Under the pieces are notes generated by a model that saw only the letters and a program-made list of their open reading frames with translations, did not search any database and had not been told where the DNA came from. A stretch of DNA of 64,000 nucleotides from Moniliella sp. 'wahieum' (Eukaryota): the NCBI GenBank assembly GCA_003971905.1, contig RSEE01000011.1, positions 1 through 64,000 on the forward strand, written 5' to 3'. Shown here piece by piece: positions 1 through 64,000 of this stretch (within the stretch, counting starts at the first letter, position 1; each line of letters begins with the position of its first letter). Both the position numbers and the translations under genes were made by a program.

Positions 1-473
1 CGGAACTAGCGGAGCTAGCTGCTGGATGAAGTGGCTGGGAGCGCCAGAGTCCGGCTATGCTCTGGCACACTGCACTAGTGTCCCAACACATGCCAGTGGC
101 GTGTCCGAGATGCCACCCCACTTCAACAGCTTCAACAGGCATATGGCGGCTAGCGGTTTAATTACCCGTGACGCGCGAGTGATGTGGGCCGGATCGGCCT
201 CGGCACTTCGCGCGAGGTGGGGAGTGTGATACACGCGTCACTGCCCCCGGCTCCGCGGCTGCCTGACTGGAGAATCACCCACTGTGATGAAAATCGTTGC
301 GTGACATATTGTAACATCCAAATCAGGTAGGTTAGATTATCTTCTCAACCGAGCGCCTTGATTGCGCACAACTCTGACTGGGTTACTTGGCTTCTCCTTC
401 ACCACCAACCTCCTTTGCTTCCTCTGGTGAGGAACCCCATTGGCAGCACACCCTTCCATTGTGGCCGGTCCGC

Positions 474-2712
474 ATGCCCTTATCTCTGTACGTTTTGCCT
501 CCCTCCATCGCCCATGTCCAACAGTGATGGTAGTGGCTGACTGAACTTGCTCGTTCAGGATAATCCATACAGCGAGAGTACCTCCCTCTTGGAGACGATT
601 CCTCGAAGAGGCGACTCCCCTGGGGGAGTTGCCCCAGTGGAAGGGTTGCACGCTGCAATGGCTCGGTACCGGATGCCGGGCCAACTGGATGATTCCGACA
701 ACGAGTTGCAGTACGTGTCGCCTTGTGGGGACGATACAGAATCCGATTCCGATTTTTCGCTGGCCGGAACATCTCCTACCGGATTCTCTGGGTCGGTCGC
801 GTCCCACGCAACGATGCGTACTGAGCTACTACTCCCGATTCGGCCACCCACTCCCTCCCGAAGGCCGATTTGTACCCCACCACCCAAGCTCCCTAAGCGC
901 AAGTGGGCCACCTTAGCCCCGTCTCCAAAGACAGTTCGAATGCTGTCTCACCAGCCGTGGACCCGGTGCTTTCTCTCGGTCTAGTTGGAATGGACAAGGG
1001 TCCAGTTACTCTTCCATCGCATTCTACTCCCTGCTCGGTGCTGGCGGAGAAAATTGGTCGGTCGCTCCTACTCACACAGGTGCGACGCCCAACGAGGGGA
1101 GATGGTACTGAACGAAGACGATGGCGAGGAAGAGTCCAAGTTTCGCGTCTAGAGCAGAGCCTCAATTTGCTGTTTGTAGATGGCGACGACGCGAGCTCTG
1201 ACATGAGCCAGCCGGCCACAGTGGAGCACCGCCCCGTGCTTGGCTCTTTCGGCTCAGAGAAAATCGTTGTCGTCTTCCGCAGCCCGGTTCTGCCCGATGC
1301 TCAGACCGCCTCGGTGGCCAAGTTGACTCCCCTTCAATGGGGGACACCCTGATATCTCTTGATGCTAAGGACGAGGCAGTTGAAAGTACCAAACGGCTGT
1401 ACTCATGTCCCCGCTTCAGGCCAACAGGCTGCTTGGTTTCCAACCTGAAGTGGATGTGGTGGTAGCTACTGTCGAAGATGCGAACGAGGCGGCCCTTCGT
1501 GCATTGTGCTCGCCTGGTGTGGAAGACTTGGATTTCAAGTCGGCCCCTCCGCTTGAGCCTGCCATGTCTCCCCAGCCGACCTCCGACACTGACCTTACCG
1601 ACTTTTCCTTCCTCTGCGATGTGATGGAACGCGACCACGGCCGATGACAGTATGTTCTCTGCTGTCACACATCAAGATGATGCGTCAATGACTGGGGATG
1701 TGAGTCTAAACTTTGGCCCCACTGCTGCGTCGGCAAGCCAGTCTGGCCACTCGGTGCTCTCTCGTCCGCGACCGAGAACGTACCGAACAAACCGGAAAAA
1801 TGCACCGTTTGCCAATTCGGATGTACCGGTGGTGGTCCCCAAGCGGACGGCGACAATGAAGCCTGCAGCCACGGCGCCTTGCATGTCGCCTCCCAAGAAC
1901 CCTCCCCCTCCGGTTGCCAAGTCTGATCCCAGCAAGCAAACACGCTTCCACCTGCCCATTCGTTCACAGAGCATCCGCCGAACAAGCGAAAGGCGCAAGT
2001 GGACCGTTTCCTACATTGACTCAACCGCCCGTGGCGTACCCCATTCGCCACCGCGGCCAGGTACTGTACTGGATCGTGCCCGTTTCGATGCCAAGCCCCG
2101 AAGAAGAAGAACAATGTCTCCTCCTCTCCCCTGCAACGGATGAGGTGAGCTCTTCGCGCGAACGCTACCCAACTCTCACGACCCTAATTCCTAGCTACGT
2201 CGAGCCTGCCAAAACCTCCGCTGAGGCTGAGGAGGCCAACAAGAGCACCCGGGGCCCGGCCAAACATACGAGCCCACAGCCTGTGTCCAAGCAAGCCTCG
2301 ACTTACTGGTCAACATCAAGCAGGGCAATTCCAAGGCCCAACCCCTGACCAAGAAGAATGACAAGAAGGATGACTCCAAAAGGGGGGGTCGAAAGAGACG
2401 GCTCGCAGTAGTACTACTGAGACAGAAGATCGGCTGAGCACGCTGCGGGAAGCGATTGCGTTGGCCCAGGAAGAAGTCGGCCGTCTTGAAGCGGCAGAGA
2501 GGGCCATGGGTCGGAGCCATGGCCACAAGGGAAGCAGTTTCTTATCGAGTCTAACGCCCAAGTCGCGTAGTAAACCAGCGGCCTCCAAGGAGACAAGCAG
2601 CTGGGGCTCCCGACCGCGCCCAAAGGGTCATCCAAGACCAAGGACAAAGCCAAGACCAAGACCCCGCTCTACTATTCGGGCACTGTCTACGCTCTTCCTG
2701 CCTGAGCTATGA
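474..2712 (+). CDS. Hypothetical low-complexity Ser/Pro-rich protein, fragmented by frameshifts; boundaries uncertain
   Basis: Chain of overlapping + strand ORFs (547-984, 903-1352, 1405-1647, 1652-2143, 1914-2348, 2461-2712). Intron-like signals at 488-558 (GTACGT...GCTGAC...CAG). No recognisable domain. Confidence 0.4.
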
Positions 2713-3136
2713 AGGACATGTGGATGTGTTTTTGATGGGCGAGTGCACGGTTCACGCAGCAGCAGCTATTAACATCTGTGCGAAAACGACGATGCTTGTG
2801 GATACCTACCGACCCGACGAGTGCAGATCCGATTTTATGTGTGTGTAAATGCATGAATATCTTCCGCGTGTGCTGGGCCTTTCAAAAGATCCATGTGTGA
2901 GTAGAATGGGTTGGTGACGTTGGTGTGGCGGGGGGGGGGGGCAGCGCCAAACACTGTTAGATACGCGAGCTGGGGGGCAGATGGTGGGCAAACAACAAGC
3001 TCTGCTGTCCTTCCTGTCCCTAATGAGCAATTGAACGATGCAAGCCACGCGACATATGGGGGTGCCTAAACACTGCGCCGGCATTTGCAATTTGAAATTG
3101 AGTCCCCGGCCGATGGTGCTGCAGGCCGCGATCGGG

Positions 3137-3916
3137 ATGGATGCCGCATCGCCACCATGGCCCGGACAAGGAAAGCAGTCGTCGCCGCCGTCGCCCCAGC
3201 CCACGGCGGAAGCCTCCTTGCCCCCGTCCGACCCCTCGCCTCCCACCTCATCCGATCCCCCCCCTGCGCCCACGCGCACCCTTGCCGATCGGCGAGCGGC
3301 TCTCGAGAGGCTGAAGGTGGCCAAGGGCAAGGCCGGCCGGGCCAATGCGAAAGCACTGGCCGCGTCCGAGTCCGGATCCAAGAAGGCGCCCATGGGCAGG
3401 ATGAACGAGCACAAGGCACGTAAATTGGAGGCAGCTCAGAACGAGCTGGACGCCTCGAAGCTGAGGCGCGTGGGGAAGATGCTAGCCGGTTGGCCCATTG
3501 GAACTACTCGGTCGAAGAGACGGAGCGCTGGAACGCCAAGATGGACGTCAAGGCTGCCGTGCAAGATCAAGGCGCAGTGGATCACGGTACGGCAGCAGAG
3601 CGGGCGTATGCGCGAAAGGTGCGCGCGCTCCCTTCACAATCCAAGTCCATTGCCAAGAAGGATGAGCAGGATAAGGAGGCTGAGGAGGGGTACGGCTCGC
3701 ATGCACCTTCTGCTGACGCAGTGGATGCTGTCGTGGAGCACATGACTGCAGAGGCAGCCAACCGGGCCTCCCGCAGCCGCAAGCGTGCTGCAGACCCCGA
3801 GGCCGAAGTCACTTACATCAACGAACGCAACCGTCAGTTCAACGACCGCGTCGCCCGATTCTACGATCGCTACACCAAGGAAATCCGGGATAATTGAACG
3901 CGGCACCGCACTTTGA
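3137..3916 (+). CDS. SYF2: Pre-mRNA splicing factor SYF2 (frameshifted in this assembly)
   Basis: SYF2 family motifs W-x-YS-x-EE-x-ERW, AAERAY and C-terminal VTYINERNRQFNDRVARFYDRYTKEIRDN(x)ERGTAL-stop. Confidence 0.9.
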
Positions 3917-4964
3917 ACATTCATCTCACTCTCTATGTGCTTCGTACTTCTACTTCCCACATGATCGATAGGAATCCACAGCTAGAGCACTAGATTCAAC
4001 GTCATGTTTGGGTGGGAACTGACGGGCTTGGGGAATGTTTCACTAGAGGGGCCCTTAGGCCTTAATCGAGGCCACAGCTTTGTGAGGCAACCCGGCATGA
4101 AGGGAAATAGTCCCTTGCAGATTAACCCAGAGATAATTTCGTCCACAAGCCCATCAGTCAGGTAGGGGGATGTGTTTTGAGATAGAGATTGCGAAGCGGA
4201 GCCAGGCCACAAAGATGAAGCTGAGGAGGAGGAGGAGATGGCCAGCATCGATAAAGTGGAGAGAAGGACTGGTTTTCAAAACAACAGATGTAGCCCGGGT
4301 ATGCTAAAACCAAAACAAGAACCAGTCGGGAGCTGAACGAGTGTGTGGGGAGCGCCAGACCGTAGAGGGGAAGGGGCAAGGTATGTTATCCCCCGGTTGA
4401 CTGTTGCAGACCAGTGTGCGATAATGGTTTGATAGTTTTGTACCCGGCCATTGTGGTGGATGTGGAGGCATGCGCAAGATACAAGTACCTCTTAAAAGGT
4501 TACGACGAGGCGGAACACAGCCATGGCGACTATACGAAGGAGGGGAAGCAGTCCACGCTGCGAAACCGGAAAGTAGACGGAGATATGAAATGAGGTGCAC
4601 GGCTCATGAAGCTGTGTGTTCCTCATAGTGAGAACATGAACGATCCGGGTTGGAAGAGAATAGAACGTAGTCCATAGCGCTGAATATGCAGAGAGCAGTA
4701 GTTCAACAGCATGGCCTTTGTGTCGGGTGACACAATGTGATAGGAGCGGTGGTGCTGGTCCACAGACGGCGAAGGGAAAAAAGGAAGAGGGGAGGATCCA
4801 GCCCTGGCATCGAGGATGAGAACATAAAAACGACGGAACATATCCCTGTTCGTTGGGGGAGAACCTGAGAAAGCAAATGAATAACGAGCTACTCGCACGA
4901 GATGGGATGGAGAAGTAGTCAAGCCCCGCCCGATAGGCGACGCGAACATGAGCTCTGCTTAGTA

Positions 4965-6165
4965 TTATGCAGCACAGCCACATGTGAGGAACCTGAGGAC
5001 GCCTGGCGACTTGGGCTGTGTCTCGGCTGCAGCCAATTCTCCAAGGGGAAGAGCTGATACGTGAGCCATCATCCCACCAGTTAGCTGGGATGGGCCAGGT
5101 GTAGCAGAAGCATGTGGATCCTCCACAATGCTGTCGTGGACGGTAACTTTGCTTGCGGTAAGTGGATTTATTAGCCCAGCAGTGGCCGTAACGGATGAGG
5201 TATCACCGGATGATGGCCACGGGAGCGATGGTCGTGGCCCCACTGATCCTTGACAGGTGTTGTGCGGCAGGGGACTGGCTTTGTGGTGGCTGCGCGGGCG
5301 CAGCAACAGGCAACGCAGCGGGCGTAGGCGACGCAGAGGTGCCAGGGGTATAATGAGACGAGCAAGCATCCCAGCCATGTCCATCATCAAGAAGCATCCA
5401 GTCGTATTGCTGGTCTTTCGCCTCTCCTGGCGCTTGAGCACTTTCCTGAAATGTTCCCGCAAAAAGTCGGAGTTGGGGTCCTCTTCAAAGTCAAGCTTGC
5501 GAACGCAATGGAGGTAGATGGAGAACTCTTCTGGAAAACCATTGCAAAGGCCTTTGATGGGAGTCGTTTGCTTCTCCTTGCAGATCGTTAAGTCCCTGCC
5601 AAGGGAACGCTCCCCGGAGAGGAAGTACATTAATACGTGGCCTAGCGACTCGAGGTCGTCACGGCGCGACTGCTCACGGCCTAAATGGGTGTTGATAGAC
5701 ATGTACCGCGCCGTTCCCGAAAGCGACTTGCGCTCGCGGTAAGGAATGTGCAGCTGTCAGGTTTAATGTCGCGGCGGTATATGAGGTTCTTTTAGTGCAC
5801 GGTCTGCACCCGTGTGATGGTCTGGCAGGTGATCATGCGCACAGTTTTGACGAAAATTTTGCGGCCATGCACACATATCAATCAGGTCGGAGGATGTTAT
5901 ACAGTCCCTCCTGGCCAAAGTAGTAGACCTGGGGCACGCCGAGACAGCCGGACAAGATCTTGCACGAACGGTACTCGTCGCGCAGCTAGGGCGCGCATGG
6001 CTCTTGCGCGGTTCAAACTTAATAGCGAGACGGTCTGGCTGTTGTTAGCAGGTTGGTGCCTTCAAAGATGACGCCAAACGAGCCTTCGCCAATCTTGCGA
6101 CCAACGTGGTAGTGGATCCCAACGACGCTTGACGTGGCGCCGGAATAGCCCGCGTGCGACGTCAT
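4965..6165 (-). pseudogene. Casein kinase I (Yck1/2-Cki1 type) pseudogene
   Basis: Recognisable CK1 blocks: [89 protein letters not shown]-terminal FLTCGC. Stop codons at about 5986-5988 and 5792-5794. Three multi-codon deletions, one removing the DFG segment. Confidence 0.8.
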
Positions 6166-6421
6166 GGAGGGAGAGGATGAAGAGAAAGGGGCTGCGGTAG
6201 TGGTTGAACGTTTAACCTTCAACCTCAACTCAACGCAGTATTCCGCACACAGCGTCCAGATCGAGGGGGGGCGGCCCAGGGCGGCCCGCCAAAACGCGGG
6301 GCGCAACTGCGGAAACATGCATTCCGCTCGCTTTTTTTTCTGCCCTCCCTAGTCGGGCTGTAACCAATCGGGCGGGGTTCCCTGCTTCTCGTCTACCATT
6401 CCCTCGCCTTCAAGCACCGTC

Positions 6422-6866
6422 ATGGCCCCACGAGCAACTCCTGGTACGTCCCATGCATGCTGTCATCATTCATTCCGCTGACGCTGCTGTGTAGACAAGA
6501 TTGGCTTTTGCTCTTTTGCAGTGCGTGCGGGAGCCTTCTCGACATGGTGTCGGACGACGATGTCATCAAATGTGGTGCGTGCGGGACAGGACAAGATGCT
6601 CATGTGTATGATGGGTTAACGGTCGAACCCGATCGCACGCTTCTGCCTTTCCCTCAGTTCTTCGCCAAAAGCGCCAGCTCGTATCTACGGTGCGGGAGGA
6701 TGGAGAGGGCGGAGGGGTGAAAGGCAGCGACAATCAATGAGCGCTGTCCCAAGTGCAACCACCCCGAGTTGATGTTCCACACTCTCCAGCTCCGCTCGGC
6801 CGACGAGGGGTCTACCGTGTTTACGATTGCCCTAACTGCGGGTACTCATTCAGCCAGAACAACTAA
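6422..6866 (+). CDS. RPA12: RNA polymerase I subunit A12 (two zinc ribbons)
   Basis: LFCSACGSLLD...IKCGACG, then ERCPKCNHPELMFHTLQLRSADEGSTVF and a terminal NN-stop. Intron 6444-6494 (GTACGT...GCTGAC...TAG). Confidence 0.92.
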
Positions 6867-8197
6867 ATGCGGGACCTTCTTGCAAAATGTACTTCTAGCG
6901 CCATTCATGCTTATGGATGCAAGTATGGCGAATGAATGGGGGTGGCGCAGTATTGGCTGGGATATAGACCCCAGCTACCATATAAAAACAAAGCGATAAG
7001 GGCGAATGATCATTGACCCGGGGGTCCCTTGCAATGCGCTGGGAATGATCCATGCCCTACTGTTGGCGTTCAATCCATTAGCAGGCGCGGTTGCTTAGTA
7101 TATACATAGCAACAATTGCTGCTATCTCTACTTGTATATCATCTTATCCTGCACAAAGCTAAGGAAGGAACAGGGGAAACGCATCGCGTACCAGGATCGC
7201 CATTGGGGGCGGGTTTTCCACCTTCCGCTCACCGAAGTACTAACCCATGGGGTGGGCGTCGCCAACAAAAGGCTGACATTTGTGGCACCCGTTGCTCGTC
7301 GCTTGGCACTAGTAGGCGTTTCTAACTCGGGTACGGCGGGTGTGAATACAGATGCAACAGGAGCAGCATGCCATCTCCATTGAACGACGCTCTTCCTCTA
7401 GTTCGTTCCTGGCATGGGCATGCATTTGCTGTGGGCAGTCGGTGGCTATGTGGCGAGCACGTTGCCCTGGGCCAACGCGTCAGCGTCTCTGCGTCATGGC
7501 GTCCCGCAGCGGATGTGGCAGCCTGCATAGCCGGACCCAGACCGCGACTGTGCCCCATCATCGGCTCGCAAGGCGCCCAGGCCCGTCTGTCAGCGGCAGC
7601 AAAGGGGCGCACCTGGCGTCAGCACCCCGCGTCCAGCCTCCGCTGCTGGGATTAGCGCGTAGTGCCTAGTACGCCTCGAGGGGAGTGCACTGGAGCGGCG
7701 CATGCAGGCCCACATGCTGGGCTGCCGGTTGCATGCATTGCAAATGCAAGGGCAAGGCATGACATGCATGACAATGCAAGGCAAGGCAAGGCAATGCAAG
7801 GGCAAGCTTGGCACGGCAATGCACCCACACCAGCATCCCTCGTACCCCACATCCGGGGCGGAGCGCTGAGGCTCAGCTGCCAGAACGACGCTCGCAAGCC
7901 AGGCACGGGGGCGGCGGTGCTGCGCAATGGTGCATTGTTGGCTCGGCCGGCCACGCAGCGCCAGGCACTGGGCCAGCCTGGGCCCCCAGGCTGCGGACAG
8001 CGGACGCCGTCACGTCGCGGTTGCCTGCGTCACCAGTCAGCGCGGCCGCCGCCGTCGCCGTCGCCACCCCATCACCGCCGCCGCCAGAGCTGCCACGCCG
8101 CCTCGTCGCCTGCTGCCCGCCCGTGTCTACCGCCAAGCCAATCCCGCGGCTGGTTGCCTCACCCTCTGACGCTTCCCCGGCTGCATCGTCAGGCCCC

Positions 8198-11100
8198 ATG
8201 TCGAGCAGCACTGTGGCGGCCGACGCTCCCTGCACGTTATCCGCCTTTCTCTGACGGCTGTCCTCCGTCTGTCTCCGCCTTCGCTCTTCCCTTTCGCGAA
8301 TCGTCCCCGCCCGATCTGACGCTCAACACACCCTCGCCCACTAGCTCCGCGCTGGTCACGAGCAGCGAAGGTGTCCCCAGCGATCCTGAGCGCGACGCGA
8401 TCCCACCACACCTCAAGCAGCACGCCACCTCTGCTCCGCGTGCCCATGATACGCTCAGCACTCAGACAACGTTCCCGCTTCGTCTGATGCTCTTTCTAAT
8501 GCCGCTCCTGGCATCACCCTAATGCGGCTACTGGCCTACCCCAGGCCTATCAGCCTTGCACCCAGCGGAAAACACGGGACACGACACTATTTTTGACGAA
8601 ATGATTTGCGCGGACAGTGTTGGGTATGTGCCTTTTCTCCATGCCGCCTTCATCTCCTGACCCTTATCCCTTTTTGTTATTTCTGCAGCCCGGCTACATC
8701 GCTCCCTCCCGCCGCATCCCTCGTTCCCGCTGCAGACGCCAGCAATCCCAACTACACCGCTGCAGGGCCGGCGCAAGCTTCCTGGGACCAGCCCCTGCCA
8801 CATCCAGCGTGTCGGCTACGGATCCACGTGACGATGTTTCGGCAGTGGGCTCATCTGCAACAGGGATGAGTTCGTATCCCATGCTTTTCAGAAGCGGGCA
8901 TCCGACGTATCCGCGAACATGTCTCAATTCGGTGCTGGCTCTCACTATAGTCATACCAGCGATGCGGATCTAGGCTACACAGCCAACACCATCGTACGCC
9001 CTCCTCGAGACCAGCTAGACCAGCTGCAAGTCCACGTACATGGCGTTGCGCTCATAGGAGCCAAAGTCGTGTGGAGACACAAATCCGTATGCGCATCGAG
9101 CTTGTTCGCAACAAGATTTACGGTGGTGGAGGTTCCGTTGCTGAAGATGGGGAGGAGCCGGCTCCTGACATGGGGATGGCGTCGAGTCAAGCGTGCAGTA
9201 CTGCCCACGCCCGCTTTGGACCCCCAGAGTTGTGCGCATTGGGAGCTTCACTCACGTCAAGCTGCCTCCAGGAACAGGGACTCGGCGTAAGGGTCGCAAG
9301 TTTAAGGAACCGCAAGTTAATCCCCAAGAGACGTTGTTTCTCGACGCAACCGTTGTTAACGCGACGTCACCACATGATCGTGTCTGTGTGTGAGGGATGC
9401 CAAACGAGAGAGCGCAAACGTATCCTCCGCATGAAGGGACGATCCAAGCGTAATGGAGACACGGCCAAGCCCACAAGTACTGGCGACCGCACTGGCGACA
9501 CGGGCAATGTTGAAGGTGTGGACGGCGACCGCAAAAATGGGCTGGAGTCAGAGGAAGCCCCCACTGTGGAGGAGATGCAAGCGTTTGGCATTGACCCTTC
9601 ACTACCCAACGCAGTGGATCTAGCTTTGCGTGTGCGGGGAGGAGCAGCGAGCAAGAGAGGCGTGGTCGTGTTAACACAGGCGACTATGTCGAGTTTCACA
9701 ATGGCGAAGCTGTTCTCCCGACTCGTATCACCTGCTACTGCCGTCACCACAGGAGAAGATGGCTTTTGCATCATCTTCACCCTACGGGACTGGACTGGGC
9801 AGCTGTTAGCTACGGGGACCACTCCACCCATCATGATCACCGACGATCATAAAACTTCACAAGGCCCTCAAGCTCAAGCCCATATGCAAGCTCAGGCCGA
9901 TGCTCTCGCCGAGGTACTCGCCCAAGCCCGTGCTAATAGGGCGGCTAGCCTTCGCGCGCAAGGGATCACCTCGCCTCCGGCCCCCCTCTTTGGATCACGA
10001 GCTTCGACGAACCTTCCGTATCGCCTCATACAATGCCGTGTGGTTTGGATGCGGCGGGCACCATCCCAGCCCAGAACAGCCCTGCTGGCCGCGTATTGAA
10101 AGAGCGGCGCAAGAGCTCCAATTCGCGGTCAAACCCATATGCCCGTCGCCTTAGCTGCATCTTCGTCCCAGACGATGGGTTCTGCTAGCGCACGCCCATC
10201 ACACCGGCAATCTTTCGCCACTCTCGGAACTGGAGTACGCCATGTCCTGGCGTCAAACGATGGGACTCCACCGACATTGACCCACGCATGTCAATCACTT
10301 TGCTGTTTCCTTCAACCACCCGATGCGTGTCCGTTCGGCAAGAGTGTGGTTAGCTCTGTTTCTGCAAACGAAGCGCAGCAGGTTGCTTCACCTGCCTCGA
10401 GTCATGGCACCAGTGCCAACGGGTCCGATGCCCCTCTCCGCGCTTCAATCTGGCTTGGCGCCAGATACACTTCAGCTTTGCCCGATCCTGGAAATCTGTC
10501 ATCATTGAGCCCCAATGCAGGCAATCCTTCGGCCTATACGGATTCGTCTATGCTGCTTCAAGCGTATGCGTTTGCTCGGTCTCAAGCGGAAGCAACGTTT
10601 GGGAACAGCCCTATGTTCTTTAACGGCCAAGGCCAGCCCAACCCTCATGTCTATGCCGCCATGTTATCTGCTATGCAGTCGCTGCGCAATGAGCAGCAGA
10701 CCGACGCTCCAGGGGCAAACACTCTTTGGCTTTTCCTATGTGGTCCCGGCGCTCCCCCAGCCCCTCTAGTGCTGGGCCAGCACGGCGGTTTGGTTGATGG
10801 TGGCGATGGACACTTCGGCAGGTCAACCGCAGACACTCTGCATTACAGACTTCGAATGAGGAAAGCACGCTCTTGCTGTGCTAAGATCGCCCAGCTCATT
10901 CCGTTTGAGGGCCCTACTACGGGAGGGATTGAGGTTTACTGTTGGGGGAGAATTTTGTGAAGGAATCAGCGCCGTTTTGGAGATTATCCGGCCATCTCCA
11001 CCAAAGTGTGGGCGAAGAATACCTTGGTTTGTGTCTTCCCCCAGAGTCCGCTCCTGGCCCAGTGATCGTCAGTCCGTCTGCCTCATTCACCCATCCATTC

Positions 11101-12720
11101 CGAAACCGAGGAAACAACCCCCTTGGCTTCTTACATACGTCGAACAAGCGGACCGTTCCCTGATGGAGCTCGCTCTGCAGGTTGTGGGACTCAAGATGAC
11201 CGGCCAAATGCACTCAGCGCGCGACGTTGCCATGCGCGTTGTCGGGACCGGCGCCGATACCTCAGCGGGGTGGGGCGGGATCCAGGGGTCGGGGCCAGAA
11301 GGGCAGCAACACTCCACCGGTGGTGTTGCCTCACAGTTCACTTTGCTTGCGCGTGACGGTACTACAGGAAGCTCGTCCAACCTGTCCAATTACAGGACTC
11401 GCTGTTGTCATTGCTGGCCATGTCAGATGAGCAGATCCCTATCTCGCATTCACAAGAAGTGGTAGAGGAACGTGGCGCGCATGGGTCTGCCGTGCTCGCC
11501 TGCCTCCTCATGCACGAAGCCGAGCCGTTTTAGCTTGGCAAATCAAGCGGGGCAGACGCTCCTCCACTTGGCCGTCGTCCTCGGGTTCGCGCAATTGGTG
11601 GACGACCTGCTACGTCGCGGTGCCCCAGTAAACGCCCAAGATCGATGTGGACTAACGCCATTACATTTTGCCGCCATGCATGGACGCACAAGCATTGCTC
11701 GTCGACTGTTGTCCAACTTTGCTAACCCATTCGCGCGGACTCGGACAGGGCTCGCGCCCCTGGAGCTTGCTCGCACTAGCAAGCAGGACGAGATGGTTGC
11801 TCTCCTCCAGACCCATTTCGCCGACCTTGCTTCTTCGCCGTTAACAAGCCTGGTGAACGCTCGAGACGAATCTTGGGTTGGTCCGAGGATGACTTTGGCG
11901 CGGAAGGTGAGAACAATTTGGCTGATTCATGCCAAGGCAGCTATTGCCGCTCCCCGTTCTCGATGCACTTCGGTTGATGAGGACAATCTTCTTCTTGCAG
12001 TGTGTCCGAGTCCCAACCCGACTCGTGTCGAGCCTCTCCCGAAGTGTCTGCACCAGTGATCCACTCGGACCAGAAAGCGGAGAAGTCATCCTCGGCATCG
12101 AAAAAATCTGGGCGAGCGTCAGAGACAACACGGGAGAAGGCGTCATTGGAAAAGTCCATCGTCCGAAAAGAGGCCTTCAGTGTCCGAAGAGAAGAAAGCG
12201 TTGGCAGCCAGGTTGGAGATGGTGGCCCTGAGAACCCACGACGCAAGTTTGGCCTGTCCAAGCTGCAACAATTCCTTTCCCCGCCGCCTTCACTGCTACG
12301 CCTATTTCGGTCTTCCACGTGGGTCTTTCCTCCAACGAACAGGTCTTGGCCTCTGCGGAGGAAGGGAATAAAGCGGCTGCACCTTCCAATGCGACACAGG
12401 CTGATCCCTCGGGTTCGTTGCAGCACTCTCGCAGGAGAAGCTCGTCTGGATGTCTGGGGGGAACTCGATTCGCAAGCGTGGCTCCAGGAGCAAGCGAAGG
12501 ACGATGGCCGGGATGGAGCTGTGATGGTCGTGGCTTCGAACGGGGGTGCCAAGGGGCGGCGCGCCCCCCCTGGTGGGAGGACCGGATGCTGCTGTTCTTC
12601 TGGTTGCCAGCTCTGTTTGTGGCCCTCGTGGTCTTCCTGTTGATCTCGATCGGACCCTTGCAGCACCTGCACGATGCGATGCGCAAAGGCAACTGTTCAA
12701 GCTGTATCCTGACGAACGTC
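8198..12720 (+). CDS. Spt23/Mga2-family ER-tethered transcription factor (DNA-binding region, IPT/TIG, ankyrin repeats, C-terminal TM helix); boundaries approximate
   Basis: GAKSRVETQIRMRIEL (about 9060), TTPPIMITDDHKT (about 9820), IPT start IAQLIPFEGPTTGGIEV (about 10890), LMELALQVVGLKMTG, ankyrin repeats GQTLLHLA...GLTPLHFAAMHG (11545-11800), hydrophobic tail DRMLLFFWLPALFVALVVFLLI (about 12580-12650). Confidence 0.88.
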
Positions 12721-14208
12721 AGTGATCCGCCTTGCCAGCTGCACTCTATTCGGTTGATGGGGGCACTATGTCTCCCACCCTCTTATTGCCGCTTGGCCTC
12801 CCCCTCCTGTTCTTGTGCCTTGTTCCGCTCCTCTCCCGCACCTGCGTCTGCCTTTACTTGCTCGTGAGACCGCCGTTGTATGGTCTTTTCTGCGAGTGTG
12901 CTGGCGCTGCGCCCTCGCCCTCTCTCTTTCTCTGTGACGCGCATTGCTGATGCGATCGATGCGCCTCTTCCGCCGGCGACCTTCGGAGCGCTATATGTAG
13001 CTACCTATCCACACTCGCTCCAGCTATGCGGACCTCCACTATGCACCTCGCCTATGGCTCGCAGATCTGCCCCCACCCCCTCCTCTCACTGTTTGGTCTC
13101 CCCAACGAAGGCTCGCCGCGTAGAATCGATAACTGTTTGACAAGTGGCCGAGAATGGACAGGCGATATCATAGCGCACTCGTATAGTGAGTGGCTCACGA
13201 TAGTACTGCAGATCAAGATGCAAAAAGGTGTTTCCCAAGACGTGCGCCGCACTTACGCTGTGGAAAGCGTGACGGAGCGAGCGCCGCGCAGTACCCTCCG
13301 CCAAACCCGAACCAACATTGACTGCCTTGTTTGATGTGGTCCGTGCTGAGGAAGGAGGGGTGGCCAGGGGACTGCAGAAGCAGGGTGGGACTTGTGGGAG
13401 GATGCTCCCCGGTATGAGGACGAGAGGTGGACGACGACTACAACCAAAACCACTTCTACTTTGGTTCGGGCGACGAGCTGAGGATGATAACGATAGCGAC
13501 GATGGCGACGATGGTCGGTAATGGCGAGGTACGTTCGAGTAGTCGCTATGCCCTCTTGAGGCCTCATCGATTTGCGCATACCCCACCTTTCCCGCCATTG
13601 GCGCTTATGACTGCACTTGTTTGCCGGGCAACCCGTTTCGGATTGTATACCACTAACACCTCCTGGCAAGAAAAGATACAGGACGGGCTGTGACCTACGT
13701 GCAGGGAGGGCATGAGTGGGCGTGAGCAGTCGGAATGGAATATGGCCGTTGTTTCGTAAAGAAGCGGGGAAAGAAAGGGATTGGAGGGTCCGTATGAGGG
13801 CCACCGCAAGTAGAAGCAGGAAACGACGGGGCGCGCATGGACAGGCATGCAGGCATCAACGTGAAGAAAGGGGTGGGCACTGTGGCAAGTACTAGACAAC
13901 CCCACCCGGAGCTCGCAGCCAGCGAAAGCACCATGGGGGAGGACAATGCTGCCAGCGTGGGGTAGGTATTGCAGCCCAGTATGGCAGCAGTCGAGCCAAA
14001 GCGCACGCGGGGGGGAAGGAAAAGGGGCGAGGTCGGCAGATGGTAGACAAGTGGATGAGTCGACGAGGAAAAGGGGGGATAGATGGTGGTGGTATACAGG
14101 CACGGGGCCAGGCAAGAGCAAAATGATTGGAGCCACCGCTCCGCAGTACCGCGTTCATTTGGGGCAAACCGCCGTGCGGAACAAGAGAAGCCTCCCCCCG
14201 AAACGGAC

Positions 14209-14949
14209 TTAGAGGATAATGCATCCGCCACAGCAGCCAGAGTCGTGGGCGCCATCCTCCGCTTGCAAGGGCTGCATCCCACCCGCAATTCCGGCCCCGC
14301 AGGCATCATCCCGGCCCCTCCCCCTACCCCTGCGCCGGCACCGGCACCGACGCCGGCGCTGGGCCCGTACCCGGCACTCGCTGTTCCGCCCAAGCCGAGA
14401 TGCCCCCCCGTGAGCTCGCGGTTAAAACGACGAATCTCACGAACCAAATTGTAGAAGGCTTCATCCACATTGATCCGCTGCTTGGCACTCGTCTCGGTGA
14501 AGCGGCAGCCAAACATCTTGGCCAGTTCGCGGCCCTCATGAGATCCCACCTGACGCTCGTACTCCAAGTCGCACTTATTAGCCACCACGACAACGGGGAG
14601 CGGTCCTTGTCCTTGACACGGAGGATCTGTTGGTGGAAGGTGCTGATCTCATCAAACGAGCTGCGACTGGTGATGGAGTAAACCAGGAGAAAGCCCTCGC
14701 CGGTGCGCATATATTGCTCGCGCATGGCCGAGTACTCCTCCTGGCCAGCAGTGTCGAGCACGTCGAGGAGGGCGACCTCGTCGTCAATGACGCATTGCTT
14801 GCGGTACGAGTCCTCGATGGTGGGGTCGTACTCGTCGACAAAGTGGGACTGGATGAACTGGATGGTAAGTGCGCTTTGCCAACGCCGCCGCCGCCGACGA
14901 CAACAAGCTTGTACTCGCGCAAGAACTGGGCGGGCATGACGCCAGACAT
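14209..14949 (-). CDS. RAS1: Ras small GTPase (Ras1-type), intronless
   Basis: [60 protein letters not shown]; ends [13 protein letters not shown] (CAAX box). Confidence 0.96.
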
Positions 14950-17535
14950 GGTGGTGGATGGGGGGTGGCCGGACCAAGGGGCGTGGGGGCGAATGCTGGG
15001 CTGCGCTGCGCTGCGCCTGGGATCTGAGAGGGTCTGGGAGCGCGGCAGAGCAGAACGCAGCGCAGGGGAACCCAAGCCCAGCCCGGCGCTGTGCCACCGG
15101 CGCCCCAGGGCCAAAGCGGCGCCGGCCCAGCCACACATGTCCCGTGCCACATCCGCACCCTGCCGTTGCCGTGATGAGTTTCGCGGGTGTGTCAGGTCCC
15201 GCCCCAGAGCTCAGTGCCCCTGTGCCTGCATCGCGCCTACGCTTAACGTTAAACGTCCTTTGGGCGTTTTGGGGCCTTTGCGACGTTTATTTTAATCCCG
15301 AGGCCTCCACGAGCGTCACGACCTTAGGGTTGTAGCCATCGACTAGCTTGCCTCGGCTCGGCGCTCAGACGCTCAGGCGCGCACCACCCGGCAAGGCTGG
15401 CTGGAACCAGTCCACCACCTCGCTTTCCTTGCCCTCACGCAGTGTGGCTGCATCCCTGGCTGTGGCGTATACAACATAGCTTCTGGGGCGCTACTTGACG
15501 CCCGGGTCCTAATGCGCTCCTGCTGCTCAACGAGAAAATGAGCAGGGTCGCGCTCGCGTTCTGAATATTGAAGAGAATCGGCGAGTTGGCATATCTGCTG
15601 CTGACCGCGCGCTGACCATTAATTGCATACAGGACCCTTAAGCCCAAAACCGGAGCGTCAGGGCACCCGGTGCGCGTGGGGTACGCAGACAGCCCACTAC
15701 ACCAAGGGGGTTATTCGCTTTCTTGCCACAGTCATCGAAGTCATCAGTCGTTGGGTAAGTGCGGGCACGAGTTTGCGCCTATCTTAGGTCGCTCGCGCAT
15801 GTGGTCAATTAGTATCTCTGGCAGTGGCAATGACGTCGATAAGAGGTGCAGGCGAAATGACGGTCTGGGAGCGCGAGAAGCCAGTCCTATATATATACGC
15901 CTACATCCCATTTTACCGTCTCTTTGTTGGCTCACCACACTGAGGATGCACACAAAAATGTTTAACCAAAGTGTGGACATATCTTGACTCACCATGTGTG
16001 CGCTCTGAATTACTCTTTTGTGTCATCAGTGTGGTTTACTACGTACGTTTACTGCTGCCCTCCTACTATGTGGTACCCCGCTATAAGGTATACAGGCACA
16101 GAGCCTATACTACTGATGACCAATTGACTGGCAATTAAACATACAGAGGATCGAAGGTATTGAGAACAGGTGAGTGCATGGCTGACATGCGTCTCAAGCG
16201 TCAAATTGCGTCGCTTCCATGTCGATTCTTCTACATTTTGGGAGTATCGGATGTGTTGAGCCACATCGTGGGTGGCTCGTGTGTTTTGGCCAACGTCCCT
16301 TCAGTTTCTCTCTCAGGCCTGCGAGTTCAGTTTTGTTTCTCGCTTCTATTTTGCTTGTTCTGCAGCCTAGCGCACGTGGAGGAGACTGGAGCTGGTTAAA
16401 TGTTCCTCTTCGGCTGTAGGTGTTGCTGGTTGGTTTAGACCACCACACACCTAGTAGTAATACGATTGCATCACCCTGAGAACATCGGGACTTCAGATCT
16501 CATCAGGATGTATTATGGATAGGGCAGAGAACAACAGGGAGATGCGAACACAGGAGCGCAAAGGAAACCAAAAAGGGCGATGAGGACAACGCCTGTTTCT
16601 GTGCCACCGTCGCAAAGAAGGTCATCAAGGGATGCTATTTAAACTCCACGTCACGACGGCGGAATAGCGTACTTTCGACTATATAATCTCAAACGCACGC
16701 CGGAGTCGGTTGAAGCGCAGCCTTCTTTGTCCCAGCCTTAGTAAGCTCTGTCAATGATATGGTTACAGTATATATGCGTCTCTCGATTCGCTTCTGCACA
16801 CACCACGCACCACCCCCCAAAAGATGTCTCAGGATAATGGCAAGATATCCTGTGGGTTTTGAGGTCTGAGGTGAGGCCCTGAGGGGCCTGATGCCTCAGA
16901 GGAAACTGCGGGATGCTCTGGTCAAATAACCGGCACAGCGTGGTGGCTGAGTGATTTTCGATCAGTTCTGTACCCCCTGTAACATTATTGGCATGCATTA
17001 TAACAGCCTAGAGCGTCTGTTCTTGTTTTGCGCGTGGATGAAATGCAAGATGCGTTGTAAACGTCACGTTTTCAGCCCAAAAGTAATCAGTTACTCACAA
17101 GTTACTATAGCTAGCGTTCCTATATAGCAGTTTTACTGCAGCTATCGATTACCCCGCCGGTATCGAGAAGTTATCGTAACCGGATACCGTAACCGTTACC
17201 TATTTTTTGATCTATCCAAGTCCCCGAACAGATCCGAACAGTGGCGGTACCGGTGACGGGGGCTAAAATTTGGTCCTCGTGATGCATTATGAGATAGATC
17301 GATAGGGCTCTTCTCCATGTTGGGAGGAGGCTTGGGGATCCACTGGGGAGCTTCTGTGGGGTTTAAGTGACGTGTGTGAGTAACACCTATCTCCTGCGCC
17401 ACACATTATTGCACCTCATTTGTCGCAGTGTGTTGGTGTGCGGGGACATGGGGACAGCGGTGTTAGCCGGTAGGCGCCGACTACTCAGACAGGGTATGGA
17501 GTGCTGGGGTACTGCGGGGAGGAGAGTGCTGAGTT

Positions 17536-17960
17536 GCCGGTTACCGGTTACCGGTTACCAGTTACCAGTTACTGAGGCTACGATCTCACTTGTGTAGCGC
17601 GCGGCTGAGAGAGATGAGCCTCATCGCTGAGCAAGGACTATAGGTTATTTTGCAGAGATGATTGATCGAGGTGATCAAGGTGATCGGGCATCATGCATGC
17701 ATCATGCATCATGTGGCTGCTGGTTGGGTGCGGGGCGCTGCTGCTGATGCATGATGATGATGCTGACGCGCTGACGCTGAATCCCTGCTGCGTGTCCAAT
17801 TCCCCGACGACGGCACTGCACGGCGCTGCACGACGGGAGCCAATCATTAATCATTAATCATTGGCACACTAAGCCACACAGCCAGCTGAGATCTCAGACT
17901 GAGATCGGAGAGTGTCATCGACATCGATCATCATCTCGATCATCATCTCGATCATCGACC
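17536..17960. repeat. Cluster of 7-bp palindromic repeat arrays: (ACCGGTT)n, (ATGCATC)n, (ATTAATC)n, CTGAGATCTCAG, ATCGATC
   Basis: Arrays at 17536-17572, 17688-17713, 17842-17862, 17886-17897 and about 17916-17958, upstream of the cyclin gene. Confidence 0.8.
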
Positions 17961-18530
17961 ACCAATCGTCTACACTTCTGTCCCTCCGCGGCACCACCGG
18001 CTCCAGCCGGCTACCCCAGAGAACTTCAGTCTAGAAGGCACATTGCCCTACGCCACTGGCAACATTCAGCTGGCGATCCCTAGCCCAGGTGTGGCGTACG
18101 TCTCAGAGAGGCCCCACCTGCCACATCGCCCTCCCACTCCATCAGTCTCCGCCCCGCCCCACGCCCCCTCTCCGATCGGCCAGACACGCCGCTCTCCCTA
18201 TCGCATCTCTCCCTCCCCCCCATCTCCTGCCCCTTCCGTCCCGCCAGCCAGCCACACCTCACATCTCACACCTCCCCAAAACCAATCTGGACCCCCAGCA
18301 CAGTCACCACCAGCCACCCTCCCCTGCTCGCCCTCCGTACCCCCAACTCTGGAAGATCATCGATATGCACTATACCCATCCATGTGGTATCCACACTATA
18401 CCCATCCATGGCTGGGGTCGCCCGCCCCCCCTCATATAAGCCCTGCCCTCTACTCGCTCTCTTTTTACTGTTGCTGCCCTTTATCTCCCCCGCGCTTTCC
18501 CTCTTTCCAGACGGCAGCAAGTGCCTAACC

Positions 18531-20071
18531 ATGATGGCAACCACCGTCTCCACAGCCCCCTCCGCTATCCTTCGTCCATCGCTCGTCCGCAGAGCACTAC
18601 ACAAGCGCAGCGCAGCCTCGGCGCCGTCACCAGTACCGACAGCTCTTCATTCGCCTCTTCCTCCGCGGCTGTGTCCACTGCCGTTTGTAATACTGCGATG
18701 TCCGCCATCGCATCTGCCTCCAACCAACAACCCGCACGCACTTCGGATTCTGCTCCGACAATCACTCCGTCTTCCTCCAAAGAAGAGGGCCGCAGACCCC
18801 GTGACCCTTACTATGGCTTTGCTTGTACGTCCCTATTGATTCTAGAATGTAGAATACTGCGCTCTGAACGTCTGAAGAAGACGCCTCGTCGCGACCAAAG
18901 AAACTAATCCTACCTACACTTTGGATGAACCTGTGCAGACATGTCGGGTTTGTCTGAGCGGTTGATCACCCTTCTTTTTGGCTGCTCCGGCCCAACTTGT
19001 GATAGGCCCCTGCAACACAGGAACCGACATCGGCAACACAGTTGGCCACCCCACCACCGCTCCCATCGTTTGTTGCCTTGCGCCGTTGTACCGGACTCGT
19101 CTGCAAACGAGGTAAGCTACCAAGCTTTACCTCCTAATGCGGCTTAAGCAGTATTCCCCAATGCGCGCGGCGGAAGCAATGGGCACTCTCTGTTCATCAC
19201 TGCACTCATGCTGGCGAGCAAGTCTCTGTGCGATGACACCTACAGCAACAAGAGTTGGACCATCGTCGGTCAGGGCCTTTTTTCTCTCGCTCAGCTCAAC
19301 CACATGGAGCGCGAACTGCTTGGCTTTCTCAATTACAACGTCAACGTTGACCCCGCCGAGTTGCATGCCTTTACCAACGCAATCACCAACCCCACCATTG
19401 ATTTGGCGCAATACCTCTACTTTGCTTGCGTTGCGCATCACCGTCCCTCTGCCAATACCTCTCTCTGTGCCTCACCCTCCGCCCGGAACCCTACTAGGGC
19501 AGCGTACGAGCCCCATTGCCTCCCAGCGGATTCCCGCCACAGCTTGGACCATAACCCTGGCAGGGAAGAGCATGTCTCAATCCAAAAGGCGGCGCTTCCT
19601 CTGGAGCAGCGCGGAAGAACCTCTGCTGAATCCTGGGTAATGGAAGGGCAGGGGCTCACGAGGTGAATGCCTTTCCACGCTCTCGGCCACGTCGAACAAG
19701 AAAACTGTGCCCGTCCGGGGGTAGACAAAATCCCTTCCGTCGCCATGTCAACGGTGCGCTGTGCACCATATCCAGTGACGACTGCTCCTACCCTGTGCCG
19801 ACACACAACATCGCTTGGTCCACAAGAACTAGTGATGAATTAAGCATCTCGGATATGCCCGTCTTTCGTGCTCCTCGGAGGCTAGCACAACATCGGAATT
19901 GACCGCGCTCGAGATGCCATCGTCTCCTTCCTCTTCGTGGAATCACGGAATGGTTCCAGAGCTACAGAGGCCACCGGACACATGCGTGGATGCCACCCCC
20001 CACTCGCACAATGCGTTCCGCCAAGTGGCCACGAGGCTTGTCCTGCCTCTTGATGCACTTCCTGTACACTA
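18531..20071 (+). CDS. Pho85-type (Pcl/Clg1-like) cyclin; 3' end uncertain (19666 or about 20070)
   Basis: Cyclin-box motif LFITALMLASKSLCDDTYSNKSWTIVGQGLFSLAQLNHMERELLGFLNYNVNV (19190-19350). Intron at about 18825-18938. Confidence 0.8.
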
Positions 20072-21550
20072 GGCCTGTAGGCTATACTCTCTTTTTCATC
20101 TCTTATTTTTCCCTTTAATCTCCGCGGCTCCCTGTTGTTGCATCCACGGTTGCTCCATGTACACCACATGTACGCCACCCTCTTTTACGCGCTCTCTGTC
20201 CTGGGGGAGGCGCATTTGAAATGCGGCTTCCTCACAAAAACCTTTCCTAAGGACATACGCTGTGGGAGGCTATTGGCGCCGTTCCTCTTCCTCTGTTGCA
20301 CCATTTCCCGTAGGGAGCTTGCATTTTCTCCTCGCGTTGATTGATCTAACCCTGACTTTTGAGGCCGTTGTAATCTATCTATCCTCTGTTCTCACCATAT
20401 ACGTTCTTTCACACAACAGGTCCAAAGGTTGGAGAGAGGCTGATATGCATGGTAATAGAGACGCTAAGGTCGCACCTCATCCGTCGTATATGTGTTTTGT
20501 TGATGGAGGGGCGTTTCTTCCGTACCTTCAACTTATATACCACCGCCCTTCCACAACTTTTAACAACGGATGTTGGGGGAAAGCGGAGGATAGGGGATTC
20601 GGTGACGCGCGGATTCCATTTTTGTAGCAGACATTGGGGAATATAAGTTGGACCTATGTGCTTTTTGACAAAGCGGCTATTAGTGACGCGTGACGCCAAA
20701 CGATCGGACACGTTATACGAAGAAGAGCGGATGGTGGAGAACTCGCTATGCTCGCTATTATAATCAGCGGGGCCGGCTACCCGGCTACCCACGGAGACTT
20801 AGCGACTGATTTCTGTTTTTTCGTTGGCGGCCCCAAGGCCATCTCCACACCACACCATATGGCAAGTGGAACTGCCTGGAACTGCTCTTTGCACCGGCCG
20901 GTGTTACGTGCATGTCATGCATCATGCCTGTGAACCGGTTATTCATCGTGTCACAAGTTGAGGCTGCGCAAGGTGGTCCGTCCCTTCAAGCTTCATGAGG
21001 CTTGGGGCCAGAGGGCTTGAGGGGCCCTGAGGCCTCAGGCTTCGGAGTGCCTTATAAGGCCTAAGGCGGCTTGAACGCTTGAGCGCCCTCTGAGCGCCTG
21101 AGCGTCTAAACATAATCGCCCTGAGGCCCTGAGCCTCAGGACAAAGCGCCCGGCTGAGCGGCAGTGGAGCTCAGCGAGGCTCAGCCGCCGAGCCCCACAA
21201 ACCCACTGGCAATGGCCGCGTGCGCAGTCGCTGGTGACAAGGTGACGGAGACACCATGGCCCACACGCGAGTTGTGGGTGGGCTGCGGTACAGGCTGTGG
21301 TGGGCCTGGTGGGCCGCGTGGGCATTACGCAATTTACCCGAACCCGGAGATCCCTCCGTTTGGGCATCACACATCATGCATCGATATTCAATACTCAGTT
21401 GGTTCAATGTTCAAATCACTTCCCCCCCGGTTCGGGTTCGCGGGCTGTGTGCCACGTTTGGTAGGGATGCGTGAGACCCGAGATGCGCATAAATTACCCT
21501 AATTTTTTTCTTACCCCCCACCATCCTCCTCCTCCACCTCTACCACCAGC

Positions 21551-23832
21551 ATGCCCGCCGGTGACGACCCCTCTCACGCCTCCGCGCCTTCCGGCGCTGC
21601 CAATGACCCCCACCCCACCCAACCCACCCTCGACGAGATCCGCCAACAGTACGAGCAGCTGGGCCAGGCGCCACCGCTGCCCAACATCCCCTCCCGGAAA
21701 ACGGTGAGGAAGGCCGCTCCACCCTTGACGTCGAGAGCGTTCCATCTCAATCCAGGTCCACCGCCAGTCCATTGCTCATTCTATGCGCCCCTCCTTCTCT
21801 CACGGCGCTGACGATGAATTGGACGTCAGCAACCTACCCATCACGGACGCCCAGCGTGCCCGCATCGTGTCGCGCCAGTATGTTGAGACCCTTTCTGCCG
21901 CTGTTCCACACCAACCTGACCTTTATTTTCTCACAGTCTTGCCCCGACTGATCGGAGTCCAATCGTGCGTCGATGGTGAATGACTCGGCCTTTTCCAACG
22001 AGGGTGTCTTCTCGTCGTCCGCAGCGTCACGCGCCGGGGCCGACGAAGATGGCGAGGAACCCAACGCCGAAGAGGACTACCAAGTTCCTTATCACCGTCC
22101 TGGTGGTGCTGTTGTCGATGACATTTACAAATGGGCGCAGCAAAATCGTGCTGCGGGGAAACGGGTGCGGAGCGAGTCGCTCCACGTGCCTCGTACTTCC
22201 ACCATCGACACGGTCTTTGACACCTCTTCCATCAAAGAGCCCGGTGGATTCCGCCGCCACTTTGTTCAACAGCAAGCAGCTGAACAAGGCCGTCCACAGC
22301 CCCGTGCGTTGCGTTCGTTTATTGACTTTTTGTCCCTCTATGGCCACTTTGCCGGTGAAGATCTCGACGATCTTGATGCGGTTGTGGAAGACGAGGACGA
22401 AGAGGAAGAAGACGAAACCGAGGCTGAAGAGGAAGACATTGAGCGGGCAGGGGCTCGCTCAGGCGCTTCCCACTTCCTTCCGCCAGGCGGGCGCAGGCTC
22501 GAGTGAGCGGATGCTCTCTGGCTGCACCTCGCGGACGTGTCCGTTCAGTCCGCCCGGGTCGCGGTAGTCGCATGACGACCGAGCAACGCATTCGCAGTGT
22601 CAGTCAGCAAAAGAAACCAGGCGAGGCAACTGTGACAGAGGCAGTCATGATGCTACTCAAGTCGTTTGTGGGAACAGGCATTCTGTTCTTGGGCAAGGCC
22701 TTCTTCAATGGTGGCCTCGGCTTTTCATTATTGTCCTCACATCTGTCGCCATGATCTCTCTCGTCTCGTTCTTGCTCTTGGTCAAGGCCAACCTAAAAGT
22801 GCCTGCTTCGTTGGTGACATGGGTGGGGTACTCTACGGCCCGCGGATGCGTCTCGCCATCTTGGCTTCGATTGTCTTTTCCCAACTGGGCTTTGTCGCCG
22901 CCTATACTGTCTTTGTCGCTCAGAGCCTGCAGGCGTTCATCCTCGCCGTCTCGCACTGTGAGCGGCTAGTGCCCATTGGGTACCTCATTCTTGTTCAGCT
23001 CATTGCCTTTCTCCCCCTTTCATTGGTACGCCGGATCGCCAAGCTCTCCGGCACGGCATTGGTGGCGGATGCATTCATTCTCTTTGGCATTGTGTACCTT
23101 TTCCAGTTTGAGATCCGCAAGATTTCACGCGAGGGTCTGGCGGATGTGGTGCAGTTCAACCGCCACGACTTCCCGCTGTTGATTGGTACTGCCGTGTTTA
23201 CATTTGAGGGTATTGGCCTCGTCATCCCATCACCGAGTCCATGAAGGAGCCGCAAAAGTTCCCCAAGGTGCTCAGCTACGTGATGGTCTTCATCACGATC
23301 CTTTTTGCTTCAGCGGGAGCTTTGGGCTACGGAGCATTTGGTTCGGAGATCCAGACTGTGGTGATCACCAACTTGCCACAAAACAGTCCGTTGTGCAAGC
23401 CCTTCAGGCTTTCTACAGTGTGGCCATCCTGCTTTCGATCCTCTTCAACTTTCCCCGCTCTTTCCATCCTTGAGAAAGGCATCTTTGGATCGCGACGGAG
23501 TGGTAAGTTCGACTGGAGGGTCAAGCGCAAAAGAATATGTTCCGCATCCTTGTCGTTTGCGTTTGTGCCCTCGCGGCCTGGGCTGGTGCGAGCGACCTGG
23601 ACAAGTTTGTCTCGTTGATTGGCAGTGTGGCGTGCGTGCCACTCTGCTTTATCTACCCGCCGCTTTTGCATCTCAAGGCGTGTGCAACGCGGTGGCGCAC
23701 GCGCATGCTTGACTACCTCCTCTTGGCGTTCGGCATTGTCTGTGTCCTCTTTGCTGGCTCCCAGACCATCGTGGCCCTGGCAGAGCCGAGGGGCCCACCA
23801 AGCCACCGCAGTGCTCTGCTCCGCTTCCCTAA
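21551..23832 (+). CDS. Vacuolar amino acid transporter, AVT3/AVT4-like (Aa_trans family)
   Basis: DIYKW, EPGGFRRHFV, SFIDFLSLYGHFAGEDL, acidic tract, AVMMLLKSFVGTGILFLGKAFFNGG, IGTAVFTFEGIGLVIP, LDKFVSLIGSVACVPL; multiple TM segments. Confidence 0.9.
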
Positions 23833-24665
23833 TTTGTCCCCGTTTGCTTGCTGCGCCACACATTGTGCTAGCTACAGATGCCACCCATGGCACTGCTCCT
23901 CTCTCTCGCCATCGCATTCAAAACGTTTCTCCTGTCCGCTTTTCCATCCCCTGTCATGCATCATGCCTCATGCCTCATACTTTAAGACTACCTGGCTTCG
24001 CAATCCCCCTTTCACGGGGGGGTGGCGAGGGGGTATACGCCGTGTTCTTTCCATGTTCTCTGGTCTTTCCATGTTCTTTGGCACAAGGAGTGATGGGTCC
24101 GTATAGGCGGACTTGCTCTCGTTGTGCTGTTGTGCATGAGACAGACAAATTCCGTTGTTATGTGTCGCCGAGTGTGATGGACCTTTGCGTTGTTGAAGCT
24201 CGAATGTGTGAACCCACCAACGCCCAAGAAAGAAAGGGCAAATTGGGCTGTTCTGGCCTGAGGTGCTCAATGATTAATGAGGTCTTCTGATCTGCCGTGC
24301 TCTGGCTGACCATCATAGAGACCGACGTAGCTCCAAGCTCATTGACCCATCGACTGGTCGACCTGGTCGATCATCGATCATTTGGATGGCCGTTTTTGAA
24401 CGTTTGACGAGTTGGATTTGAAACGACCGATTTCGAAGACAGACTGCCATGTGGCATGTGGAAGCGCCGCCCCCCCAGAAGGGAAAGAGTGGCGCCATGC
24501 TCTCCTGCATCGTGCCAGGCTGGCAGCACACGGCGAGTGCCGACCTGCCGCAGGCTTACGTGGTATGCTCTGCGTGGCGAGCGGCGATTGGCTTGGGCCC
24601 AGCCAGCAGCCAAGACACCAGACAGCGCCACTGCGTCTGCTCTACCATATCTGACCCTGCCCTCC

Positions 24666-25364
24666 ATGTTCATCCTCAACTGGTTCTGGGTGCGTCGTCC
24701 TGCCCCCCTCCCCGCCCTCGCCCCCCTCCTAGCTGACTCTTGCTTTCCCAGGACGTACTGGCCCAGCTTGGCCTGGCCCACAAGAACGCCAAGATCCTCT
24801 TCCTCGGCCTCGACAATGCCGGCAAGACCACGCTGCTGCACATGCTCAAGAACGACAAGCTGGCCACGCTCCAGCCGACGCTCCACCCCACCAGTGAGGA
24901 GCTCTCCATTGGCCAGGTTCGCTTCACCACCTACGACCTCGGCGGCCACTTGCAGGCGCGTCGTCTGTGGAAGGACTACTTCCCTGAGGTTGACGGCATT
25001 GTCTTCATGGTCGACGCAACCGATGTCCCCCGCTTTGTCGAGTCGCGCGCCGAGCTCGACTCGCTTCTGTCTATCGAGGAGCTGTCCAAGGTGCCCTTCC
25101 TCATCTTGGCAACAAGATTGACTCGCCGGCCGCCGTGTCGGAGGAGGAGCTGCGTGCGGCGCTGGGCTTGTACCAGACCACGGGTAAGGGCAAGGTGCCC
25201 CTTAAGGACATTCGTCCTGTTGAGCTCTTCATGTGCTCCGTCGTGGAGCGCCAGGGTTATGGCGAGGGGTTCCGTTGGATCTCCCAATACGTGCGTAGCT
25301 GCCTTCACTTTTCCTTGCAACCACGAACTAACCTGAGTTGTCTTGTCTCTCCTGCTAGATTTGA
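24666..25364 (+). CDS. SAR1: COPII small GTPase Sar1
   Basis: [16 protein letters not shown]...[21 protein letters not shown]...[18 protein letters not shown]...[13 protein letters not shown]-stop. Introns 24690-24751 and 25291-25358. Confidence 0.96.
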
Positions 25365-25735
25365 TGTTGAAGTACCAGGTCTCCCTTACTCCTTGCTGGC
25401 AAGACAATCTTGATCATTGTCCCAAAGTAGGTTCAATTGTCTTCACCTGGCATACCCATTCGCATCTGTTCCAGGAGAGCGAGCGGTACAGAAACGATGC
25501 ATCTTCTCATACATCTCATTCTCAGAACATCAGATTTCACCTCTTCCATTGGTCGTTAGTCACTGGTTGCCCGATCCTAGCTGCCTACCCCATCTCCTCT
25601 CACCTCAGGCTGTTGAGAATGCTCATATGCCCACTGCCTCAAAGCTCTTACCCTTCCTGTATATTTGGCCAACCCGCGAGTTTTCCAAATGCTAGTCGTA
25701 GTTGTGACCCATTTGATTGTCATCTGGCGTACTGC

Positions 25736-26793
25736 TCATGCGCCTTGGACATTCACCCCTGAGGGGGGCTTCGTGAGAACAGAGCCTTTGGAGACCTCAT
25801 CCAGTTGGTCGCAAGGCACTTCCTTTGGACTCGAGATACGAGGTGACAATCGCGTTGCGGGTCTCTTCCTGGCATCGGTAGATAAAAGCTTGAAGAATGG
25901 ATCGAGGTCGAGTTGTCATTCCTTCCTCATCAGGGTCGAACTCGCCTCCTTCCCATCCGGGTTGAGCTGGTCTAGACTGGCTGGAACGTTCCACTTCATG
26001 AAGGTGCGCAATGACTCTTCCTCGTTGGAATACGTATCCTGAGATCCATGTGAGGTACCAGGCATGGCGTCTTGGGTACCTCCAGGGAACCGAAGGGCCA
26101 CTCGGCGCTTTGGAGCCAGGTGTTTTGGCAGGAACGCTGGATGTTTTGGAAGGAGCGCTGGGGGTTTTGGCAGGGGCGCTGGATGTTTTGGCAGGGGCAC
26201 TGGGTGCTTTGGAAGGGGCGGCAGATGCAGCGGTTGAGGCGCCAGCAGGGATGACAGAAGGTAATTTCATGTCGACAGTCAACTTTGGCCAGTGTAAACC
26301 CCGAGTCTCCTTGGCTAGGACGAGGTCCAGCTTCATGCTAAGGACTTTGTAGGAGCTGTGCGGCCGAGGGCGAATTGGAGCAAAGAGATCAATGAGTATA
26401 ATGTCATCTTCTTTAAGTTCACCACCGAGGTCGATGTGCACCTGTCGGTAGGTAAAGATAATATCGACCTTGTTGGGGTCGAGCTTTTTTTTGAAGACAG
26501 ATACAACGACCTCCTGGTCCGTTTGGTAAAAGTCAATCCTACGCAGAAATAGAACGGTTAGCATGGAAACAGAGCGGATTAAAGGGCGCTGGGAAGAGAG
26601 CATGCCTAGGAGGGGCCGACATGGCGCGGAACGAAGAGTAGCGTTGGACGCCAAGAATGAACAGATGGTGGCGGCGCGGACCAGCGGGTGAACAACGGAG
26701 ATGGGTAAGTACACGGCTTACCTAAGCAGGACCACTGCTATCCTCTGGAGCTGGGCAAAAGGACACGACGCGTCTCGACCACAGATGGGCCAT
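25736..26793 (-). CDS. SGT1-like Hsp90 co-chaperone (CS plus SGS domains, no TPR); start approximate
   Basis: CS domain RIDFYQTDQEVVVSVFKK...SSYKVLSMKLDLVLAK...HWPKL. SGS-like EETRNAIVTSYLESKGSAL..TNWDEV...KPP. Intron at about 26540-26721. Confidence 0.72.
26112..26222 (-). repeat. 21-bp coding minisatellite encoding (A-P-[AS]-K-[TA]-[PS]-S)n, about 5 copies
   Basis: APSKAPS APAKTSS APAKTPS APSKTSS VPAKTPG in the linker between the CS and SGS domains. Confidence 0.8.
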
Positions 26794-27940
26794 TCAGCAG
26801 CGAATATTGATTCAGGTAGCAAGCATCATGCCAAGCGGTTAGGAAGAAGAGGAGGGATGGAGGAGAGGACATGCGAGATAGAACGGTGCCTGTGCGCGCA
26901 CGGCGTGTAACTTGGCTGCCGACAATCCCTATCATCACCATCAAGCTGTGATGGGTCATTCCCGCACGTGGCCGCATCCTCCTCCTTCTATTTACAAATG
27001 CAAAACACACTGGCATGATCTCCATTCATCCTATCATCCCACTTTCCTTCATTTGTTCCTTTTGGCAGCTGGGCCACCTCTGGTCCCATGCGTTTCTCCA
27101 TTTCGCAGCGCCTTGTTATCTGTTCCCGATGTTTAAAAGGGGGGATGGTGAGATCAACCACAGACTCTATACACCACCCGACCGTTGCTTGTGCCAGGGA
27201 GTGTGAAAATGTTTTCCGTATCACTTGTAACAGCGCAACATTTGGAACGCTGTATCCAAGTTCCACCCCTGCTCAACACATTGCACCACTAGATCCTTGA
27301 CGTCCGTAAGGGGTGTGGAAACCTGTCCAGATCGATCAAGCAGAATCTGGATAAATCCAGTGACGAGCCTGTGGTTGCTCGAGTGCGACTTGGAGAACAT
27401 CCGGCGATCCTATGGATCAGCTGCAAAGCAGCCTTCAGACAAGACATGAAGGCAAAGCGGTGAGCCACAAGTCTTCAAGCAACGTCTGAAGGGAATGAGA
27501 GGGGGAGGGAGAGAAGGGAGATGGAGCGAGCAGGGGGTGGGCAGCCTGCGAGCGGAACTCTTTCGCACGACTAGTGAGCGTTACCGATCAACTGGAGGAC
27601 CGTGCAGGGGAACCGATTGTTTCTGGACCTGTACAGAGAGTGCAGTCCCCTGCTAGCTAGTGAGTCACTGGATTAGTCAAGCGCAAGCCCAGACGCCACG
27701 CCGCAACTGTGCCTCCGCGGCTAAGAAATAGAGTTGTCTCGGATATTATTTCCGCGTGCTGTTTTTCATTGTGCCCGTGGATCTATGTCCTGTACCTTTT
27801 TTTGACCCACCACCCAGGAGCTTCCCGCTCCTGATCGACCGGTCTCACCTCCGCTGCACCATCTCCCCCTCTAAACCTTGCTATTTAAGGCTGGCTGTTT
27901 TCTGCTTACGCCTCTGAGCCATCGTCATCGAGTCATCGTC

Positions 27941-29585
27941 ATGAACGAAGCATCGCCAAAGCTCAAGCCCACCAGCCTGCCTGGCTCGGATGATATGACC
28001 GCTTTGGGCTCGCCGGACGAGCTGCCTCTGCCCGTCCAGGCTGGAGAGAAAGACCAGGTATTCCACCAGCACTTCCAGCGGCTTACCACCCTCCTCGCCC
28101 GCGCACAAATCGAGAGCCAGGGCATTGTGCCCCTCCCACGCGAAGCCCAAACGGGAACCGCATGGTGGAGCGTTGGCTTCTCTGGTTCTCGGGCAACTTC
28201 AACATACTCTCCTTTAGCACCGGCACCCTGGCTGCCACCTTTGGTCTTAGCTTTTACGGTGCCTATGGCACTATTGTCGGCTTTGGTATCCTCTGCGCTC
28301 GCCGCCCGCCTATCTCACCACCTTCGGCCCGCCGCTTGGCATGCGCCAGCTGGTTCAGTCCCGCTACAGTTGGGGCTTTTGGCCCACATGCCTTATCGCG
28401 CTTCTGAGTGCTGCGACTATGGTCGGGTTCTGTATCCTTAACGCAATTCTGGGTGGACAGACTCTGGCGGCGGTTAGTTCCCACACCGAGGGGTGGATCA
28501 CTACGGCGAGTGGAAGTGGCGCTGTGTTAATTCCCCTTGAGCACGAGACCCTGTCGACGACGGTAGGGATCGTGATTGTGTGCATATGTGCGCTGGTCAT
28601 CTCATTCTTTGGCATTCGCATCTTGCATGTCTTTGAGCGTGCCATCTGGGTGCTCACCATCATTCCTTTTGTCTCGATCATTGCTGTGGCTGGCACCGGA
28701 CCCCGGGGTCTGCACATTCCTGAGGCAGCCAAGTCGCAATCGACCGAGGAGTACCCAGCCGGAAGCGCGGCCCCAGTTCTTGCCATGGCAGGTGTCGTGG
28801 CTGGCTTCTTTATTCCATACGCACCTTTGGCCAGCGACATGTCGCTATACTTGCGGCCCGACACGAGCTCGTGGAAATGTTTGGGTGACTTACGCTGGCT
28901 TTGTCTTGTCCAGTGTCCCTGCTATGATGCTGGGCGCTGCCTTTGCGTATTCGGCCATGGATATCCCCGCTTGGCAAGATTCCCTGGACACGTCGGTTGG
29001 TGCCTTTTAATACAATTCTTGCTGGACCGCAAACGCGTGGGACGTCAGCGCTGCGCGGCTTTGGCAAATTTGCCACCGTCTTACTCGCCCTCTCGACAGA
29101 GAGTAACTTGGCCCTAACGTTCTACTCTTTGACGCTAGCCATTCAGACATGGTGCCGTTTCAAGATCGTCTACCACACGCCCCGCTTCTTTTTCAGTATC
29201 TTGGTCACGGCTATTGTACTTCCCACAGCGATCGCGGGGGCAAATCACTTTTACAATACCTTGTCGACGTTCACCACCATTCTCTCCTACTGGTCCGCGC
29301 TTTACGTTGCCATTGTCATGGTAGAGCACGTCATCTTCCGCAAGTCCAACTTTGCTAACTACGACAGATCGGCGTGGGACAAGCCGACCAAGCTGCCCTG
29401 GGGATCGGGGCTATGTCGGCCGCGTTAATATCGCTTGCGCCTTGATCCCTTCAGCCTCGCAGTCGTGGTACACCGGGCCTATCGCCAAACACTCCGGAGA
29501 CCTTGGGTTTGAGGTTGGGTTTGCTGCAGCAGTAGTACTCTACATCCCTATGCGCTACCTTGAACTGCGCATGTTCAAGAGGTAG
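27941..29585 (+). CDS. Purine-cytosine permease family transporter (FCY2/TPN1-like, NCS1)
   Basis: IESQGIVP, LWFSGNFNILSFSTG, GPPLGMRQLVQSRYSWG, NAILGGQTL, YAPLASDMSLY, LSYWSALYVAIVMVEHVIFR, SQSWYTGPIA...GDLGFE. Confidence 0.9.
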
Positions 29586-30581
29586 CCGGTGTCCCCCTGG
29601 AACATGTTGAATGTCAATACACTATTACTCTGCTATTTGCACTCTGACGAGGTAGTGTACGAGACGACCACCAGGGCTCCGCCCCAGTCTGGACGCGGTG
29701 TATGTGGAGCTGGATTACACGTTATGGAGGCTAATAAGCAGTGCATGTTGTACGCTTCCACGGCACTTCTCAACAAGAGGCGACCAAACGTAACTCCGGG
29801 GGTTGACTCCGATCGGTTTGTACAGTTATTTTTATCGGTACACAGGGGTTAGAAGACTCGGATGGAAGATACTACTTTGATCTAGTACGGCCCAGCGGAC
29901 GCGCTTGGCAGCTGAGGCAACTGACGTATTCATGGGCCTGACCAGCCTGGGCCTGAGGGGCATTGTCACCCAGGTGTCACAGTGTGACATGTGACCATCG
30001 ATCTGAAATCTGATTCGCACTGATCAACGTGCTGTGGGCTATAACATGCGCAACACGATGTCCGCCGCAGATGAACAGATGGCGCATGCCCACCAAGCCA
30101 ACTGGCCGGGAAGCCGTGGCGGCGGTGACCGGCTGTTGTGACGTGCAGTGGAGATGACAGTTTGACGACGTATAGACAGAGAGACCCTGGGCGATGCTGA
30201 CACTATAGTAGGCCAGTGCTCTCTGTTGGCCGTCCTAGTTGTGTGCTCCTATCATGTTCGCGTTCCCCCTCCTGCCTTCTCTCCATGACCGATACCGCTT
30301 CCACTCGATACTTCGCTCACCCTCCGTGCTCGTGATCAGCTCCCTATCTCTTTGACAGTCAGTAGGGGTCATCTGTTTGCCACCAGTTTTGGCTACGGCG
30401 CAACACTTCGGCTGGGATGCGATTAGTTCGTGGCGAATGTGAGACGTTGAGGTTTCTGGCAGCGACGTCTGTGAGGCCTGACTCACATAAGCGACCACAG
30501 GGGGCGTTCTGCGGTGGACGTTGCGTGTTGGGCTGCTTTGGGCCGGCGGCAACCTGCGGCAGCAGCCGCGGGACTGAATGA

Positions 30582-30621
30582 ATCATGCATCATGCATCAT
30601 GCATCATGCATCATGCATCAT
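30582..30621. repeat. (ATGCATC)5 heptamer array upstream of the MFS gene
   Basis: Directly visible. Confidence 0.9.
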
Positions 30622-30876
30622 TAACCATTCATCATGCATGGGACGGAAGCACTGTGGCACAGGGTGCAACTCGATGGAAACATGGCTGCTGCTTCAAGTA
30701 GAGCAGTTGCCATGGTTTTTTCGCTGTTTCCACCAACAGATAAGCGAGCAGCTGCCTTGGGTTTTCGCCGTTTTCATCAACAGATACCTTCTCTCCCACC
30801 ACCAGTTCCTCCACCTCTCACTTATCTTCCCATCGCCACCATCGCTGGGCGCGCTTCTTCATTGGCCATCTCAAGG

Positions 30877-32874
30877 ATGCACCCAGCCAGCTGCTGCTCC
30901 AACCACGCCTCCAGGCACGCGCCTTCTATCGCGACTCATTCGTTCTGCGCTTCCGCCGCTCGGACGATGAGCAAACCCTCAATGGCGCTACGCCCCCTGT
31001 GGACGAAGACGACCCCACACCGCCTGACAGTCCCCTAACCAGGAAACAGACCCTGATACGGAGAAGAGCCCGGGACGCACACCCGATGCTCGTGCGGTTG
31101 CGCCGTCAGTTCGCCGGGCGAACGTCCCAGGTGTGTGGGGCCCAACGGCGAAGTGTTCATTGTGGGATGGGACGAGGGGAGAAGAACAACCCACAGAACT
31201 GGACTGTTTACAAGTGGTGTATGACCATCTCGGTTGCTGCCATTGCAACGGTCGTGGGCATGGCTTCATCAATCGACAGTGCTGGTGTCCAGTATTCCGT
31301 CGTCAGTTCCATGTGGGCATCGAGACTGCAGAGCTACAAACTGCACTTTATCTCGTTGGCTTTGGCATTTCTGCGCCCATCTTTGGTCCTCTGAGCGAAC
31401 TAGCTGGGAGGGTGCCTGTCTACTGCTTCACACTTTTGATTTTTTCCCTGTTTGAGATGGGTGCAGCCCTGTCGCAAAACATACAAACCCGCGTTATTCT
31501 CCGCTTTTTTGCGGGTTTTGGGGCAGTTCGCCGCTATCAACGCAGGCGGGTCGGTTGCGGATATGGTAGATGGCCGCAGCCGCACCATCTACTTCGCTAT
31601 ATTTTCCCTTAGCGGCTTCTTAGGTCCCGCTTGGGTCCTGTAATAGGAGGATACCTTGCCATGAACGCTGGCCAGCAATGGTGCGATTGGGTCATGGCTT
31701 TGACTTCGTTTGCTCTGACGGCCACCCTTGCGCTCTTTATGAGGAGACATACGCCCCTATCTTGCTCAAGGACAAAGCTCAAGCTATCCGCAATGTAACG
31801 GGGGATGGCCGTTACATGACCGCTCTGGAACGGGAACGGATGGATGTCCCGTTCAGCCATGCGTTCAGAGCAGCCCTTTTCAAACCGTTGGCATACCTGA
31901 TTTGTACGGCAGCGATCTCCCGTGTGACTTGTGGCAGTGCTGACATGTTTATACCCACCAGACGAACCTATTGTCTTTGCCTTATCGGCTGCATTATCTA
32001 TGATCTATTGTGTCTTCTTTGGGTTTCTTGAGGGCCTATCCACGACCTTCCAGCGCTGGCACTTCAATGCTGGCAAGATTGGGCTCGTCTTTCTTTCGCT
32101 CTGTGTTGGTCTCACATTTTCTTTGGTGCCATTGCCCTGGATTTACAAGCGGTACGTACGCAAAGAAAAGAAGCTCAACAGCATCTGGCCCAGCTGAAGG
32201 CCGAAGGCGTCCCCGATCAAACATATCTCCCTTAGAGGGACAGCCACCCCCGGAGGAACGATTGATTCATGCCATGTTGGGTACCTGGTTCCTTGTAGCC
32301 GGCCTGGCGTGGCAAGCCGGTACTAGCACCCTTGCCCCTGACGGCTCTCCTTGGCCTGCCATTGTGGCTTTGGTATTCGTGGGCGCCGGGGTTTTGGCTT
32401 GGTTTATCTCTTCCTACCGTGAGTCTCTTCTTTGCACCAGGAGCGCCCTCTCATCTCTGGTTTGAGACTACACGTAATGTTGCTAACCGCCCCTACCCAA
32501 TTGCAGAGTATGTGATTGATGTTTATGGCACAGGGAGTGCAAGTGCCCTTGCCACTCTCACATTGGTGCGCTACCCCATTGCTGGGGGCGCTACTATGTT
32601 CAGCCATCCGTGTTTTTTGATGCCCCGCCATCATTTCTGTTATACTGACCTCCCTTCTTTGACATTCGCAGGCCCCATGTACAAAATCTTCGTACGTCTT
32701 TTGCTGCCTCGACGCGGTGGGTATCTCATGTGCTGACCTCTATTTTTGTGTGCAGGTCCACAATGGGCGCTGACGCTCCTAGCGTGCCTTTCATTTGGAT
32801 TCTCCTTCATTCCATTTGCCTTTTACATTTGGGGCCGTCGGATCAGATCCTGGAGTCGCTTTGCGCGGACTTGA
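30877..32874 (+). CDS. MFS drug:H+ antiporter (DHA1 family); start approximate
   Basis: GEKNNPQNW, GPLSELAGRVPVY, ILRFFAGF, GGSVADM, EETYAPILL, PPPEERL, YVIDVYGTGSASALA, FYIWGRRIRSWSRFA. Several short 3' introns (about 31905-31960, 32419-32506, 32610-32671, 32692-32755). Confidence 0.88.
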
Positions 32875-33649
32875 TGCGTTTTGCTATGGGAGGGGGGCTT
32901 TTCTCCCATGCGCCGGTGTGCCACCGCGGCAATCAACCGCCATCTCCATCAGCTGCAGCATATGCTCATCGCATCCATGGACTTGGTTTCAAGACGGGGA
33001 GGTGTCAGAACAGTCCTCTTGGCAAATCAGGTGTAACTTCTCACTGCTCTTCACTGATTCTGTTATCCTTCTTTCTATACCTGCGCATCCTTTGTTTCCC
33101 TTGGTACTTGGTCTCACTCTCCTCGCCCGACCCTTACCGAAGGAGTGCACCTTGTATGCTTTCAGTCCCTATAATCACAAGCATGGCTTGTACACACCAA
33201 GAAAACGTGTAGCCAGGACAAAAACCGCTGTTGCCTTCGCGTTGATTGCAATATTATCCAGTGTCCAGCCTGGACCGAAGGAGAAAATGATCTACTAGTC
33301 GCCTACGGGGTGGTACGGTAAGATGCAGAATGAGGCATATATAGACGCATGAAGCGGGCCTCACAGATAATTCCGTTCGGGTGGCCACTTCACTGTTGGT
33401 GGCAAAAAGGGGAGAAGCGGTTAATGTAATCATGCACATCTCCGTGGATCATGATATGGAAAGGGATCTGGGGGGCTTAACTGAGGCCTGAAGCAATGAT
33501 GTCGGAGTAACATCATGTCCAGACCACACAAAGGAGAAGGGACGAAGAAAAAAAAAAGGCGGAGACGCGAGGGGTCATGAGAGGGTAGTAGGGATGACAA
33601 CTTGAAGAGGGGCAGGGGTTGATACTGTAGCCTGCCCGGACTGGCGGCG

Positions 33650-36208
33650 TCAGTTGCTAGGGATGGGTCGTCGAGGTCGTGTGCGTCGTCCTCTTCCAGG
33701 ACAAACGTGGGATCGGTAGAGGGGAGGAACGCATCTTGCAACGGAATCTCCTCCTCCACTGGGCCTGACAATGGAGTAGAGGTGAAGCGGAGGTTGGCAG
33801 ACCGCGTGGGGGCGGAGGGGGTTGGGACCGACGAGAGAGTTGGTGGGAGAGACGGAATTCGCGTCTGAGAGCCCAACCCTTGATGAGAAGCAGTGCAGCT
33901 GCGAAACAGAAGGATAAGCAGACGGTGCCACCAAAAGCAGAGGATAGCCATCACATCATCATAGCCACCGCGCATGGCAGCAACGACACTTCCTCAGAGG
34001 AAAGCATAAACGCCAATCCTCCCCCGCCAGACAGACGCCGCAATGCTTCTGTAGGGGGCGTGAGGGCAGAATTGAGGCCGGAGGCCGGAGCCAAAGGAAA
34101 CATAGGTGAGGAGCCGGAATACCCCAAAGCCAGCCAGTAGTGGTTCCCCCACAGCACATGAATCTGAACCTCGTACTCATAGTCCTGATGATGAGCCGAC
34201 ATAGCGCTCCCCGTCAAGCCAATGATGACTGCCGGAAAGGGTTGAAAGAGGCAGCATAGGACGATGGTGGAGTCTGAACGTTAACAAGTTCATCCGCCGC
34301 GTCTTGGGCAGGCACACCTTCAAGGCTGTACGCTCCCGAGCGGCCGACACGATGTGCCCCACGTCAGGAAGTCCAGATTCGGAACTCTGCTGAGTAGGGT
34401 CGAGCGCTGAGGGGTGTTAAGGCGGGAGTAAAGAGAGCAGGTCGCGCATCGGCGTGTTTCGAGCAACAACCCGACCAGCCCACCAAACCAAACATGACGG
34501 CGATGGAATGTGTTGGATCTGCTTGATGGTGTAAGGGTCGCCTGGCTTGGAGCCAAAACGTTCCATCCATTGTTGGTGATTCCATAGACGAAGATGACCA
34601 TGCACTCAATAAACTCGCCAGTGACGACATTCCGTCGCCAGTGCAACTCCAGCCCGTCGGGACGATCCTAGAGTAGGCTTGCGGTTCCAAGCCCAGCCAA
34701 ACTCGGCATAAACACCCAGGTAGCGTGCCCAGGTAAGCAATCCATACCAGAAGAATATGGCGCCCTTGACACCGTGGGCCGCACATGTGTTGACTCTCTT
34801 TCCTCGCATGTACCAGTGTACACCGCCAAGCCCGTGTAGGCACAAGCAAACCAATCAGGGGAGTGAGCGATTTACTACCACATGCGTGTAGCGAGCTGTG
34901 GTACCAGTTTGGTCCAGATGGATGTTTGCTTTGGCGGCTCGGGAGGAAGTGAGTAGGGAGGAGGCAGAATGGGCCACCGAGGGGGAACTGCAACGGCTGC
35001 TGATTGAGGCACTGAGGCGACCTTGACGAACAGTGGGTTGACCAAGTTCCAGAGGGTGAAGGAAGATCATCCATGCCACTAGCCTCTGCTGGGTAATCTC
35101 GGCCTCAAGATCATGGGGCGTGACCTGACATGCGTTCCTGCTCGTCCTTCAAACTTTCGAGTTTTTCAGGGTGGTAGGTTTCGTCTTTGCCTAGTGCGAT
35201 CCGCACCACGTTCATCCACCTGCTGTGTCCTTCGTTTGTGCCAAGAGCACTGTACCCGCTTTGGTTGAGGGATGGGCCATGGCGCCCAGCAAAGCCGACA
35301 CTTGAAACCACAGCTTTCCAAATCTGGACCACAAGCTGCACCACATCCTTGCCCAATGCCGCGAGGGAAATCCAAAATAGCGCATGGCCCATCTTTCCGT
35401 GCGCATTTGACGGATAGAGGGGAGGTGTTAGGGCATTATACACTTGCCCCAACATGATTGACCCTCCAAGAGTGACGAGATAGACAAGGCAAGCAAGCGG
35501 CGCCAAAGTGGAGTGACCCGCTTTAAGAGCCAATGCTGTATCAAAGGTCAGCAATCCAACCCCATGCACCAACGTGAGGGAAATTAGATGGTTCATGCAC
35601 GCACCCAAGGGACAAAGCACAAGCGTTGCTACCACACATCCAATCACATGCAAAGCCATGAGCGTTTGTGCCGGCGAATCCGCCCGTCGTCCGGAACGTA
35701 CGACGCTACGGTGCGTTCCACCTGCACGTTGGGCATCCGACAAATGGTTCGCGTCCACAAGCGTGCGCCAAATCCCCTCCACATCGCCCATCAGCCTCTC
35801 GGGACGGGAAAGGGCACTGGGTTCAACGAAACGAGCCATCTCTTCGTTCCGACCCATAGCGTACCCATAGTCCCACTCGATGTAGCTTAACGGCATAGGC
35901 CCAGATGAGAGGAAGAGATTGGTTTCGTTCAGGTTGGCTAGTACAGGTGCATGGGCACCCTTGTGCTCATGTGTGCCTGCCCCCCAGCCAGGAATCCAGG
36001 GGACAGGGACCAGCTCGCCTGCCTCTGCGTGCGGGATGGAGATGGTGTGTGGATGTGATGGGTCGTGCGTGTCATGTGCATGGCTGTTGTACTCTTCCTC
36101 TCCGTCATGGCGGGACGTGTGGGCAGCAAGGGTGCCACCCCCGGTCCTGGCGCTAGCGACGAGGCCGGAGGCGGCAAAAACGGCAGCCAAGGCAGCTAGA
36201 CGGATCAT
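33650..36208 (-). CDS. YTP1-like multi-pass membrane protein (DUF2427/Ytp1 architecture) with signal peptide; 3' end approximate
   Basis: Signal peptide MIRLAALAAVFAASGLVASA, His-rich N-terminus, LMALHVIG, YPSNAHGKMG, CAAHGVKGAIFFWYGLL, EFIECMVIFVYG, NPFPAVIIGLTGSAMSAHHQ, PPTEAL. Confidence 0.78.
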
Positions 36209-37124
36209 GGAGGTGCGTGCACAGCCAATGGATGGTGGTGGGAGATTGGGCCGGGGAGGGGAGAGGCCGAAGAGGAGACGGCTCGAGAGAAAGAGTGGTC
36301 GGCAAGCTGTGAAGGCTGCCTCAGCGGCCTGGCCTCAGCGCCAATGCAAACTGCGACGCTCGACTGGGCTCGCCTGGACGGCGGGCATGGATCTGCATGA
36401 GGTTGGGCGTACCGCTGGCTAGTAGCTTGAGTTGAAGCCTGACTGGTGGCGGGCGGCGCATGAGGCGCGGTGCGGGATGGATGACGCGCGGCGAGAGACT
36501 GCGCGGCACCAGAAATGGCCCCGGGTGGCGTGTTTTGTCGCGCAGGCCGTGCAGGCAGGGGCAGACACCGACGCCGGGGGGCAGTGTGCGACACATCATA
36601 CGAGCATCTGCCTGAGCTGGGCGACACTTCCGCCAAGCTGGCACACGGGCTCCCCCAGTCGCAGCACGGGGGCAGTGCCGCAATGCGCCGACAATTGGGC
36701 ACCTACCTATATATTCTGTCCTTCACGATACGGCCGCCCCCGTGGGAGGCAACGCTCGCACTTCCCCAGTCGTATTCCCACCCGGACTCAGTGGGTGACT
36801 GGCTTGTAGCCAGGGATCCGACTTCGGAATCGATCCGAGCCTGTGGCAAGGGCTGGAGACCGGATAGCGTATGACGCGGTGATGACCAATCATTAATCAT
36901 CTCATTGATCCTCAACGCTTCAGCATGTTAATCGAGGTAGCCATGCATCTGACCTGCGACCGTGTGACCTCTCATGTCACATGCCACGTGGCACGTCTCA
37001 TCACAGCTGGGGCGAGGGCGCTTCCAGGCACGCCCTGTCTTCCCTGGCGTTCCTCGTAAGATTCCCATGATTGACATGTTTTGACAGAGCATAGTAAAAG
37101 GGTGGGACAAAGAGACGCCTCTCG

Positions 37125-37780
37125 CTCACCGGCAGTCACCGGTTACCGGTCACCGAAAAAAAAACACATAGGCTGCGTTATCGAGGTTGGCGTTCCCACA
37201 CCCTTGGAGCCTTTCCCAGGCAACGAACTGATGCGTATGGAGTGGATCCTAATGCATCCGCCAGCTGCGGCGCCGCGTAACATGCGGAACACTTTACCGC
37301 ACTGTACCTACAGAAAGGGTCGACGGAGAGCCCGGGTTGAAGTGATGAACATTGGATATTGGCTGAGCGCGCGCTCAGGCTGAGCGCTGAGCCGCTGACC
37401 GGTGACCACTGATACTGACCGGTGACCTTTGAAGTACAAAGAGTCCATGAGAGTAGCCTTGAGCAGCTCCTCTCAGGTGCAGGATCTCAGATCTTCGATC
37501 TATCTCCTTCCTCTAAAAAGCCCTCGGGAGACCCTCGTTTTCGGCTACTTTACGCGTTACGTTCCTCGAGGTGGTCACCTGCCTGCCATCACATGGATCA
37601 TCGCACACGAGAGCATTGCCGATCGCCCACATGACGTGAGTGTGTGCGACATGCGAATGATCTGAATGATCGATCCATCCGTCACGGTCGCGTCGGCCTA
37701 GGCCCCTCCTATAGGCCTCAAGCTGAGCCTCAGCCCTCAGGCTGAGGGGCTTCAAGCTTCAAGCTTCAAGTTGAAGCTTT
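37125..37780. repeat. Cluster of heptamer palindromic arrays: ACCGGT(N), AGCGCT(G), CCTCAGG/GCTGAGC, (AAGCTTC)n
   Basis: Arrays at about 37136-37155, 37362-37427, 37712-37748 and 37749-37779. Confidence 0.78.
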
Positions 37781-38322
37781 ACGCTTTACTCTGTCTCGAG
37801 AGAGAAAGCCTCGGGTGGTATTGCGACGATCGTGGTGCACCTCCGGCTTGGGCCTCAGACCCTCAGGCCTCACTAGCTCCGAGGCTCCGCGCGTTCCGAA
37901 GACGGCTGAGCCTCGGCCTCCGCCATCAGGCTGATGCGCGTACCCCGCGTAAACCAACAATTAGTTAGCGCTTAGCCTTCTCCTGTAAAAATAAGTAAAC
38001 CTCGTCCTGCTTCCGACCCCCCAACGCCCCTCTCTCGCCGGCAATCGATTACCTATGCTACTGCAGTGTCCTAACCGCTGCAGCATTCCTTGCGGTCTCC
38101 ATAGCCGGGGGGAGCTGTGCGTGGCTCCATTACTTGCCGGCGAGGCCCGGCATACTGCCCAAGTCATCGAGATCTGTAGGAGTGAGTCCTGAGTTGAGTC
38201 CATTGGATTCCGGCAGCATATCAAGATCAAGGGTTTATTTTATGTTTCTGGCACGGGTGTTGTACAAAAGTCAGAACGTCAGGGCAGACAGATCGATATT
38301 GGGCTCCGACGCAACACAGCAC

Positions 38323-38382
38323 AAGGCAAGGCAAGGCAAGGCAAGGCAAGGCAAGGCAAGGCAAGGCAAGGCAAGGCAAGGC
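38323..38382. repeat. Pentanucleotide microsatellite (AAGGC)n, about 12 copies
   Basis: Directly visible. A degenerate version of the same motif occurs at about 7745-7806. Confidence 0.95.
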
Positions 38383-38726
38383 CACACAACACAACGTAAC
38401 CCATTCAGGTTCAGTACGTAGTATCACGCCCTCCCACAGCGTTTTCCTGCTGACTTGGCGCTTGAAGCTGGAGGGTCAAGCTTCAAGCGGAAAGCTGCGA
38501 GGAACAATGAAGGAGGCGAGACACGCTTCATGGGCTCAAGAGTCAAGATCCAAAACAAAACAACATCAAACAAAAGCGTCCGTCGCACTCGCAGGCCCGC
38601 GTGGCCTGCGCAGCGCTTTGCGCTCAGCTGAGCACTCAGTTGGAGGACTCAGGCTCAGCATAGACCGTCCGTCCCACCAGTCCCCCCCCGGCCCGGGGGA
38701 GCAAATCTCAGGCGGCGGGCAGGCGC

Positions 38727-41700
38727 TCAGGCCGAGACCAAATTGGCTGTAAGGGGAGGAAGGATGGGAGAAACGTCGTTGTGGCACTCGATCTCGGCAT
38801 CGTCGACCGTGTGTGCCGTTTGTGGCTTGTCGGCCGTGCCGGCCTCGGTCTCGGTCTCGGTCTCGGCCTCCATCGCGCCCACCGTGTCCATCTCGTCCCA
38901 AAAGTCCGACTCGGAGACGAGCGAGCGGTCAGCGAGCCAATCGTCGCCATCGGCACTGCAGCTGGTACTGGCGCTGTCATCGTCGCTGGCCGGGGGCACG
39001 GGGAGCGTCGGTTCGCCGCCGGCGCCCGCTGCGCCCGGCACGGTCCATCGGTAACAGAGGTGGGTCAGGATATCGATGCACGTTTCGCGTGCCGGGGCAA
39101 ACGAGTGGGCTTCGCCGCCGTCACCGGCCATGGTGTGGGCCAGGACGCGGCGCGCGTAGTTCGAGCGAGGCGGAAAGTAAGTGGGACGGTGTGCCGTCGG
39201 CCGACGAGGGAGGGAAGAGTACCCGGCTCGCATCGCCTTGCGTACCAGCCAACTCGTGCGCCAACCCACGCAACAGCACCGCCCACCCCAGCGTAGCGCG
39301 CATCAGAGCAAACGCCCGCTCGTCCTCCGAGTGCGCCGGGTCGTCGCCGCCGGCCTTGGTGGCAGCGCTGCGCGGGGCGAGGAAGGTAGTCACTTCCTCG
39401 CCAGCCGCCGGACCCAGCACAAGACGAGCGCAGGCGTCCACGGCCAGGGTGGAAGTAGGGCAAGGGGGGAGCCAGGTCGGAAACGAGGGTGATCAGCTGG
39501 TCTTGCGCCCACCCAACTGCCTCGGGACGCGAGAGGAACGTCCAGGCAATCTTGGTCAGACGGGCGGGCGAGGTGGTACCAGGCGCGGTGGCAGCCAAGA
39601 CATCGGAAACCATGTCTTCCATCGCGTCCCGCTGCCGCGCGTCTTCCAACACGGAAAACGACAAGGGCCGAAGGAATGCACCTGGGTCCATCGGAGCGCG
39701 GGGCAAGCAGTCCGACGAGGCATTGATCTTGGTTGCAAACTCGGTGAGGAAAGCCTTGAGCGACACGCCCCCTTCCATGTCCCATGCGTCGTCCCCCTCA
39801 AACCCATCCTCCACGGCATCCCAATCGGTGCGCCAGGAGAGCGTGCGGGGCAGGCGCGTGCACCAAGGCGGAAAAGGAGGTCCAGACGCGCTGAAGGGTG
39901 GCCATGTGCATCCTGCTGGACAAGACGAGGGGGGGTGGCGAGGTACGCGCTCGTCGCCGCGGCTGTGGACGCCGTAGCAGCAGCGAGAGAAGTTTGAGCA
40001 GGCACCATAGCCAAGGCCGAGTCGAGGTCGAGGGCCAAAACGGGCTGAAGCCAGGAAGGCACTGAGTTGGGCGTCTTGCACGCGCTCGAGCTGGCGTAGG
40101 CAACCTGAACACGGACTGCGTCCCACCTCGACGTTGCCAGGCCACGCAGCCACCGGCCAAACGTGTGCTCTGTCTTGGCCATGCGTCCCATTGCCAGTGC
40201 AGCGGTCGCCTCGACACGGAGCGTGCTGAGCCGAGTGCTGGTCAAACCGATCCAGACGAGCCCGGCGCAGCGTGGTGAGCAGCGTGTGCACCCGAAGACT
40301 CAGCGCGGGCTCAGCAAAGGGACCAACCGATGTCTCCAACTCCAGCAGGCGTAGCCAGGCGTGGGACGAAATCTTTGTCTCGTCCGGGTCATCGTTGATG
40401 CCATCCCCTTGCGTTTCGTTTTTCGGCGCTTCCACCTTCCGGGGAGGGTAGAGCGAAGCGAGGCAGCGATCGGGGAGAGAAAGCAGAGAAGAGCTCGTGG
40501 ATCGCACCCCAACGGCGGCCAGACTGGAGCGCGGGGCATCCAGGTACGTACGCAATGCTGCATCCGTGTCGGCGGCGGAGGACCGTGGGGTAGCGAGTTG
40601 AGACAGCAAAACAGCACGAGCAGTCTGTTCCTTAGGCACCGACCTGGGGCGCAAGTAGGCATGGCAAAGATGAGACACGCCCCGCACCCAGAAAGGAGCA
40701 AATAGAAACGATCGCACAAGCAACTCCCAACCATACCCGCAAAGGAGAGGGCGATGGAAGAGGGAACGATCGTCGACGGTGCTGGGGCTCGGGGCCTGCC
40801 ACACGCGATTGTCAACCCAAGTGATGCCCAAAAAGGCGGCCATCATGTACATCCCGGCGGAGCCGGTTGCAGTGGGTGACGTCGAGGTACGCGATCCTTC
40901 GATACCGTGAGGCGAAGAAAGGTCGCTTCCAGTTTCCTCGTCCATACTCTCGGGCACGGCATCCAGGTCCAACAATGCGTCCTCAGCGGATGTAGGTTTG
41001 TCATCGACAACTGCGTCTTGGGATGTCTTGTTCTTGTCTTGGGGGTGACGGCTGCCTTCTCGGCGTCGCGCGTCGCGCTCGCGCTTGATAGCCTCCATTT
41101 CCTTGAGCCAAATGTCGAGCAACTCGTCGCCGCCTTGGAAGGAACAGATAAGTTCCCTGTACCCTTCAATCTCGAGCAGAAGATCGGTTTCACGTTGTTT
41201 GAGGTAGTAAATGTACTCGGTCGATTTGGTCAGAATGGTGGCCTTGTTAAGCTTGGTGGCCAGACTGATGCCATCAACCACTTGAATTGGCTTGTTCTTC
41301 GCCCGACTTCCCCGCTTTCTCTTGCCGCCGGCTCTCCGGCAGGACGAACGTCACGCAGAGCCGGTACCGCATTGCGCAAGATGGCGATGCGGTCATTGAT
41401 GTGTGTTGCGGTACCGACGCTCAATTGCATTGTGAGGTTCTTTGGCATTGGGATCGTCAGGGTCAAACTCATCATCGTCCAGGTCCAGAGGATCCTTTCC
41501 TTCCTTTTCAGCTTGCGCTCGCGCAGCCGCTCGCGCTGGGCCACCTTCGACCCAGGAGCAGGCAGCGGCTCCTTGGCCCACCGAGCTTCACGATCGCTGG
41601 CCAAACGCTTCAGGCCCTGAACCGCGACCGAAACACCAGCAAATTCTGGAGGAAACAAGGTTAGTAGTTCAGAGTGGGATCACACACACAACAATGGAAG

Positions 41701-42853
41701 TTATAGGGAAGATGACGCACGGCCAGGCTTGAGAACCCCCAATTCGGTCACAGGGGCTTCCGTCTTCTCCGGAGACGCAGGTTTGGCCTTGGACGTCATG
41801 CGGAGTTTGTGAGCGAGACTGGTTTCCGACATGCTCTTCTTATTGAAAGGGACCGTCGGCTCGGCCGAGAACGGGGTGGCCATCCCACCGGCCTTGGCAG
41901 CCATCGAGGCGAGGAGAGCAGGTGGGAGAATGGGCATGTTGGTACCATCCGCGGAGACGCGTTGCTTGGCAAGACGCTCACGAACGGCCGTGGCGAACGC
42001 GCCGCCGGCCGCTTGCTGGGTGGAGCAGCTGCCGCCGCCCAGGGTGTGAGAACGAGCAGTGCGGCGGCGAGCGGGCTTGCCCCCGCTCATCGCAGCACCA
42101 GGAGCAAAGGAAGCGGGGGTCTGGTTGTCGCACTGCGGCATCGTGCTCGCTTGAATCAGCTGGGCTAATTGGTGCGCCGACAAGCCCGGGGCCGGCATGG
42201 GAAATGGAGGAGGAACAAAGTTGGCCAGGCTTGCATCGGTCAGCGGGGGCGAAATGCCGGTTCCCCATGACGAAGGCGGAGGCGGGTTTGTGGGCGGTGG
42301 CAAGGGGGCGGCGGGAGGCATGCCAGGGATAGGGAACTGGTTGCCCGCTTGTTGGTAGTGAAGCAACATGTTCTGCAGCCAGGCCGCCGTAGCGTCTGGC
42401 GCACCCGGCGGGGTACTGAGCAGCTTGTGCCCCTGGCATCGAGCGCAGAGGGCAGGGAGTCTGGAGAGGCGGGGGAAGGTGCCAGTGGGCGATTGGTCGC
42501 ACAGATGGCTGTCAACGGTGGAGGAGAGGGAGCTGTCGGAGGTGTCGGTGTTGAGGAGAGGGACTGCGGGTCAAGGCCCAAGTTGGACAGGTCCGAGTCG
42601 CTTGCCGAAGGAGCGGACGGGGAGTCGGACGCGGTCTGGCTGGGCTGCATGTCCACCCCTCGAGTGCCGAGGCGGGCCAGGCGGCTGGGGCATGTCGGAG
42701 CCCATGGTGAAGAGGTAGAGGGCCATGGCCTGGTCCAGTTCGGCTGGGAGCGGGCTGGAGAGCAGGCCATCCTGGCCAGACGAGGGCGTCGGGGGGGCGG
42801 GGCGCAGGCAAGCGGGGGCTGCTGGGCGAGGGCGTCGAGGGCGAGGGGTGCAT
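38727..42853 (-). CDS. SREBP/Sre1-type bHLH transcription factor with downstream hydrophobic segments; boundaries approximate
   Basis: Basic region HNAIERRYRN.INDRIAILRNAVPALR with the SREBP-diagnostic Tyr (about 41415), helix 2 KLNKATILTKSTEYIYYLK, hydrophobic stretches after the bHLH (about 40660-40850). Intron 41646-41720. Confidence 0.82.
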
Positions 42854-44533
42854 GGCGAGGGGTGGTGGGGGAGAAGCAGGAGGGGCGGGGCGGGGCTTGA
42901 CAGCCGGCGTGGCTGGGGGCGGGTGGGTGATGGGCGGCGGGGCGGGAATGGTGCGAGTGCGGCGGGGCGAGCGCCAGCGGCCGTGGCAGCGCGGTGGGTG
43001 TGAGTGGGCAGTGGGGACGCTGGCGGCAACCAAACCCACCTGCGCCCGCTGTGCTGGGGCAGATAGGACGATGTGGGAGCCACCCGCCCCGAGCCGGCGA
43101 GGACGCAGGATGCGTGAGGCGCACGATGTGTGATGGGAAGCCAGTCCCAAGCAGGCGTGTGAAGCATGGGAAGCTCCAACGCACGCGGGCAGCGACCAGT
43201 GAGCAGGGTCCGGCACGGGTGACGCTGGCGCTGTGCTGGGCGCATGCAGCATGCAGCATGCACGGCGCGCTCCGCTGTGGTTTCAGCCGCTCAGCATTCA
43301 ATTGAACAGCAACTGACTCTGGCCGACTCAACGCGCGCGCGCATCGCAGCCGCTGCGGATTGGCCTATTTGCCCTCCCCCCACCCGCAGCCCATTTTGCC
43401 CTGCCCTCGCCGCATACGTCCACCCGTCCAACCAGCCTGCTCGGCTGGTTGTGGTGCGGTGCTGCCTGGGTAGTCCCAGCACTTGGATTTATTTTCTCCC
43501 GTCTCTCACACACACACACGATCATCTCATCGATGGATCATCCCTCCAGCGCCACTGGCCCCCTCCTTCCGCTGCCGATCTCCCGCAACTCGCGCTCCCA
43601 GCACCCAGCGCCCATCGCCCTGCTGCCCCCTTGGGCAGTCCCCCAAGGGTGATGCCGGCCCATTACCATTCCCGCCGAGGATGGCACGTTGAGCACGTGT
43701 TGAACGTTGGTTGAAAATGGACGGGCACAACAGCTTCTTAGCACCGTTCCGCTCGGTCCACTGCCTGATCTCCGAGTCTCAATCTCATCAGTGGTACTTG
43801 GTCCGTACCTCGCAGTACGTGCAACGTTTAGCGTTGAACGTTCACGCGCACAGTACGTTCCCGCTGCGCGGGATCCGCTGAACGTTTGAACAAACAAAAC
43901 TGGTCCTGGCGCCCAGTGCCGTGCCCATCCAACGTATCCAACCCGAGGACAGGTACGGAGTACCACTGAGTCCTACTGGTACCCTTGCATTGTATGCTTG
44001 GCAGGGCAGCGCAGGGCTTGGAAGGCCGGGTGGGCCAGGGTCGCCCAGGGTCGCCCAGGGTCGCCCAGGGTGGCAACGTGGAAGGACGCCCACCATGCAG
44101 CTCGGGGGGCGGATCAGCGCTCAGCGCGCCCCGGGCACCAGAGGACCCTCGAGGCACTGTGCCGTTGGGCGCGTGCCGCCGGGGCACGCCTGTGCCGACG
44201 CCGGCGAATCGATCACCGGTCAACCATCTCATCGACCATGCCGATGGCGCGTAGGGCGCCGGTCGCAGCAGGGCGCGGTGCCAGTGCGGCGCCACCCCAA
44301 CCCAAATGAGCCCATCGGGCACCTGTCCAGGCCGGCCAAACGAGCTGCATGTCACATGCCCCCCGTCGCTTGTCGCCCGCCGCGCCGCTCTCTCTTCCGT
44401 GCGCCTGCGCTCAGCTGGCGCTGAATGGCCTGAATGGGTGTCGCTTGTGAAACGGAAAACAAACATCGGTGCAAATGTTCCCAATCATTCCAATGTGGTC
44501 GTGCTGGATAACTGGGGCTCTGTAATATTAAAT

Positions 44534-44620
44534 TCTCCGATAGTTTAGTGGCTATGACACGTCCCTGTCACCGAGCAAGGAGGAACGGACGAGACCCGGG
44601 TTCGATTCCCGGTCGGAGAG
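44534..44620 (+). tRNA. tRNA-Asp(GTC) with a 15-nt intron (44571-44585)
   Basis: Acceptor stem TCTCCGA/TCGGAGA, anticodon stem CGTCC/GGACG, loop CT-GTC-A, T arm CCGGG-TTCGATT-CCCGG, discriminator G. Oligo-T Pol III terminator at 44624-44633 and an AT-rich upstream element. Confidence 0.95.
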
Positions 44621-45065
44621 TCCTTTTTCTTTTGCAAAAAAATGCTATGGAGCCAAACCAACCCCTACTGCGAGCTCACCGCGTTTCACGTCCTGAGGTC
44701 CCCCTCATGGCCGCGAGAGGGAAGCTCACACTACATCCCGCGCCATACAAAGTCGTAAGCGTCGCATTAGGCAATGGAGGAGCAGGTGGTCAAGGGCAGC
44801 ACAAAAAGATGAGTGTGGCGGGACCCTCTTATGCGCTCAGCGAGGACAGAGAGGCAAGGAACCCCCCCCATATGTAGATGCAACAAATCAGGTCATCAGT
44901 CTCTGTATAAATAGGAAGGCCAACGGTGGTGGGAACGCAACCACAAGCATGGGCAAGCCAACAACCGAGGGAATGGGAGGAGGGGGGGGGGGGGCAGGGG
45001 CAAGAGCAAGGGCATACTCATCCGCAAGGCAATGCAATGTAACGAACGCCTCCTCCAGCCTCGTT

Positions 45066-48000
45066 TCAATTCCAGAGGGGGCAAACCAACCCCCACGATC
45101 CATCTGCCCCGTTTGGAACTCGTTGTCGGCGTCCCACTCTTCTGCCGGCGTCTGGGTCGCATCGCCTACGGGGACGACGCACGATAGCAGTTTGGCGCAG
45201 CCGAGCAAAATTGACTGGCTTGGTCAGCCAACCGTCGAGACCGTCCGAACGGAGCGTCTCGCGCAACGTCTCTTCCAGCGTTGCGCTGACGGCCAAGATG
45301 GGGACGCGGCGACGCGGCGACGCGCTTGACGGGACCGGGTGCTGAATTTCGACGGCTCGGATCGCACGCGTGGCACCTTGGCCATCGAGCACAGGCATCT
45401 GGAGGTCCATCAGCACCACATCGATATCTCGATTGGCGGTGAACCGTTGGAGCGCCTGTTGGCCGTCCTCGGCCTCTTCCACCGACGTGTGGCCATCCAT
45501 CACGAGCCGCTTGTTGAGAATCATCCGTTCACCGAATTGTCATCCACAACCAGGATTCGTAGTGGCGGGGTGGCCTTGGGGCGTTTGGCTCGGTCCCCAG
45601 CCTGCTTGGCTGACACAACGGTGTGGACACCGGTCGCACTGGCTCGGCGAGCAGCAAAGTCGGGCCGCTTGGGAACCTTGAGCGTCGGAGCAGGTGAAGC
45701 CGACGGTGCATTGCGCGCGTCAGGAGCCACACGGTTTCCAGCCGACCGGCGGGGGCCACACCAATTTGGGTTGGGGAAGACTGAGGCAAGGAGAGACGCT
45801 TGTCCCCATCTGCAGATGCAGTAGGGTGCATCGACGACGACGCACCGAGCGCGGCTGGGACGGGGCCAGTCTGTTGCTCGATCAACGCCGCTGATTTTGG
45901 CCCCGACACAGTTCGTATCACAGCGGCAGCGGTAGTGGGAGGGCAGGGTGAAAGGGAGATGAACTTTCGTCAATCGAGCTTTGACGTAAAGTAGGTCGAG
46001 CGCCAGGACGGAAGGAGGCATGGAAGATCCCATGCTGGGAGCCCATGGGCTGATGGGATCGGCCAGCAAAGTGAGAGGCAGGCGAAGGTAAGCGTGGTTC
46101 CCATGCCTTCTTGGCTATCGACCCGAAGCTGGCCCTTGAGTAGCTTGACCGTGTGCGCCACGACGGCCAAGCCGACCCCTAGACCGTCCTTGGACTTTTT
46201 GGGTTCGGGAACAAACGAGGACTGGCTCGTGGCCCCTGTTCTTCCTTCCAAGGACGTGAGACACCAGGATCATAGGTCACTTCGGCATGCGTCACTGTCG
46301 GTGCACCCACCTCCACCTTGATCGTCTCCACTTCTTCCAAGGCACGGAAGATGGACTCGAGCAAGGCGCGCGGCATGCCTTTGCCATTGTCGCTGATCAT
46401 CAGCTCGTACACTGCCATGGGCGAGAGCAGGACTTGGCGTCCGTGTCGACGGGCTGGGGGAGCTGGTGCAGCTTCACCTCGACGGTTCCCGTCTCCGACC
46501 GCCGAGTTGGCAAACGAGTTGGAGAGAACGTTGATGATGAGTTGGCGGATGCGGCACCGATCGCTAACAACCAAGGCGTATCGGCGTTGAGGTTGGTGAC
46601 CAAGTTGATGCCCCGCCGGCTGGCTTCGGCTTCAAACAGCTGCACGGCATCTTTCACAGCGCCACAAGGTCAAAGGTATCGAGCGAACGCTGGGGCCGTA
46701 ACCGACTCTTCGTCGGCAGATAGACGGGTGAGGTCGAGCAACTCATTGACAGTATGGAGCAAGGAGCGACTGGCAGAATACTGTTGCGGATGTGCTCTTT
46801 GGCCTCGGCGTCCAAGGGGCCATCGAGGGTGAGTTCGAGAAAGCCAAGGATCTGGTTCAGAGGCGTGCGCACATCGTGGCGCGCTTGAGAGAGGAGGCGG
46901 GAAGTAAGTTGGGTGAGCCGGGTGGCCTGTTCTTCTTTCTTTCCTCCATATGGAGATGAAGCGGCCAAACGTGCGAGATGGTCTCAGCCGCATCCAGATC
47001 CTCTGCGAAAACGCCAGCGACTCGTCCGCAATCGTTTGCATCCACACTTAAAGCTCTTCCGCGGCTCCAGCTCCGAGTTGGCATCGGTCTCGGCACCACC
47101 GCCAGGACGATAGTCTGACTTGTACGGTTTCCAGCCCACCGGACATGCTTTGTCTGAGGCTTGCGCATGAAGCACATAAAGTCCGTCCCGGACCCAGAGA
47201 GGGGGATGAGAATGAGGCCAGCGATCGAGGTGAGCTGAAAGGGAAGAACCATGTCGGTAAAGCACTTGAGCACATTTGACGTGGACAGAATGGTCGTGTA
47301 CCGCTTGAGACGAAGATATCCGGCCAAGCCCAACACTTCTTGGCTTGAGTCGAGGGGGCCGAGGATCTTGACCTCCTTGCCCATACTGATCACACCATGT
47401 CCGCACGAAACAGGTGGAAGAGCTCTTCGGGGTCCGAGTTAAAGTAGCCTGAGGGCCATCGTCGCAGGCCGCGACATGCTCAACAAATCCTGCCGGTTTT
47501 GCAAGCGAGCCGCCAGGGTAAGCCGCTCAATGTGTTGGCTGATCGAGTCAGCCAAAAGACAACAAGCCGACGAGCGGAAACGCGATTCGCTTGCCGTGAG
47601 GCCCATAGTTGTGCAGCGCAATCAATCCCCACAATTGGCCAAACGCCATGAGACTCAGGCTCATACTCGCGCGTACCCGCATGTTACTCAGATACTTGAG
47701 GTGGATTGGTGACATGGCCCGCAACATGCAGTGGGTCATGTCGAGGGGTGGGTCGCGCAGCAGAAAGCTACAAGACGAGCGGTGGGCTGGTCCCGATCGT
47801 ACAACAGTCGAATGCGATTGATCCGGTACAGGTCTCGAGCTTGTGGGGAATGTCTGTCAGAAATCGGAGGCCGAGTACAGGTCGTGAGTGTCGTCCATGA
47901 AACGAGTTCGGTTACGACTTGGCCATTGTAGGCATGGTCAAATTGGTACACCATCACTCGACTGTACCCAGACGTTACCTCGGCCAGGATGCCTACAACG

Positions 48001-49661
48001 ACACGGGGCAAGTCGGCAGATCCTTGGCGGCAGCCAGTTGTTCGTTGGCTTGGAGCATAATCGTAACTAGGTCTACCTCCTTGGATTGCTTGGACCTTTG
48101 ATGGGCCCGGGAGCGACGTGCACTAGTAGACATAGAGAGCGCACGCAAGGGCTTGGCCCCCGAAACAGTGGATTGCTGCTTTTGAGCCTCGGTCGGGAGG
48201 TACGGTTGAGACTCACGTCCTCCTCTTCTTGAATCGACCCTTGCTCCTCGGACAGATTAGGCAAAAGGTTGGCATCGGACGGGGTGAAGGACTCCAGTCG
48301 CGGCCTCCCAATGCTCTGCCGCGATAGCGATGAAATGCCGTCGCTAGTGCTCACAGTGCTTGCCAAGCTTGAACTGGTCTTGCGATTGAATGGTTGGGCC
48401 AACATCGATTGGGGCGCATGGCCGCTGAGGCGGTTTCGAGCGGATTGAGATGATCATTGACCAGTTCTAACTCGAGCACCAAAGTGGCTTGCCTGTCCTC
48501 CGGTGCCGCAAGAGGGGTGGGTGCCGTGTGCAACGCAGCATAACAAGCACGGGCTGGCATTCCTGCGGGACCTGGAATGGAAAGCTTGAACTGCTGCGGG
48601 CCAGAATGGACCACTCCTCCCCCGTCATTTCTTCAGCAACGTCGACATGAAGCCAAGCAAGTCCGCCTGTTCATCGTCGAGTAAGTCGCAAATGAATCAA
48701 GATCAAAGATCCTGGGGGTGAGGCCCAGCAGTTTTCTCCACGTTCTCCGAGACGAGCTGGACCTTGAGTGACCCTTCGTCATCACTCTGGAGAGTGATCA
48801 GCACACCATAAGCCTTGCACAGCTCCAGGAGCGTGGATGGGCTGTACAGCGAGTTGATGGAGATGGAAAGGTTAGTTGCAGGCTACCACAAAAGCGGATG
48901 TATGCATACCTCGTCCCGGCAACGGTATATTTGGTTTGACCGACCGTCGAGGATCATGTTTCCTTCAGGGTTTGAATATGCTTGAAGCGCGATGTGGCAA
49001 CAGATCATCAAGGTGGTCCTTGGCCTCGGCTTGTATCGTCCGCGGGTGGAAGTGGTGTTTACTAAGGGGTTGACAGCGTGACAAGAGGCGTAGGCAAGTC
49101 GGGAGGCTTGGCCGAGCATTCGAGGGTGGGACAGAAGTACTTTGTATGCTCCTTCCTTCTGGGCGCCAACGTCGCCTGCGGCGTACGTGTTGCCTATCCA
49201 GGCAGATACGTCGGTGGGGATACAGGTTGGGCTGCGTGTAGCGCATCGAACGAAGCGGAATGGCTGCCATTAGGGAAGGAGGCCATAGGCGGGAAACATC
49301 TGGAGCATGGCCGCACCGTCAAGGCGCCAGAGCCCGTGACAGCCGCGCCGTCGTCAGAGAGAACATTGGTGGAGCTGATGGCTGGCTCGGGCAGCAGGGC
49401 TGAGTTGGGGCTCCTCCATTCATAGATGCCAGCGGGGAGCTGGTCGAGCGGTACAACCTGACGGCGCCTCCCCGGGGCATGCTTCGGCGAGAGGTCGGGC
49501 CAAGAGGGCGCCGCGGGGGTAACGGACACAGCAGAAGAGAGGGAAGATATACCCGCCGTCGGGGCGGGATGAGGGGAGGTGTCGAGGCGAGCAAGGCGGA
49601 ATGAGTGATGCGACCTGCATGGGGGCCAGCCGTGGCGAGAAGAGTCTGGCTCCGATGGCAT
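45066..49661 (-). CDS. Fungal phytochrome (PAS-GAF-PHY-HisKA-HATPase-REC hybrid histidine kinase); boundaries approximate
   Basis: YRCRDE|PIHAPG (bilin-binding Cys), RVMVYQFD, TDIP.QARDLYRINRIRLLYDRD, LRAMSPIHLKYLSNMRVRASMS, PHY tongue LEPRKSF, HDVRTPLN, ISDNGKGM, GLGVGLAVV, LRILVVDDN...VVLMDLQMPVLDG...KP, terminal GGWF. Confidence 0.93.
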
Positions 49662-50044
49662 GTGTGATGATGCAGATGATGGCCCGGAATCGATAAGGGA
49701 AAATTGGTAATCGGCAACTGGAGACGCCGAGAGGAGGACAGCTGGCGGTGGTGGCACTGATGAGCGCTGAGCTGAGCACGGCGAGAGTGGGGGTGGTACC
49801 GCGGCCGTGGTGGTACGTATGATCGATCACTTTGATCGTTTTGAATATGGCTTGGCAGATGATCGCGATTCGAGTGGCACATATCAACGTTCAACTATCG
49901 TCGTCTAACGCCTGCTGGCGCTGGAGGGCTACGGAGCGAGGAGCGGGGCGACAGTATTCTGATGGGGTTGCGATACACGTTTGCATCTTTTTCGCCGGCC
50001 GTGCGCTAGCTTCACGGCACCGCCACAGTCCCCCATCTCACGCA

Positions 50045-52453
50045 TGTTGGCCTAGGGAGCCGGACGGGCAGAAGGATGAGGAGAAGGTGATGGATTGGAG
50101 CCAGAGTTGGGTCTGGGTACAGAGGCATCTATATAGGAGGCTGGACTAGGCACAGGGACAGTGAGTCACACAGGAGAGAGTGCAGGGCACAGGGACAGTG
50201 ACACGCAGGGACGTCAGCGTGGAAGCCGATGGAACCGAGGCGAACCTGGTCTACCGACTGGGAGCCAGAGGATCACAGTCAACACCCCCGCTGGCCAGGG
50301 AACCCGGAGACATCGGTTGTGGGATGAGCTCCTGCCAGTGGATGTAGAGAGGGGAGGACTTGAGTGGCAACCGGACGAATGGCCTGGAGTTTGTGCATGG
50401 CCACACGACTGGCCTACACCCCCGCTGTCCAGGATGACACCTGAACGAGCCGAGCGCTTGTGGTTGGTGTATTGTGCGACCGCCAGATGCTTGTAGAAGT
50501 CTTAGAAGTAAAAGTAGTAGGGGTTGCGCCCCGAAGCGATTTGGTGGGCAAAAGTAAAAAGCACCAGTTATAGGTGTAGTGAAAGAAAATTGGAAACTTG
50601 GAGTAAATGCGGTCCAAGGTCGTTTGGCATCAAAATTGGATGCGTTTGGTAGTTGTTTGGTTCCGCATGCCTGGTGCCAGTGGGGTCCATTGGGCATGGG
50701 AAATGAACGGGCGCTATGCGTCAACCGTCTTGATCTGTTTGGGTTCTCTTTGTTGTTGAAAAAGAGGAGTGGAAGAAGTTGGGTGACCACCCCCCCCCAT
50801 CCTTTCCCCAGGTGCCCGGATGAATTGGCAATCCGGGGCGTGTAGCCGTGGGTGGGGCACTTGATGAGCAGCCACCCCCGCTTTCTGCGATTCGCCTGCG
50901 CCGTTTGTCGTTGGAGGAATTTCGTCTCGTTGACGATACCCGACACGTTTTGTTCCGTCGTGTGTTGTCCCTAAAAATCATTGCCCCATCTGTGGGGGAC
51001 GAGTGTGCCGATTGTGGCGGTAGTATGCAGATTGTAACTCTGTTGGCCTAGGGAGCCGGACGGGCAGAAGGATGAGGAGAAGGTGATGGATTGGAGCCAG
51101 AGTTGGGTCTGGGTACAGAGGCATCTATATAGGAGGCTGGACTAGGCACAGGGACAGTGAGTCACACAGGAGAGAGTGCAGGGCACAGGGACAGTGACAC
51201 GCAGGGACGTCAGCGTGGAAGCCGATGGAACCGAGGCGAACCTGGTCTACCGACTGGGAGCCAGAGGATCACAGTCAACACCCCCTGGCCAGGGAACCCG
51301 GAGACATCGGTTGTGGGATGAGCTCCTGCCAGTGGATGTAGAGAGGGGAGGACTTGAGTGGCAACCGGGACGAATGGCCTGGAGTTGTGCATGGCCACAC
51401 GACTGGCCTACACCCCCGCTGTCCAGGATGACACCTGAACGAGCCGAGCGCTTGTGGTTGGTGTATTGTGCGACCGCCAGATGCTTGTAGAAGTCTTAGA
51501 AGTAAAAGTAGTAGGGGTTGCGCCCCGAAGCGATTTGGTGGGCAAAAGTAAAAAGCACCAGTTATAGGTGTAGTGAAAGAAAATTGGAAACTTGGAGTAA
51601 ATGCGGTCCAAGGTCGTTTGGCATCAAAATTGGATGCGTTTGGTAGTTGTTTGGTTCCGCATGCCTGGTGCCAGTGGGGTCCATTGGGCATGGGAAATGA
51701 ACGGGCGCTATGCGTCAACCGTCTTGATCTGTTTGGGTTCTCTTTGTTGTTGAAAAAGAGGAGTGGAAGAAGTTGGGTGACCACCCCCCCCCATCCTTTC
51801 CCCAGGTGCCCCGGAATTGGCAATCCGGGGCGTGTAGCCGTGGGTGGGGCACTTGATGAGCAGCCACCCCGCTTTCTGCGATTCGCCTGCGCCGTTTTGT
51901 CGTTGGAGGAATTTCGTCTCGTTGACGATACCCGACACGTTTTTCCGTCGTGTGTTGTCCCTAAAAATCATTGCCCCATCTGTGGGGGACGAGTGTGCCG
52001 ATTGTGGCGGTAGTATGCCGATTGTGGCGGTAGTATGCCGATTGTGGCGGTAGTATGCCGATTGTGGCGGTAAGGTGCCGATTGTGGCGGTGGTGTTGTT
52101 GGGCGGGAGGACGGGTGTGTCTTGTGGGCTTGGCGGCTTAGCTTGGGCTTGTAGGCTTGGGGGTGGGCTTGCTTGAAGAGCGCTCCCCTTCCGGGGGGAT
52201 CAGATTGTAGCTCTGTTGGCCTAGGGAGCCGGACGGGCAGAAGGATGAGGAGAAGGTGATGGATTGGAGCCAGAGTTGGGTCTGGGTACAGAGGCATCTA
52301 TATAGGAGGCTGGACTAGGCACAGGGACAGTGAGTCACACAGGAGAGAGTGCAGGGCACAGGGACAGTGACACGCAGGGACGTCAGCGTGGAAGCCGATG
52401 GAACCGAGGCGAACCTGGTCTACCGACTGGGAGCCAGAGGATCACAGTCAACA
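50045..52453 (-). mobile_element. Non-autonomous miniature LTR retrotransposon (TRIM-like), tandem array LTR-int-LTR-int-LTR
   Basis: Three 240-bp direct repeats (50045-50284, 51041-51280, 52214-52453), each TGTTG...CAACA. 5-bp TSD ACGCA at 50040-50044 and 52454-52458. G-rich PPT-like tract on the minus strand next to LTR1 and LTR2. No gag/pol recognisable. Confidence 0.9.
51997..52091. repeat. 20-bp tandem repeat GCCGATTGTGGCGGTAGTAT, about 4.7 copies, inside the LTR element
   Basis: Directly visible. Only one copy remains at the equivalent position (about 51007-51026) of the other internal domain. Confidence 0.9.
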
Positions 52454-52929
52454 ACGCACGCTAGCCACTTGCCACTGAAGGCACTATTCTAGCCACTGTG
52501 ACTAGCCACGGCGACCAGAATTGCCAGCCATGGGTGGCTAGCCACCGTGCGTGCACTCTCGGCTACTCAGATGTCACAGTCTCAGATCTCATATCGCATG
52601 TATCATGCATGAAGCCTGAGGCCCTGAGGCGGCGGGGGACAGTGTGGGCGAGCTTGTACGGCGGACCAAAATTGACGCGATGAGGACGAGGACGTACCGG
52701 TGACCGGGTCGGGTCGACAGGGGCCGCGGGGATCGAGATTCGATGGCCTCGATCCATCGATCATCGAGAGTGAGATTGAGCGCTTTGCTGTTACATGTTA
52801 CAGTTCAACGTTCAGTACGTTCAGTGCCTGTGGGTGGCGAAAAATAACAGGCGCAAATGTAACCACGGAGAGTCCCTCTCGCGGGCCACCAGTGACCGAG
52901 CGGATTAATGTACGTACGTTTTTAATGCC

Positions 52930-53077
52930 CCGGTGACCGATGACCGGTGACCGGTGACCGTTGCTTGCCTGTCCCTGCCTGTCGTACTGCGCCTGCTGCT
53001 GCTGGACGCGGGCCAGTAAATTGCGGCTGATTAATGATTGAAGCTTGAAGCTTGAATTCAAGCTCGAGCTCGAAGCT
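52930..53077. repeat. Heptamer palindromic arrays (ACCGGTG)n and (AAGCTTG)n
   Basis: Arrays at 52930-52960 and 53028-53077. Confidence 0.82.
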
Positions 53078-54885
53078 CTGCTGCACCGTGGCTGTTGTGA
53101 GCGGCACTGCCCTAGTCAGGTAGATGCTGGTTTTAGGCTCAGCCTGCGCCGCGTGTTCTATCTGTGGCGTCTCCACGTGGTTCCCATTGGAAGCCGCACG
53201 TATATAGTAGACACTGCTGGCGCATCCCTCTGTCCTTCCTTGCCACCTCCACCTCTTCGCTCAACTCGTTACCTCGTTCTCGCTCATCTACTTCTAGTAG
53301 CTCAGACCGCGCCGTCTGCCTGCCGTAGTACGTCGCCACAGCTCGAAGCTCGAAGGCCAACTTGGCATCACCCTGTCACGTGCCACCTCGGTTTGCCCGG
53401 TGCAACGGGACCCACCCGTCGTCAGTGTCAAGCGTCAAGCTTGAAGCTTGACGAGCCCAGTAGATGACCGAAAATTCTGCCTAAATCCTATGCCGCTCCC
53501 GCTCACACCAGTCTCTCTCCCTTGCCAGTGTGGGCAGCATTCCACCACATCCAACAGACCCGGCATTCCACTCAGCAGCATGCAGCGCAAGCATCGCCCA
53601 CTCCAGTCCAATCCACTCTGCCATCACCACCACTACCACGTTCTCCCCACCCACTTAATATGCCTTCTTCCGCCTCCTTGCCTTTTAACCAACATCCAAA
53701 ATGGAAACACACATTCATTCGAACCTTAGTACTTTGATTCGTTGTTACAGGCTATACCAAAGAGATGGACAGCATCTGCCTGTACTACGGGCCAAAGGCC
53801 GTACAGGCTTCATGGATTTCCGTCTTCACCTCAGACATGCAATGCATCTGGCAACTGGATCCAAAGATTATAGCACTTCATGGTTCTGATGCGTTGCTTA
53901 TTCAGTTGTTGTTTGGGTTTTGCTCCAATACATATGCCCCCCCCCCGTACGCCCTCATTAGGCCCCTCCCCCCTGCCTCTGTCCCGCAATCAACTTCATT
54001 CTCTTTCAGGCTGCCCCCCCACACACTCTCCATTTGGCCCCTCCGCTTCCTTACGTATCTGCCACGCATCACCAATGTTTCGCACTCCGCAGTTCATTCT
54101 CAGTACCAACACTCCTCTTTGGTCGCCTCACACCCCCACAGCCTTTGCCTAATGGCTTAGCAAGTATTATGAAATACGCCCAGTGCGAGGCCCCGACTTT
54201 TCCCTCGAAGAAAGCACATCCTCTGGGTGGCCGCCGGCGACTCTGACACAGATGGCATGCCGGTTATACGTTTCACGGAGGTTCTTTACGAGAATGCGGT
54301 ATGAGACCCTGAATTCTGACGGTCCTCTCGATGGTACTGCAATCGCACTAGTAGTCGTGGTAGTTGTGGTCAAAGCCAATGATCAAAATGCCTACAGCTG
54401 AGGAGGGACATGAATTAGTGTGTGCGTGACGTATGGGTTACCTCCATTAGCGCGTCATGGGGGAAGAGGATGTAATCCAGTAGGATGGGGAGATTCTGAC
54501 TACCATGGCTATAGTTAACTGTTCGTCTCCGGCCGTTGTGCGTTGTGCGGCTTGCAAACACAAGCGTGGATTTTTTCCTTCGCAAACATCTCGCCCCTTG
54601 CCTGTCACGTGCCCAGCTGACATAAGAATGCGTGCGAATTGGCATGGGCGCGGGGCGTGATGGGTGATGGTCAGCGCTGCCTGGCTGGGCTGGGCAGCTT
54701 CCATCCCACCATCCATCCATCCGCCTCCCACCAGCCGCGCCACGCCCCCGACGCCGCCGCCCTCCGCCGTGCGCCCGTCTGCCCTTCCCCGTCATCTCCC
54801 CTTCTCCACCTCCTCCGCGCCCCGTCCCTCCCTCCCCTGCCTGCCCGCCTGCCTGCCCGCCCGTCCGCCCGACGCTGCCACCACG

Positions 54886-57800
54886 ATGGGCATTGGTGAT
54901 GCTTGGGAGCATGCGGTGCCGTACGTCGTCTTCCCTGGCCCTCTCTGCTGCCGCTGCTGACCCCCTCCCCCCCCCTCCCCCCCCCCTGCACGCAGCTCCT
55001 TCCGCCAGCTCTACGGCGTAATCGAGGAGCGCAACGTTGCCTTTCCTGCCAGCGTCCTGCAAGCCGCATCTCTGAGCTCCGCTCCCTTCGCCCCGGCTTT
55101 GATTCCATCGAGGACAAACGCGACGCGCTTCAACTCCGCGTCGGCGACCAAACCTACCGCGTCCCCGTCGACGACAAACAACGCCAGACTGCATCCGTTG
55201 CGCGCAAGCGCCTTGTTCTCCCTGAAACCGAGGCCCAGGTGCTACTGTTGTTCAAGCAATGGCTCGTGTCCACCGAGGACGAGCACCCATTTTCCCAGCC
55301 TGCCACTGCCCCCACCGATGTACTCGACAATTTTGTCGTCTGGTATTGGGACGAGCGTCTCTACCTGGTTCGCTGCATCCGCTCCTCCTTCGTCTTGAGA
55401 GTGGAGGCGAGACCGGAAGCGAAGACGAACAGCTTCAGGCCCGCAGGCTCCTTGAACAACTCCAACTTGATGGCAAGCCCTCCTACCCATCCCAGTGCGT
55501 TTCCCACGTGCAAGATCTCGTGACCAAGCCTCTTCCCGATCAGCTGCGCGACAACCTGCGCGATGCGAATTTGGCCGCCGAACAGCGTCTTCGCCTCCAG
55601 CTCGAGGTCCTCGACGCGGTTCTTCTTTATTGCTACAATTACGCCATCCCCGATGCGGCCACTTGTCTGGCTCTGCTACGCTTTGTCCGTGATACAGACT
55701 TTGCCCGCCGCCAGGCTGACGCATCTTTCCACACCACTATGGAAGCCCAACAACTGCTCCAGTGCATCGGTGCGTTGGCCACTCTGGTCTGCGTCGAGAG
55801 CGTAAGCATCGAAGCTGTGATGGACTTTCATCCGGGTCTCCTTCCTCCTTCGACTAGTTCGGTGGAAGAGCAGGCTCCCTCTGGTGCCGCCGCCCTCGCT
55901 CGCTCTCCGGCCACCTTAAACGAGGCGTTGGACCTGATCAACTCGCTCAACTTCAGTCCTTTCTGGGGACCCGTGTGTCTTGTTTATGCACTCATCCTGA
56001 ACCGTATTGAAGCTGCCTTGGAGATCGAACAGAGTAACTCGACCGATGGTGCGCTCCCTGCCCACCTCACAGCATTGGCGGAAGTGATTGATCCAGGCCC
56101 AGGCCAGGAGCCGGTGTGGACCAAGCTTGCCACCCTGGCCTTCACCCAACTACCCGGATTAACAAAACTGTGTCCGATATCCTTTCAGTACTACGAACCG
56201 TGTCGCACCAAAACTTCACCTGCCCTTCGCATTTGATCTACCGCGGTGTGATCAAAGGACTGCTTCTTGCTGAGACGGAGCTCGTGAAGCCGTCCTACAT
56301 CTCTGATGGTGAAGAGCTTCTCGCTTCTGGCAGGGCGTACTTGGCCACACGCCTTCACACCATGACAGCCGTTTGCGTAAGGGGGCTGCTGAACTGGCTG
56401 AACAATTTTGGTCGGAAGACTTCCCATCCGAGACGCGGTCCTCATTCCTTGTCCTGACGGCCAGTCGTTGGCCAGTGCTGTTCACTCCGTTTGTGTCGCT
56501 TTTGACGTGTTTGACAGGGCGCCATGCCGAGCCAGCCCAGGGAAGCTCCAGTGCTTGGTCCTCGGATGCAGCTGAGGCTGCGACCACGAATACCTTTTCT
56601 TCGTTTGGACGCTTGAGCGTGATCACGCTGTTCCTCCCGCCGGAGCGGGTGGTGGGGAACCCGTACGAGGCTATCGTCGACCCCGTGACGGGGAGCTGGG
56701 GTATCAACTTGTTCACCCTATGCACGTATTTGGTCGTACGCATTGCCCGTGGGCGCCGTTGGACAGGCAGTCTCTGAAACGGAGGCGACTTATCTGGTTG
56801 TTCGATGGAACCTACCGCGGCCGATCAGCGGCTGGCGTATTCTCCGTGACCTCCTTGCTTTCCTTATGGGGCTCTACCCCGAGCGGGGAAACTGGAGGCC
56901 TTGGTGCTATCCACCTCTCCTGACCAAAAAGAGGAGATTATCCTTACTGCGCTCCAACTATTAGCTTCTGTTCTTTCTGCGGAAGGAAAACTACCTGAAC
57001 GACTGCTCAACCACCTTGACGGACAGCCTGATCCAATCTTGGACGAGGACAACGATGACGAAGATACTGCACCGGTTCCGGCGGGTGTCTCTTTGACAGC
57101 GATCGTGATGGCCGTGCTGAGCAAAGCGCTTTCGACACCTACTTCTTACAATGCACGTTGGTCTGCACCGCATACGAGATCTTGTCGTATCTCGTGACCC
57201 TTCGGCCAACGGAGGTATGGCAAGCCCTCCGCCCCAGGAATATTGCTCTGGGTAGTGCCGACCTGGTCCCAATCCGCGCGAGGGAAGGGGTTCACGCCGA
57301 ATCGGTGGTGTTGGAGAGCAAGGTCTTACACACAAGCAAGGTGGCTGGTGATTACACTTCACTTTTGTCGCTGCTCGATTTCCAAGCGATTTTGCTCGAT
57401 GAGTTGGTCACCTCGCAATTTGCTGCGCCGCCCGAGTTGCTGGAGACTAAGGTGTTTGTCGCCCGCCGGATCCTGTGCTGGATGATCGAGCTCGTCTGGG
57501 CCGATGCACTCAACTGGCGCTATACTCGACCCGAAGAACGTTTAGCCGTGCTGAACAAGTGTCTCTTCCCGTTCAACCTTATCCTCTCGGATCCGGCCTT
57601 GACTTTGCCCGCTGCAGCCAACGCTGGCCCTGCTCCCGCTCGTCTACACATCCTAACGAGCGTGATGGACAAGGCGTTCCTTTCACCGGGGGAACCTCCA
57701 TTTACTGGTCCCCTCATCACCATTCTTGGCTGTAGCGCCACTCTCACCTCGGACGGAGCCGCTGAGAGCCCTGCGGCTGGGCTGGAGGCCGATGAGCTAC

Positions 57801-60800
57801 TCCGTCATACTTGGCAATTTGCTGTTCGTCTGGTGAAACGCCGCAGGGACGCCAACAACCACCTCCTCCGGGTCAAGCTGTGTTGGGCCCAATCGAGCAA
57901 GCCGTCTTTAGCCCGGCTTTAGTATCGTCCCACTTGGCCGCACCGGTAGCCATCCAGGCCCCCCCTATGAGTGTGGCTGCCTTCCGCTCACGCCCGACGG
58001 ATAAGACCCAGGTCGCTTCGGCCTTGGTGGACAGTATTTTGGACGCTCGGGCTCACGAGCCGTGGTGTTGCTGTCAGAGGTGGTTTCCTCAGCGCAGAAG
58101 GAGCGCAGCGGCTGCGAGTCTCTCCACCTGCTCTGCTAGGTAGCTTGGGCAGCCTATCCGAGACCCAGGCCAAGTTGGCGCAGCTGACCCACTTGGCAGC
58201 GACACCAACGGACAACGATGTACTGTACCCCAACTTGGCGACCAGCCGGCTGGCGGTATGGAATTTGTTTGCCGCCTTGGCCGAACATCAACCCTCGCTG
58301 GCGGCTGTGCTGATCCTGGGTGAGTATCCCAACTACTCCCACCAGCTCCCTGAGCCCACGGCAGCCACGGGAAAAGACAAGGGCAACGCAGCCGAGGCGT
58401 CTAGTACGCCCCCCTTTCGGCGCTGGACGTGGCGGTGGGATTCGTGTTGGACTGGGCTGAATTGTGGGACGAAAAAATGCCGCTGCTCGAGGGAGTGCTC
58501 AAGTTCCTGGAGGCAGTGTGGGAACGTGCACCGGAGCATGAGGCCCGCTTCCGCAAACTTTTGCAGCAACCTGCACTGTGGCAAGCGCTCCGTGCACTCA
58601 TCTCGGTCGACGCTGGCGAGTGGCCGGAAGTGACAGAGTCCAACAAAGACAGTGTCAAGGTGTCCACAGCCATGCGGCAGGCGTGCCAAACTCGAGCGCT
58701 TCATGTCCTGGTTTCAACCTTAACTCACCCTGTGCATCCAGCCGGATCAAAAGGGCCCACAGAGAGTCTGGAAAACACCAAGGTTTTACTCGACCTGTTG
58801 AAGGACAAGCAGAAGCTGCCCACAATCCTCGCCCGTGTGGCAACGATAAGGATGGACTGCGATGTGTTGAGCTCCATGTTGGACCGCGTCTCTGCCTTGT
58901 TCCCACGCTTCCACTCGATGCGCTCCGCATGCCCGTTCGGCGAGACCGGTTTGACGGAGCAAGAGCCTATGGCGACAGTTATGTGTGGGATCTGATTGCG
59001 CTCAAGCACAAGCTGGCGGGCTACCGCACCACTGATCGTGGGAACCTCCGTACAGGCGATGGCTTGGACGAGTATGGCAGCATCTCTGCTGCCCAGGCGA
59101 CTGCCTCGGTTAATTCGGAATGGTCTGCGCTTGATGCTCAGATCCTCCTGGTGCGATCATGGAACCTGCTCTTGTCGCATGCCATGGGTCCCATCTGCCG
59201 CATGGTGGAGGAAGGGGGCTCAGCTCAGGGTCAACGGGCGGCCTTGGACGAGGCAGTGTGGGCCACGTGGACCAAGGTGACCCAAGACATGCTCACTTCA
59301 GCTGGGCAAGCCGAGCTCGATGCGGTCGCCGACCCAGCTGTGGCTGCATGTGGCCCATTCCAAGACCATGTATTGCGAGCCCAGGTCGCCCTCTCGGCTG
59401 CACTGCTAGAGTTTGGATGGGACAAAGCGCCGCCCCTTTCCTCGCAGCAGGTGGAGCAGCTGTTGGCTCGCACAAGGCTGGTACAGCAACTGGTCGTGCT
59501 CGCGCGTCCGCGGCTGGAAGCTAGCCTTGCCGCTACAGCCGCTTCATTGGCTGTCTCGTCGCCTGCGGGAGCTACGACGGATGCGCCGTTGCACCCACCG
59601 CTCTTCCGGATGGTTTTGCTCACCATGCTCCACTGCCGCCACATCATGTCTGAGCGCAAGACCCAGGGGGGCGCGGTACTCAAGGACAAGCAGCACAACG
59701 AAGTGCACGCTGCTGTCGATGCGTTTGCCCAGGCTGCTGTTCCAGCCTTGCGGCTGATCGCCGACCGGGCGCGTCTCGTGGCAGCCACACCGCTGCCCGA
59801 AGACACACACCTCGCCAATGAGTACCACGCTGCACTCGTCCAGATCGACTCGGACCTCAGCATCCTAACCGGCGTTCTGGATCTGCTGGCCCGGCCAAAG
59901 ATGGAGGTGCCGCCCCACCACCTCAATGTGCTTTTACTCAGAGCGGGCTGTTGCTTGCTTGTTGAACTTTTGCGGGTTGTGCCATTGGGGGATGCCCGTG
60001 AACCATTGTGGGGAAATATGGGGCTTAACCTTTTGGATGTGCTCTTGACCATCGCCGAGAATGCCCATTTGGCCGAGCCGCTGCATCTGGCGGGCATTCT
60101 AACAGCTTTGCTGAACAATTCCCTTACGCCCCAACTTGAGGCGGGGCAGCTGAGAGATGTGCCGGGTGGACAGGATGCAACGGCGCATGCGTGTTGGCTT
60201 GCCATGCTCCGCATCGCCGTCGCGTTGGAAAACAACTTTGCGGCGCATTTGCATTCCGCCTCTCACACCGAGTTTGTCGTGACGGAGATTTACAGCTTTG
60301 TGTCGTACTACCGTGCCCAGCTGGGCCAAGTTGCACTCAAGTTCCGACCGGCAAACTCCGTGACCGCACCTTCGGACCTGAGGCAAGGCGCCCTTGCTCG
60401 CCCCGGAACGGCCTCTTTTGCCCGCCCAGGGACGGCCTCTTTTGCCTCGTCCTTGGCAGTGCCATCTGTCGCCGAGGGAACAAATCGCGGTAGCACCCAG
60501 GGAGCGCTTGAAGAACCGAAACGACACTGTACCTCTTTTGTGCCATGGCCCATGCCGCTGCATCAAAGAGAGGGGTGGATGTGGCGAGAAGCACATTTTT
60601 GCGCTCGGCCGCGCGTGATGTGGCATTTTGCTGCAACAGTGCACCTATCTTCTTCTCCGGCCAGGACATCGAGCGATGGCGTTTGGAATTGACCTGACGA
60701 GCGACAACTCGCGTGAGGCACGTCTAGTGCACATGGCGCAGAAGAATATCACTGATGGGTTGCTGCGTGTCGCCCAAGCCGCCGTTACCTTCCTCATTGA

Positions 60801-61397
60801 CTTGGATCGTGTGCCTGATTGGCTGACCAATCCCTTGGGACGTAAACTAATGTTCCCTCTCAGCATTGTCCCGGTACGTTCATTCCCCCTTTCCACCCAC
60901 GTTCACCTGCATCCTTGTTGGATTTCCACTAACTTGCTGTTCTCAGCGGCAACGTGTCTTCCCCTCTGAACCCGCCACAATTGGCACGTTGATTGACTTG
61001 AGTCAGTATTGCAAGATGGTCTTGCCCAGCAAAAGGGCGATGCATGGACTCATTCGGTCGCTATGCTTGAGCAGACCTTGGTTCTCGCCGTAGCAACTCT
61101 GGCTGGCTCGCTTGCTTGCCCGCTGTGCCTGTCGAAACGGCCGGTGGTGCTGCGCGGGACGAGCGGGGTGCATGCGCTGAGCGAGGCGTGGACGCTGGTA
61201 AGGCAAGAAGTCGAGACGGGGCTGGGCAGAGAGTTGACGGCGGCCATGCCGCCGCCCTGTCGGCCATCGACAAGACCAAGACCCAAGCCTTGCCCGCGTC
61301 CGCAGTTGCGACGGAGACGGATGGGCCGGCCGACTTGCTCCGCATGCTGCCGATGTACGTGGAGCGCAACATGCCAGCCAACCTGGTCTCCTCGTAG
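54886..61397 (+). CDS. Large alpha-helical scaffold nucleoporin, probably Nup188 (about 2,100 aa when frameshifts are joined)
   Basis: About 6.5 kb of contiguous Leu/Ala-rich helical ORF fragments, including WYWDERLYLVRCI, EQRLRLQLEVLDAVLLY and YGDSYVWD, which resemble fungal Nup188 from memory. Introns at about 54920-54994 and 60874-60946. Confidence 0.62.
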
Positions 61398-62103
61398 CTT
61401 TGTGCATCACATCATGCAATGAGATCCTGCTCTGCACGCCGTTTTTCACTTCCCAACTAATATCTCGCCTATGGTCTCTTTGACTGGGTGTCGAGGCACA
61501 ATAATAAAAAGGGTGTGGACTCAAATGGGCACATATAGGGGCGAGCGCGTTTCGTATTGTGTCCAGACGGCTTGTCCGCGGGCGGCTGTCGTGTTTGACG
61601 CTTGACACTTGAAGAGAGAAAAGCGGAAGCGGGCCACAAAACTGGTGGTATGCCACCAAACTAGTATAGTAATCGGCATCAGGAAGAGCCCATTGGGGCT
61701 GCAACAAACCCTGAGAAGGGGCTGTGCGTACGAAGAATGTATGGGCACACGTGAGGCTGGAGTATTGTGGGGGTGGCCCTGCAAAACGAGGGAGATGGTG
61801 GGGGGTACGGATCTAGATGCAATGAATTAGTGATGGGTGCCCCCAACCGGACAAGGGCGGCGGCTGAGCGGGAGGGGTGGGGTAAATGTGCGCGGGCGGA
61901 ATTGGCGCCGGGCGGAGTAGCACTGCAGGTGTTCCGGCGGTGCAGCGCAGAAGACAGACAAACGCCTTCCGAACACGACCGAATCCAGAAATCCAGATAC
62001 GCGGGTTGGGCCAAGTGGCGCTGCGTCGTGGAAGGTGTTGTGGCGGGCAGGCGCGGGCAGCCTCCGTCCCCCCACCAGCCTCCGCATCAGCATCGCCATC
62101 ACC

Positions 62104-63788
62104 ATGGCCGGCCGTTTGGGAATGATGCAGCCGCCCGTCATCGTGCTCCGCGAGGGCACCGACTCGTCCCAGGGCACAGGCCAGCTGCTCAGCAACATTG
62201 GTGCGTGCCAAACCGTTGTGAACTGTGTCGCCTCCACCCTCGGCCCGCGCGGGATGGACAAGCTCATCATCGATGGCCGCGGCAAGAGCACCATCTCCAA
62301 CGATGGTGCGACCATCCTCAAGCTCCTGGAAATCGTCCACCCAGCTGCTCGCACCCTGGTCGACATTGCCCGCGCCCAGGACGCCGAGGTGGGCGACGGC
62401 ACAACCTCGGTGGTGCTCTTGGCCGGCGAGATGCTCAAGGAGGCCCGTCCGTTTATCGAGGATGGTGTTTCGCCCCACATTATCATCCGCGCTTTCCGTA
62501 CAGCTGCCCAGATGGCGGTCGAACGCGTCAAGCAGTTGGCCGTTGCCATTGACCGCAACGATCCTGTCGGCTTCCGTGACCTCCTGATGAAGTGTGGGGG
62601 ACTGCGATGAGCTCCAAACTCATCGTATCGCAACGCAGCTTCTTCAGCAACATGGTTGTCGATGCTGTCCAGACGCTTGACCAGGACGACTTGGATGAAA
62701 ATTTGATTGGGATCAAAAAGGTGCCTGGCGGCGGGATGCAAGACTCGCTGTTGGTCAAGGGCGTGGCGTTTAAGAAAACGTTTGCGTATGCTGGATTCGA
62801 GCAACAGCCCAAACGGTTCACCAATCCCAAGATCTTGAATCTGAATGTTGAGTTGGAACTTAAAGCAGAGAAGGACAATGCCGAGGTTCGAATCAACGAG
62901 TGGTGAGCGAGTACCAAGCCATTGTCGATGCCGAGTGGAACATTATCTATGCCAAACTCGAGGCCATCGTCCGCTCGGGAGCGCAGGTGGTGCTGTCCAA
63001 GTTGCCGATTGGCGATTTGGCTACCCAGTTCTTTGCCGACCGCGACATTTTCTGCGCTGGACGCGTCGCAGCGGACGACATGCAGCGGGTGATTCAAGCT
63101 GTCGGAGGATCGGTGCAGTCGACCGTGTCGGACTTGCCCTGAACACCTCGGCACGTGCGAGCTGTTTGAGGAGCGTCAGATCGGATCCGAGCGGTTCAAC
63201 CTCTTTGAGGGGTGCCAGGCAGCCAAGACGTGCACCCTCATCCTCCGTGGCGGAGCGGAACAGTTCATTGCTGAAGTGGAGCGGTCGTTGCACGATGCAA
63301 TCATGATTGTCAAGCGAGCGATCAAGAATGGTTCGATTGTCGCCGGTGGTGGGGCGGTGGAAATGGAGCTGTCGAAATACCTGCGCGAGTATGCCAGGAC
63401 GATCGAGGGGAAACAGCAATTGATCATTGGTGCGTTCGCCAAGGCACTCGAGGTGATCCCGCGCCAGATTGCGGACAATGCAGGGCTGGACGCGACGGAT
63501 TTGCTGAACCAGTTGCGGATGCGTCATGCCCAAGGCCATGCATGGGAAGGCATTGACATGGACACGGACGGCGTGGCGAACAACTTGGAAAAGTTTGTAT
63601 GGGAACCGTCGCTGGTCAAGATCAACGCCATCTCCTCAGCTGCCGAGGCTGCCACGCTCATCCTTTCCGTGGACGAGACGATCAAAAACCAACAGTCTGA
63701 GCGGCCAAACCCAGGCCCGGCGGCACCGCCTGGGACAGCGCAGCGCGCATTGCGCGGTGCTGGACGTCGGACCGGCGGGCGTCGTTGA
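62104..63788 (+). CDS. CCT7: T-complex protein 1 subunit eta (CCT/TRiC)
   Basis: [112 protein letters not shown]. Confidence 0.95.
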
Positions 63789-64000
63789 ACGTGTTGTCAA
63801 TGCTAGCGCATTCTCCGGTCTTTTCCCATGGTATCATTAGTATCATTGCTTTGCATGCTGGCCTCAGGCCCATCATGTGTCAATCAGTGAGGATAAAACA
63901 GGCGCCCTTCATGAGATGCAGCGAGATGGAAACATGCATCGTTGGGATATTTTGTAGTGGAGAGGAGGGAGCGCCAAGGGTATAGAGACTGATGATATAT

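Follow-up and report, generated by a model that had tools for sequence, protein, structure and literature searches.

Organization of the array

The region under study lies in a 64-kb stretch of contig RSEE01000011.1 of Moniliella sp. 'wahieum' (the window, meaning the whole stretch of DNA that was analyzed), and its positions were re-derived to the base. Three LTRs of 240 bp each, letter-identical and bounded by TGTTG...CAACA, are separated by internal domains of 756 and 933 bp, and the whole array is enclosed by a single perfect duplication, ACGCA; the initial annotation had described this same arrangement, and we confirmed it at the coordinates listed below. The transcription sense of the array is the minus strand, and no other match to the element was detected elsewhere in the 64-kb window.

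50040..50044, no strand: target site duplication ACGCA, left copy; a single copy is present at the empty site on contig C28
50045..50284, minus strand: LTR of 240 bp, the 3' LTR of the array in element sense (from the sequence)
50285..50294, minus strand: PPT-like site ending GCGGGGG, abutting the 3' LTR (from the sequence); the boundary is common to copia families A (21 nt) and B (16 nt)
50285..51040, minus strand: second internal domain in element sense, 756 bp, non-coding, with 183 bp of the 5' leader missing
50419..50428, minus strand: second, upstream PPT-like site, whose use gives 372-bp LTRs in other copies
51028..51040, minus strand: junction primer site of 13 nt, a perfect complement of nt 28-40 of spliced tRNA-Tyr, with T facing A37
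51041..51280, minus strand: shared middle LTR, 240 bp
51281..52213, minus strand: first internal domain in element sense, full length, 933 bp, non-coding
51413..51422, minus strand: in the full unit, the upstream one of the PPT-like sites, 132 bp ahead of the LTR
51992..52091, minus strand: five 20-bp tandem repeats with a core resembling the primer site; putative landing place of the off-register join
52175..52182, minus strand: second primer box, 8 nt complementary to nt 19-26 of tRNA-Tyr
52183..52199, minus strand: small hairpin between the two primer boxes, forming a three-way junction in the RNA-tRNA complex predicted by cofolding
52200..52213, minus strand: outer primer-binding site (PBS) immediately adjoining the 5' LTR, whose 14 nt pair with spliced tRNA-Tyr(GUA) nt 27-40 except for one C-A37 mismatch
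52214..52453, minus strand: 5' LTR in element sense, 240 bp (from the sequence)
52297-52304, minus strand: putative TATA-like TATATAGA in the 5' LTR, a label given on reading the sequence
52454..52458, no strand: target site duplication ACGCA, right copy (from the sequence)

Both internal domains are copies of one sequence; relative to the longer one, the 756-bp interior is without the 183 bp adjoining the primer site. Apart from this, a single substitution falls within the primer site (the final 13 bases), and the two are further distinguished by 8 minor changes, for the most part indels of 1-2 bases. Read in element sense the order is thus LTR, C-form primer site, full interior, LTR, 13-base T-form site followed directly by a unit of the 20-bp repeat, remaining interior and LTR. 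The full unit of the window has five of these 20-bp repeats; four units are present in 55 of 77 copies.

Terminal direct repeats with TG...CA ends, a PBS after the 5' LTR and a purine tract before the 3' LTR are all present. A plus-strand orientation with a classical TGG primer site was considered and rejected, as the PPT, the helper-like boundaries and the tRNA match all lie on the minus strand. At the 3' LTR edge, 21 nt across the boundary that follows the PPT are identical in family A and 16 in family B. Loci L054, L130, L131, L132 and L159 begin at the second PPT, 132 bp upstream, and carry 372-bp LTRs in consequence; target duplications are shown for the first four of them.

The absence of a recognisable gag, RT or integrase, reported in the initial annotation, held in our tests: none of the three longest open frames of the internal domains matched Pfam, and tblastx of the interior against families A and B returned nothing below E 0.005. 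The longest frame compared with 1.84 billion proteins gave one repetitive match (E 1.5e-4) and no real relative; this stop-free frame of 229 codons was reached by 10 of 300 shuffles. Neither Pfam, the protein search nor tblastx lends support to the interior being a decayed gag-pol. An open frame of 300-308 codons is present in five copies, which we read as indel noise, a relic frame being the alternative. The 5' repeats of the interior weakly resemble the leader of family A (66% over 100 nt, E 3e-4).

Copy number, target duplications and age of the family

A DNA search of the genome gave at least 62 matches, with 40 of 188 candidates scored. Exact patterns combining the primer site and the LTR tip gave 102 matches for the C form only and 11 for the other form; the DNA was read at 100 listed matches of the first pattern, at all 11 of the second and at a few more loci. 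The mini element was found at 73 tabulated loci plus two found afterwards (about 75 places), its typical monomer consisting of 240 + ~920 + 240 bp, that is, ~1.4 kb. A motif-anchored script detected a perfect 5-bp duplication in 56 of 76 oriented clusters, with 52 different 5-mers among them, so that copies with different target duplications do exist. These duplications have a G+C content of 57.5%, like that of the window, with no strong motif. Indel errors or rearrangement of the copy account for several of the clusters that do not have a perfect duplication. At 20 of the 73 loci there are at least three LTRs, all in direct order, and at 16 of those 20 they lie under one perfect duplication.

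Six solo LTRs with duplications were also found, using a pattern that detects only part of them; three of the six are only 90-92% identical to the present LTR, thus the family is older than the current burst. Among metagenomes, 70 pattern matches were obtained and none was alike beyond the pattern.

Taken together, the non-coding interior and the 73 or more loci with 52 different 5-bp duplications bear out the proposal of a non-autonomous 1.4-kb element, and the data support its description as a young, non-coding, TRIM-like LTR family. Classical TRIMs are under ~1 kb, although definitions vary; we say TRIM-like because a monomer of ~1.4 kb is at or above the usual upper limit.

The insertion had been regarded as very recent, which agrees with two observations: across the 76 other full interiors the median number of substitutions relative to the majority state is 1, and the element is missing from the homologous site. 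That site lies on contig C28 of this assembly, in a second version of the region (84-93% identical) whose sequence continues without interruption through the target, present once as ATGCA, one substitution away from ACGCA. The insertion is accordingly real, and only one of the two versions of the region carries it. A comparable situation was observed for contigs C5 and C27, a homologous pair with 91-97% identity, where C5 has an empty site for an array of C27. Both carry near-identical copies of the mini element and, since these sit on both members of a diverged pair, the burst probably came after two genomes had been brought together in one cell, a reading that presumes phased contigs.

The same 76 interiors show a median of 8 gap columns each, and the small interior indels of the window are of a kind general in this assembly. 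On reading, the genes of the window look frameshifted, and the gene content appears to be that of a fungus. One environmental sequencing run yielded two short LTR-matching contigs, of 143 and 151 nt, and one of them crosses the boundary between primer site and LTR; the listed runs that contain the element included no RNA run, and no reads spanning the array were found in the sequencing runs searched.

A probable half-tRNA primer

The PBS consists of the 14 bases right after the 5' LTR and starts with GA rather than TGG. Using an anticodon-arm pattern we found 54 intron-bearing tRNA genes, 29 with a loop starting TTGTAA and 25 with TTGTGG; ten of the 54 were read, and of three for which ARAGORN output was shown, two were called tRNA-Tyr(GUA) with the intron at 37/38. 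The TTGTGG group appears to be of the tRNA-His(GUG) type, as judged from its anticodon. The common form of the PBS, with C opposite A37, pairs with spliced tRNA-Tyr nt 27-40 at 13 of 14 positions, and the rarer T form at 14 of 14; no third form was present among the 100 listed of 101 matches. The outer PBS of the window, mismatched at A37, has the usual form of the family. Beyond a small hairpin there is a second box, complementary to nt 19-26 of the same tRNA.

Duplex energies were compared over six tRNA types. With the Tyr half, none of 300 shuffles was as low as the real leader for any of the six leaders tested. With the mini leader, the raw energy was lower for the tRNA-Ala half (-39.9), a value that 9 of 300 shuffles matched, and this pairing is not anchored at the LTR edge. 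Judging from the complementarities to Tyr, it is very probable that the 5' half (nt 1-40) of spliced tRNA-Tyr(GUA), bound at a two-part primer site, serves as the primer of minus-strand synthesis; a primer ending with a 3'-OH at tRNA nt 40 is the rule described for hemiviruses (PMC1181622).

Both tRNAs share the core of the anticodon stem, and a tRNA-His(GUG) half could prime instead of Tyr or beside it, an unlikely reading that nevertheless has points in its favour: the C form pairs with His nt 28-40 at 13 of 13 positions, with one G-U and no mismatch, the core of the 20-bp repeat matches the His loop, the genome has 25 genes of His type, and the junction leader of the window binds His slightly better (-30.0 vs -28.2 with Tyr). 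However, the base that would be perfect for His is present in none of the 100 listed of 101 primer sites, position 27 and the second box fit Tyr only, all corrected sites shift towards Tyr, and the common site of family B was reached by none of 300 shuffles with Tyr vs 110 of 300 with His.

Other candidates were discarded or disfavoured. For tRNA-His as a first guess, no intron-less genomic match of His type was obtained, the single match being non-tRNA. A different Tyr isodecoder for family B was dropped, as the same arm was present in 31 of 35 matches (the 31 that were read). An 11-nt match to one tRNA-Gly intron is in the same sense, cannot prime and was taken as chance. Self-priming was set aside, the complement of the PBS not being seen in the LTR on reading the sequence.

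Putative helper families and a hybrid insertion

No autonomous parent with the same LTR was present among the primer-site matches listed (100, 11 and one more), in a search that would miss copies with damaged primer sites. The initial annotation had proposed looking for an autonomous partner with the same LTR ends; two autonomous copia families with the same primer system were found, in keeping with the claim that the element is mobilised in trans. Family A (19 primer-site matches, 5.3 kb) has an unrelated 210-bp LTR and the same C-form site as the mini element; family B has one primer-site match and at least 40 copies (40 scored of 177 candidates). Both encode protease, integrase, SH3 and RVT_2 in copia order, the Pfam order being Pol_BBD, rve, SH3 and RVT_2 in L091 and L130, and they are 58% identical over 971 residues. 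The primer sites of these helpers complement the tRNA anticodon arm ending at nt 40. In family B, 13 copies were read; 12 match directly only nt 33-40, while one has three substitutions, all of them towards the tRNA. From their domain order and shared primer system, A and B are probable Ty1/copia helpers that would lend Gag, RT and integrase.

Locus L130 combines a long mini LTR, a B interior, a B LTR, a mini interior and a mini LTR under one GAGGC duplication. The mini and B LTRs share their tips only and are otherwise unrelated. L130 is a single insertion of both and gives physical evidence for an encounter between mini and B intermediates. As to the main helper, the C form and the boundary sequence are clues to A, and the L130 hybrid to B.

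Formation of the array

In the window, the middle LTR is followed by 13 nt that span the tRNA intron site and are a perfect complement of tRNA-Tyr, and then by a 183-bp jump into the repeat. This junction was absent from all other loci read. Among the 176 LTR ends that were read, 80 were followed by a normal C site and 8 by a normal T site (two of these 8 in one array, L024). Three off-register joins begin like the primer site, namely those of the window (13 nt), L053 (15 nt) and L030 (5 nt), and all of them have T; in L053 the 15-nt tRNA-complementary tail comes after the terminal LTR of an array. The T form was therefore present in 3 of 3 off-register cases vs 8 of 91 in register (~9%; Fisher p = 0.0012, a post hoc comparison with n=3, in which three indel-damaged sites were counted as C by eye).

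Since the family site has C opposite A37 and the tail has T, the T would mark DNA copied from the tRNA itself, and it is likely that plus-strand synthesis sometimes copies the tRNA and leaves a single-stranded tail after the LTR. For Ty1 and Ty3, a plus strand that copies the tRNA is described as a dead end, with no inheritance of the primer (PMC5371799), which would explain why the mismatched site is kept in the family while the tRNA letter is seen at faulty joints. The T form could also be an inherited minor allele, given the 8 in-register sites, and this speaks against the tRNA-copy reading.

In the route that we prefer, with confidence that is evenly balanced, two cDNAs were joined before integration. 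The plus strand would copy the tRNA, giving a single-stranded tail of T form after the LTR; in the window this tail would pair out of register with another cDNA, at one of the 20-bp repeats that resemble the primer site, and be extended, the product being LTR, full unit, LTR, tRNA bases, shortened unit and LTR. Integrase would then insert the dimer in one step, which would account for the single target duplication. Joining before integration does occur, as L007 and L058 each contain two whole monomers joined as LTR, 1 base, LTR under one duplication; the L130 hybrid also backs this route. The structure of the window is equally predicted by a tailed cDNA landing on a resident copy, an observation that counts against the pre-integration step.

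In this resident route, a real though lesser possibility, the tailed cDNA would have annealed to a monomer already in the chromosome, by single-strand annealing of the Rad52 type, and the duplication of the resident would have been kept. It predicts the junction of the window exactly and has about 75 near-identical residents to anneal to; in Tf1, a single-stranded PBS end persists on about half of the cDNA, and events that do not depend on integrase give shared-LTR tandems upstream of the resident copy (PMC11042837). However, it leaves unexplained the dimers L007 and L058, with their one base between LTRs, and for L130 it needs two joins through ~20 bases of tip and primer-site likeness, because the mini and B LTRs are otherwise unrelated. 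Unequal crossing-over between LTRs of sister chromatids or homologues, duplicating the monomer after insertion, is the usual account of shared-LTR tandems (PMC5932611); the six solo LTRs with duplications show that LTR-LTR recombination occurs here, and it may hold for most other arrays, which have C-form junctions and exact repeats. For the window it is improbable: crossing-over expects identical interiors with the same primer site, but the window has C outside and T at the junction, its 183-bp loss begins at the final base that matches the tRNA, the element is absent from the homologous site, and three of the six solos are old.

Re-insertion of a pre-existing array in one piece, after transcription that runs across the middle LTR, as modelled for Cassandra in pear, would yield three identical LTRs and a fresh duplication (PMC4079214), and the 2.4-kb unit is well below helper size; we consider it highly improbable, as no second locus with the junction of the window is found among the loci read and the question is shifted to the origin of the parent array. 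Most improbable of all is that the array is an artefact of an indel-rich long-read assembly, a reading to which the median of 8 gap columns, the apparently frameshifted genes and the lack of spanning reads in the runs searched would lend themselves. An assembler would not invent a junction matching a spliced tRNA that is absent as DNA; moreover, the flanks join cleanly to the empty homologous site and a perfect duplication is present at 16 of the 20 multi-LTR loci.

The evidence thus favours a join via a primer-copied cDNA end, whether before integration or onto a resident, over chromosomal crossing-over. Of the two routes offered in the initial annotation, plain LTR-LTR recombination fits badly with the tRNA-type bases and the deletion, while strand transfer fits. 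The tRNA scar is an exception, because most other arrays carry the C form at their junctions, and these arrays may have arisen by any route. In a broader form, which we put forward tentatively, arrays would be built in the particle by PBS-PBS pairing of tRNA-tailed plus strands, the half-tRNA site alone would splice unrelated families, and the C/T difference would trace inheritance of the primer. If true, the C or T opposite A37 is a natural tracer that counts half-tRNA primer inheritance (~9% in register, 3 of 3 off register), and a shared half-tRNA site suffices to splice unrelated LTR families into one integrable unit, as in L130.

Comparison with known elements

The kind of element, half-tRNA priming and arrays are each already known. 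To this the present genome contributes a very young burst with by-products of reverse transcription that can still be read: tRNA-copied tails, the second PPT that leads to longer LTRs, end-to-end dimers, and a hybrid of parasite and helper under one duplication. Work on plants and yeasts has debated the origin of shared-LTR arrays, for the most part with no markers at the junctions, and proposals include pre-integration recombination (10.1101/452573), template switching (PMC1950507) and chromosomal exchange (PMC5932611, PMC7215508); here the one-base mismatch between PBS and tRNA supplies such a marker. We found no report, in the open-access literature, of tRNA-copied bases at tandem TRIM junctions.

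Multi-LTR Cassandra TRIMs likewise form shared-LTR arrays under one duplication, which make up ~20% of the intact elements in pear (PMC4079214, PMC7215508), compared with 20 of 73 loci here. Cassandra/Ajax LTRs have 5S-derived sequence, which is absent from our element: an Rfam scan to E 1 gave only three weak chance matches to RsmY and no 5S. Unlike in Cassandra, the route can be followed from the bases at the junction, and unrelated families are combined in one array. The template-switching complexes of Sabot and Schulman (2007, PMC1950507) are alike in their three LTRs, identical outer LTRs, single duplication and pre-integration origin; in that model, however, related RNAs are switched at their R regions as the minus strand is transferred, whereas here the joins are at the primer site and L130 joins elements that have no LTR homology.

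Tf1 is a self-priming Ty3/gypsy element. In Tf1/Tf2 tandems, as in our proposal, a single-stranded primer-site tail of the cDNA guides the formation of shared-LTR tandems, hybrids included, although Tf1 and Tf2 share long homology, unlike the mini element and B; the Rad52-type annealing route is cited there for Ty1 and Ty5 besides Tf1 onto Tf2 (PMC11042837).

Half-tRNA-primed Ty1/copia elements (Drosophila copia, Ty5, 1731, Osser and Tca of Candida) use a 3'-OH at nt 40 and have a PBS abutting the LTR and TGTTG...CAACA ends; the element of the window has the same PBS position and ends and is predicted to share the priming. They employ iMet or Arg(UCU), in contrast to the probable Tyr(GUA) here, and the window element encodes no proteins (PMC1181622, PMC4139406). 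In Candida, internal sites of both Arg and iMet are used (PMC4139406).

Priming by the Tyr anticodon region has been published for Copia elements of rust fungi and for Helenus TRIMs, e.g., Copia-50_PHord (Kojima 2024, PMC10886601). The PBS of Helenus matches the anticodon loop of a spliced tRNA and is shared with its Copia partners, as occurs here with the helpers; Helenus is reported in Pucciniales and a few Agaricomycetes, and the passages that describe it there do not discuss a tandem mechanism (PMC10886601). The interior of ~920 bp sets our element apart, as does the tRNA-derived Pol III promoter in the LTR by which Helenus is defined (PMC10886601), none having been found in the mini element, where neither ARAGORN nor Rfam gave a tRNA match. 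A box-A-like word and two GGTTC words are present, spaced 21 and 31 nt apart vs 43 in three real tRNA genes; the LTR may hold a decayed relic of a tRNA promoter.

Diverged region pairs

Some regions are present in the assembly as two diverged copies. Positions 42649-53722 of the window have their second copy on contig C28 (about 210000-218400, loci L156 and L158), and a region of contig C5 (L157) is paired in the same way with one of contig C27 (L084), the identity between paired copies being 84-97%. Such pairs resemble those of a hybrid cell, or of one with strong heterozygosity, and they serve as built-in empty sites for the insertions.

Composite, joined and rearranged copies

Insertions of the mini element (the non-coding LTR retrotransposon of about 1.4 kb) were also found in composite or joined form, each within one target-site duplication:

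L130 460-6875 (contig C37): one insertion uniting the mini element with autonomous copia family B, with a single GAGGC duplication
L007 and L058: two whole monomers joined as LTR-one base-LTR, with one target duplication each

Five mini copies carry five 20-bp repeat units in the 5' leader, and three of these copies (L001, L002, L003) lie on contig C11, a clustering that may reflect local conversion or an assembly effect.

Inverted or rearranged mini copies were seen at four loci (L022, L103, L129 and L133), including head-to-head pairs and an inverted solo LTR; at L103 two copies have their target duplications swapped, which suggests an inversion between them. L064 (around 5790-6250) shows a junction, lacking any duplication, between a 5' fragment of the mini element and a reading frame that, by its motifs, is putatively GMC oxidoreductase-like.

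Probable helper families

In family A, one of the two probable helpers, the LTR (L055 954-1162 and 6014-6222) contains in element sense 13 bases identical to nt 1-13 of tRNA-Tyr, through which strong-stop DNA could pair with its own primer. Another family A copy (L086) measures 3.7 kb after an internal deletion and has a perfect duplication. A tandem repeat of roughly 238 bp adjoins a family B copy (L087 533-1247), and its sequence also borders a mini copy without duplication (right flank of L011).

tRNA genes across the assembly, and further features of the window

Across the tRNA genes of the assembly, tRNA-Tyr and tRNA-His have in common the anticodon-stem core and U32/C38; introns vary widely from gene copy to gene copy. 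One identical score is shared by 41 tRNA-search matches; the three that were read represent a single tRNA-Ala(AGC) set in unrelated flanking DNA. At L015 the mini array lies upstream of a tRNA-Thr(CGT) gene (2919-2990) and stops 20 bp short of it. tRNA genes were close to only a few of the loci, and there was no sign of general tRNA-gene targeting by the mini element. Two further features lie in the window:

44533-44623: tRNA-like gene (ARAGORN), anticodon unclear, probably containing an intron
47736-49318: presumably a phytochrome-like gene, by its motifs

The latter is broken up over several frames, which is among the signs that the assembly contains indel errors.
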